From Podarcis filfolensis (taxonomy: Eukaryota): DNA of 64,000 bases. The stretch lies in NCBI GenBank assembly GCA_964270895.1, contig OZ185438.1; one strand, given 5' to 3'. The notes under the pieces are model-generated. The model saw nothing but the letters and a program-made list of their open reading frames with translations. It was not told where the DNA came from and did no database searches. Made by a program: the position numbers and the translations under genes. Below, piece after piece: positions 1-64,000 of the stretch; the stretch's first letter is position 1; each line of letters starts with the position of its first letter.

Positions 1-131
1 TAGTGGGTTCAACCATTGCTGCCACACACTCTCTGTCAGTGCCTCCAGCCATCAGGAAGAATTGCCACAGAAAGAGCAAGAAGAAGAAGAAGAGGGAAGG
101 CAAATTGCACCAGAAAACCAAGAAGATGAAA
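1..131 (+). CDS. CNKSR2: CNKSR2 (CNK2/MAGUIN) coding exon, 5' part outside window
   Basis: Frame from nt 2 reads SGFNHCCHTLSVSASSHQEELPQKEQEEEEEGRQIAPENQEDE, matching human CNK2 'SGFNHCCLNAPVSA...EEEEEEEE'. Ends at a phase-1 donor A|GTAAGC (132). Confidence 0.93.
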
Positions 132-1855
132 GTAAGCACTAATTATATTTAAAATTGATTAGAAATAAATTGCATGTAGAAAAGGGAAATTGTTTAATTG
201 TGAATATGACTTTTGATCATACCTTTTTTCTGTACATAGTAGAAATAATTAGCTTTTGACACAAAAATTAACTTTTTATGCATGCTAACTTGATAAATCA
301 AATTTTAGAACAGCTTTATTCGCAGCACAGTTATTCTTCATGTTTATTATCATTTTTTTTCATGGAGGGGTATTTTGCCTATACTAGTGTGCTTCTGTCT
401 TGGATGCTAGTTTCTTTCACAGGCATGAATTTCTTGTTTTGTGATAAGTGTGTTTGTGTTGTTCTTCAAACTTTGGAAAGAAAATCTTTGATGGTGAATA
501 TGAAATATTTATTTCTAGTCCTAGGGCTCTTGCATTCTGGAAGGCTCCAATCCTGATAGTTTAAGTTAGGCAGTAGGTGTCTTTCCTAATTCAGTTTGCT
601 CCTGCCTTCATCGAAAGCAGTCAGGCTGCCATTAAACTCCCATCTCTACTCTGCTGAGACAATATATTTCTTTCTTTGTATGACTTTTCAGTCTGTCCTT
701 CTGCCTTTTGCCCTACTTGCATTTGGCTTATTTTCTACCTTATGTGGCTCGCTGGTTCACATTTTCTCTACTTTCTCCTAAAAAAACCCCAAACATTTTA
801 AAAAACATTAGCATCAACACCTTTGCCTCCTCTTTGTCTAGCCTCTTCTCTATCCCCCCCCCCCCCGCTTTTTTCTGGCTCTTTGGTGGAGAGTGGTGAG
901 AGTGGAATACCAGCCTCTTTAAACACAACTTTAGGTCCAGGTGTGAGTGCTGTATCAGTGTTTCAGAAGTGTCCCTTTAGTGGGAATGACAGCAGACTGC
1001 CTTTCCTCTGCAGTGTCTCGCGATTCCAGCCAGCCAGTAGCCCACAAGGCAACAGAGGCTCCTGACTGGATCTTAAGAGTAGTATTCCATTGCTAGGGTA
1101 AAGTCATCCTCCCCCAGTTAGATTTGACTACAATATTTTGTCCTAGATAGGTCCTAGTTTCTCCTTTGTTGCTGTTATGGATTTCTTGTACAATTAGGCT
1201 GGCCTAAATTCCAACATAGATAGATGCTGATTTATAAAGGCAACATGCAGTGAAAGATTGTTCACTAATACTGCACCATTTTCTACTGCATACTGAAAAC
1301 CCAGTAAACGAATGGGTCTAAAATATAAGCATAATAGCTACTGAGCATACAAGCCAAAACTCAAGTTTCTTGTTACTATGGTTATCAGTATTCTGCTCAT
1401 ATTATTGGCACTTTATTTTACAGTATATGTACATGTCACATATTTTACTGCTCTACTCCTTTGTCATTAATTGGAGCCTCACATTACAAAAGTGGCAGGA
1501 ATTCTTCCTGACATAGAGAGATATGGTTTAAAAACTTGTCCTGCTTAATTTCTGCATCTTAAGATAATGTTAAAGGCACCAGAAAAGAAAAAAAAGTGAT
1601 AAGTGTAGATAGCAATACTTTTTCAAAATGTTAAATGGTTTACTGGGAACATTGCATACTTAACATTTATGAAGCAAAACCTGGTGAACAATAGTTGCCA
1701 CTTCACAGCTTTCGCTCCTATTTTGTTCATTGCCCTGAGCAGGGATAAAATTCAGACTGGCAATATTTTTAAAAAAATAAGTCATAAGGGGAAGTTGATT
1801 GAGGAATACAGGAAGAGAAGTAAACTCTGAGCCTTATATATGTGTTTATATAAAA

Positions 1856-2050
1856 TTATGCTTCTTGTGCTGAGAAGCCATACTGTGAGCCATACTTGTA
1901 ATATGCTAGAAGATGCAAGATACTGTTTTCTGGTGCAACATACAAATTTTTGAAGTAGCGTAAAATAGATTCCTTCATCTCAGAGGGTTTTGAAGATCCT
2001 CTCAGAATTTCTTTCATTTCATTCAGACCTACTTCAGCCATCTCTCATTT
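1856..2050 (-). mobile_element. Possible degraded L1/Tx1 ORF2 fragment
   Basis: Peptide EMKESILRYFKNLY resembles the L1 ORF2 'IQTTIREYYKHLY' region; short and degenerate. Confidence 0.35.
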
Positions 2051-2759
2051 TGTAGAATGCGAAGAGAGAAAACTATTTTTGCTGTGTATATTCCATCTAC
2101 TAGGTTAAGAAAGGCAATGCTACAGAGAAGAAAGCACATAGCACTGGTGGAAAATACTTAATGCAAGTGCTGAAACTGGCCATAAATTTTGCCTTAGCTG
2201 TTTAACATTCTGAGCAGAATAACAGTGTGTTGCTATCTGCCACAATGAAAGCTTAAAAGGTCAATGAGAGATGTATTTCCCTGAACACTTGAGGACTTAC
2301 AGCAGAATACACAATTTTCTAGTTTCCTGGCTCATATCTAATATGTTTTTGGAGCTGTGTGTGGAAGGAGCTGAAGCCATTAAAATTATTTATTAGTTAA
2401 TTTTTAATTAATAATTTTTAAAACACCCTCTTCATTTAGATATCAGAACAGTGTACAAAATAAGACCAAAGTGGTCATACCACCATAGTAATAGTGAATA
2501 ACTTGATGCTAATAAGGATAACAGTCTGCACCAATCATACTTCTACATGCTTTACACTGTATGCATGATAAACACTCTGGCAAACGTAAGTGTACCTGAA
2601 GATTAAATGATACCATGGCTCTTACAAAGTGACTTAGAACAATCACATGAGACATGCAACTCATGTGTACCAATTAAAGAAGCTACATTTTAATTTGAAA
2701 TGGTAAATGTTGCATGGCTTACTATATGCCTAAAAATAATGGATCCTGGTATACAAGTA

Positions 2760-3062
2760 CCATAAGCACTGATAACTGGGAAACACTGGCCTGCGAGCAT
2801 TCCAACTGGAGAACAGCCTTTACCAAGGTGTCACAGACTTTGAAGGAGCATGAACTCAAGGTGAAAAGGAGAAACGAGCTAAGAGAAAGACAACCCCTCA
2901 CCAAGATCAACTCCCACCTGGAAACCTCTCTCCCCGCTGTGGAAGACCGCGTGGATCCAGAATTGACCTCCACAGTCATTTACGGACTCACTGTTAAGAT
3001 GGTGTTCATGGAAGACAATCTTACTCAGCTACGAGTGATCACCAAAGAAAGAAGGGAAAGAA
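2760..3062 (+). mobile_element. 3' end of an RTE-clade LINE
   Basis: Frameshifted reading gives TDNWETLACEHSNWRTAFTK then EKRAKRK...PPGNLSPRCGRPRGSRIDLHSHLRTHC* (stop 2995-2997), the RTE C-terminal zinc-finger motif. Short 3' UTR and purine (GAA-like) tail follow. Confidence 0.85.
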
Positions 3063-3595
3063 CAAGTACCATACACCCTACTTTTTATATAGATTATATA
3101 ATTTATACTTACAGCATTTTTTTTGTGGTTCCTTTTTTATCTGGGAAGCATAAAGCAGTGTTGAACATCCTTTGGTTTAGCTGCCACTGTGTAAACCTAA
3201 GTTGCTGTGTTTTTTCCCAAGGGCTTGCTGGGTAGGATAGACTTCGAAATGATATAGATCACTTGAGTTGTCTGCACCAGACAGAATCTATTAAGTATAG
3301 TTGATGTTCTGGCTACTTTGTTAGTTCTTTGAATCTTCCCTGGCAGGCAGGCAGAAGGACCATTAACATGTTATATTTCTCCCTCTGGAACTCTTCAGTG
3401 TAATAAATGCACATGTATCCAGTGGCATCTTGGATGTTCAAAGCTATAAAAAATGACAAGTGATGTATCACTTTAGAAATATGAGTAAGTTCTGTTGAGT
3501 AGTTGAAAGTATACTACAACTGGGAAAGAATTTTCTGTTCTTTAACAGCCAACATGTTTTTTATAAGTCACCTTCATTTGTTTAAAAAACATGTA

Positions 3596-3918
3596 CAGTG
3601 GTACCTCGCAAGACGAATGCCTCGCAAGACGAAAAACGCGCCAGACGAAAGAGTTTTCCGTTTTTTGAGTCGTTCCACAAGACGAATTTCCCTATGGGCT
3701 TGCTTCGCAAGACGAAACGTCTTGCGAGTTCTTGCGAGTTTGTTTCCTTTTTCTTAAAGCCGCTAAGCCGTTAATAGCCGCTAAGCCGCTAAGCCGTTAA
3801 TAGCCGCTAAGCCGCTAATAGCCGCTAAGCCGCTAATAGCCGTGCTTCGCAAGACGAAAAAACCGCAAGACGAAGAGACTCGCGGAACGGATTAATTTCG
3901 TCTTGCGGGACACCACTG
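3596..3918. mobile_element. Tc1/mariner-pogo (Tigger-like) MITE
   Basis: TA on both sides. TIR CAGTGGTACCTCGCAAGACGAA vs CAGTGGTGTCCCGCAAGACGAA (19/22). Internal GCAAGACGAA copies and an AAGCCGCT/AATAGCCGCT array. Confidence 0.9.
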
Positions 3919-4540
3919 TACCCAGTATAACCTGACATGATCACTCCTTGTGTTCTTAACAGAACCAAACATAAGAAATAAAAGTCTAAAAATGAACTGT
4001 ATAAAATATGTATTTTATGCTTGGTTACATTTAAAGCTCCAATACAAATCCTTCCACTGTCAGGTGGCATTGTGGCCTGGCCACAGCCATGTCTGCAACC
4101 TGGGAGCATCGCCTGGGTGGATTCCAGCCTGCTTGCAGATTGGCCAGTGGTGGGCAGGCATGGGCTGGAGTTCCTCAGGGGACAGACCCAACTGACCAAT
4201 AAGCGTCACTTTGGGTCCACTCCCAGGGGGGATAAATTGAGGCCTTACCAGGTTTTCTTCCCAGTTCATCAGTCTTTGTTACTGCTTTTGCTGCTTTCAA
4301 AGGTTAGTCACTTAAATTGATTTCCCAAATTTTCTTTCATTATAAATTTGGTTTCACTTCTAATCCAGTTTCATCACTATTTCTGATACTCCAATTTGAT
4401 TATTGTTGACATGGGGCCTATGTGCTGTTGACAGTGTGGGATGCATGTGGTTAGAAGGCCAAAAAGGCAAGCAAGGTAGGGGTTTGATTTAAACTGATTT
4501 AAATTAGGCAAAATATTTGTCAGTACATTGTTAGCTCTTT

Positions 4541-6167
4541 TGACTTCTGGAGAGGAAAATGGCGGACTAGATATCGCTTGTGAACAGTCTGTCGACAGAG
4601 ATAATTATGTGGTGATTAATGATAGCGAAAGGCATAAATCTTGGTTATTACATTCTCTCTGAGAAGAGAGTGGCCTAGAACAGAGGAATTTCAATCGTGT
4701 CCAAACACAACATAATAGTCCTGAGGGTCAGTCCTGAGGGCATAGTGGGCAAAAGCTCCCTTTCTTTAATTACTTTTGAGTCTGTTATAAATTATAACTG
4801 AAGTGATCTCTCCGCTTGTTGAAATTTGCATCTGGAATGTGAACTGACTTACGAAGAGATGATCATTGAAAGGCTGAAAGCAAAACAGAAAGAATGTTTT
4901 AATAGTTTACGACTAAGAAAGATTTTAAGTGGATAAGGAGCATTCCAACTGTTAGAAATTTTTATTTTATTCTTAACCTTCCATCCCTTTGATGAAAGTA
5001 CTGGCTGCAAACTGAAACTAGTTTTATTTATGCCTCTGTGGGAAAAGAATGCTGTCTGGAGATACGGAGATGGGAGAGTCAAGCTGTTAAGGCAGAGACA
5101 GTAAGACTTTAAGGTGGAGAGTGAGTTATTAATAAGACCAAGAACACTCAGTATGGCAAAAACACTGTTGGACACCCCATTGACTGTTGGCATCATGCAG
5201 CGATTACTGGATGAGCAATTAAAATTTGAGATCAGAGCTGAGAAGGCTAAAAGGGTGAATGAAAATAGACCAGTGAAAGATGAGGTTAAAGAAGACACTG
5301 AACCTTTGGAAAATAATATTGATAAATGACTGCCAGAATAGGAGAGTGGAATGGAAGAAGAGAAAATGGAAGTACTGGTTTTTTTTATAAATTAGGATGG
5401 AAAACCACAGCGAACAGGGAATTGGAAGATATGGAACTGGGTGTGAATTAATGAATAACTCTTAATTACAGGAAAGAGACCCTTGTATGAATAAAGATGA
5501 AGGATTTATTGCTTCTCAACATTGAAGGTAAAAGTTATTGTGCTGGACAGGAGGAAGACTACTCTTGACATTTATCAGTGATAATAATTGGAGAACCTCT
5601 TTTAGAGTTTGTGTAAGGAAGGGAAAAGGAATGGACTTGAGATGTCTGGATCTGAAGCCTGGGATAATATTGCCTCACAGAAGAAGAAAAAGCTGGATAC
5701 CTTTCTGGAGTGAATATTTTGAATAATTTATATATATATAAAACTGACAGATGGATAAATAGAAGCCCTTTTTATTTCTCTTTTCCTTTATTTTCTTTTT
5801 TCAGCCTTTTATTATTTTTATCTTCTTGCTTTTTTCTCTTCTGTTTCTTCTTGCTTTGTTTTTGGTGTCCTATACTCTGGGTCACCGAAGGGATTGTATA
5901 CACATGAAGGTGTTGGCTGGCTGGTGAAGGACCCCATGTGAGAGTCAGGTAGGGGAAGCTCTCCCAGGATGGGAGGCTGGGAGAAGAAAGGGATGCTCCC
6001 AAGTGAGAGCTGGGAAGGTACATCCCCTTCTGTGTGAAACAAGGATTAAGATACCTTTGTATTTACTTAACTCTTCCTTTTTCGTTTTCTCTTTTTACTT
6101 AGATTAGTTTGTTGTTGATTTATTTTATTGTATGATGAAAAACTTTTAATAAAAATTATGGGGGAAA
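4541..6167 (+). mobile_element. Full-length-looking non-autonomous L1-like retroelement (about 1.63 kb)
   Basis: 5' GACTTCTGG...AAAATGGCGG (YY1-type motif). 3' TTAATAAAAATTAT. Decayed 17-bp TSD TACATTGTTAGCTCTTT (4524-4540) / TACATTACTAGTTCTTT (6168-6184), 14/17, all transitions. No RT or EN ORF. Confidence 0.7.
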
Positions 6168-6643
6168 TACATTACTAGTTCTTTGTTTTGTTTTCCTTTG
6201 TTTATGCTTGCAATGAAAAGACAACTCCTCTTTGAGCATTCTATTCTTTCTTATTAGAGATACCATAGTAGATTTGTTGTAATATATTCCTTAGTGGTGT
6301 TTTTCATTATGAATTACTCTGTTGTTTTCTATTATTGATTTTCTCCCAGTCTTACAATAACTAAATGAAGAGCTTGCTTCATTCCCTGAAGCATATTCTT
6401 TCAGTAGTGGTTGCAGAAACAAGCTTTGTATGACATTCTTTGTGTCACTTAAACCCTGTTACTCTTTTGTGTTTCAGCTACAGCCTTATGTAATTACTAT
6501 ATTCATCTGAAAAAGTTGCTATCTAAAGTGTTTTGAAGCAAGACACCTTTCCTCTGAGATAATATCTGGCTAAACTACAGACTTTTTTTTTTTAAGCATA
6601 AATATTTTCATTTTGGGAGTTAAGTGTTTTGATACATTGGTAA

Positions 6644-6805
6644 CATAGCTGTCAACCTTCGCTTTTTTATGTGGTAAATTCCCTTATTCCAGCGCTGTTT
6701 CCCGCTGCTATCCCGTAGACTGTCCCCGGGACAGGTGAGGCTGCTGATCCCTTATTTTCGAGGCTGCTGGTCCCTTATTTTCAAATCTGAAAGTTGACAA
6801 CTATG
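6644..6805. mobile_element. hAT MITE (162 bp)
   Basis: 8-bp TSD ATTGGTAA (6636-6643, 6806-6813). TIR CATAGCTGTCAAC / GTTGACAACTATG. Confidence 0.9.
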
Positions 6806-7732
6806 ATTGGTAATGAATATGCTCTTCTAGTACCAAGTTCTGTAAAAAGAAACAGTCTTCTAGTTGAAAGAACTGTATGTTACTTCTCATTTTGTGAATA
6901 CCTTATGGTAGAGGGTTGAGGAGCATTTTTCAGCCAGAGGGTTACATTCCCATGTCCTGAAGTGAAAAGGAAAAAGTGGTTGATGCAATGATGAAGACAA
7001 ATGTAGGAGGAGCAATGAATGTGATTCTTGCATATCTAAGAGGTTTCTACACACACCTGACTCCACCCTTGCAATGAACATACCATATCACAGTACAAGG
7101 AGTGATATAGGGAGAAGGCCAAGGGCCACACAGGAGGACTGCATTCAGCCTCCATGCCTGCTGTAGTATGTCCTATATTCTCTGCCATCTATATTAGCCA
7201 TATGCTGAAGTATGACGAAAAGCCAACAAGGACTTGAATATGGTGGTAACTTTGCCACACTGCAGCTCTCTATTCCCAGTTGGGATTGCTTTGTCCATCA
7301 TCTTTCAGCAACTTAAACATTTGTGGTGCCTCTTGTTGAAACGCAAAGTTTCCTTTTTAACTTAGAAACTCAATGAAAGCTTGACATCTGTTCCTAATTA
7401 ATAATAACATTATTTTATTATATATTTATTAATATAAAACAACAGAGCAAAGCATATGTGCTAGCTCAATGCAGGTCCATAGGAAGGTATGCATTTACTA
7501 TAAGAGTCTATAAATCTTACGGACAATGCCTGCTGTATGTGTACCATATGTCATAAGCCATATTTCAGCACACTCCTTTCTGAATTGAAAGTGTACCTAT
7601 GCCACTTTGAAACTCTTACTACTTTTGCAGCACCATCACATGCATGTCTATTCAGAAGCAGCTCCCACTGTGTTCAGTGAGGCTCCTCCATTAAATGTGA
7701 ATAGGATTGTAGCCTTAGCAGTAAGAGAAAGA

Positions 7733-8848
7733 TTTTTTTTTAAAATAATTTTTATTAACTGGCCAATCACATCAAATTAAATCACATCACATAAATTCCA
7801 AATTACAAAGCCAAATTTTTAAATTTTGTTGGGGGAACCCATACTTCAAGATCCAAAGGGGGATTCAAATCATCTTCTTATTACTGCGTTAGTGTCCAAA
7901 TCAGTCCCAATCAGTCCAGACAAAGTTCCCAATTCTATCCAGTCTTATCTTGGTGTTTCCACATCATATCTTGTTCATATAATTTCTCTTTTTCTTTTAC
8001 GATCTCTTCTGTTAGTCTCCTTAAGCCGATAAGCAAATATAATAATCCTGTGTGAATTTCCCGTTCTTCCAATCTAAGTCCAGATGGTTTCCATATATCT
8101 CCTTCGTAGATAACATCACTCTTTCCATCATAAATCAGGCATTTTTCGCTCTTAAATCCCACGGAGGAGTTAATCCATGATATGTAAACAGCACTATTTC
8201 TCTCTTTCTCCTCCCAGACCCAAGAGCTCCAACAATGCCTCCCAAGATGGCGACGGCATTTTTAACTGCGTCATTCCAAAACTCTTAACTTTCCAGCTTC
8301 GTCTTGAAACATTGCTTTGGTTCGAAAGTTTATCTCCACACAGCCTTAAATCACAGCTTAAGTCCTTAAAGTTCTGACTTATTAGGGGAGGGGATTCTTG
8401 TTAAAACACGTAAAAAGGAATGGAAGGTTTTTCCCCCCTCCCCCCTCAGTCATTTGCAATACCGTATCTTGTCGTATCTTCTCATATTTTATTCTTGCCT
8501 TGTTATCAGAGATCTCTTCTGTCAGCAGTCTTTACTCCCCCTTTTTCCTTGAAGTATGTGCAATTTATCTCGTCCAAATTGTTTCTTTTGAAGATTCTTG
8601 CAAACTAGAGGCGCGGATCAGAGACGGCATCAAGGAGTGCCGGAATCCCACAGGAGGGCTTTGTGCCTAGTGCCCCCACCCCCACAAATTTGGGGGTGGT
8701 ATAGGGCACAGCAGGCAAGGGCCGTCCCCCCCATAATCCTGGGGGGTTAAGGAGGCTAATTACCCCCATCATAGCCTCCAAATTACCTCGTGTGGGTCGG
8801 AGAGATGTTATTGTCAGCCATCTTCCGATGCGCCACCTAGTGGCCCCC
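7733..8848 (-). mobile_element. Full-length-looking non-autonomous L1-like retroelement (1116 bp)
   Basis: Perfect 16-bp TSD AGCAGTAAGAGAAAGA (7717-7732, 8849-8864). Element sense starts GGGGGCCACTAGGTGGCGCATCGGAAGATGGC and ends GTTAATAAAAATTATTTT plus an A-tail. Confidence 0.88.
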
Positions 8849-10414
8849 AGCAGTAAGAGAAAGAATTACCCACCCTCAGAGGAGACCATCCCTCCTTGAT
8901 TCTGCACAAGTTACTGAATCTGGGCATACGAATTATGCATAGATGCAGTGAACTGTCTCTTCACTAAGTGGGTATTTTGAGTTCAGGGGGAACTTGAATT
9001 AATTTAATTCGGTTCTCACAGCACACTGAAGTTTCTTTGCACACAGTGTGGGAATTACTGACCTAATAAAATGAAAAGCAGCATGTTTACCCTAAGTTTC
9101 TGTTGAATTCAGAATTAGGTTTATGAAAACATTATCTCTTCAGAGGTGATCAGCCTGCAGTATCTTCACTACTAATTTAGGGCTTCTGCTCAACGTCTCC
9201 TTCCTTAGTCTGTCAAAAACATTATTTAATGAGTACACTCTGCCAGGGTATGTCTCCATCAGTTTTTTCAGAGATGAATAGATTTCTTTTTTGAAAAGAG
9301 TGGCATTTTGCATTCAAAGCCAACATATTTTTGATACTTTTAATAGCTACGTTTGCTTACTTAATTCCCATTGGTACCACTCCACGCTGCCAGTGGAATC
9401 AAGCAGCTTTGGGGAACCAATTTTAATTGAAACCATGGTGTAAACGAACAGGGTTAACCCCCTCCCTTTGTGCTGTGATCCTCAATACGATTAGGGGCTC
9501 TGCAGCTGCTATTAATATTTTTTAAATGTTTCAGTCACACAATTAATATCCTGTCTTAATGGCATTTCCTGTCTCTTATGCCCTTTGTGTTTGTAGAGTA
9601 TAACCTAGTAGATTACACCTCACAACTCACCATTGTTATAACACAGCCTTCCCCTGGGCCTGTTTTTGGCCTAGTCTAGGTACTCATAAACAATAATGTT
9701 TCTCCTTTCCTCTTTGAAATGTTGGAGGGTATGAAAATGATGAACTGCTTTCACCAATTTTTCATGGAGCTATAGCACTATTTTAGTATGTAGCTCACAG
9801 AAACATAGAATATATTTTGATGAGCTTCTGAACAGCTCCCAGCTGTCCTAGGAAAGCTGTCACAAAACCAAATCTTACATTTTTGACAGCAGTATCAGTG
9901 AAGTAGTGAAGCAAGAAGAGCTATTTTTAAATCATCAATATCAAGTGTTAAAGTTAATGCCATAAGGATTAGTGAATCAATAAGCTTTTAAAATTAAGAT
10001 ACAGACAAGGTTAGAGACATTTAAGTCTTTGCTGGCAAGCATGATGCTTACAAGGTGCACAGGCTATTCTATAACAGCAAATTATAATTGGAGCTGGTAT
10101 ATGTCCTGGCTTTGTATGATTAAAACTAGGGATATACTTGTGAGAGGCAAGCATTACTTTTTGTAGGTTTAATGTAAGCAAGCAAGAACACTGACAGCTT
10201 GAGATATCCATCTGTGCGATACAGCATGTAGGTAGGAAACATTTTGCAGGAGAAGAGGCATGATTTAAATAAGGTGGAGACTAGAGCATGGCTGTGGAGA
10301 CATTCTGTGACAGATATCCCCTATAGATTTCATATATACTATTTCATGTGCATATGGAACTTCTCAAGAGATTGACACTCGATTAAGTGCAACTTCAGTA
10401 GCATAATGATGATA

Positions 10415-10495
10415 TTCTGTGAACCGCACTGAGACCTCTGGGTATAGGGCGGTATACAAATTCAATAAATAATAATAATAACAACAAGCTGCACT
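10415..10495 (+). mobile_element. L2-type LINE 3' tail
   Basis: TGTGAACCGC...GAGACC...GGGCGGTATACAAAT followed by (AAT)n. Confidence 0.65.
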
Positions 10496-10924
10496 TACCT
10501 TTTTCACAGATCCAGGTGCATCAATCTCTGTATTTAAGCAGTATTTGGAAGCAGTGCTTGACTAGCTTCATGAAAACTGGTTGAACAATCTAGGGTTTAG
10601 CCTTCCCTTTTGATAAGGTACACTGGAATGCCACTGGAGTGAGATTTGCTACTAATTTCTGGGGCAATAGTGCCAATTAATTTTTTTTGTTTTGTTAACT
10701 GCAGTGGAATTCGTATCAGCAGCCCTTCATAGACTAAAAGGGGCCTTTCAAGCTATTCACTCCCCCCCTCCCACTTTGAGGATTGGCCATTTCAGAGCCT
10801 CAGTGATAACACAGAACCATAGCTAAAGGTTTTTCCCTATAAAAATCTTCCATCCGATTTATTTTGAAAATCATAACTTAATATATTTTATTTAGTCTCA
10901 TTGTATTGTCTGAAGGTACATGAG

Positions 10925-11060
10925 GCCACCACCTTGCTTAAGCTAAGCAGGTCTAATCATTGTCTGGAACAGTGACCACTTGGGAGTTTGTCTGTTCATT
11001 GTCTGGAACAGTGACCACCTTGAATACCATGATGGAAGAAAGGTGGGTTATTAAGATTTA
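10925..11060 (+). mobile_element. 5S rRNA-derived SINE relic with internal duplication
   Basis: AAGCTAAGCAGG and GACCACCTTGAATACC resemble the 5S internal promoter segments; the tail GGAAGAAAGGTGGG resembles L2-type SINE ends. Confidence 0.5.
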
Positions 11061-12320
11061 AAAACAAATATATGGCCCTGCCTTTGATGAATGTTCAGAA
11101 TTTAGAACTGGATAGAAGTCATAGCCATGCCTCCTAACTGTAATAGGGTAACAAGGACATAGTCAGTTACCTTTTTTCAGCAACTGCACTGGCTGCTTAT
11201 TAGCATCTGAAATACATTCAAGGTGCTAGTCCTAACTTACCAAGTTTGGGATGGAGGACACACGCTCAATATAAGCATTCCTCTCCTTTTAATATCAACA
11301 AAGGGTCTATTACCCATGCATAGTATCAAAAGGATGCAAAAGGGTCTTATTCAGGTGGCCAAAGTAGGGCTACAAGAACACAAGGCTTAGTCTTTGAATA
11401 AGCATACCAGATAAAACAGCAAGTAGCCCAGGCCATATAAAAGTTATTGACAGATAAACCAGTCACTGCTGCAAGCATAAGGCAATAAAATTAAGGTCTT
11501 AACCTGCCAGCTAAAATGTATAAAATGTAGTACAGGTGAACTTCTCTAGGGAGCAGATTCTGCTACAGAAAAGCCTCTTTCCTTGGTTGTTACCTGCCTC
11601 ACTCACACTTCTGAAATAGTTTAAAAACTTCCATGAATCGTGATCTGTTAAATTTACCATGATTATTTGGGGGCAGGAAATGAAGCAGGAAGATTCACTG
11701 CAATCGCCCCCCCCCCCGAGTTTTGTGCAAGCAAACAGTGCTTCATGGTTATCATCTTTGTCATCAAAAAAATATATTCTTGCAATTCATATTCAGTTGT
11801 GATTCAAAATTTGGCACATAATAGATTCAGCACGTAGTGTTGACATCTGTCCATCGCAGCAAAGCTATTTTCTCTAAAGTGACCTAGGTGCAAGGAATAA
11901 AGTTGGGGAAGGTAGATATTTTGTAGTTGCTCTTTGGTCACACCAATACTCAAGTTTGAGCATTTTCATCCCTTAATGTTATTATGAAAAGCATCCCTTG
12001 TTTCCCATCTATGTTGCTGTGGCAACTTGTGATTAGGTAGCAGCAGTTGATGGGTTTCAGGCTTTATCACTGCCGAATTCAGAGGCAACACTTCACCCTG
12101 CCAGTTTCTGCAGTGAGCTATGAAATATTCTCCTTCCTGTCCTTCCCACAGACTTTCTCATCACCAAGGCGACGGGTATCTACCCACACAATTGAGATCT
12201 GAGATCAGCAGCTTAAAGTGGCATTGTTCAGATTCTGGCACGCACACTCTGAATTCTGAATTATTTGCTGTGGTAGCACTGTGCTGTCTAAATGCGCTTC
12301 CTTTTTTATTTTAAAACAAT

Positions 12321-12546
12321 CAGGTTAGTGGTGTAGGGATTAGCGTGCTGGATTGGGACCTGGGAGACCAGAGTTCAAATCCACACTCATTTGTGAAGCT
12401 CACCAGGTGACCTTGGGCCAGTCACACTTCTCAGCCTAACTTAGCTCACAGGGTTTCTGGATAAAATAGGGAGGTGGGTATGTAGGCCACTTTCAGCTCC
12501 CTGGAGAATGAATGGGATATAGAGTAATAATAAATAAAATAATAAT
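12321..12546 (+). mobile_element. tRNA-headed CORE/MIR-like SINE
   Basis: Head GGTGTAG...GAGTTCAAATCC, core GGTGACCTTGGGCCAGTCAC...CTCAGCCTAAC, (AAT)-rich tail. Confidence 0.75.
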
Positions 12547-12947
12547 ATCTTATATTTAGATTTAACAGATACTTATATTGATGTAGCATATGGAAGGCAT
12601 TGTCTAATCAGTCCCAAACCTTCGGAGTTGAATAGCTGTCAGCATGGTGTATTTTAAAGGCCTTCAGGCAGGATTAGGAAACTTCTGATGCCAAACATGT
12701 TTTCAAGAAGCTAGTCTTTTGATTTAAGATTAAGATTAACTATATAGAGCTTGTACAGACTTCCTTTTGCATCGTGCTTTCTAGGCATAGGTCCATGCTT
12801 CAAAGCTCTGTGTCTTGAGTGTTTTTTGTTTGTTGCAGGAAAAACCTTCATTTTACCTCTGAATCGCAGTACGTGACTATCCACTGAAAACCCAATTGCT
12901 GTTTGCTCCAATTCAGCGTTGAAACACTGTTGTACCAGGGAAAGTGC

Positions 12948-12953
<6 letters not shown>

Positions 12954-12987
<34 letters not shown>
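12954..12987. repeat. (AC)n microsatellite
   Basis: Direct reading. Confidence 0.95.
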
Positions 12988-12990
<3 letters not shown>

Positions 12991-15364
12991 TAGATACGGA
13001 ACTTTAAAGCCCAAAGGATGTCTAGATGAGCTTATCTCATGCACCTGTCAAATAGAGAGGGCTCTGGTTCTTGCCTATACTGGGCACCTAGCTTGCAGAA
13101 AGCACCAAATAGGCAGTTGATTAGAGAGAAGGTATCAGAGGAAGGAAAGTGGCACTTGAAATGGGGAAAATGGACCACAGAAGGTGCAAAATGATTGTTG
13201 TTAAGTGCCTGCAAACTTGCTAAGCCATGTGCAGAATTTTCATTACATCAATCATCATAGACTTCCCCCACAGTTTAAGATTGTACATGAAATGGAAGTG
13301 GCAAGAGGAGGCAGATCAAGCAGGGAAAGCTTGAGAGAAAGAACAAGGTTTTAGAAGGTTCAGGAGCCTCAGAATTACAATTATGAGAAGAATTGTGTTT
13401 ATAGACTAAAGCACAAAAGGTTCTTTTTTGCCACAATGAACAGATTTACAAAAATAAGAATACAGTGGGTTCCCTAGTTTGTTTGTTTTGCTTTTCTGTT
13501 CCTTTGTTTATTTACTTGGTTATGCAACTAGAAGAGTTTCACATTAAAAAATAACAAACCCATTCTTGTTCACATATGGAAAGACTGAAACGATAGCAAA
13601 GCTGTTGGTTGTTTCTATCTTTAAGCAAAGCTGTAATGCACTAGAGATCTCATAGCATTTGCATCACTTGACTTCTGTAATAAGAGCCAGCGTCCTAATG
13701 AAATCCCTGTATAGTTCTGATTTTCTCTAATTACACTGGTGAGTGCAGCATATTATGTGTTTAGTACCCAGATGCTTTCCTAATAGGCTGAAATCAGAGT
13801 TTTCTTTCCAGTTTACACAGCAATAAAAGGACTGAAATCAGTGGCTTGTAGAATATTTAATATAGTCATGCTTATGTAAGAACACTAGCACAAATGTAAT
13901 TCTCATCAAAATCAGAAAGCAGTAACATTTTATCTGTTTGAAATTCTGTTGAATGGGTTCTGAATTTACTGATGCAAATAGAATGAACAAATACGAAACC
14001 ATCATTTTAACTGTGAGTTGTTGGCATTTGTCTGTCTCTGGGGGTGAAGTCAAACTGCTGTGTTAGCAGCACCAAAGTGACTTCCTTGGTCCATACCAAA
14101 GTGACCTACTGTGACTCAGTGGAGGCTGCTGCTTTCACTGTGTGTCCCTGAGACTGCCCTTGTTTCTTGTCTTGGCACTCTTTTCTGGCTCATAGGCAAA
14201 AGAGTCTTCCTTGCAGGTGGTAGATCTTGAACCTGTGTCCCAGGAGTGTTGCATATGTTCTGTGTAGCTCCCTATGCAGGTGCTGTGTTTTCTCCTTCCT
14301 CCCCTCTGTGTATTGTGTTCCTAAAACAGTGTTTGTTACAGGTAAAAATGGATTTGTACTACTCACCTTTCAAAGTCTGCTGGCCCTACCAGGGAATGTC
14401 TCACTAGGACTCATTGCTCTCCTTATCCTTTTCCCTCCAATATATATATATTTATATATAGACTGCCTCATACCAATACCACCTGTGTAGCCTGAGATAC
14501 CTGGTCCATCACAGTCCAAGAAACCGTATCAGCACATATGAGAAGTCATTACAAGGCTTTCAACCATTGACCCTGAGTCCTGCATCTCCACCCTCACATA
14601 GTGTCATTTGAGGCCTTCTGAAGCTAGATCAAACCAGGGTTTGAAATATTATTATGGGAACTGGTCCACATAATAAATTTGTTAGTATTTCATGTGACAC
14701 AAGATTCGTCATTGTTTCTGTCAGCATCTGATAGTATTTACCTTGATGCTCAAGACCAGCAATCCTAGCATCATTCTTGAAATACTTTGATTTCGTCATC
14801 TGACAAGGAATCAGTTGTTGCTCTAATAATTCTCTGCTGTGTTTGGCCCCTGAACAAAATAAACTTCAGAGAAGATGCATTGAATTGGTTCTAACAGGCG
14901 CTTATTTGACATATCCTGTTTCTGATTCTTGGATTCTTGGAGTTTTTGAAATAGCAAAAACATTAAGGGTGTGTCCACATTTCCAATTGTCCTGCACTTA
15001 TTAGAATTTGCATAGGATCAATAGTACTGATCTGAAAGCTTTCTATTTATACCCCGAACTTTATCGGAACAAATGCAGAACCTCTTAAAACCTGAATAGA
15101 AATTTGTTCCCCTTCCGATCTGATCCTTTTTTTAGCTCCTGAACTGAAAAATGTGCACTTTCCCTTGTGGTGCATTGTTTGGGTGGTCCTCTTTCACCTC
15201 CACCCCTTTTGTGTACCTCTGGTTCTCTGCCCCACGCTTTTTAAAAATGTATCTGCCTTTTGTGCTCATCACATTGCAATCGATTATATGTGTTTGCAAG
15301 TGAGCATGAAAGCAGCTTTCCTTTCCAGTGCCAATAGTAGACGTACCATTTGGGGCAACGCGGA

Positions 15365-15518
15365 GCCTGCGGGCACCCAAGCCATCGTGTCTCTCCCAGG
15401 AGAGACATATGGCTTGGGTGTGCTGCAGGCCCCATGGTGAGTGCCGCCCACCATTTTGTCACCCCCCTCAGTCGTGACACCGGAAGCAGCTCCCCACACC
15501 CCCCTTCCTCCGCCCCTG
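15365..15518. mobile_element. Partial GC-rich MITE with internal palindrome
   Basis: Right end CCTTCCTCCGCCCCTG looks like a hAT-like TIR; left TIR not found. Hairpin at 15374-15420. Confidence 0.5.
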
Positions 15519-15889
15519 ATGTGTGGCTCTGCTGTGATGCAGGGATGAAGAAAAGGGTGGGGACAAGGAAAAAAGTGGAACAGTGGAATGGACAGGATAT
15601 TACATGTTTCAAGGAATTCACAGTTGAAAAGATCAGTGTAAAATGCATCGGTGGAGACCCAGAACCCCAGACTAAACTTGAGGTGAGACAAATCTGCAAT
15701 GGATAAAACACAAACTTTTGTGAAGTGTGGATGGACCCTAAGGCAGGGAAATTGTTGCAATACAAATTTCAGAAGGGTAGCCATGTTTTTATGGTAGACT
15801 AATGCACTGTGACACAAGCTTTTATGAGCTAGACCCACTTTGCCACAGGCATGGTCACTTAATTGAGTACTTACAGTATGTGTATGTGT

Positions 15890-15890
15890 A

Positions 15891-15953
<63 letters not shown>
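15890..15953. repeat. Compound (AC)n(AG)n microsatellite
   Basis: Direct reading. Confidence 0.95.
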
Positions 15954-15956
<3 letters not shown>

Positions 15957-17299
15957 AGAAGTAAGGGAGCCAAATGTAATTTCCAAAGTACTGGAAAAAA
16001 GAGTGACAGGCAATGCAAGAGATGATAGCAGCAGGTGTATCAGCACCATGTACATATGAACACAGAATCTAGTCAGTCCTTTTCAGTTTAATGACCTACT
16101 TCTCTGATTAGTGCCAGGGTAATGATTGGCATAGCCAAATCAACAGGGATAATCAGTTTCCTTTTTTCCTGGGAGTTTGGTGACTTTGTCTGTTACAGAA
16201 TGTCCTAGAAAACTGAAATGCTTCCTATTAGTTCTCAAGTGTAACCAATCTGCACCTGTATAGGAATAGTTTTTTTTATCTATTTTTATTTTTATCACTT
16301 GTTGTTTGCAACCCTGGGCATAAATTTATGTCTGATTTTGTCTGCCTTTATTCTCTTGCATAAAGCATGATGTTTTGGCTTGTGTAAATGGTGAAAGGGA
16401 ATTATTGGCAGAGGACAGCATACATCAGGTTAGAAGATGTGCAGGTGAATAACCTCTTGGCGGAATGGCTGAAATTGTCAGGGCTCTAGATGGTGTTGCT
16501 AGAGTAGCAAGGGGACCAAAGTTGGCACCAGGGTTTGCTTAAAAGTTTTTCCCCTGATGGTTCATTGCTGTAGCTGCTTCAGATTGATGGGGCTGTGTGA
16601 AAGGACAGGCCTACACTGACCCTAGTGAGAAGAAAGGGCCATCTCCTAGGATAGATTGCAGATCTTTGATAACACATTGGAAAAGTTTTTATTTGGAACC
16701 TGAAGGTGACACAATTAACCAATATAAAATTGGCACCCTAAGCATTCTTATATTTTGCAAAAAGAACGGAATGCCTGGAATCCTTTTCTCTATTGAAGGC
16801 TTTTCTTTGATACCTATATTTAATATAAATCAGGAAATTTGAAATGAGATGGAAGTACACTGGGCTCTTAATATAATAGCAAAGTTGTTTTGAGGCTTTA
16901 GAGTTCATTTGTTTTACAGATAACGCTGAGAACTGCAGATGATTTGCCAAGCATATAAGAATTGTGATCTGCTTCACATGACACAGTAAGCCAAACTATG
17001 GCTTTCCAGGATTGCACAAATGTGCAAACTCCCAGAGTGAAGACTCACAGCTACTTTGCTCCTCTGCGGCTTTTATCGTTAATGAGGAGCAAACTTAAAT
17101 CACAAGCTAAGTCAAACCTTTCCCACTGGTTTCACAAGAGGGACATGATAATAATTTTGTACAGTTAGGAATCGTGTGAATATAGTGAATAGAGAGACAT
17201 AGGGTTGGATCTGGGCTTAGGCTGAATTTCTCTAACCCGATTTGCTTAGGAGTAAGTAAAAGCTCTAAATTCTGGTTAGACTTAACCAAAAGGTGCTTG

Positions 17300-17425
17300 T
17301 TTTTATTTTTTTTATTTTATTGAATTTATATACTGCCCTATGCCCGGAGATCTTAGGGCAGTTCACAGAACTAAATAAAAATATGAAACCACAAAATATA
17401 TAATCAAAATAAAAGCAACAACACA
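17300..17425 (-). mobile_element. L2-type LINE 3' tail
   Basis: TTTATATACTGCCCTAT...AGGGCAGTTCACAG is the reverse complement of the tail seen at 10415. Confidence 0.6.
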
Positions 17426-20400
17426 ATAACCCCCCCCCCCTTATGGCTCAACAGCCATGGTCTGTCCATCGTAACTGGCATTTTAACTTATTAATTAATC
17501 AAAATTAAAAGGGAAATCAGATTATTGTAACCACAATCGACAGTAACCTAATTTTTTGTTAATTAGATACAAACCCTACCTTATCAGGGAGGCAGGTTGT
17601 GGGTAGGCTCTATGTATATATGAGCTCCCATATCTGTCGATTAAAGTACAGTCATATACATGTGGATGGATAGATAGATGCATCTTATATACGTATATGA
17701 ATGTATGTGTGTTTCTAGAATGTACTTAGTGTTCCTTTAAATTTTTACATAAGCGTGCCAACTCAACCAGGCATAGGACTCATCAAGTGTGAAGATTTTT
17801 TAAACATTCATGTTGATTTTAATTAGAACAATCATACTGGATATGCTGCTGAAGGTGTAAACATAAACAAGACTTCAATTTTCAGTATCATTTTTTTATT
17901 ACAGAAATTAATAGGTGTGTGTGTTTTTTTAAAACAAAAACACAAACATGTTGAGAAGGTTAGGTTTTTCAGTCTAAATCAATGTTTCTCATTTTCTTAG
18001 TACGTAATTTTTGTAATGCACATTAAATAGGAAAATCCTAGTTTATAATTAGATTAAAACTAAATATATGTTGCTTATCATTTTTGTTTAGTTTTATTTT
18101 ATAATTACTGTCACCATTTTAATTTAAATTGAAAAAATCTAGAACTGCATCCTACTAATTTTCTTTCTTTCATCAGAGACCAAGACTTCTAAAGTCTGAT
18201 ACCAGAATAAGTACTATGGGTTTTTTTTTCTTGCGCATGTGTGCATGCAAATAAAAAAAGAGCACTGTGGAGCTAACATCATATGAAAATCTTGCCATAT
18301 ATGCTTTCTCTCTTTATCAAGATTGCATGATTGTATTACTAATGCAATTCTAATATGATATAGTAATAACAGCCCATCACAGTTCTTTCACCATATTGTA
18401 TCACTGCTTTATCATATTAGGCTAAAGCACTGCGAGAGTTGATAGAACCTCCCCATGCCAACTCGGATCCACTTCTCTTGGCACTGAACCGATTGGACTC
18501 AGAGATTGATAAACTATTGGTTAGAGAATTTAGATCGGAGAGAATTGGCACGACGGAGACTCATCTTCAGCCTCTTGCAAGCAACCTCTAATGTCCTGCA
18601 TTCTGAAAGCCAATCAATTCTTCTTGAATAACTGATGTTTTTAAGAAAGAACTGACTTTAAAACATAGACAACCAAATGCCTGGGTAAGGGGCCTCCAGG
18701 AAAGTCTTACAAAGGGCAAACCTCTTGCCAGATCTATTGCTTTTATTTTGAAGAATGCATCCTTTCTACAGAGGGATTAGGCACAATATCAGACCCAGGC
18801 TACATGGAATACAGTTGCAGAAAATACTGCTCACCAACTTGGGAGAAACAGAAGGGGGAAAGGTTGATGGCAGGGGAAGGGCTATGGTGATACTCAGGTG
18901 TGTTCTGCAGTCTTCAAGGAAGGAAAGAGGGATCAGCTGTGGTAACTATAAAATCATATTTTGAAAATATTTTGAAAACTTCAGTTACTTCCATTCATCC
19001 AAAGTGGCAAAAGCTAATACCATTCTTAGTGTATTTCACAGTAGTGAAGGAAGATAACTTGCTGTATAATACTCATTCAATGTATTCTGTCAAGTCCAAG
19101 TGTGCACAGACTGTTGCAAGACCTAAAGCCGAATTCTAACTGTGTTTACTTAGGAGCAAATCCTATTAATTTCAGTGGGATTTAGGCTCAAACTACACAT
19201 GATGGTAGCAGAACCATTTATTTAAATCCACATCTCTACCAAAAATGTCCACAAAGGATGTGAACAGATTCCTTTTTAAAAGCAAAGGTTGTATGCCTTT
19301 GGGGACTGGTGACCCTTTCCTCCATGTGCTGTATCTTCCTGCAGTTTGTCCCACAGGACATTTTATTCTAAGCTGAGCTCCAATTCCAGAAGTGAGCTCA
19401 ATGTGGAGAAGAAAAGGACTGGGGAGAGGCTTTAAGGTGGTTATTAGCAGTGTACATGTGGAAGGTTCAGTTGGCCTAAAAATCACATCCCTACTCCACA
19501 CTTAATATGTAATTGAAGCAGACCTGGGTTTAAATACTGTCATGTGTAGCTTAATCCTTGTTTTCAAGTAAGTGTGCTTAGGATTGCAACAGAGTTTGTT
19601 AAGCAGTTTATAATGATTTATCTGATGGTGCACAAATACTGATTTTATGACAGTTAATATAATGCCTCACTTTGGTGTGTTTCAAACTGCAGATAGAAAT
19701 CTTCAATTTCTCCTTACCTTCTAGGATTTAAATGTGAGTGATGTTGCCTTGCAGCATAGACATAAGGTATTCTCTGTAAATCCTTCAGGATCCCTAGGAG
19801 GCAATTTGGAGGGGCCAAGATTTCGATGGAATGTCTCCCTAAGTAGATTCAGATATTGTCTATCATTATGTTTTGGGTCTCCTATGGATCATTTTTTGCC
19901 TGTATCTCTGTGATTGGATGTGGATTTTCTTTCTATTTTTGGCTAAGGGTGTACTGTAATGTCAATGCTAAATTCTTGATATTTCATACTAATTATGGAG
20001 AGAGAATTTTAAGATGTATTTTGAAATGTTTTATTTCTGTCAGGTCCATGTATGGTATTGCATTATGTTAATACCAATAAAATATATAGAGTTATTTATA
20101 TACAAATGCATATATTTCCCTTTTTATAAAGGTGTTGCAATTTTTTCATAAGGAAATAATACACAGCAGCTGCTTGACAGCAGTAAGAAAACTCTAGAAG
20201 CTTTAATATGCTTGAATAATAATAATAATAAAACCTGTATTCTGTAGGCAGACCAGTAGAAAATGCATGTAATTTTTAAACAAGGTTATTTGACCTGGCA
20301 TAGGTCTGTCAAGATTTGACTATAAATTCAGCTTCCACTATTTTTATGAGCACAGATCTAATGTTCTTGTTTTATCAAAATATGTTGATTATTAGCTGAT

Positions 20401-23400
20401 GTTTAGAAAGTAAAACAATAATCTTTGGACACACTTCATTCAAATATAATCACTTTAGTCCTGCTGATTACATAAGGGAGTTAAGTGCAGGCCTAAGTCC
20501 CATTGAAATCAATGGGGTTTGAAGTGCTTAACTTTGACTGGATTTAGCTGTTTATGGGCTGTTGTGTGGGTTGACTAAAGATACAATCTCCCTGTGTTTT
20601 TTAAATTAATCATATGTTCTAAGAAATTTGCTGTAATTCACTGCTGTTTTGATGCTCAGCAAAAGCAGCCTTCAGTTTTTTTTATAGAGGGTCTATTTTT
20701 TAGGGTTAATAAACTACTACTTAGTGCATAAAGATTTGCAAGCCGGAAGATTTATCACTCAAGCCTAGCTGGATTGGCTTGAAACCTTTACAGTTTATCA
20801 TTAAATTCTGTAATTAGACAGAAATGAAATGTTTTAGAAATGAATCAGGGAGCTAAAAGCTGAGATTAGAATTTAAAGTATCTTCCATTATCAGTTTTCA
20901 GTGATGGCTCATATGTAACACTTCGCCTAAGGCTGAAAGGAGCTGATATTCTGGCACCATTGTGCATTCAAATTTCAGCATGGACGTTTCTGTCCTAAAA
21001 TAGTGTATTGAATGACCATTTCCATTTTGCAGGGATATTCATGGCAGCAGTTAGCTGTCCAAGACATTAATTGCACATATCTTTGTAAAGCTTCTCTGTA
21101 CTACTAAAAATAAAGTTTGTAAAATTCCAGTTATTTTTTTCTTAATGCAAACAGGGTTTTTTTAACAAAGGAAAAAAGAGGTGAATTGCTTTCTACTTTC
21201 TTCCTTGGAGACAGATGTTTCAGTGGTTCTGCTTTGCCGTTTTTTCTTAAGGCCTTTTCTTGTGATGAACCTGGACATTCACCGAATGATTCAGAATGGG
21301 CATATTTCTTTATTGCTTTCTCATACCATTTCTGATGTTACAAACTCAAGTTATAAGTATGCTGAGGATTTTTTTTTGCAAGGGTTATACCTCACTATGA
21401 AAAGCAACAGGAAGGGCTATGCACACAATATATTCAGCATATCACTCAAGTTATTCCTGTGGAAATAACCCACTAAACGCATTGATGCAAAGCAGCATGC
21501 GGCACATTTGGTTTCATTGTAAAGCAATGAACTTGGTTGGTTATCAGTAGCTATTGCCCTCAGTAAAAGTGTGCCCTGCCTCTAAAAACAGATGCATAAT
21601 TCAAAACTACATGGAAGAGCATCATGCTGCGTTGATTGCTTTCAGATGGGACATCTATCTGCCATAAAGTAAGAAACCTATCTACCATGGTGGTAGTCCT
21701 GGAAGCATAACTGGGCCTGTGATGGCACTTGGAGAACTGTGTGGTGCTTAGTAATTTAACCCCTCTATAGAGTTCGCGAAGATATTGCACTATTGGGCTA
21801 TTCAGTGTAAAAGTACATAGATTAGGAGTGCACATTTGTTGGCCTCCTTACAGGGTGCTTTCATGGTTAAATCTATGTACTGTAGTTGCCATGGTGATAC
21901 AACTATTGCTGTGGATCACTTCTGATCCATGAACAGAAGGAGATTTTGTTCACAGAAAGAGAATTGCTCTGACGTTGAAAAGGCCCGTTCTGTGAGCGCA
22001 AGCTTTCTGTGATTACAGAACAAAACATTACGATCAAATATGGTATATATATTACATTTGTGATATGAGTAAAGATTGTGTGCTGAGCATACCTGTACTG
22101 TATTCATAGTTGAATACTTGTCCTAAAAACCTTGGCAGACAAGTGTTACTCAAATTTGACTTGACTAATGTAACCAGCCACCTCCACCATTTGTCATTTA
22201 ACCTTTAGTACAGCCTCATATACGATAACCACATTTCAAGCCACAGATATTTTACTAAAAGAACAATAATTATGTGTCGCTTGTTGTAGGCTTTTCCATA
22301 AGAACAAGATTCTCCCCTTCAAAACTGATTTCCCATAAGGTGATACAAAAAATGAAACAAAGCCCCAACCTATTAATTGCTTACCGTGGTTCTGATTCTA
22401 TCAGCATTAAGTATCAGAGTAGTATTGTATTACCTGATCCCAGAAATAATGGAAACTAAAAACTAATCTGCCATCGAAATGTGGTAGTGATTTTTTAAAA
22501 ATTACTTGAGTTATTTTCCCTACGACTGTAATTGCTTTGTTCACCACTGAAAAATACATGAAATAAACAAGCTGATCTATTTGTTGTATAGTGCTTAAAC
22601 CAAATGAGTTAGGGTAGGTTTATTAATGTTTGCCATTGCACATACATTATTTTGAAGCATATTTGTTTTCTGCTAATTTTCTGTTGATTTTATTTTTATT
22701 ATTTTTCTCTTTTCTTTGTACTTTCTGTCAATAGCTACCTCTTATGACCTTCAGGTAAGAAGCTTGCTTAGTTGTTTCTTTCCTTTGAAATGATGAAGGC
22801 TCAGTGTAGTGTCAATCAGACTGTGCCTCTCCATACTGAAAGCCTTTTATGATGCTTTAAAATGGTTGTTAACCAGGTCGTACCTCAAACCCTTCAACCA
22901 ATTGCACATGACATAATCTCAATTAAGGTAGCTTAAGGGACGGTTGTTCTAAAATGCAATAACTTACAATCTGATAAGCAAATATTATTCATTGCATCTT
23001 TCATCTTTTCTTCCTGAAATTGGAGAATATGATATATTCTTTATTATTTAATTCAAAATTGTTCAAGAAACTAAAATTCAAGGCCCAAACTGTATTGTGA
23101 AAGTTCCAGTTTTAAGACATGTTGGGATGGAACAAGCTCATTGGACACTGATTTCCACTTAGCAATGATTCCAGCATCCTTGTAAGTGGGAAAAGAACTA
23201 AAGGTCAGGGGGTTTGGGGGTGGTAATTTTTCTAGAAATGATTGATTATAATTGCAGTTCCTAAGACCCCAATCACTGAAGGTGGAAAGGGGTAAAGTGA
23301 AACATAAGGATATGAGGGATAGTTGGGGAAAGAGAAAAGGAGTCATTTACCCAGTCCAAGGGCGGCCAGCTATTGCAACCCAGCACAGCTGCTCAGATGC

Positions 23401-24120
23401 GCTTTGGAGCCTTGTCATTGCTGCCCGGCTGTTGGCTGCTCCCCGCCAGCTGCCATGGAGCATCACAGATTCCCGCCTAACCCGTATTTTAATTCAGCCA
23501 ATCTGTGGCAGCCTGGGGGATTGTTTGTCTTTGGTAGTGGACCTGGAGACCACAGTTTTCACTCTGTTCTGTTCTCCAGGCATTAAAGCTGGCTGGCACT
23601 GCACTCTGAAGATGAGTCGGCCAGTATTAGCATGTATAAAGAACCCTGTGGTGGAGCAGAGGCAAGTGAGAAAGTATGACAGGGCACAGGAAAAAATAAG
23701 TGAGCAACACGGGGTGCAGAGAATCCTGTCAGTTTTGGAAAGACAGAAGAGGCAACTATGATGTGATAGACAACATGTGCTATGGAGTGCAGAGAAATAG
23801 GAGGGAGTTTGTGCTGTGGTTTAAAAAAAAAAGGATGGTTAATGTGAAGGGGACCTTGGGGATTCTGAGAAAAAGAGAAAGTAGAAGATATACAATATGA
23901 AACACAGAGAAAGGGGTGCTATCTGATAAGGAAAAGGCTAAATGTGTAGCATAAATGTGTTAAAGTCCATAACTCAGGAGTCAGCCCTCTTGAGTTAATA
24001 AAAATACATAAGCTACCTTTGGTTCTGACCCCTGGTATTTGGCATTTGTGTTTAGTAATACTCCCATTTAGCTCAATCAGCTGGGAATGTAGATTAACAC
24101 ATAAGTAACAGAATAAGTAA

Positions 24121-24477
24121 GGGACACGGGTGGCACTGTGGGTTAAACCACAGAGCCTAGGACTTGCCAATCAGAAGGTCGGTGGTTCGAATCCCTGTGA
24201 CGGGGTTAGTTCCCATTGCTCTGTCCCTGCTCCTGCCAACCTAGCAGTTCGAAAGCACGTCAAAGTGCAAGTAGATAAATAGGTACCGCTCCAGCGAGAA
24301 GGTAAACGGCATTTCCGTGTGCTGCTCTGGTTCGCCAGAAGCGGCTTAGTCATCCTGGCCACATGACCTGGAAGCTGTACACCGGCTCCCTCGGCCAATA
24401 AAGCGAGATGAGCGCCGCAACCCCAGAGTCGGCCACGACTGGACCTAATGGTCAGGGGTCCCTTTACCTTTACCTTT
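24121..24477 (+). mobile_element. Sauria SINE, full length
   Basis: Head GGGACACGGGTGGCACTGTGG, box B GGTTCGAATCC, (ACCTTT)n tail, 13-bp TSD TAACAGAATAAGT (24106-24118, 24477-24489). Confidence 0.93.
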
Positions 24478-24490
24478 AACAGAATAAGTG

Positions 24491-24716
24491 GAATCATAGA
24501 CTCTTGGAATTGGAAGGGACCCAAGGGTCATCTAGACCAACCCCCTGCAAAGCAGGAATCTTAGCTAAAGCATCCATGATGGATGGCCATCCAACCTCTG
24601 TTTAAAAACCTCCAAGGAAGGAGAATCTCGTGGGAGTCTGTTGTACTGCTGAACAGCTCTTACTGTCAGAAAGTTTTTCTGAATGTTTAGTCGGAATCTC
24701 CTTTCTTGCAACTTAA
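24491..24716 (-). mobile_element. CR1 LINE 3' end
   Basis: GAATCATAG...GGAAGGGACCC...CATCTAG.CCAACCCC is the reverse complement of the CR1 terminus. Confidence 0.8.
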
Positions 24717-27241
24717 CTTATTTTATTTTCGTATTATGCCATCCTTGCTATCATTTGCAATACAGCTATTGGGGAAGGATTAAAAAAAAACTGCTGTGAA
24801 AGAGAGTTAGGGTTGTATCTCGGAGCATTTCCTATCTAAAACAAGTTATTTCTTTTTCTTTCTCAAGTTTACAACAATTTCTTATTTTCCACATGACAGA
24901 TTTTACAAACGCTTAATGCAAAATTCTGAAGACTTTGGCCAAAAGTTAAAACTTGCATTGCAGTTCCTCAGTTTCATTCTTGTCATGTTCACACATGACC
25001 AATAAACAAAACTCTAGCAATGGAGCCAAGCTTTACATGTGGGGCAGCCTCAGTTTTTCGGTGGATCAAATGGGACAACATAAACAGGCTAGGTGAAAAG
25101 AGGTGTTCAAGAAGGCACAATCCACTTGCTGCAACTGGTGTCATCAGTGGTCCATACTGTTCTTCTGTGGTGTCTGTAAATAATATAAATCACAGAGTAA
25201 TACTCCTCTGATCATTCCATCGATCAGGCTGGAGATAACAATATCTGAGGATGGAAAACACTAACAAAGCTAGAAGAAAGATAAAACATGTAGGGCTAAT
25301 TTTATGCCAATCCTTCCCCACCCTTTCAGTCTTTTGTGATCAGTATCTCTGTCAATCACATCCACAATATGTCACAAACGCTTTCAGTTGGATCCAGAAT
25401 TAGATGCACAAGCAAAGAGCTCCTCCAGACCATCTTGTTTATGAATCCTGATTTGCTTGTGCAAAGCACAGACGGTTGGTTAGACTGTGTCCAGTTATTA
25501 TTGAGCATTTCTTCTGATTTGTTTGTAAGTTTTATGAAAATATATTCATCTTCATTTGCTTGTGGGGTGTTTATATGTCTTTTCATTGATCAGTTGTACA
25601 TTCCATACTTTTCAATGCATTTCTCTGTCACTTACCTAACTGCAAAAAGTCTGTTATTTTTTTAAGTGTGGATGGGTTGCTGCAGGGGGGAAAGTGCTCT
25701 AATCTACTTCAGCTGCACAAACTTATATATCTCATGTTGTACTTCAGTCCTTCCCACAAAATATTGACAATCTGCAGTTACCCAAATTTATAAAGACTGT
25801 TGTCTTCTTGTCTAGGTCTTGGCTAAAAAAGAAACCAACCCTGACATAGAAGATTAGGATAATTTAACATTTATATATTGCATTCACATACATTGTCTCA
25901 GTGATTCATACAAGATCTCTGAAAGGTAGACCAGTATTAATATCCCCATATTGCACCTGAAGGTTTGAAGCTAAGAAAATAGTAGCTTAGCTAGGGCCAT
26001 GGTTTTGATTTGAATCAGGAACTTCTCAGCTCACATTGTTAGGCACATTTCTACATCAAAATTTTGAATGCAAACCAATTTAGTTTCCATTGCATTTTTA
26101 GGGAAGCACTCCTAAATTATAAAGATGTAGCCACGGCATATATATGATGGCAAGCTGTGAGATGCCATTAACTGTAACTCTCTAGACACATTGTTGTGGT
26201 GGTATGTTTTTGAGGCATTTGGTTATGAATCCTGTCAAATCAAAGCAGAAAGACATATTTGCCTTCCTGATTTCAGTAATTTGTACATTTTAAAAACAAC
26301 AACAACAACTATATTGTATTTGTGCAGACTAGAAAGCAATTCTTGACTTAGATATTTTATTGGAGCATTTTCTGTTTGGAGAAGACACTCTTCCTGCACC
26401 AGTGTGTGTGCACTGATATGTATACGGAGCTCCAGTGGCTCATATATTTCAATTTAAAAGATTTTTGTGGCAGGAACTCTGTGTGCTCATTGAAGCCTGG
26501 TGCCCTCAAAGAGTATAGGATGAAAGTTCTGCAGTGTCATCCTATGTGTGTTTACTTGGAGGTAAATTGAGTTTGGTGGAACTTTCCCCTAAGTAAGAGT
26601 GTTTAGGAATGCAGACTTGATAGGTTAGTCCTCTTCTATTAGATCTTTTTGCCAAGCACAATGGAAGGATTCTTTAGACAGCCTCTCTTCCCTCATGGTT
26701 TGAATTGTGAGCCAATTATAAAATATATATACAGTAGATACATTTCAGCAAACAACACTCCCATTTCAACATGTAACAGGGCAATGGGTGTGCCCTTGGA
26801 AGTGCACAATACAGTTCTCATCACCTGACTTTATACAGTTTTTGCACAATATAGATGATTGACTTTAAATTTGATCTTAATGTGACAAATTAATTCGGAA
26901 GCTGTATATTGATTGTCACATGATTATCTTTTTATATGTACCTGTGCTGGGAATTTGTAACTTACCATGACTTTCCACATTATATATGTATATGTATAGA
27001 AATATATGTATGGGGGAGATATATGCATACACATATATAAATATCTGCATGTTGCAAAATACATGTATGCATGCATAAGGATTGCTCAAGGATTGCTCAA
27101 TCTACACATTCCATGCCTTTTCTGTAAGGAAATAATTTCAGCAAAATTTTGTCATATTTGAATAGTTAAACTTCTTAAGCCTTGTCATGGAATTTAAAAA
27201 GAAACTGATTTAGGCTGATTTTTTTCAAACTATGCAGTTAA

Positions 27242-27463
<222 letters not shown>

Positions 27464-28295
27464 TAATTAGGGGGTCAGCAAATTTCACAAAAGGAGAGTA
27501 TCCTGCATAGAACTCGAGGGATATATTGCACATATTTAAAAACAGACAGGCACTGGGAAATGCTGTACACAAAAGAGGTTCGAAGAAAGAAAGAAAACTT
27601 TAGTTTCTCAACAACAACAAACACGTTTATCTCAGTTCCCATTTTAATGAAGAGTTAATCTGCTTCTGGTCCATTCTGTGGTAAATGAAGACATTATCCA
27701 TAAGCCTGGTGATGTCACAGATATTTAGATACTATCATATTGCTTTGTGTACTTCAGAATATGAAATAATTTTGCCCAGCTTTCAAGATTTCTCATAGCA
27801 GTATAGAATTTTTTATGTATCTAGGTACCATGCTCTGAGAATTCCCTTTTTGCCAATACATAGTAAATAATGTAATGATAAATATATTCCTCAGACACCA
27901 GAAAGAAATCCCTTATGTTCCTTAGCATCTCTTTCTGTTGATATGACAGAGATCCTCTTTATGTTCTATTGCTTGTCATTTTCTGTACCCCCCCCCCGCT
28001 CCCCCCTTGTTCTTCGCTTGTTTCCATCACAGCTACATATACACCACTTTAGAAAAGTTTATTGGGGATGTTCCAAAATCTCAAACCACCACTAATTCAG
28101 AGCAAGCATTCAAATTAGTCAAAACACCAAACAGAGTGGTTTTCAGATTTTTTTTTAGGGAGCTTCCCACTGGTCTTAAAATGAAGCTATTAGGGATTTT
28201 ATCTAGAAATGGCATCTCAAAGTACAATGGTATCTCAGGGATGTTCTTTAAAAGCTTACGGCACAAGACGAAGGGTGCTTTGTTCCTCATTCTGA

Positions 28296-28535
<240 letters not shown>

Positions 28536-28670
28536 AAGAAAATGATTTTGCCTCTTTGTGGCACTTCAGACCTTTATCAAGTACACTGAGTAGCTTTTAT
28601 ATCGACTGACAGGAGATCTATTTTATTGTTTATGATATGAGTAAAGTAAAAATTCCATTGTCATTGTGCG

Positions 28671-28676
28671 AATAAA
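28671..28676 (+). terminator. First AATAAA downstream of the CNKSR2 stop (candidate proximal polyA signal)
   Basis: AATAAA 135 nt after the stop codon; actual use not determinable from sequence. Confidence 0.3.
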
Positions 28677-31600
28677 TACTTACATACTTTTTACGCTGCT
28701 GATGCTCAGTTTATGTTTATGTTTACAAACACTGGCTGCGATCCAAAGAAGGAATATGCACTCGTGGGACAGAATCCTGCACATTTTGTTTGATATTGGT
28801 GCTGAAGAGTCTAAACTACTTTTAAACCGAAGAGAAACACATGCATGTTGCTTTCCTTGGATCGTGACCATTGTCTTTAAGGATTAAAATATATATATTT
28901 TAATGAGTATATATTTTGGAGGATTACATTGATTTATCAAGTGAAAAGATGGCACAAGAACAGTGTTTTATTACTGATTGTCAAATATGTTTCCTATTTT
29001 AATAGTATCTTAACTGTTGTAATGAGTTACACTTTCAAAATACAGCCTTTGTTTTGGCCAGTGTGGGATTTAAACTTTTATATTTGGTGGAATATTTTAG
29101 ATATTTTAAAAATGAAAAAAAGTATAATGCTGTGATTAGGATTGCATTTTTAAAAACGGTCAGGGAATAAGAGGGGTAAACTGGAGTTTAATAAGCTAGA
29201 TTATATATTAAACAGTTAAAGTTTCTTTTCCAGTCTTTTGAGGGATAGTTAACAGACAACCTATAGCACAGATTTAATTTGAGGATAAAGGGCTCTTTGT
29301 TTCAGTTATGGCAGAGACCTGACTGTACAATATTGTTGCCCTATGTTGGCCTCTTCTGACTCTTTTGCAGAAAAAAAATATTGTACTGTTAGCCAAAAGT
29401 TTCCATTCAGTGATTTTTTTTGTTTAAGTCAAACTTTAAAATGTTTCAAATGTGCCAGCTCACGTAAATTCCTGCTTTAAATAGGAGACGTTCTGAAAAC
29501 TCTGGTAAATAGGAAGGGGGCATAGGTGGGTGGGTTCAGCATATTATCAAAATACATAAATTTCCATACACAACTAATGTGGTTCTCAGTTTTCTTAATA
29601 GGCTGCTTTCCTACATAACACAAAAACATGCCCTAGTGCTCCATGAAAAGGCCGCATGAGCTTGAGCAAAGAGTTAGGCTCATAGATGCCTCCATCCCTT
29701 CTCCTTCTCCTGTAAGCCAGAGGAGGACGTCTGACTAGTTTACTTCCACTTTTAAAGAATCTTGGATTATAGTCATGTTCAAACCATATATCCTGATTTA
29801 AAACAAACTCTGGCCAGTTTCCTAATAGTTCAGCTTCAAACAATGCATTATGAAGCCAGAGTTTGTTTTAAACTAGGATCCCTGGTTTCAACATAACTAT
29901 AAGCCTAGATTCGTTAAAAATGAAACTATGCTTGCCAGAATTCATCTTTCCATTAGGAGGAGGTGGGAGAGGTGGAATACATATGCCTGACATCATGCTC
30001 ATTGAAGCTCATCACAGAAATAAACTGTGGCTTAGCATTATATGCAAATTCAGTTATACAAAATTCCCAGAAATCATAATAAATAGGCTTTGAGCAGAAA
30101 GAAGGCTCAATGGAATATTCCTCTATCCAAAACAAGATCCATATTAATACAGAATTACTTGCATGCCATGTGAAACTGATTATTATGCTAGCACAAGTGG
30201 CATGACTGTAACCAGTGGCACTTTAACATTTCTTCTCATTCATGCGTTCCTCAGAATCCATACAATGTTTCTCCCAAACTATTGCACTCCTATTTATTTT
30301 CCATTGTCTGATTTGCAGGTAATCTTTGAGATTCCAGTGCAAGAGGTCCAGTGCAGGCCTTTCCAGATGTGAAACAACTTAGTGCCCTTGCGATGTGGAG
30401 GTGTAGCTTGTGATGTGCATGGTGATCGTATTTTATCCCACCCTTCTGTCTCTTCACCATTACCATTTTGGGGGGAAATACCATCCTTTGCTATTGAGCT
30501 CCTGGAGTTGAAAAGGTAGCAAATTTAGCTAGGGAAATTGGGTTGAAATGGTCACAGGCGTTTTCCATTTTATCGTTTTCTTTTGGAGTGCACAGATGAA
30601 GGGGGTGGTAGCATTATCAATTTCCACGTTCAATATAAATGCATACACACCTATAGTCTGCATCCTTGAGCAAGCACTAGAATGCATATACCTTCTGGTG
30701 TGTTTTTGAGGGAGGAAGGAGATGAAATTGACAAGCTGCTTGTCTAGTTCAGTTCATTTTGCATTCTCGGAGTATATGCGAGCAAGGGTGGGCAGCTGAA
30801 GGTCAGCAGCAGGAGCTGATCTAAACTCTTGGTAACAGGAGGTAGGTTTCCCTCTCCTTGGAATATCAGGGGAGGTAGTGAGGGAGAGGGTGCTGCTTAC
30901 AGTGGCCACTTGTAGTTTCCAAGGCAGCAGTAGCAGCACTGGACACTCCAGTGTTGGGAAAGGGATGGGTGAAGTTTCCCCAGCATAGCTAAACCATCTG
31001 AGGAAGGCAATGCATGAGAGCTACATGTTGCCTGATTCACCCTCAGTCAGGCTCGCCCTTGAATGACATTAGCAAAAATCTTTGTTTTGTGCTGATGATG
31101 TTTGGGAGATGCTAGGAAGCAAAGTTGACTCCTCACACCTCCAGAAGAATGTTAGGTACCTTCATATCACGAGACCCTTGTATTGCCAGGGGTTGGCTGC
31201 ACTCTACATGCTTGCCACAAAATTGGTCTGGAGATGCCCCATACAGCCAGCTTCCCAATAAGCAAAAATACTACAGACGTTGCAGCATTAATGATTAAAC
31301 CCATCTGTGCCTGGCTAGAGATGCCCTCTATCTATCAGCACCTTAATTTTTGCCAAGACCGAGCATGACAAAAGAAAAAGTCCTTGTGGCTTCTTAATGC
31401 TTTTCTGCAGATGGGAGAAGTTGAGAGATGAGCTGATAAACCCCCAAATGGGATACATCTTTTAAAACCTTTCTTTCTTATGAATTGTACTCTCTCAGCT
31501 AGCTTCCAGCTATAGCCTGTTCAATGCAGTGAATGTACTTATAAACATTTAAGAGCACAATTATTTTCTGCTCTTGGGACTAAAAGAAGGATCAAAGGAT

Positions 31601-32092
31601 TGCTTGTTTCTTTTCAGCTGCATTTTGGATTCCAAGCGTCTTGCAAACTTTGCACAACTGTACAGGAGAGTGGCCTTTTTACAGCTAATTTTACGTAAAT
31701 CTGTATTCAATTAAGACTGAATGGCAATTCATGCATTAAGATTTGTATGAATTTACAGGTCCGGTCAACTATTTATATCATCTATAAGAATCTCTTTGTA
31801 TAAACAAATTATTTGACTGCATGATTTGTTTGTTATAACTGGTGATATTTTGTATATTTCTCACATAAAAATGCTTGAACAACGATCATGTTAATTGTTC
31901 CTAATGTTGATTTTTGACTCTTGCTGCATTTCCCCTCTACATTTTATGAATTTACAATGTATATCAAGTGATATTTCTAGACATAGCCATAGCCTTATGG
32001 TCAAAATTAACCTGCACCAGAATCACTTAATAGTTTAATAAGGACTCCTGCTTCATACCAGAATTGCATAGTATCCTGCATAGAAATAGGAA

Positions 32093-32466
32093 ATGGCCAT
32101 AGCTCAGTGGTAAAGCACATGCTTTGCATCTGAAAGGTGCCAGGTTCAATCCCTAGCATCTATGGGTAGCGTTGAGGATGTCCCCTATCTCAAACCCTGG
32201 AGATCTGCCTGCAGCTGACCCTGGACTAGATAGAGTAACAGTCTGACTCTAAACCAGGGGTAGTCAACCTTTTTATACCTACCGCCCACTAATGCATCTT
32301 TCTGGTTGGTAAAATTTCCTTACCGCCCACCAGTGCTTGATGGAAGGAGGATTCAGCTTGTGCTGTATAACCCCCTACCGCCCATCTAGAATCCTGAAAC
32401 GCCCACTAGTGGGTGGTAGGGACCAGGTTGACAACCTCTGCTCTAAACCATCTCCTTGTATTCCTA
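32093..32466 (+). mobile_element. tRNA-headed SINE with CR1-like tail, interrupted by a hAT MITE
   Basis: Box A TAGCTCAGTGG (32100-32110), box B GGTTCAATCC (32143-32152), CTGGACTAGAT..GTCTGACTC segment, tail TTCCTA. Confidence 0.75.
32255..32440. mobile_element. hAT (Charlie-like) MITE, 186 bp
   Basis: 8-bp TSD CTCTAAAC (32247-32254, 32441-32448). TIR CAGGGGTAGTCAACCT vs CAGAGGTTGTCAACCT (14/16). Internal TACCGCCCA x3. Confidence 0.92.
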
Positions 32467-34490
32467 ATTCTTTAATCTGTAGCTTCATAAGATTCTTGTC
32501 GGTTGTGGATTACAGCTTTATGTTGTAAATTGCAGGCCAAAATTTCTCTGGGTAGAAAGGTGAAAGATCAGTGTAGACCTTTACCTCACTTGTTTCTCCT
32601 ACACAGAAAGTCCTTCCTTCATTGATAAAGTATGAAGGTTGTATCTAGTAGATACATATGCTAATGTTTGTATTTAGTTCAATGTACAGCTGTGAAGCTG
32701 GGGCTACTCAAGGCTTTCCAGTAAACAATCTGAAAAGGTGTGACCAATCATAGCTTCTTTCACACGCAGGATAAAATCCACACGTGTGTGATCGTCTGAC
32801 ACTTTTGCTCTTATTTTATTGATTGAATTATCCTGCCACACTGTCTCACAGTATCCACAGCATGGATCGCAGCATAAAATACAATAAAAGCACAGTCCAA
32901 TACAGCATAATGAACACAAACCAAGAACCTAAAACTTAAAATATAAAAAAGAATATGTGTTGCAACAGATAACATTAGACGTTCCTAGAATTTTTAAAAA
33001 TGTCTGTACTATATTTCCTAAAGTTAAAAAAATATATTCATGAGCTACATGTTTCTTCCTACACTGAAGCTTCTCTGTGGAAGAAAAGGATTACAAATGC
33101 AGTACAGCTAGGAGTCTTTTAAATTTATACAGGGAACTGGTGGGTTTATAGGAAATTGGGGATCCCCAGAAACTTTAGAATGAGTGCCCCTCCTTGACCC
33201 AGTTGGCTGTGTAACACTGGTACAGAGTGAGACCATGCCAACAAATTCTTAGGATTGGCCTATAGGGCATCTTATACAACTGCATCCTGTTGCTATGCAA
33301 CAGTAATTCTGCCTGCATGTTATCTTGCTGTAGACAGTGTTTGTGACTTCGTTCCAAGCATAAAATTCAACCTCATCTTGTAAGACTGTCTGGCATGAAA
33401 ACGTGCCATCGTTTTTTTCATTGTGCTGCCTTCTTTGTACATTAGACTGAGAAGTGCTTCTCTGCATCTTCAGTGCTTTCGGACTAAAGGGATATGCTAT
33501 AAAATAGATTGTGTTTGAAAGCTAATATATAAAATTATAAAGTTAAGTTACAGTCAGATTTCACACTCTGAAATCAAATACCATATCTGCAAGTCTGTGA
33601 ATGAGGCATGGCTTAAAACTACTAAACCCCATCCTGCCCTGGCAGTAATGCAGAAAGAGGCTGCTGATGCCTTTTTGAAGTCAAAGCAGAAAATTCCTTT
33701 ACCCCTTCAAACAGAAATGCATCGTGCACAATATACCCATGGGCAGCTTTTATAAGTGTGCTGAAGCACAGAGTCATTCAGCAACTAGAAACAAACATCT
33801 CCATCCCATTTATGGTCCTAAAGGGCACAGAGTACAAGGTGTTCTTTCTCGAATACAAGATACAATTGTTTCATGTTCCACTCAACCTTATAATAGTTAG
33901 ACCAGCTGCTAACTCTTTGCCTTAGCTTAGAACAACTGTGTTAAAATTTCACCCATTAAAATGGGAAGCATGACAGAGATTTAAGGAGTGCAAAGTTTTG
34001 TTTACTTTTTTGTGCAATTTGCAGTGCTTTCCCCCATTCTAAAGCTTTGGCACAATTAAAAAAAATGAACTGGGATCATGTAGGCAATACAATAACATCA
34101 TGCAATTATGCAGCCTCTAATTCTTTTATCAAATGAATACCTGCTTCAAACATAAAGTGAAGGTATGAAGAAAGAGGCATATAAATGGATTCTTCCATTC
34201 TATTTTTTAATATGCCTCTTTCTTCACACATTCACTTTATGTTCTGCAAATCAGGTATTAATTCACAGTTATTACTGAATACAAAATAGTTGTTTATGTA
34301 CAGCTCTTATTGGCAACAAGTTCTTAGTCTTTGCCTGTTTTACTCTGTGATTTGAAATACAAAATTCAAGCCTATTTACTGATTCACAATATTATCTCTT
34401 AATATAGAATGGGACAACATTTTTAATATTTAGACATTCTGGAGATGTTACGGAATTGTCCTTGCAGATCATTTTATGGTGAGTTGTTAC

Positions 34491-36266
34491 CTAAACAGTT
34501 AGTCTCTTTTGTTGTTGAATGTCTTTAGCATCTAGTAATTCAGAAAGCTCTAGCACAGCACACTGCAATCCATACCAAGGCAGCGAAGCTTTGCATATTT
34601 CTTCCCAACAGTCATTGTCTATATCATAGCCCACCACATCCTGAGTTGGAATCTCCTGGGAATCTTGCCACTTCTTCCCCCCAATGAGAAGGGCAGTTTC
34701 CTCCACTACTGCCAAACCATAACTAAATCGATCATAGACCAATGGCCTTAGACGAGTCCATTGATTTTGGTCAGGATTGTATTTTTCAATTTCAGAGAAT
34801 GGTTCATAAAGGCCTAAAAATGTAAAGATGCAGTCTCTTATGGTGGCCATCTGATGCCCAAACCGAGCAATGCTCATGGGGGCTTGCTTTTTCCATTGCC
34901 CTTCTAGTGTACTCAAAGAGTACAAATCCTTACTTGTGTTACTTTGATTCGTGGATTTGCCACCCGATATATAAATGTTATTCTTGCAAACAGTGCCGGC
35001 ATGACCATGCATTTTGCATGGCAAATCTCGAACTTTTGTCCATGTGTCTCGGCTAATGTTGTAGGTTTCGACAGATGAATGTAATGATCCATCCTCACCT
35101 TGACCACCAATTGCAATAATGGTGTTTTCTAGGATGCAACAAGAAAAGTGGCATCTTTTTTCTAGCATCCCGTTGATTTGTATCCACTTGTTAAATCTGG
35201 GGTCATAGCGATGGACTTTGTTTGTCACAGTTAAAGTGGGACTTTTCGTTTCACTTTGCAAATCTTCTATTTCTCCACCTAGCACATACAGAAAGTTTCC
35301 AACTGTACACACACAGTGATTTTGTAGTCGATCCTGCACCTGTGTTAAAATCTGCCATTTGTGATTGTAAACATCAAAAGCCACCACATCCCTGCTTGGC
35401 CCTTCATGTTGAATCATACCTCCAAGCAGGATAATCCGCGTCTTCTGGTTTCTCAGTGTGCTGTACTTATCCTGTAGGATAGGTTGCCTAAAGACGAATG
35501 AGTGGTAGTTTATTGCTTTTATGATTAAGCATTTTATGGGTGCTGTTAGAGGGACTTCTGATTGAGTGTAGACTTTTCTCAGATTTTCCACAGGGATAAG
35601 ACCATATCGTATGTGTTCCAATAAGCTAGTTGTATGTGTCAGCCTCAATTTATCATACTTCAGCCACTTCAGCAATAGATCTAGCAAATTAGATTCTTTC
35701 ACCATAGGCAGATCTGAACATTCAACTACTGCCTTCAAAGATCTGAAATTCAGTTCTAGCAGTTCTGCAAAATCAAGGTCTAGGAGTTTCCAGAAATTAA
35801 AAATGAGATATTTTTCTACAGCTGACAAAGCATCTGGAAGATAGAATCTTGCAGCAACATTGGCAGAAAAGCAGCAGTTTTCTAGGGTAAGATTGTTAGC
35901 CAAATATTGGCTGCACAAGACAATTGCCTCAGACACTTGCAGGTAGGTAGCGGCTTCCAAAGTGTCTTCCAGGCTGGCAAAAGACAAAGGCAACCAAGAA
36001 GTATAAATGAAATCCAGAACGTGTTGCAAACCAGTGGCTGAGATGACTTGCAGGTGAATGATGGCAGCCTTTGATTCTTTGGTATAACTCTTGAACATGG
36101 CCCTGAAGTAATCACTGGAGCAGGCCAGCAAAGACTTGTGAGCAGGGAACTCATTTTCTTTCACCTTCAACAAAATGTCACACAACAAGCCTTCACTGCG
36201 GAGGGTTTGGTACTGAGACAACACAGAACCACAATGTCCTTTGCAGTAGGACAGAAAGTAACTCAT
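34491..36266 (-). CDS. KLHL34: Kelch-like protein 34 (BTB-BACK-Kelch), single coding exon, 591 aa
   Basis: Uninterrupted ORF. N-terminus MSYFLSYCKGH...EFPAHKSLLACSSDYFRAMFKS and C-terminal FLGLYEPFSEIEKY...WTRLRPLVYDRFSYGLAVVEETALLIGG match KLHL34. Position between CNKSR2 and SMPX fits. ATG at 36266-36264; the track's start at 36278 is a TTG. Confidence 0.96.
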   Translation of the reverse strand: MSYFLSYCKGHCGSVLSQYQTLRSEGLLCDILLKVKENEFPAHKSLLACSSDYFRAMFKSYTKESKAAIIHLQVISATGLQHVLDFIYTSWLPLSFASLEDTLEAATYLQVSEAIVLCSQYLANNLTLENCCFSANVAARFYLPDALSAVEKYLIFNFWKLLDLDFAELLELNFRSLKAVVECSDLPMVKESNLLDLLLKWLKYDKLRLTHTTSLLEHIRYGLIPVENLRKVYTQSEVPLTAPIKCLIIKAINYHSFVFRQPILQDKYSTLRNQKTRIILLGGMIQHEGPSRDVVAFDVYNHKWQILTQVQDRLQNHCVCTVGNFLYVLGGEIEDLQSETKSPTLTVTNKVHRYDPRFNKWIQINGMLEKRCHFSCCILENTIIAIGGQGEDGSLHSSVETYNISRDTWTKVRDLPCKMHGHAGTVCKNNIYISGGKSTNQSNTSKDLYSLSTLEGQWKKQAPMSIARFGHQMATIRDCIFTFLGLYEPFSEIEKYNPDQNQWTRLRPLVYDRFSYGLAVVEETALLIGGKKWQDSQEIPTQDVVGYDIDNDCWEEICKASLPWYGLQCAVLELSELLDAKDIQQQKRLTV

Positions 36267-39200
36267 TGCGCAGAACAAAATGCTCTAAAGCCTTTTTGTC
36301 AATGAAAAGAAGGAAAGACACTGCAGCTGTGAAACTCAACTGGACGAGGAAGCACTTGAAGAACAACCATCAGCTCTGCTCCTTCAGCTTAATAGAGCCC
36401 TTCACATCCCTTTCCAGTTTAGCATCCTGCTAGTAAACATTGTCTCCTGCATTCATTCATTCATAAAGCTGAATTCAGTAACATCCTCCAGACATTTCTC
36501 TCACCTCTGTTTCCGGCACAGGAGATGGTCCACAGGAGATGAGAGCACTTGCTTGGCCAGCATCAGGTGACGATTTGTGCCAGCTCAGATGTCTCCCGTG
36601 GCTTTTCTTTCTCTTTAAGTTGATTAAATAGACCTTCTGTGGCTGCTGGTGCATCACGAATGGAAGGAGGAGGGCTGAACTTTGCTGCAGCTTTTGCTCG
36701 AGCTGTGTATTTCACTCTTAGACAAGTTTAGCTCTTATTCCCCCAGGGCCAACAAGCCACGTATGGTGATTTCTCCTCGTAGGAAGTTTCAGCTGAAAAT
36801 CAAATCAGCACCTACAGATTAGAGTGTTAGGATTTTGTGGACACACAGACCTTTAGCCTGGGAGCAGAAAGACGAGCAAAATATGAGGATTAGTCAGTGG
36901 TTTAATTTGACATGCATTTTGGAACCCTTTAGTTTATATGATATCACCATAACTCACAGTGACCAGAATAGAATGCAAACACTAGATCCCTTGTCATAGC
37001 TGTCCAAGCACTGAACTGAGATGGGTGAGGGAGGGAGAGAGAGAGAGAGAAGGGGAGGGGAAAGCAGTCATTTTACAAGGAGTGCAAGCCAGAGGATCTG
37101 ACATTGAGTGACCTGGGTGGAAATCATGCGAGCAACACATTTCTTCAAAGGAGTGACAAAAATAGCCCCGAAATTATGTCATATAAAGCAAGCTCTGTTT
37201 ATTGTGGGATGCAGGCATAAATGAGTTCCAAGCGAGCTTGAACTTCCTTGGACAGTCCATCACATGGCAGATTTGCAATGGGAAAACAAATGTAGTCAAA
37301 TTAAATATAAGGAGTAAGAGATTATCAGTCCTTATCGCCTGTGTCTTGGGACATCCAATTCCCCTCGGGGGCTAAAAACAGTCAGATGCACTCACCCTGC
37401 TAGCTGGCTGGCTGGCTTGTGACAACCTTTGGATCTATTTGATTGAAATGCCTTTTTCGCAGCTCTCATTTCTAAGTAAAAAATAAAAAATGCAGGTATG
37501 TGAGTATGAAGGCTGACACAATCCTGGGGAAGGTACAAAATGACTTTTGGAAAGAGAACCCTGGTCTGCCTTATTGGTAAGTTTCTGCTTTTGAACAATG
37601 GGGGTGAAATGTTATTATAGTTAAGTCCTATCATATATGCTTGACCTGGTAGTTTACAAAGGGACACAGCTGATTATGCAAAGTGTTTATGTTTCCTTGG
37701 AGGATCTTGATTTCATCCATATTAATTTCTAATGTATTTTAAGTGGATAAGACATTTGTCATACACCACAAAGTATGCACCTCCTTTCTGATGTGATTTG
37801 TTCCCTGCTACTTCATTGTAACAGTATTGAACATGCACTGGCAAAGCAATCAAGGACAAATAGCTATGGAATCTTGTCAGCCAGAGTGGGAACAAATACT
37901 CAAAGCAGTGACATTTTGCAGCTGTCCAGGCATATCCCATTTTACACTGTAAGTCAAGCTTTCAGTGTTTCTTCTGTATATAAAAAAATTGCACGTGCGT
38001 ACGAAACTAGTGAGCCACAAGAAAGAATTCTAGCCTAGTTTTCTCCCTGACATTTGTTTTGTATGTAGAGGGAGATACGTTTAATATGGGAAATCAGGAG
38101 AATTCAAACATACTATTTCTCCCCTTTCAGTCTGCATTGGTATGACCCAGGAAAAACTGCACCATGTGACTGCTCTGATTCTATGTTTCTTTCAGCTTAT
38201 TGGTCACTTATCAATAGATGGTTGCACTATTGAGTTGCGTTTTGCACGTATGAACGAGCCATTATGGATCAGATATTAAAGACAGGAGTTCCTTATCTCA
38301 TATGGTGTCAGATCACAGAGCTACAAGTCTTAGAGCGCTGAGTCACCTAGTGATAAGAGCTCAAATAATGTGTGCACATGGACACACCTGCTCCTTGCGC
38401 TTTCAATTTCATTTGGGGGAAGGGCAGTGTACATTATTTGCATGCAGAAGGCACCAGAGTCAGTCTTTGACATCTCCTGTTAAATGGATCAAAAAGCAGT
38501 TTATGTGAAAGTCTTGACTACCAGAAAGATAGAATAATAGACAAATATTCTGGCTGGCCATAAGGCAACTTTCTGTATTAATCTGTAATTTTGATTCTAT
38601 AGGTATGGTACTTTTATCTTTATGGTCTGTTGTTTGTATACCCTTCTAATGTAGGGTCAGAGGGGTTGAATAGGAAATGCATGCATCCTTGCTATACCTC
38701 CTTTGGGTTTGGGCAAATTGGGCATAGGTACATGCCAAGTTAGTCAGTGCACCTGTGTGATAAAGGATGGATAAAGTTGTCCCAGCTGTCTGGAACTTGA
38801 GTCTTGCAGAAGTTGTAGCTGCCAAGAGGAGTGCAAATAGGCCTTTAAAATAAGGTGTGAAAAACAGGATAGCCTTTTAAAAGAGGAATCTGACAAAGGA
38901 TCCCACCAGGAGCATAACTTAATAGATGTTTTGTTTTGTTTTTTTTTAAAATATTTTTCATTAGCCATAGCAATAAACAGAAATGATGAAAAATTGAAGA
39001 AAATGTTAGCACAATGATGTTACAGAGATAATCGTGGAAATTTCAGGAATTTAATTTTAATTTGACTATATTGCAGGGACAAAGAATCTTACAACAGACT
39101 CAACTTTCAAGGAAGGAGCTTGAGAATTACAAACAACCTATTATCTAATCTTAGGCACTGCAGGACACTGATGTGTGTGTGTGAATGTACCACTTTAGAA

Positions 39201-39494
39201 GAAAGGAGGTGGATTGTACCCAAAATGAGTGTGGATTGAGTTATGCTACAGAGTATGAGGTGAGAATAACTGGATATAGTTAAAGAAATGTAAAGTATGT
39301 AGATATAGAACTATAGGGTAGAATACAGTATATGATAAGATAAATGTTTATTATTAGGTTGAGGGGAGATATTGTTTAAGAAAAAAACCATGATTAAACA
39401 AAGCCAATGTTTGGGGGAAATAAGGGATATATAAGATAGATGCAGTAGATGGGGGGGGGAGGGAAATTCTGTCTGTGACTTTCAATCCAAAAAT

Positions 39495-39720
39495 GTGTGT
39501 GTGTGTGTGAAATTTCTATACTGCCCTTCAGCCAAGGATCACAAGGTGGTTTATAATATAAAAACAAAAAAATACAAAACATCATAATACACAATACATG
39601 CTCCCTCACCCAACCATGTACCGTAGTTTAAAAGGCCATAGATTGTTTGCTTAGCCAAAGGCTGGGACAAAGGGATTATTTTTTTCCAGGCACAAAAAAA
39701 AGCAGAAGAAAATGTTGCAT
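39495..39720 (-). mobile_element. L2-type LINE 3' fragment
   Basis: ATTTCTATACTGCCCTTCAGCC...GGTGGTTTATAATATAAAAAC...GCCAAAGGCTGGG pattern typical of squamate L2 ends. Confidence 0.55.
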
Positions 39721-39865
39721 ATGCCCACATAGATTCCCTGAAGAAACACCCTAAAAATGATGGCAGCGATTGAGGATTGGAATATAACAATTCTTTCTTA
39801 ATTGTCCTGGAGTGATTGAATGTACCTGTATGTAATACACCACTCTAGTCAACCAGTGATCAATC

Positions 39866-40030
39866 AGATGCCCACAAGAAGCCCACAAGCAGAGCCTGAG
39901 CTCAGCAGCACTCTCTCCATGTGCAGTTCCCAGAAACTGGGTTCAAACGTATATTGCCTCCAACATTGGAGGTAGAACACAGCTACCATGGCTAAATTGA
40001 GAGTCTTAACCTCCATGGATTTGTCTTCAT
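39866..40030 (-). mobile_element. CR1 3' region fragment
   Basis: CAGATGCC...AAGCCCACAAGCAG...CCTCCATGGATTTGTC matches the CR1 3' segment. Confidence 0.65.
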
Positions 40031-41529
40031 AACTCTGCAAGCTTTGAGATGACACAGAAGCACACCTGGAATCTTTGAGTGGGTCACAGAGATGCCTTGG
40101 TGCTCTGCCCCATCCCTAGTCCCAACAGAAGGATAAATTTATTGAGACAAATTAGCGGGGGGGACGGGACACCATGGATTCCCTTGAATTATGGTCTCTC
40201 ATAAGGCTGCAATACCAGGTTACTAAGCACATGCCCTGGAGTAAGCGTGTTTAGAACTGAGGTATGCTTTTGTCCTGTGCCACTGCCATTCCTGTTGATC
40301 CAACTTGGGCTGCAACTTGAACTACTGACCTTTCAAGAGCCGCTCATATCCACAGGGACAACTGAAGTATGTCAGATATTCACCGCATCTGAAGTCTGTG
40401 ACTGACAGGTTTATTTCAGGTGAGTCCAAAGCCTGAATCCTCCTGGCTGACCCTGTATAATTGGCAGCCATGAAAAGCAACCACTATGGCTTGCTGCAGG
40501 AATCCTGCATAACTGGTTCTTGGAGTGCATCAGTGCTGCATGAAAAGGAAGACCTGTGGGCACTTTGATGGGCTATTAGCAGGCAGAAAACATTGAAGCT
40601 TTTGTTCCTTCTAAGAAAATTGCTCACAGAAGATTTTGTACAAAGGGCGCACTGAATGTTGAGCCTCGTTTTATGCAAACCTCTAGCAACTGTGGTTTTA
40701 GCATGTACAATACAGTCCATTCTCTCCTCCCTTTCATTTGTTCATTCTAAACTGAAGTAGCAAAGAAGTTGGTTCACTCTTGTTTAGCCATAGACTGTGT
40801 TTCTGCAAACTTTTTTATATTGGTGTAATAACATCAAAGGTAAGTACCTCACTTATAGCATCAATTGACTCATTTGTATTGCCCTTGAGTATATCTACAT
40901 GTACTTCCTCTTCAAGTTACAGCAGAAGATAATTTCCTTTCTGTTGTGTTTCATTCTTGTTGGCTTTTCATGTTTCAATGTTGTTTTCTGCTTTATTTCT
41001 GCATACTCAGGTGTCTCTGAATGTAGAGTGGCCTACAAATTTGGGGATAAATAAATGATATTCTAGGAGGCAGGGCTCTGCATGTGAGCCCTACAGAGAC
41101 TATGGCTGCATTCCTATACCTGCAGTACTGGGCATAAGCCATGTTGGACTTACTTCTGAGTCGAAATGGGTAGGGTTAGGGAATAAGCCTCACTTTCCTG
41201 TCTCCTCATACTCGGACAAAAATCCCCCTTAATTCTAGAAACTGGCCCTGTGCCACTTGCCAGACACTTTGAACTACACTGTTAACAATAGGGATTATCT
41301 TCTGCACATTTATAAGAAGTGAATGTGCACAGCACATAGGTCGTTTTGTTTGCAGTGTCTGGCTTTTTGTTACTGTTCCATCAGTGCCTTCTTTACATTT
41401 CCAGACTACATAATTATTCCTAATTTACTCTTCAGGCAATATTCATTGTTATGTGTGAATGGAGAGAGTGAGTCTCACCCTCCTTCCGTTACTTTCCAAG
41501 GCATAGTATAGCTTTTCTAGTTTAGAAAT

Positions 41530-41866
41530 GAGGGAGACCAGGCCAGAGAGCACACAAACCACCAGCTCCTGACAGAACCATCAACAGCCTGAGAGAACTG
41601 TTGGGGTAGTTCCTCCTACATCTGCCTTGCAGGTCTCTGTGACCTGAGGAAAGGCAGAAGTGAGGGAGGCCAGGCTGAGGAGCACACATACCATCAGCTC
41701 CCAAAAGAGACATCAGCAGCCTGAGAGGACTGTTGGGGCAGCTGTTTCCCCACCTTCCCAAGGGCTGCCAAGAGCTGTGTGTCCTGAGGAAAGACAGAAG
41801 AAAGGGAGCCCCATCAGGGAGCACACAAACCATCAGGCCTCAGTTGGCCTGAGAGGACTGTGGCAC
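41530..41866. repeat. Diverged tandem repeat, about 2.5 units of 132-140 bp
   Basis: Ordered motifs GGGAG...GAGCACACA.ACCA.CAG...GCCTGAGAG.ACTGT...CCTGAGGAAAG.CAGAAG recur at about 41530, 41662 and 41802. Confidence 0.8.
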
Positions 41867-42706
41867 TCTACCTTTTTATATAATGTATTTGTTTTAGGGT
41901 TTTAAAATTGTAAACTGCCTTGGCCAAAGATGACATATATATTCAACTGAGAGAAAATTCTGAGATTTCAAGCAATGCCTTCCATCCAATATGGGCAGGG
42001 TAACTGGTGGGTCAGACAGGACTGTGGAAACTTGCTGATGCTTGTGAAAGTAAGATTCTTCACAGACCCAGGAAAAAATGGAGAAATGGTCTGAGCAAAT
42101 TCTACAGTGCACCTGTTTTGCTTTCCTCACATTTGGATTGGATGTGATCCCAAGCAATTGCCCTCTATTGAGAAAGGAGTAGTTGGCACACATGATGAAA
42201 ACTTACCCTAGATATGTTAAAGGGCAGTTCCCTCAAGGTGCATACTTAAGATGTGATGTGATGTCTTATCACACAGACAAGAACCAAACTCTCCAAACTA
42301 CCTTGGGCAAACGCCAACAAAAAGCTAACCTTTAAAACCCTTTGCATCTTGGGAAAGCCAGCTTTCTCTCCCATCTGAACATTCCTGCATCTTGAGATCT
42401 AGTAGTGACAATTTATTGCAAGGGCATTTATCACTGTCAGATTACAGGTAACAACTAAGATGACTTTTTCTATCATAGTCGTGGGACAGCGGAACCATCT
42501 TCTGCAAAAATATTATCCAGATCTAGAACATCTGGCTTTGTTTTTACTGCAATTTTCTTTCGCGTTTTTGAACATGTTATAGTTAGAGCTGCAATGGCCA
42601 CTTGCCACTACTGTCTGAAATATTTATTTAAAGGTTTTAGATATATAGCATGTCTATATTGGATGCTGGACCCTGTCTTTCTTATAATCAAAGGATTGAA
42701 AGAATC

Positions 42707-42725
42707 CACACACACACACACACAC
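42707..42725. repeat. (CA)n microsatellite
   Basis: Direct reading; a (TG)n of similar length lies at about 42823-42840. Confidence 0.9.
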
Positions 42726-44673
42726 CCAAATTCATAGACAAATTTTCAACCTGATTTCATGACTGGGGCCACAGAAGTGAAGAATGGTGTTTCTTCCAGA
42801 TAAATTTGAATGCATGATACAAGTGTGTGTGTGTGTGTGTAGAAGAAAAATGAAATAGTGAAGAAGGAACAACTCTTTGATTATGAAAACACCTCCAGTA
42901 AAATCCCTTTCTCAATTATCCTTCCATTTTTCCACTTGGCATCTGATGTTTGTCTAAAACACCCCCCAAAACCTTGGGCTTGGAATTAAGTGGAAAGAAG
43001 ATAGCCTTTCCTACTGTGTGGCAACCTGAGAAGCACAGCCTGTAGAATATCCTGTGTCTGTATTGAAATCAATACATCAAATCCCTGCAACTGGATTTGT
43101 ACACGCTGTCATCTGAGAGTGAATTTTAGACTTATCAGGAGTTTTGTTACATTTGGTTTTATTATAAGTGGTTTCTGCCAAATTAGCTAAATGAAACTTT
43201 TCAGAAAGGTTACCACAAAGGAAAAGGAAAAGAAATGCACTCTCCCACACAGAACAGCCCCACAAAGGAACCCCAGGATGCCTTCTAGGGCTGCCTAATT
43301 ATACCCTCCAATAAAGGAAAAGGAAGCATTAACACCTGCAAGTGACTTAAGGCCACCATTTCTTTTTTCCTGCTATTTCTTTCTGAAATCAAAAGCGGTA
43401 GTTACAAAATGGTCATTAAAGGATTTCAACAGACCTTGTGTCCTGAAACTATTATTAGAAGTTATAGATAACAGCTCAGAAGCTGGAAATGGAAAACAGG
43501 AGCAAAGCAAGCCATGTGTGCCTATATGGGATTTGGTGGGGTGGCTTGTCTCATGGCATCTCATCTGTGCCAGTGGCATGCCAATGGCCCTTGTGCACAA
43601 TGTACAACAGATCCAGGGGCTCTCATGGATTGTTTACAAGCAGAAGAGTTCACATAAATGAGGGAATCCTGTTGGCACACAAGATCCAATATAATTTCCT
43701 AAGTCTTTTCCAAAATATTACTTCTAGTTTTGTGTAAAAATCCTCCAGGCAATATTTATCACAAAATGTGTTCAGTTAAATTATATCCATCTTACATGTT
43801 GCAAAGATGCAACTTTTGCATGGTTATATCATTTGTACCAGGCGATTTAAAGTGGGGGGGATCTAAGTAGCATATAATGGTGAAAAATGGCTCTAAAAGT
43901 TTGGTCAACTAACTCAACCAGTTTCATATTTCTGGCACCTACAAATTAACTGAAAGCAGTCTGCTTAATTTCCTTCAGGGGTCAGTATCTGGCATCCAAC
44001 AGCAAATGCCTTCAATTTCACTTTCCTCTTCTCCTTGTTAACCTGTTGTTGTTGCTACTGCTGCTGCTGTTGTTCATTTTATTTCTATACAACACCTTAA
44101 AACATCAAATAAAGCAATCCAGAATAAATGTTACTGAAGAAAGTCAAATGTAAAGTATACACTCAAAGCAACATAATTAACAAGAAACTAAAATATTATC
44201 TTAAATATTTTAAAATCAAAACATTGATGTCAACAACTTAACGCAGCCAAGTTAACAAAAAAAATTCTTAAACATTTTTTTAAAAAACACTACAAGAAGT
44301 GAAATATAAAATGCACATTTAAAATAGTATAATTAAGAAGATAATAAAATAGTCAAGTAAAGCATCTTAATTTGTTATACTTGCTTGACATTGTAAATAA
44401 AGAGGAAAATCATCTATGCAAACTAGTCACTTCCTCTTACAGCATGTGTCACATTCATATTATAAAATCAATGAGAAGCTCAAGTATACTTCTTTTTTTG
44501 TTATGGCATGCCTTATCATCTGAAGGGGGAAACAGCTCCAAAAATTGGGTTGACCTGTGCGCTTGTGACTTTTCTTTCAACTCCTGGGATAGTCTCAAGC
44601 CCATTATTGACCTTTATTAACTCTTAGACTTTTGGAGGGAAAGACGTTGTAAAGAAGTAAGCAGGGTTTAAAG

Positions 44674-44791
44674 CAGGGTTGGGTAACCTGTGGACTTACA
44701 AGCTGGACTACAACTTGCATAATCCCTGACCTTTGGTTATGCTGTCTGGGACTGATGAGACCATCTGAAGAACCATAGATCAGCCACCCCT
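44674..44791. mobile_element. Degraded hAT (MER5-like) MITE
   Basis: CAGGGTTGGGTAACCTGTGG...GGACTACAAC...CCACCCCT, same family as the 47569 copy. Confidence 0.5.
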
Positions 44792-44804
44792 CCTTTAGAT
44801 TTTA

Positions 44805-45025
44805 AAATTACATTTGTATCCTTCCTTTCCTCCAAGGACCTCAAGGTAGTGTACATGAATCACCCTCTTTTCATGATATCCTCACAACAACCCTGTGAGA
44901 TGAGTTAGGCTAAGAGACACTAACCAGATCAAAGTCACCCAGTGAGTTTTATGGCTGAACAGGGATTTGAACCCTGGTCTTCCAGATCCTAGTCTAGCAC
45001 TCAAGCCACTACATCACACTGGTTC
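44805..45025 (-). mobile_element. tRNA-headed CORE/MIR-like SINE
   Basis: CCTCACAACAACCCTGTGAG...GTCACCCAGTGAG...GGATTTGAACCC...CCACTACATCACACTGG. Confidence 0.75.
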
Positions 45026-45059
45026 TCTTTATAGTATATATAGCAGAGATAAGAAAAAT

Positions 45060-45215
45060 GGTGCCTTCCAGATGTTGCTGGACCACAGCTCCCATGAGCC
45101 CCAGCCACTATGGTCCTTGGTCAGGTACAATGGAAACCATAGTCCAACAATGCCTGGACTATGTCAACATTGTCCAACAATGCCTGGACTATGTTGAACA
45201 TTGTCAACCACTGCT
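45060..45215. mobile_element. Degraded hAT (MER5-like) MITE with 30-bp internal duplication
   Basis: CCTTCCAGATGTTGCTGGACCACAGCTCCCAT...AGTCCAACAA family signature. Confidence 0.55.
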
Positions 45216-47568
45216 ATACAGTATGCTTTCATGCTACTAGTCCCACTACTCAGGCTGAGAATATTGCTTACAGAGGGTGCCAGATTTTGAGCAAAGCTCT
45301 ATCCTTACATCCTAGTGTAAGGCCACACCATACGTGCAGGAAAGAGTCCTAAAGAAGAATGAGAATACTATGATGCCAACAAAATTTAGAGACTGAGTCA
45401 CTCATGTATCATTTGGGCATGTGGGCAGCTTGCAGATGCTCCAAGTCACATGCGCTTTCATGGCTGTGTGACATTTAGAAGTGTTAAGTGACCTCGGGAG
45501 AGATTATTTGCTAGGCCAAGCCTAGCTAGAGAGAAAAAGAACAGCATGCTTCAATTCATCCTAAATAACCTTGAGCATTAAAAAAAGAGAATGAGTGAAT
45601 GAATGGGCATGGAACAGGATAGTGACTACAGCCGAGGCAGTAACAAACTGCAGAGTTTAAAGGGAGGGGGGTTAATTCAATTGTCCCTCTTTTCCATCAG
45701 GAATTTAGAAAAAAAGATGTAATCTGTGCAGTAATTAGAGACTAAGCTTGGCGCAGATTAACCCTGAAATTTTTAATGATCTTCCCCCACAAAAATGGAG
45801 ACTATAAATTATTCAAGGGACCAATCAGAGGCAATTCATCACTTTTAGATATTTATACTTGGTTTATCTAGGATTCTTTGATGAAATCATTAGCATCAAA
45901 ATGGGAATCAGAGCCCTACGGTTGGTTTTTTGTTTTTTTTTGCAACTGCAATTTTTTAAACACGAACATTAATGCCCCTTAAAGAAGTCGCTGCAGCTGG
46001 AACAAAAAAAAAAATGGTCTGGCATCAAAAATTAATGAGATGTTCTTAAATTATGAATGTGAGAAAGTTAAGAGCTGCTTGGCTAAATGGGGCTTGGATT
46101 AGAGTGAGTCAATACATTTGGAGTAATGAAGATACTTCTGTAAATAAAGTGGGTGGTTATTGGCAAGTTGTGGAAAGCATTGGGGGGGGGGGAGGCAAGG
46201 TACCAGCTATGCAAGCCTGATCTCCATATCCAAATTAACTAATTATACAGAGATTAATGAAGGGAGACAAAAAGTACATTTGGGCTGGTTTCCATTTATT
46301 AAATAATTAAGAAGGAACAGTGTAATAAGTTATGACCAAATGAAATGTGGTTTTGAACTTGCCATTACAATTCTTGTAAATATTTTTTCAGTAAGAATAA
46401 TAAAAGAATAAGAATAGCAGGCACAAGAAGAGGCAAGGTGAACTCGGTGCATTTCCTCTCACATGGCGGTAATGACAAAAATTGACCCTCATTCTTATTT
46501 GACGTTTGGTGGGACGGGGAACAAACTGGTGTCCATGAAAGTTGGTTTTGTCGGCCTAATAGTAGCTGTGAGGAGCAATATTTATTAATGGAAAAGTAAC
46601 TTCTTTGGAGCAGCATCAGAAACAGGAAAATTTGCTCTCCTTAACGTAGGAATCAAAGTCCCCCAACATACCTATCTCTTCAGAAGAAGGCAGTTCACTG
46701 TATGGGAACTACATATTTCACACATGGCAGTGAATCAGGCTTGCACTTGAATAGTCTAGCATTTTTATATTGTTGTAACCTTCCCTGGGACCTTATGGTG
46801 AAGGGTAGAAAGAATCCTGTCAGTCAACCAAGCATTCGCTAGAATAAATCATTTTTGGTTGTTGTCTGAAAGCATCAGATGTTTGCTTTTCTACATAGCA
46901 TGTGGCAAATGCTATCAGTATCATTTTGAACAGTGTATTGGATCCAATGTTCTGCTCTGACTTGAATAGAAATGCTTCTGTTTGTGCCAGGGGGTTCGGG
47001 AAAGTGCCAGTCTTGTCTTCCTCCCCTCTGCAGTCCATCTCATTCTGAAAAGATGTCCCAGGGGGGCTCCCAATCCTCTGGAGCTACTTTTTGGGGTGTG
47101 GGAAGCAGCTTAAGATGGGGGAGCAAAACTACAAACATAGAAGAAGGATCTTTGGCATCAAGCCTATTATTCTAGTTTCATTCTAGTAAATGAAAAACAA
47201 ATGCCCCCTTTTTTTAAAACAGATACAGATAGATGGTAGAAATTATTCCTGGATAAAGAATGCAGCGGATCATTTTATCATGCCTAGTTTGATGTTCTGT
47301 CAGCCACTGGGAGAAAGTGTCTGCATGAATTAATCAGTTGGATGAATTTTCTACTCCAGAGAGGAAGGTGTCACTTGGTAAGTTTTCCCTCAGTGGAAGA
47401 CAGAGGGAAGTGTTTATTTATTTATCTATTCTTGATCTCCAGTGCAGTTCTGTAGGCAGTATCCAGTCAGAACTCTCTAAGTCAAACAAAAAACGTTTAG
47501 GACCATGGACAGCTCCAAAGCCACTTGCTAAACCACCTGCTAATGAAGTTGGATCTGAAGCCTTATGT

Positions 47569-47707
47569 CAGGGTTAGCCAACATGGTGTCTTCCAGATAT
47601 TGCTGGACTACGTCTGTCATAATCCCTGATTATTGGGCCATGCTCACTGGGGGTCATGGGATTTGTAGTCCAACAACATCTGGATGGCACCACATTGGCA
47701 ATCCCTG
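47569..47707. mobile_element. Palindromic hAT (MER5-like) MITE, 139 bp
   Basis: TIR CAGGGTTAGCCAA / TTGGCAATCCCTG; TSD CCTTATGT / CTTTATGT (7/8). Confidence 0.85.
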
Positions 47708-48924
47708 CTTTATGTAAACTGTTGTTATATTTGGATGACACCCTCAGGACTTAATTTGAAGGAAATAGGTGAGGCAATGGTTGTACACAAGAACCTTCTG
47801 ATCATGCACTTAGTATTACAGTATGAAAAAATGTTTGCATTCTATTTGTGATTAAGGATCTGGTCTTAAAACTGTAACCCGGAGAAACCTTCCTGTTATT
47901 AGTAGGGTCAGGGTTCTTTTTAGACACAAACTGTAATAACTACCTTTGACCATAGAGTTCTGTTTCCAGAAACAGATGTCTTTCTAATCAACATTTCTAA
48001 GTTTCTTCATCCCTGAGGACTTAAAATGTTTTTACCTGTTTGCCAATGTAATAATTCCGCACTAAAGGGTTTGCTTATGAAACTCTGAAGCTAAAGCAGG
48101 GATCTATTTCAGAGGGTCACGAACTGTGGTCTGTGGACCACAAGTCCACTAGTGGACTATGAGCTTCATTCAAGTGCTTGGTCTGTGGAGAACAGTTATA
48201 ATTTGAATGTGATATAATAACATATAATATATTCAGTTGGCCCTACAAGTACTCTGGCAGAAGTTTCTCCCATCCACCTGCAATCCTTTAATATTGGATA
48301 TATCAGGGATTTAACTAGTGTGTGCAAGTCTCCACCATTTAGCCATGGAATTTCCAATACTCTCGGTTATTTACTGTCACTTCAAGTCTGAAAGCTGATC
48401 CCCTGATGCATAAAATAGCATAGAAAATTGGGCTAGATGACATTGGTATTCAGGTGCACATTTGAATATGGATGCTGGGGAACCTGTGGTCCCTGATCTG
48501 CCACAGAAGCTGCTCCTTCTTGTGGGTTCATTACCTGAGGTTATGGATAATTTATACATTCAAAACACAGGCAATTAATTTCATCGTATAGTATTTCATC
48601 AATTTTGCCATTAGATTTTTTTATTTAAGCAGCAAAATGTTATCCATGTTAAATAATTCTAGACACTGCTTTTAGGTGTTAAGGAATATAAAATGTTTAC
48701 TGTGCACAATAAAGTTAGCAATATTTAAGGGCCACTGGTTTCCATGAGAAAATTTAACTGTGTATTTAGCTTTCCTATTGGCATTTATAGGACCAAAAAG
48801 AGCTTCTTCTGTAGTGCACACATTGTATATGGAATGTTAACCTTTATATGCATATACTCGGCATATCTATGATATTTATTACCATGCTCTTTTGAGCATA
48901 TTCAGAAAAGCGAATAAAATGAAT

Positions 48925-49226
48925 GCTTGTTTTCTGAAAAAATGTTTTATTTCAATTCTACTTTCAAAATAATACTACATTTATCTCTAATGGTATGATC
49001 AAATTCACTTCATGTATATGTACACATATGCTTTGGTGCGGCTAATATAATCCATATGCTTTACGGTAATCAAAACCAATAACAAGAAAGTCCATAAATG
49101 TGCAAATATTCCTATGACGTTTCTTGTATTTAGGATGCTCACAATCATCATATAAATATATAAACTATTGCAGTGAACTTTCTTCATTACAATCAATTTA
49201 GCTTCTCCATATGCATCTTGGCAGAC
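48925..49226 (-). other. SMPX: Probable SMPX non-coding terminal exon (3' UTR)
   Basis: Minus-strand acceptor catttggattttattttgcag| at 49227/49226 and AATAAA at 48951-48946. Block TCACAATCATCATATAAATATATAAA (+ strand, about 49139-49164) resembles, from memory, the human SMPX 3' UTR. The 3' end is approximate; further AATAAA at 48880 and 48625. Confidence 0.7.
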
Positions 49227-49785
49227 CTGCAAAATAAAATCCAAATGAGATTCATTTGCATTTTTGGAGGAAATACATGGGAATTCTAAAGGGCAATATA
49301 TTCTTATGCATAGAGTCAAACATCATGAGTCACATAAAACCTTCACAAGCTCCTGCTATGTGGGGGAAGAAAGTCTACAGATCAGTCTTGTACTGAAAGA
49401 GGATGGTATTAAAGATGGGTAACCCAACCAACACACTTGTATGTTGGTACAGTCCCACAAGACAATACCCACCCATTTCTCCATATGAATGAGAAATGCA
49501 CATAGTGTTTTTTGTTTCTTAATGTGTTACTAGTCACATTTATTGTGCTTGCCCATCCCCGGATTGGGGCCAATGAGACTTGTAGACCAAAACCCCACTG
49601 AGTCATTTTGCTTTAAGCTTTCATTGGATTGTTTACTATGATATTGTGTGGACTTAGCTAGACATGGTGGGTGGTGGGGTAGCGGGGGAGGCAGATATGT
49701 TTATTCACATGCCAGTCCTGTTCATTTTTAAAGCTGTGTCTCATTTTTGCATCAAAGGGAGACATGGGTGGGGAGCTGGACCATG

Positions 49786-49955
49786 AGACCATAATAAGAG
49801 CTTTGCTGGATTAGGCCCGTGGCCCATCTGGTCCAGCATCCTGTTTTCATAGTGGCCAACCAGATACCTATGTGAAGACTAGAAACAGGACCAAAGTGCA
49901 ACATCTGTCTCCTGTGGTGTCCATAAACTCGTACCCAGAGGCATACTGTCTCTAA
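49786..49955 (-). mobile_element. CR1 LINE 3' end
   Basis: ATAAGAGC...GCTGGATTAGGCCC.TGGCCCATCTGGTCCAGCATCCTGTT...GTGGCCAACCAGAT. Confidence 0.7.
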
Positions 49956-50774
49956 CTACCCTGTCCCTGGCTTATCCACACTCTTCTTCTTTCAGATATT
50001 TCCCCCTCTTCTCAGATAGTATCTGAAACCTGTTAGAAAATCAGTTTTAGCTGCTGTTTGTGCACAGGTGGATTGGACCCAGAGTCGATTTTCGTGAATA
50101 TTTTATCAAATTTATACTAAAAATGAAAAGAGAAAGTGAGAAGGGACATTGCAATAACAAATTGTTCACAATATAATGATCAGGAAAAGCAGGGGCGTAT
50201 ACTAACAAGTCCTATAAAAATCTCTGCTCTCCCTTATGCGTTATCAACTTGCACCATCTATCCAAAGGAAAAATTATTTGTCAATCCAACATTTCTTCTG
50301 ATTTATGCATCTCTTTCACTAACTTTTGACAACATTTTATATCTGTTGGGACCATCCTTAGTTCCAACTGCACTCAACGGCTGGAGAAAACTTGCTGTAT
50401 TCCAGCTCTGTGCAACCTGTGATCCACAAAATTAAATGTAATCCACCCCACACATAGGGTGATCCTTCAGGGACTTGATAAGCCTCCTTTTATGCTGATT
50501 GCCTGGGACAGCTTGTGGAATCCCCAGACGATCACGATACAAGGTTGGAGAATGCATTGGGTCACAATTTACAGAACTCCCAATATGAATTTAAAGTAGC
50601 CTGTTTCTGATTGGGCTATAGGTCTCATTGGCCCAATTAGCAAGAAATGCAAAGGAAGTTCTGAAAATGTCTGCTCAGAACATTCAGGGATTGGGAGCTG
50701 TTTCTGGCACATTCCCAGATGTCTGAATGTAGGTATCTTTGGTGGATCAGACATACTAACTTCAGTGATTATTT

Positions 50775-50960
50775 TTGTCCTAACTATGCTCCAAAGAGTT
50801 CGAGGGTGGGGGACATAGTTTTCTCACCCCACCCCTATTAATCCTCATAACATCTTGAGAGGTAGGTTAAGCTGACAAAGGTAAGCTGGCCCAAGATCAC
50901 CAAAACTAACTTCACGGCTGCATCGCAAATTGAACCTGGGTCTCTGTGGTCCTAGTCAGA
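50775..50960 (-). mobile_element. CORE/MIR-like SINE relic
   Basis: AATCCTCATAACA...GAGGTAGGTTAAGCTGA...GGCCCAAGATCACC...TTGAACCTGGGTCTC. Confidence 0.6.
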
Positions 50961-51844
50961 TACTATGTTTGCTACCTGAGGGAGCAAGGAAAATCTGGCA
51001 CTCACCCATTCCATGACAGATGGATCTTATTACAAAAATGGTGGAGAGACAAAATCCTACAAGACACCAGAGGTTAGCTTAGGGGCCCTATATGAGCTCA
51101 TGTGACACAGCACTGTCCCCCAACATTTTATTGCCACTCCTCACCAACCAGCACCCGTCAATTGAGGCAACTGGCTCACTCTCCCCAATGGTAGGGCTGG
51201 CCTTGATCATGCTTTTTTTAATATGATTGTGATTTTCAATTTATATCCTTCGCTTCCTCTCAAAAGGAGCCCAGGATGACACATGCACAAACAACAAACC
51301 AATTAAAACACCTAAGAACATCTACTCTAAAAAAAAATAGAAATCTTATGGCTGAAAGCTGCTGTTGATAAGGAAGGCAAAAGAACATATGAAACTTCTA
51401 AAGTTTTGCTTGAGATATTCTGAGTACACAAGTGTACTTGCATTCCAATCTGAGTAATTACACTCTGCCTACACAAATTCTCCCTGCAGTTTCGTTTGGA
51501 AATGTTCCTTCGCTGTTCCTCTCCTAAAGAGTGAGCTTTGCAACTGTGGGTGGATGAAATGACACTGAAACCGGCAAGAGCTTGTCCTCAGTTTTAAGTG
51601 CACAGTGCCTATTAGCTCAATACTGTAGTCTTACTGTTAAGAACTTCATGTGCCCCAAAGAGCCAGTAAACTATTTTGATAACAATTAATGCAAAAAGTG
51701 GCCAGCGCAGAGTGTAGTGTGTGCTATATATAAAATATAAACAGCATAGGGTGCATCTATTAATAAGCAACTTGTGTTGTTTAATAGGCTTAAGAGTGCA
51801 ATCCTATCACGATCTACTCATCCTATTGAGTTCAATGGTAATTA

Positions 51845-52077
51845 CAGTCATACCTCAGGCTGTGAATGTGATCTGTGCGGGAGGCGCGTTCGCAACCCGC
51901 AACGCCGTGTCTGCACGTGATGCGATTCAGCGCTTCTGCGCATGGCCTCGTTTTGTGTTTCTGTGCATGCGCGAGTGCCGAAACCCAGAAGTAACCCGTT
52001 CCGGTACTTCTGGGTTCGGCATGGTCCGCAACCCGAAAATGCACAACCCGCAGCATTCGTAACCCAAGATAATACTG
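51845..52077. mobile_element. Tc1/pogo-like MITE nested in an older palindromic repeat
   Basis: TA flanks, degenerate TIR CAGTCATACCTC / GATAATACTG, CpG-rich interior with repeated (GC)AACCCG motifs. Confidence 0.8.
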
Positions 52078-53104
52078 TACTCCCAGTTAAGTATGAATAG
52101 GATTGAAGTGCAAATAGGTTGCAGTCTATTGGTCAAAGAATCTTAATCTAGAAAGCAGATCATTATGCTGAATTATTTCTATACTAAGTAAATGTAGAAC
52201 TATCTATATTCTCTTCCCTTTGGAAGAGAAAGTGGGCCACTTTTACATTTCTACTAGTTAAGTTCTAGGTATGAGACTTTGTATCTCCATCACCATCACA
52301 ATTAACAAATGGCAGCATCAAATAGTGCTGTCTTGATATCATCTTGATAAATATCCGGAACTTCAGGTTCAGTTAGATTATCCATAATAACCATGTATCT
52401 GAGGGCTTCCTTTTATTATTTCATTAATACATAACAGCATACCAGCAAACTTATGCCCCAAAATACACTTTGACATAACAAAAGCTTTTCTCATTTTTCC
52501 ATTACAGTATCAGAGTATTGTTGGGTGGTATGCTGTATTTATATCAATCCAGAGCCTCAAAACTGAACCAGAAAAAGGCATACAGGAAAGTCTGTGAATC
52601 TAGCCTCATGGCCTGAGATATATGTCACATGTGTATGTATGTTTTATATATTACATATGTTTTATTATACTGTATTATCTTTGCTTGGTTGCTATGCCTT
52701 GTGTCTTGTTAGCATCCCATTTCAAGGCAGCAGCCTTACTCCCAGCAATATTTGAGTCAGTTCCACTGTCTGCTGGAGGGTTCCTAATTTGCCCATGAGG
52801 CCATGTCCTCAAAACCCCACTCACCTGTCAATCAGATGACATCACTTCGATGGGTGGGTGACATCAGCTGAGGGTTCGATTATGTGTTGGCTGTGGGCGC
52901 TGGCTCCATGGAGGAAACTGGTGCACACAGCCAATGCTGCAGAGTTTAACTCTTGCTCAGGGTAAATACTGCTCCGTTTGGCTGTGCAAGCCAGTTCCAT
53001 GCAGAGAACTAGCACATGCAGCCAGTGCAGCATGTGGTCCTGGCAATGTTCCCCCAGAAATACACAATGCCATATCCTTTTAAGGAAGTATGACTCTTCT
53101 GAAA

Positions 53105-53232
53105 CATAGAGATCACGGAATTATAGGGTTGGGAGGGACCCTGAGGAGCATCTAGTCCAACCCTCTGCAATGCAGGAATATGCAGCTGTTTGAGCCATAT
53201 GGGGATTGAACCATGCTCTAACCAACTGAGCT
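53105..53232 (-). mobile_element. Short tRNA-head / CR1-tail SINE
   Basis: Sense reads AGCTCAGTTGGTTAGAGCAT-GGTTCAATCCCC...GGTTGGACTAGATG...GGGTCCCTCCCAACCCTATAATTC. Confidence 0.75.
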
Positions 53233-55401
53233 CAAGTACTGTATATTAATTTGTCAGTGGCAATTTAAAAACAATAACAGGGCAGTATTCTCCAGTTATT
53301 GCTGAAATCTGCTTTTCTTAAAAGAAAAGCATACACATTGGAGTTTAATGTTCTCTTTAAAAAAATAATGCAGATTTGAAACTTCCATCTGCTGCACCTC
53401 ATTTGAGAAGCCAGATATAATGAAATCATCAGTGCTGGGAATCTCAAGCAAAGGGGTAGATTACTTCCAGGCTAGATGTCTTGGCTGGCTGTGTCTGTCA
53501 TGTAATTAAACACTGACTTAAGATTCATACACGCAAAGGGAGATGGCGGACGTTGTATTAGCAGTGCTTAGTATGCCACTTTCAAGCGCTTTGTCCTTGC
53601 GACCTCACTCACGGCCTTTACATGCAATTACATGACTGGGATTAGGCTAAGGTTCTTTAAATATTTCCAGCGGAGAACAAGCAATTGTGTGCTGTATGCC
53701 CAAAGATGCATGAAATGTTTCCCACTCAACAAGAATCTAAGCCAGAGACCATGTGATGTTTACTCCTCGGCTGAACCCATTTATAGACACATTACTCACC
53801 ACTGTCCCAGTTAGCATACATGCCCCATTATTTGCAGACATGTTGCTCTTTATACTGTTTGGAGAAAGGCAAAGTGATGAGGCATTGCTGAATTATACTG
53901 TTAAAAATCCCTCTGAATCTCACCCTGTGGGTTATGGGCAAGATGCATGCACTTGTTTGCATAGTGCATGGCATTAACTTCCAAATGAATCTGTTATTTG
54001 GACCATGTCAGTGAATGGGGGGGGGGGGAGATAGGTTTAACAGAAGAAATGTGGAAGGAATGACTTTCTTTAGACACTGAGAAATATTTTGTTCTTAGAA
54101 CACTAAAGCAGACAAACAAAGCTTTTGGAGAAGAGAAATGAACAAAGCAAATATATAAGTTCATGAAGCTTTGTAGGCTGCAGATAGAACTGGTGCCAAA
54201 TGTTTGCATTATGAACGAGAGCAGAAAAAAGTCCGTCAAACTGTGTATCTCTTTCAGGCCCAATCCCTAGAAAGGAGCTTCCTGGACTCCACTCAGAATC
54301 CATCTAATGTGAGCTTGCATTCTGACCACCATTCCTTTCCATATACACTTTGATTTCAACAGGACCTATACACGACTCTGCAACCACAGCTGTTTAGCTG
54401 GCAAGGAATGTTTTCCTTTGTGGGAAGGTAAAGTGAAATTCTTTTCAGCCAGCGGCACCAGGTGAGACCACCTTCCTGAGTAAATTAATACCGTCAGCAA
54501 CCGCAGTCAGAATGAGAAAGCAAGAGGCACTGCTGCAAATCAAAAGTTCTGCAGCGATACTTGATAGGTGTATTTTTAAAGCCACAGTTAAGTGCTTACA
54601 AGGGGAAAAATAGAGAAATGAACATTTGGCAGGATGAGGCTCAGTCTTTCCTGATTGATCAACAGCCATCAGTAGTTTTTAAATGTCTAATTCTATAGGC
54701 AACTTTTAACGAGGCTGTGTAAGTATGGACACTCTGGTCTCCAGCTGGCAGAAATGCAACATGAAGAGTGTCAGGCTTGTTCCATTTTCTCAGCCTCCAG
54801 CAAGCACTTGCAATTATGAATCCTTTGGCTTTCTTTTTGGTCCCTGCTGTTGCTAAGTAACAGAAGTATGTAGACCAATGCCGAAAAGGCAAAGGCATTT
54901 CCCTCTCCTGTTGCTGCAGCAAAACTGCCCTACATTGCAGTAAAAAAGAAAAAGAGGAAAAAGAGGAGAGAATAAATTGCAAAATGTGGTGTGAAAGTCC
55001 TCTTTTTCAGCTTCAGCTCTTATTCTCTCTTGGAATCATAGGGTTGGGAAGAGACCTCAGTGTAATCTATTCCAACCCCATGCAGAAGGAAATCTACCTA
55101 CTGCAAACTTTGGTAACAGTTACTTTGATAGTGACATCAATTAAAACTTCAAGGCCATTTTTCCATTTACATTGTTGATCTAACTGGACATTGTTTTGTT
55201 CATGCAAATGCTACTGTTTTGGGCCATGGTGTAACTGGACAGATTCTACATACTAATTTCCTTCAACTAATCCTAAATCTTGGTGCATAGTCCTTTAAAG
55301 CTAGCATAGATTCATAGAATTGTAGAGATGGAGATGCTATTCAAATGCTGCCTGTGTAAAGGTGTCGCCATAATAGATGAAACTGAGAGACCGCTTTGAG
55401 A

Positions 55402-55402
<1 letters not shown>

Positions 55403-55481
<79 letters not shown>
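55403..55481. repeat. Compound (TG)n(AG)n microsatellite
   Basis: Direct reading. Confidence 0.95.
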
Positions 55482-55483
<2 letters not shown>

Positions 55484-55754
55484 CAGTTTTAGCTCATTGG
55501 TAAGGAAGATAATCTTCCCTATTGATACTAACATTGGTGGTCAGTGGAAGATGTGAGTAAACTCGCTATGTTATGTCATGTCCCCACTTCATATTGAGAA
55601 TGATGCTAAATGTTTTAGCTGTGTGCACTGAAAATTTGTTACAGCGATGATAATTTCAAGGGTGACCATAATGTACAGCCCAGCTCTTACAGGCTGTATA
55701 AAATGGGGACACTTTCGAGGAACCAATGAAAGGATGTAGCTCAATGCTGACACT

Positions 55755-55755
<1 letters not shown>

Positions 55756-55787
<32 letters not shown>
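55756..55787. repeat. (AC)n microsatellite
   Basis: Direct reading. Confidence 0.95.
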
Positions 55788-55790
<3 letters not shown>

Positions 55791-57624
55791 AACACTTCCA
55801 GCATCCCAGAAAACAGGAACTCAGAAATGGTTTGAATGTTACTAACACTGCCCAGTTTTCTGGGAGTAAGCCCCATTGAATGATGGAGCTTCCTTCTGAG
55901 TAAACACACATCAAATTGTGCTGGCTTGTAGGTTATCAGTGAGAGATAAACAATTCAGTGACTTCAAATTCACGGTGCCAATTACTCTCTGAGAAGTGCT
56001 GGTAAATATGTCAGCTCTAACCGATGTCACTTCAGAATGAAGTAAAGTGTATGTATTATGACGTGAGCCTCCAATTGACTGGTCTTCCAGTGCTGGTTAT
56101 GTTATATGTAATATCAAACAAACACTGGACATGGCAGCTCTTGGGTTGCTGGCAGGTGATTATGTTTTCCTGGAAGTTTTATTTAATGATGGATTGACCT
56201 CAGGGTGCCTCCATCTTTGGCTGTCGAATAAGAGTTGCAATATCAGAAGGTGCAAAAATTACAGAGAGTATTAAACAGGGAGGATCAGGCAAGCTCCAGA
56301 AAGTATTTTCAAGTCCCCTGTGAGAGTCCACAAAGTGATTTTTTAAAAATCCAATTTTATGCCTTTATTTAACTGTGGTAAATAAACTATCTGGATTTTT
56401 TTTTTAATGAGAGAAAATTGTATTCCATTCACATGCTGCGAAGGATTAAAAAAATCCTAAGGGTGAGCTATAGACAGATACTATTCCTTTGCACCATTGC
56501 AATTTAATATTAGGATAAGCAGTTATGTTTATAGTTGAGATTTTGAATAAGGCCTCCATACACGAAGGGCAGAGCTGTGATCCATCACAGTTCAGCTGCA
56601 AAGGAGCAACCTTCTGATGAGGCACCTTCAGCTTTCAGCAACTGACAGAATGGTGCTATTTAACGAGAAGGGTTATTTAACTTAGATACTATGGTTTTTG
56701 TTTTGTTTTTTGTATCTGCCCCAAATCCCAAACTATTCTCAGAACAAAAAATAGCCAAGAAAAGCAATGTTACTCTCCTGCTGTTGAATAAGAGATAAGA
56801 ACATATTGTGAATTTACATTATTAGTAAAAAGGAAAGGGGGGGGCAGGAAGGAAATATGTTTCTGGTTGTCAGGGAAACCCAGAAGGCCAAATTATGAAC
56901 AGAGCTGAACAGTTTCCATAGCTTTGATACTTAAATGAGAAAATGACTAGATTCATTTCTCCAAATGAGATTCCTAGAAGGAGGCAGAGATGAAGAGAGA
57001 TGCATTAAGGCTGTCGTGGCTAAATAGAACTAAAAATGACAAACTTTGAATAAAAAGGTCCAAACGAAAGTGACATCTAAAGGTTCTGGTCACGCATAGC
57101 TCAGTAAAACCAACCGCAAGGAAGCTTTTTATACTATATTTAATAATTAGATCTTGAGCGCCTCCTTGAGGAACCAACAAGTCCTGCAGATCAGAGCAGC
57201 TTCTGCTGCTGAATTCAGCTGTCCTTAAAGAAACATTTCCAGGGTAGGTTTACTGATCATTAGTCCTGATTTGTTTGCAGGGAAATTAGATGAAGTTGGC
57301 TATTTAAATGAGAATTTAATCATTAGTCCTGATTTGTTTGCAGGGATGTTATGTTATTCCACACATTCAACTGCATGTTCCCTGGGGGAAGTACGTTGGT
57401 TGTGCAAGACCTCAAAACCAACTATAACTGTGCAACCTGAATTTGCCGGTATGTGACTCAATCCCACCTGACAATAAGACAGCGTGGAAGCACCCTGGGT
57501 CAAGGAAAGAAAACACAACGATGCTTCCAGTGTATCCTAGCCACTAGCTCAAGCTCAAACTCTTTGGAACAGAGGCTATTCCATGAGGAATTCATACTGC
57601 AGGTATGCTTTCAATGAATATAAA

Positions 57625-57946
57625 AGGTAAAGGGACCCCTGACCATTAGGTCCAGTCGTGACCAACTCTGGGGTTGCAGCGCTCATCTCGCTTTATTGGC
57701 CGAGGGAGCTGGCGTACAGCTTCCAGGTCATGTGGCCAGCATGACAAAGCCGCTTCTGGCAAACCAGAGCAGTGCACGGAAACGCTGTTTATCTACTTGC
57801 ACTTTGACATGCTTTCAAACTGCTAGGTTGGCAGGAGCTGGGACCGAGCAACGGGAGCTCACCCCGTCACGGGGATTCGAACCGCCAATCTTCTGATCAG
57901 CAAGTCCTAGGCTCTGTGGTTTAACCCACAGCGCCACCCGCATCCC
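57625..57946 (-). mobile_element. Sauria SINE with 27-nt internal deletion
   Basis: Reverse complement of the 24121 element; 18-bp TSD TTCAATGAATATAAAAGG (57610-57627, 57947-57964). Confidence 0.93.
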
Positions 57947-58342
57947 TTCAATGAATATAAAAGGGTCTAAATGTGTGTGCACCAGCAGCTACACAGTATG
58001 AAAGGATACCATTTCTGGGACTAGGTGTCTGATTTGGATACATGTTTTGAAAAATGCAAGGCTCTCAGTAAATATGACTCAGCTGAAATAGCCCATGTGA
58101 TGACTCGTGATTTTGACCCATACAATGCATCAGGACAGTTTCTCCAGCTATTATAGATGCAATACTAGCACGAATTAATACATGTGCAGTCTTCAGAAGA
58201 ACATAAGAATCTGACTGATGCCAAGTCTGTTCCTTTGCTCTATCAACCTCAGCAGCTCTCTAGGATTTCTTCCCACTGCAACCCCACCCCACCCCACACT
58301 ACATGGGCACCCAACTCTCTGAAGAGTGTTGGGTGCCCATGT

Positions 58343-58945
58343 TTAGGACCCTCGTATTTTCAGGACTGCCTCTCTTGGTATGCCCCGCAGAGGACCTTAA
58401 GGTCCATGAATAACCATAGTTTAGAGGTCCCGGGTCCTAAGGAAGTCAGACTATCCTCCACCAGGGCCAGGGCCTTTTCAGTGATGGCTCCGACCTGGTG
58501 GAATGCTCTGTCCCATGAGACTAGGGCCTTGCAGGATTTAACCTCCTTCCGCCGGGCCTGTAAGACAGAGCTATTCTGCCTGGCCTTTAATTTGAACTCA
58601 GCCTGATCTTTTATTTCCCTTCTCTTCCCCCTCCCCCCTTTTTATGAAGATTACCTGCTTCGGGACCCCACAGCTAATTCTCCCCTGGCCTCCTCGCTGG
58701 CCCAAGTAGGTCTAATTTAGCCAGCTAGCCCTGGTGACTATCTAATGTTTATTGGATGGACTTCCCTCAAATTGATTTTTGAACTTTGAATTTTATTGTT
58801 ATTCATGTTTTTATACTGTCTTTTATGCTGCTTTTATGTTGTATTACAATTAAGTGTTTTAAAATGGTTGTTAGCCACCCTGAGCCTGGGTTTCTGAACT
58901 GGGAAGGGCAGGGTATAAATAAAAAATTATTAATTATTATTATGA
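58343..58945 (+). mobile_element. 5'-truncated L2 LINE (ORF2 C-terminus plus 3' UTR)
   Basis: GPSYFQDCLSWYAPQRTLRS...RAFSVMAPTWWNALS...SFRRACKTELF* is the L2 ORF2 terminus; tail GGGCAGGGTATAAATAAA(ATT)n. Confidence 0.88.
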
Positions 58946-59669
58946 TGAAGAGGTTTCTCAGGCCTGCAGTGGAAAGAAGGGACTACAAGGAAGTCCGCTT
59001 CCACAAGCTTCTACTTCTCAGAATCCAAGCCGCTCATTCCATTGCTTATACTTGCATCCACGTGGGTAGTATTTCCTTTGATTCTGAAGGAACAACCTCT
59101 TGCCCATGAGGGCTGAAATCATGTCAGTTCCTATATATTCTTTTCCCCTGACAAGCGGGAGTTCCATTGCTGTTGGGGTTGCTGTTTTCACCCTTTTATG
59201 TTTGTATGGGGGGGGGGAGAAAGCTCATTCTCACTGAGCACTTTTGGAGCCAGGGTTGCAGCTATTACAAAGTGCAGATGTAGGCAAGCCACTCTCTCCC
59301 TGGTCTGTTTGTCTGAAGAAGAAGCAAGAGCTTTTCCTCCTAAGTGCACTTACATTATTATTGTTTGTGCTATATGAACAGTTTCGTATGGCCGAGCTTG
59401 GCGTAATAGCAATTTGGAACGAAGCTTCCTCCTAGGCAGCAAATGGCATAAAGGACAAACACAACTCAAAGCTGCAGGCCTGCTTTTACATATTACTGAG
59501 GGAATAAACAGGCCTTTTCAAAGCCAAAGAAAGGTTAACATTCCCTCCCCACCCTACATGAAAGCAATTAGGAGTTCAACTCTTTCCAGGCCTGAATTGT
59601 GAACTTCAGATTTAGCCATCAATGTCTGACAATGACAACTGGCAAAGGCATACTGGTGCCAGTGCGGTG

Positions 59670-60057
59670 GACGCAGGTGGCACTGTGGTCTAAACCACAG
59701 AGCCTCTTGGGCTTGCTGATTAGAAGGTCAGAGGTTTGAACCCCCACGACGGGGTGAGCTCCCATTGCTCTGTCGCAGCTCCTGCCAACCTAGCAGTTCG
59801 AAAGCACACCAGTGCAAGTAGACAAATAGGTACTGCTGTGGTGGGAACGTAAAAGGTGTTTCTGTGCACTCTGGTTTCCATCATGGTGTTCCGTTGCACC
59901 AGAAGCAGTTTAGTCATGCTGGCTACATGACCCGGAAAGCTGTCTGTGGACAAACGCCGGCTCCCTTGACCTGAAGTGAGATGAGCGCCGCAACACCATA
60001 GTCGCCCTTGACTGGATTTACCCGTCCAGGGGTCCTTTACCTTTTACCTTTTTACCT
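59670..60057 (+). mobile_element. Sauria SINE (longer subfamily variant) inserted in the head of a CORE-like SINE
   Basis: GACGCAGGTGGCACTGTGG head and CCAGGGGTCC(TTTACC)n tail. Confidence 0.9.
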
Positions 60058-60083
60058 AGCAACTATGGTGCTGGACCAGAATA

Positions 60084-60309
60084 CAGTGGTACCTCGGGTT
60101 ACATACGCTTCAGGTTACAGACTCTGCTAACCCAGAAAGAGTACCTTGGGTTAAGAACTTTCCTTCAGGATGAGAACAGAAATTGTGCTCCGGTGGCGCG
60201 GCAGCAGCAGGAGGCCCCATTAGCGAAAGTGGTGCTTCAGGTTAAGAACAGTTTCAGGTTAAGAACGGACCTCCAGAACGAATTAAGTACTTAACCTGAG
60301 GTACCACTG
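60084..60309. mobile_element. Tc1/pogo (Tigger-like) MITE
   Basis: TA TSD; TIR CAGTGGTACCTCGGGTTA vs CAGTGGTACCTCAGGTTA (17/18). Confidence 0.93.
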
Positions 60310-60900
60310 TATATGAGAACAAGGTTCAAATCCCCACTTTGAAGGGTGACCTTGAGCCAGTCACTGCCTCTCGGCCTAACCTACCTCACAGGGTTGCCAT
60401 GGGGATTAAACGTCTTGGTGATGTGTAAGTAGCTGCATTAACCTGCACTGGCATTCTGATTTCAATACTGCTAGGGGATACGCCCTAACAGCTCTATTTT
60501 GGGTTTGTTTGTTTTTCTGTAGGCAATGCTCTGGCGAAGCAGCATTCAACTGGACGAACTCTCCGCTCACTAGCTGGTGAGCAGATGGTTTAATCCTGCT
60601 CCTTGCAGGGGTCTGCTTCTCCAGAGCATTCCTTGCAGGGAAAGGTGCTGCTGAAGCAGCACCAAGCAGGATTAAACTCGCTACTCACCAGGGTTCAGTC
60701 CTGCTTTCTGACAAAGCAGCACCCAGCATGGCAAAACCATTCTTCTCCACCCATCAGCTGGTATCACCCCCTGACAGACTAAGATTGTTCTGAAAGGATG
60801 GAAGTTGCCTGCCCCTGATTTACTGGGATAATTCCAATTGACTTTGCAGTGCTAAATAAGTCATTTTAAACTGTTTTTTTAAAACATTATGGTGTAATAT

Positions 60901-60988
60901 CTGTGCTATTTTTCTAGAAAAAGAGACGCCCGAACTCACCCTCATTCTCTTACAATGGCGCCCACCTGAGAGGTGCCGGAACTGAGTT
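60901..60988. mobile_element. Degraded short MITE
   Basis: GAGGTGCCGGAACTGAGTTCCAGCTGAAAAAAGCTCTG end with a decayed mirror at the left. Confidence 0.5.
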
Positions 60989-61190
60989 CCAGCTGAAAAA
61001 AGCTCTGCTTTTAATATTAATGTTGTGCTTTAATAGTTGTAACCTACCCTGGTACCCTTAGGGTGAAAAGCGGGAAATAAATTGTGATGATAATAATAAC
61101 AACCATGATGTTGAACACACTGCTGTAAAAATGTGAATGTTCTAGTGGGTAAATGGTTGAACAATACATGATATATAGATCAGCAGAGTT

Positions 61191-61430
61191 TGGATTTGGA
61201 ATTGATATCCCACTTTATCACTACCCTAGGGAGTCTCAAAGCGGCTAACATTCTCCTTTCCCTTCCTCCCCCACAACAAACACTCTGTGAGGTGAGTGGG
61301 GCTGAGAGACTTCAGAGAAGTGTGACTAGCCCAAGGTCACCCAGCAGCTGCATGTGGAGGAGCGGAGACGCAAACCCTGTTCCCCAGATTACGAGTCCAC
61401 CGCTCTTAACCACTACACCACACTGGCTCT
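61191..61430 (-). mobile_element. tRNA-headed SINE (L2-associated, CORE-like)
   Basis: Sense head AGAGCCAGTGTGGTGTAGTGGTTAAGAGC; core GGTGACCTTGGGCTAGTCAC; L2-like tail. Confidence 0.8.
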
Positions 61431-61466
61431 AGCAGATCTAACTCTGGGATGAAAAACAAGGCCTTG

Positions 61467-61469
<3 letters not shown>

Positions 61470-61498
<29 letters not shown>
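61470..61498. repeat. (AT)n microsatellite
   Basis: Direct reading. Confidence 0.95.
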
Positions 61499-62449
61499 GC
61501 GCCTGAAGTGTAGATAGACATGTCCAGGCCTATGGCAACAGCCCAGGCTATGGGAGGTGAAGTCTCTCAGACCCTCAGGGGAGTTCTGTGGTCTCATGGG
61601 CAACAACAGAGGGCTTACAATTACACAACACATGAAAGGCAATCACTCCAGCAAAAAAAGCTGAAGTGAAAACATAAAGTATAAAGATTTAAAAAGCACT
61701 ATACTGAAGTAATAACTTAGCCTGCTCTTGAGCACAGGACTGTGAACACCGTAATTAGGTAGCCTCCTATCAAGTGACATGAGGAAAAATTACAAAAGGG
61801 AGTGATGGAAGACAAAAGTGTGTGAGAAATAAATTAGCTTGATTACCGGGTTGGAGCTGTGATATTCGAGATCACTTTGTCAGCTTAATTGGCTACAATT
61901 TATGCAGCTCTATCAAACCTAACTAAGGCATTAATAGGGGAAGAGGTGTACTCCACGTCCTTAGGAACAATTAGCCCTTGTCTTTCATGAAGGTATTTGG
62001 GAGACTCTCTGTGCTGAAAAGTGTGTGCAATTTGTAAGGTTAATTATTTGCATTATTTATTATTACCTTTTCTTGGTAGTGCCTGTTGCCATAATACCTT
62101 GAGCACAATTTTTGTGGTTCAAACAGATCGCACAATGCCCATGTACAGAGAATTAGCTGTTCTGTATAATATTCTCAGCCAGCAGTCTCTAATTATGTTC
62201 TCCTTTACATTACATCCTGTACATTGTGCTTTCCTCCCCGTCAAGTTTCCCCCCAAAACAAAGCCAAGAAAAGATTGATCCTTTAATTGTAGCAATAGGG
62301 GCCTCACATCCACGGTGCATGATCCTGAGGTAACCTTACAGGAGCTGTGAATCTAAGCCCTGGCTTGTCATCTACAAGGCACCTTAAATGAACCCCTCCA
62401 TGTGAGAAGCAACAGTGGTAGGAACCTCAGCTGTGCTTATTAGTGTTAT

Positions 62450-62660
62450 TTATTAAATCTGTACACCGCCCTTCATATGAAGAGCACAGGGCGGTTCACA
62501 GCATAAAAATGCAAGATGAGAACACAAAAGACATAATAAAACAAGGAAAAAAAGACAAACCAATAACTTCCCTCCCACAGACACAAAGAACAGGCCATTG
62601 ACCAAAATAAGAAAAGGTAAGGCAGACACCGTAACAAGCAAATCCAAGCTGGTTCAATGA
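62450..62660 (-). mobile_element. L2-type LINE 3' end
   Basis: TTATTTATTAAATCTGTACACCGCCC...AGGGCGGTTCACAG. Confidence 0.65.
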
Positions 62661-63766
62661 GCTGAAGCAAAAGGTTTTTATCCTCCCCTGTTACAAATGA
62701 GAAGGGGGGGGGGGACACCATATTTTAATGCTTTACCCAGGCTACCCAATTTTGAATGGGTACATTGGGTACTATCTCACAGTGATATTCTGGGTAATAA
62801 AGGTTCAGGCTTTATGCTATGGCTGTTTGCCTGGACTGGAGTATGGGCTGTATTCTACAAGATAGAAAAGAGGGGAAGGGTAGGGACAGAGCTATCGGCA
62901 TTTGTCTATTTAGGCAAACAGCCATTTATTTGTAGTGTATGTTTTTTGTCTCTAGTGCTCTTATACAACATGAAGGTGGAGCCACCATCCTGCACATTGT
63001 AAATGCCTCTATGTGAGAGCCCCGTTATTCTCTAAGTGTGCTCCTCTTCTTCCTGAGATGGGTTTTTAAAAGCTGTACTTCACATGCAGACTATATGAAA
63101 AGAAGGCATTATCTGTTTTTGCACCAATTAACAACTTATTTTTGGTTGATCAAAGCCTATTGTTTCTAATTTTAAAGTGAAAGCATAATTGTTCCACCTA
63201 CATTTTGCCTCTCTGCATGTATTATAATTTGAATAATAGAAGAATAATTGCAGTGCTAATTGAGTGTACTATAGCCTGTGCATTTTTATGAACAAATTGA
63301 GGTCGTATAGAAATTAGCTTCTGAATATTTTAGAAGTGACCTGCTACTGCATTAGGATTGGATTTCCAAAATTTGCCTTTGGTTTACAGAGCAATAAAAA
63401 TGCCACCAGTAGCATTATTTCTTGGCTTGGGTTCCTTCATTTGCAAAATGGGAGTAATGGTCTATTCAAGGGATATTTTTTTGGTCAGAATTAAGAGGGC
63501 GCTTTGGGAAAGCATTACAGTGACCTGACCCTAAAAGGAATACTCACGCTCCTGCCACTCAGTCTCATCTCTGTCCAAAACAGGATAAATGCAGTACTGT
63601 AGTTTGGAATAATTTATCTGATTCTTAAGCATATTTCAATCAAGGGTAATTACCAGAAGATGACATTTCTTTTTATGCAAGGTTCTCAACTCCATCTCGC
63701 CATACTGATAATTGTAACCAGAGCAAAGTCCCTATATTTCATTGTAGTTTAGGTAAAAAAAAAGGT

Positions 63767-63786
63767 AAGGTAAAGGACCCCTGGAC
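63767..63786 (-). mobile_element. Extreme 3' tail of a Sauria SINE or BovB-type LINE
   Basis: GTCCAGGGGTCCTTTACCTT is identical (20/20) to the end of the 59670-60057 SINE. Confidence 0.75.
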
Positions 63787-63806
63787 ATACCTTTTCATTC
63801 CTGTTA

Positions 63807-63944
63807 CTACTGTTCAGCTCTTGGGACAAATTTCAGCTCACTCTTTACATTCTGGATCTCTGACAGGTTTACAGCTGGGCCAGGTAATTTCTTGGCTCCT
63901 GGGAGCACCTTTTTCTTTTCCTCCTCTGAAGCAGTTGGAAGGCT
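63807..63944 (-). CDS. SMPX: SMPX last coding exon (exon spans 63791-63944)
   Basis: Acceptor ttttttgtccgcag|. Reads [45 protein letters not shown], matching human [31 protein letters not shown]. Donor AAG|GTATGT 16 nt after the stop. Confidence 0.95.
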
Positions 63945-64000
63945 CTGCGGACAAAAAAACCCAGCTACCTCAAACTAATACACTGGGTGATGTTTCCATT

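Follow-up and report, generated by a model that had tools for sequence, protein, structure and literature searches.

Here we describe a squamate-conserved, exon-like element in the intron of CNKSR2 at which the choice between the short form (CNK2B) and the long form (CNK2A) is made. The element contains a 20-nt candidate exon, and the best explanation, which we put forward tentatively, is that of a regulatory pseudo-exon whose 20 nt stay mostly out of the mRNA. CNKSR2 is a synaptic scaffold gene, the short and long 3' isoforms of which differ in PDZ binding, cytohesin/ARF6 signalling and mRNA localisation. If the intron concerned carries a conserved element of splice-factor-like character, this would provide a concrete handle on isoform choice in reptiles. 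It is presented here as a lineage-restricted conserved element with a putative role and not as a demonstrated new isoform.

The analysed stretch of DNA (the window) comprises 64,000 nt of Podarcis filfolensis contig OZ185438.1 (assembly GCA_964270895.1). Its positions 1-28535 were assigned to the 3' end of the squamate CNKSR2 (CNK2/MAGUIN) gene, because the C-terminal exons matched named CNKSR2 proteins in a protein search (including a Phrynosoma fragment at 94% identity), and because the tail-to-tail neighbour located downstream on the minus strand is, in orthologous loci, the BTB/BACK/Kelch gene KLHL34. Some of the protein matches (P0036, P0038, P0069, P0070 and P0075) look mammalian and may be human. 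The exons identified in this part of the gene are the following:

1-131, plus strand: 3' portion of the CNKSR2 exon that precedes the isoform-deciding intron ('exon 20' in mouse), ending in phase 1
18421-20100, plus strand: putative alternative last exon of the CNK2B/MAGUIN-2 type, with the acceptor TATTAG/GC TAA (giving Ser and a stop) and a 3'UTR extending to the AATAAA at 20076
27261-27457, plus strand: 197-nt penultimate coding exon (exon 21), covered by RNA contigs
28320-28535, plus strand: last coding exon, starting with GCCAGAG and ending with ETHV (the PDZ ligand) and a stop codon

The 3' end of exon 20 reads ...AAGATGAAA and closes with GAA GAT GAA A at the donor AAA/GTAAGC, from which the intron extends over 27.1 kb. 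The same junction is found in the bird fragments P0032 and P0054, with the sequence NQEDK/IETIEEK in P0032. Exon 21 starts with CTGAAACC..., and the GT..AG joint leading from 27457 to 28320 was present in all four RNA-like runs.

The short form CNK2B/MAGUIN-2 has 898 aa compared with 1034 aa for the long form (PMC8774548). In mouse, exon 20 is spliced either to a short last exon or onward, and this choice is regulated, the two resulting mRNAs differing in localisation (PMC8820740). The 898-aa end lies one residue past the exon-20 junction, and partial models of bird genes end with QEDKS, matching the short form. The exon at 18421 is likely to be the orthologue of this alternative last exon. 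Its acceptor and the following GCTAA are invariant in five species. Over the acceptor, the stop and approximately 2.7 kb of 3'UTR (to about 21180), conservation amounts to 77-95% in the lizards, the snake and the lark, and none of the species compared (lizards, snake, alligator and lark) has lost the AATAAA at 20076. A truncated CNKSR2 protein has its own conserved route via this exon, and the 20-nt exon is not that route. A protein-like frame of 56 codons at 18421-18591 is probably conserved, non-coding 3'UTR, since the lark sequence has a 16-nt deletion inside it and is without the stop position, the surrounding bases being nearly invariant; a Phrynocephalus gene model nevertheless ends at the stop of this frame. 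The possibility that the conserved block at the candidate exon belongs to the 3'UTR of the short isoform was considered unlikely, the conserved AATAAA signals being those at 20076 to 21109, with the AATAAA at 22562 not conserved.

The candidate exon and its surroundings have the following anatomy:

22642-22763, plus strand: squamate-conserved island of about 120 nt holding the candidate exon, defined by cross-species alignment
22658-22732, plus strand: AG-free, U-rich tract of 75 nt (77% pyrimidine) with a branch-point-like TGCTAAT at 22671-22677 and PTB/ELAV-like U/C runs
22735-22754, plus strand: candidate exon of 20 nt, TAG/CTACCTCTTATGACCTTCAG/GTAAGA
22755-22763, plus strand: near-consensus 5' splice-site sequence, GTAAGAAGC, scoring 7.1-7.2 bits with the preceding CAG
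22773-22800, plus strand: downstream pyrimidine-rich stretch, TGTTTCTTTCCTTTGAAATG..., conserved in Phrynosoma, partly conserved in Crotalus and deleted in Phrynocephalus

Re-reading of the sequence bore out the preliminary description of this DNA in its coordinates and phases, in the extent of the tract, in the position of TGCTAAT (from 22671) and in the TAG and GTAAGA that enclose the 20 nt. The tract is also free of AG in the aligned sequences of Phrynosoma, Phrynocephalus and Crotalus. U/C runs of this kind are known as binding motifs of PTB and ELAV proteins, which may thus bind here. The last three bases of the candidate exon (CAG) form, together with the next GT, a zero-length AG/GT site.

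Splice sites were scored with an approximate PWM. The candidate donor reached 7.1 bits, and only two donors of this strength are present in the 27.1-kb intron. The candidate acceptor reached 1.8 bits, compared with 5.8 and 10.0 for the two real acceptors, and 100 intronic AGs score at least as high. About 0.4 acceptor/donor pairs like the candidate are expected from motif counts, and two were found in the intron, which also contains eight AG-free tracts of at least 75 nt. These values are suggestive, and the sequence alone lifts the candidate exon above chance only modestly; what raises it further is that exactly this spot is conserved across species. Strong donors are rare throughout the region, with only one or two each in the window, Phrynosoma and Crotalus, and CAG/GTAAGA is among them.

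Conservation was examined using orthologous DNA from partial gene models of six species (Phrynosoma platyrhinos, Phrynocephalus forsythii, Crotalus adamanteus, alligator and two birds), so that four squamates were compared in total, the window species included. In the KLHL34 CDS the three other squamates are 81-86% identical to the window species; they are about equally distant from it, and the tree gave no resolved branching order. Compared with the window, the island has changed least in Phrynosoma (88% identity), followed by Phrynocephalus (83%) and Crotalus (72%). For the upstream 93 nt, the exon and the 9 nt of the donor, respectively, the values are 87, 95 and 78% in Phrynosoma, 87, 65 and 78% in Phrynocephalus, and 71, 70 and 78% in Crotalus. 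Neither of the two lizards shows a gap in the alignment of the upstream 93 nt or of the exon. Outside the island, identity drops to 23-51% and the flanks are unalignable. The island is about as conserved as coding sequence (81-86% for the KLHL34 CDS, 76-87% for exon 21 with its flanks), and exact matches of at least 17 nt to other lizards occur within 21200-27200 at two places only, namely the island and a block at 22185-22207. This pattern argues that the island is not random intron and is under constraint, the spot being probably functional. The constraint does not appear to act on the exon as such, as is suggested by the U-rich upstream part being better kept than the exon body in Phrynocephalus.

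A conserved non-coding block at 22150-22210 (ATTTGACT..TGACTAATGTA...CCATTTGTCATTTAACCTTT), situated 450 nt upstream of the candidate exon, is common to two lizards and alligator.

The preliminary description had made its proposal depend on the conservation of the 20-nt length and of the splice sites in related squamates. In Phrynosoma both are fully retained (AATAG/20 nt/GTAAGA, with CAG/GTAAGA kept and one substitution). Phrynocephalus has retained the AG, the GT and the length (CACTAG/20 nt/GTAAAA), but its donor is crippled (CAC/GTAAAA, -1.5 bits) and the exon has changed at 7 of its 20 bases. Crotalus has lost the AG (AATGG) and has 18 nt, but TTCAG/GTAAGAA at the donor is identical to the window. 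The peptide encoded in the three lizards reads TTSYDLQ (window), TISYDLQ (Phrynosoma) and TIFYDGH (Phrynocephalus, differing at four of the seven residues), and the snake version contains a stop. Conservation in birds, also raised in the preliminary description, was not found: the island is undetectable in alligator and in birds, where the best local alignment was no better than that of shuffled queries. The candidate differs in this respect from SRRM4-type neuronal microexons (3-27 nt), which show deep vertebrate conservation and a UGC near the 3' splice site; here the nearest TGC lies 64 nt upstream of the AG.

Taken as a regulatory pseudo-exon, the element would comprise, in this order, a CTAAT resembling a branch point, a U-rich tract of about 60 nt, an AG, 20 nt and CAG/GTAAGA. 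The island lies exactly where the splice-like motifs are, and it is on the sense strand of the pre-mRNA that both the pyrimidine bias and the donor consensus are found. The sense-strand bias, together with the perfect donor motif, points to a role at the RNA level. In all species the best-kept part is the U-rich tract, whereas one lineage is without the AG and another without the donor, and the exon body has drifted. This pattern agrees more closely with a pseudo-exon that binds splicing factors than with a coding exon. A cryptic poison cassette, an intronic element of the calcitonin type and a zero-length recursive site are among the forms that it could take. The pseudo-exon could act as a platform for splicing factors, with U2AF/PTB-type proteins on the tract and U1 snRNP on the donor, and might influence the processing of the 27-kb intron downstream of the alternative last exon, while being itself largely excluded from mature mRNA. 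That mature-mRNA evidence for the 20 nt was not found among the contigs and protein fragments described below counts weakly for the pseudo-exon. Against it stands the nearby block at 22150-22210, which looks like an ordinary non-coding conserved element, so that the island could be a DNA-level enhancer. No Rfam family matched the element, either at the gathering threshold or at E<=1, and no convincing structure was found: the consensus fold comprises only a 6-bp stem, pairing exon bases with the donor and including one compensatory pair, which is too weak to claim. A C/D-box look-alike (ATGATGA at 22789) was rejected, as it is not conserved.

A genuine alternative cassette, i.e. a poison or truncating microexon that some neuronal mRNAs would carry in front of the 197-nt exon, is unlikely, although many of the observations suit it. 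Recomputation of the frames agreed with the preliminary description. Both 20 and 197 are 2 mod 3, so that the frame is kept only when one of the two exons is used singly, as in a mutually exclusive pair; inclusion of both leads to LKP and a stop, and omission of both shifts the frame. Along the path 131-22735-27261, LKP is followed by a TAG at 27270-27272, located 185 nt before the 27457/28320 junction and thus more than 50-55 nt ahead of the last exon junction, as in poison exons. Inclusion, when it happened, would shift the frame to this stop and should make the message a target of NMD; the product would otherwise be a CNK2B-like protein ending ...TTSYDLQLKP, without the C-terminal region. 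With the 20 nt included ahead of exon 21, translation in each of the three lizards (the window species, Phrynosoma and Phrynocephalus) would end at the tenth codon, where the Ile/Leu-Glu/Gly codons of exon 21 make the shared TAG unavoidable. The AG, the GT and the 20-nt length kept in these three species, the conserved flanking intron (typical of regulated cassette exons) and the strong donor are also in favour of a cassette, as is an architecture like that of PTB-repressed neural microexons, in which the branch point is distant, the tract is long and the exon is flanked by pyrimidine runs. Moreover, a gene predictor used the candidate donor in Phrynosoma, where a 'hypothetical protein' starts at an ATG inside the candidate exon. 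The other exons of this protein are not conserved, which identifies it as an ab initio model; all it indicates is that the donor appealed to a predictor.

The cassette is opposed by the weak acceptor, by the crippled donor of Phrynocephalus and the lost acceptor of Crotalus, and by the fact that CNKSR2 already truncates via a conserved alternative last exon. The RNA evidence was sought in four RNA-like Logan contig sets from three organisms, over the stretch 22600-28560 (exon 20 lies outside it). Intronic coverage was low in all four runs. Among the joints listed (depth at least about 39), none used 22735 or 22754 in the four sets. The depth limit was set by the abundant SINE at 24119-24477, and a further 35 joints and 835 loose ends fall below it. 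The result is a weak negative for this reason, and also because rare variants are dropped from contigs, placing a 20-nt piece is difficult and NMD targets are scarce. Similarly, the candidate peptide (SYDLQ-like) occurs in none of 181 CNKSR2 fragments collected by a representative search with the last exon and two word searches, a weak negative too, since squamate transcripts are nearly absent from the collection. A word search with the exon-20 peptide yielded no candidates, and a literature search retrieved no paper on an exon at this place. The earlier proposal of a poison or mutually exclusive exon is supported in part, by its poison arithmetic and by the conservation of the spot in lizards, whereas the in-frame isoform is disfavoured, its peptide not being conserved.

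The island might instead be a DNA-level conserved non-coding element, e.g. a neuronal enhancer, in which the splice-like motifs are coincidental. This explanation, which we judge improbable, draws on the clearly non-exonic block 450 nt upstream, conserved back to alligator, and on the exon-defining signals not being uniformly kept. It is less easily reconciled with the strand-biased composition (77% pyrimidine) and the 12-nt perfect donor motif common to the snake, both unusual for transcription-factor clusters, or with the small chance that the best splice-like pair of the intron would fall within the approximately 1% of its sequence that is conserved.

There is also a low probability that the CAG/GT at 22754/22755 functions as a recursive splice site. 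Exon 20 would be joined to it first, regenerating a donor (AAA/GTAAGA), and the second step would lead to 27261, leaving no trace in the mRNA; the absence of the exon from mRNA would thereby be explained. A pyrimidine tract followed by an AG/GTAAG that regenerates a donor is found in the window, Phrynosoma and Crotalus, all of which have kept the tract and CAG/GTAAGA, and the regenerated AAA/GTAAGA resembles the native donor AAA/GTAAGC. In Crotalus, which lacks the upstream AG, the CAG is the first AG after the tract, with a branch-like UUAAU motif 21 nt ahead of it. In Phrynosoma the CAG scores 5.2 bits as an acceptor, compared with 1.8 for the upstream TAG, and the window shares the 16 bases before the CAG. 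However, the motif is lost in Phrynocephalus (CAC/GTAAAA), the TAG located 20 nt upstream should be met first in the lizards, and a 27-kb intron is short compared with those of known vertebrate recursive sites. With an equally low probability, a stepping-stone site placed just past the CNK2B last exon would, if used early, delete that exon, so that the transcript could only yield CNK2A, the long, PDZ-binding form with dendritic localisation; the 20-nt poison product would arise if the upstream TAG were used instead.

A functionless chance pair of splice-like motifs is very improbable: about 0.4 such pairs would be expected per intron from motif counts, but chance does not account for coding-level conservation across deeply diverged squamates between unalignable flanks. 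Hardly credible is an in-frame, mutually exclusive coding exon, by which the path 131-22735-28320 would replace 66 codons of the 197-nt exon with TTSYDLQ and keep ETHV; its arithmetic is right, the frame being shifted when both exons are in or both out, and the translation (EDE-TTSYDLQ-AREEEV...ETHV and a stop) was reproduced as first given, but the peptide is not conserved and is interrupted by a stop in the snake, the two exons are alike in neither sequence nor size, the joint from 22754 to 28320 is absent among those listed, and none of the 181 fragments carries the peptide fused to AREEEV.

Several known systems resemble the putative pseudo-exon. The N1 exon of c-src (18 nt) is a PTB-repressed neural microexon that is in frame and seen in mRNA. 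It shares with the candidate the tiny size, the distant branch point, the long upstream U/C tract, the downstream pyrimidine run, the strong donor and a neuron-specific host gene; unlike N1, the candidate shifts the frame, and its signals are lost in the snake and weakened in the agamid. The calcitonin/CGRP gene reportedly contains an intronic pseudo-exon enhancer, said to have been described by Lou, Gagel and Berget in 1996, in which a pyrimidine tract and a 5' splice-site sequence lie downstream of an alternative last exon. The likeness consists in a conserved pyrimidine tract followed by CAG/GTAAG in the intron past such an exon, outside the mRNA. That element is, however, situated about 170 nt after the poly(A) site, whereas the CNKSR2 element lies 1.5-2.6 kb past conserved AATAAA signals, a large distance for a polyadenylation enhancer of the calcitonin type. 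The recursive sites, or zero-nucleotide exons, of long neuronal introns have in common with it the (Y)n CAG/GTAAG motif, the regenerated donor and the lack of a trace in mRNA; they differ in that the CNKSR2 intron is only 27 kb long, that an upstream TAG competes in the lizards and that Phrynocephalus has lost the motif. CNK2B/MAGUIN-2 itself arises from the same intron and likewise lacks the C-terminal region and the PDZ ligand, but it ends one residue past the junction, whereas use of the 20-nt exon would add a tail of 10 residues and make the message prone to NMD.

Some further observations were made in the RNA contigs. In run X6, the bin 22600-22798 has a mean contig depth of 8.88 and the next six bins are at zero; the U-rich tract may have drawn a low-complexity match there, or the depth may stem from the element itself. 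A SINE-like repeat at 24119-24477 reaches an extreme abundance (summed depth 1e4 to 4e5) among the RNA contigs of each of the four runs. It matched no Rfam family and has two further copies in the window, at 57623-57948 (minus strand) and 59669-60051 (plus strand), which are 85% and 75% identical, respectively. The main CNKSR2 mRNA contig of run X6 (depth 40) extends beyond the 197-nt exon into 96 nt of the upstream intron (27165-27260) without joining the previous exon, and upstream read-through at this exon is also seen in one Phrynosoma model and in one further RNA contig protein (P0033).
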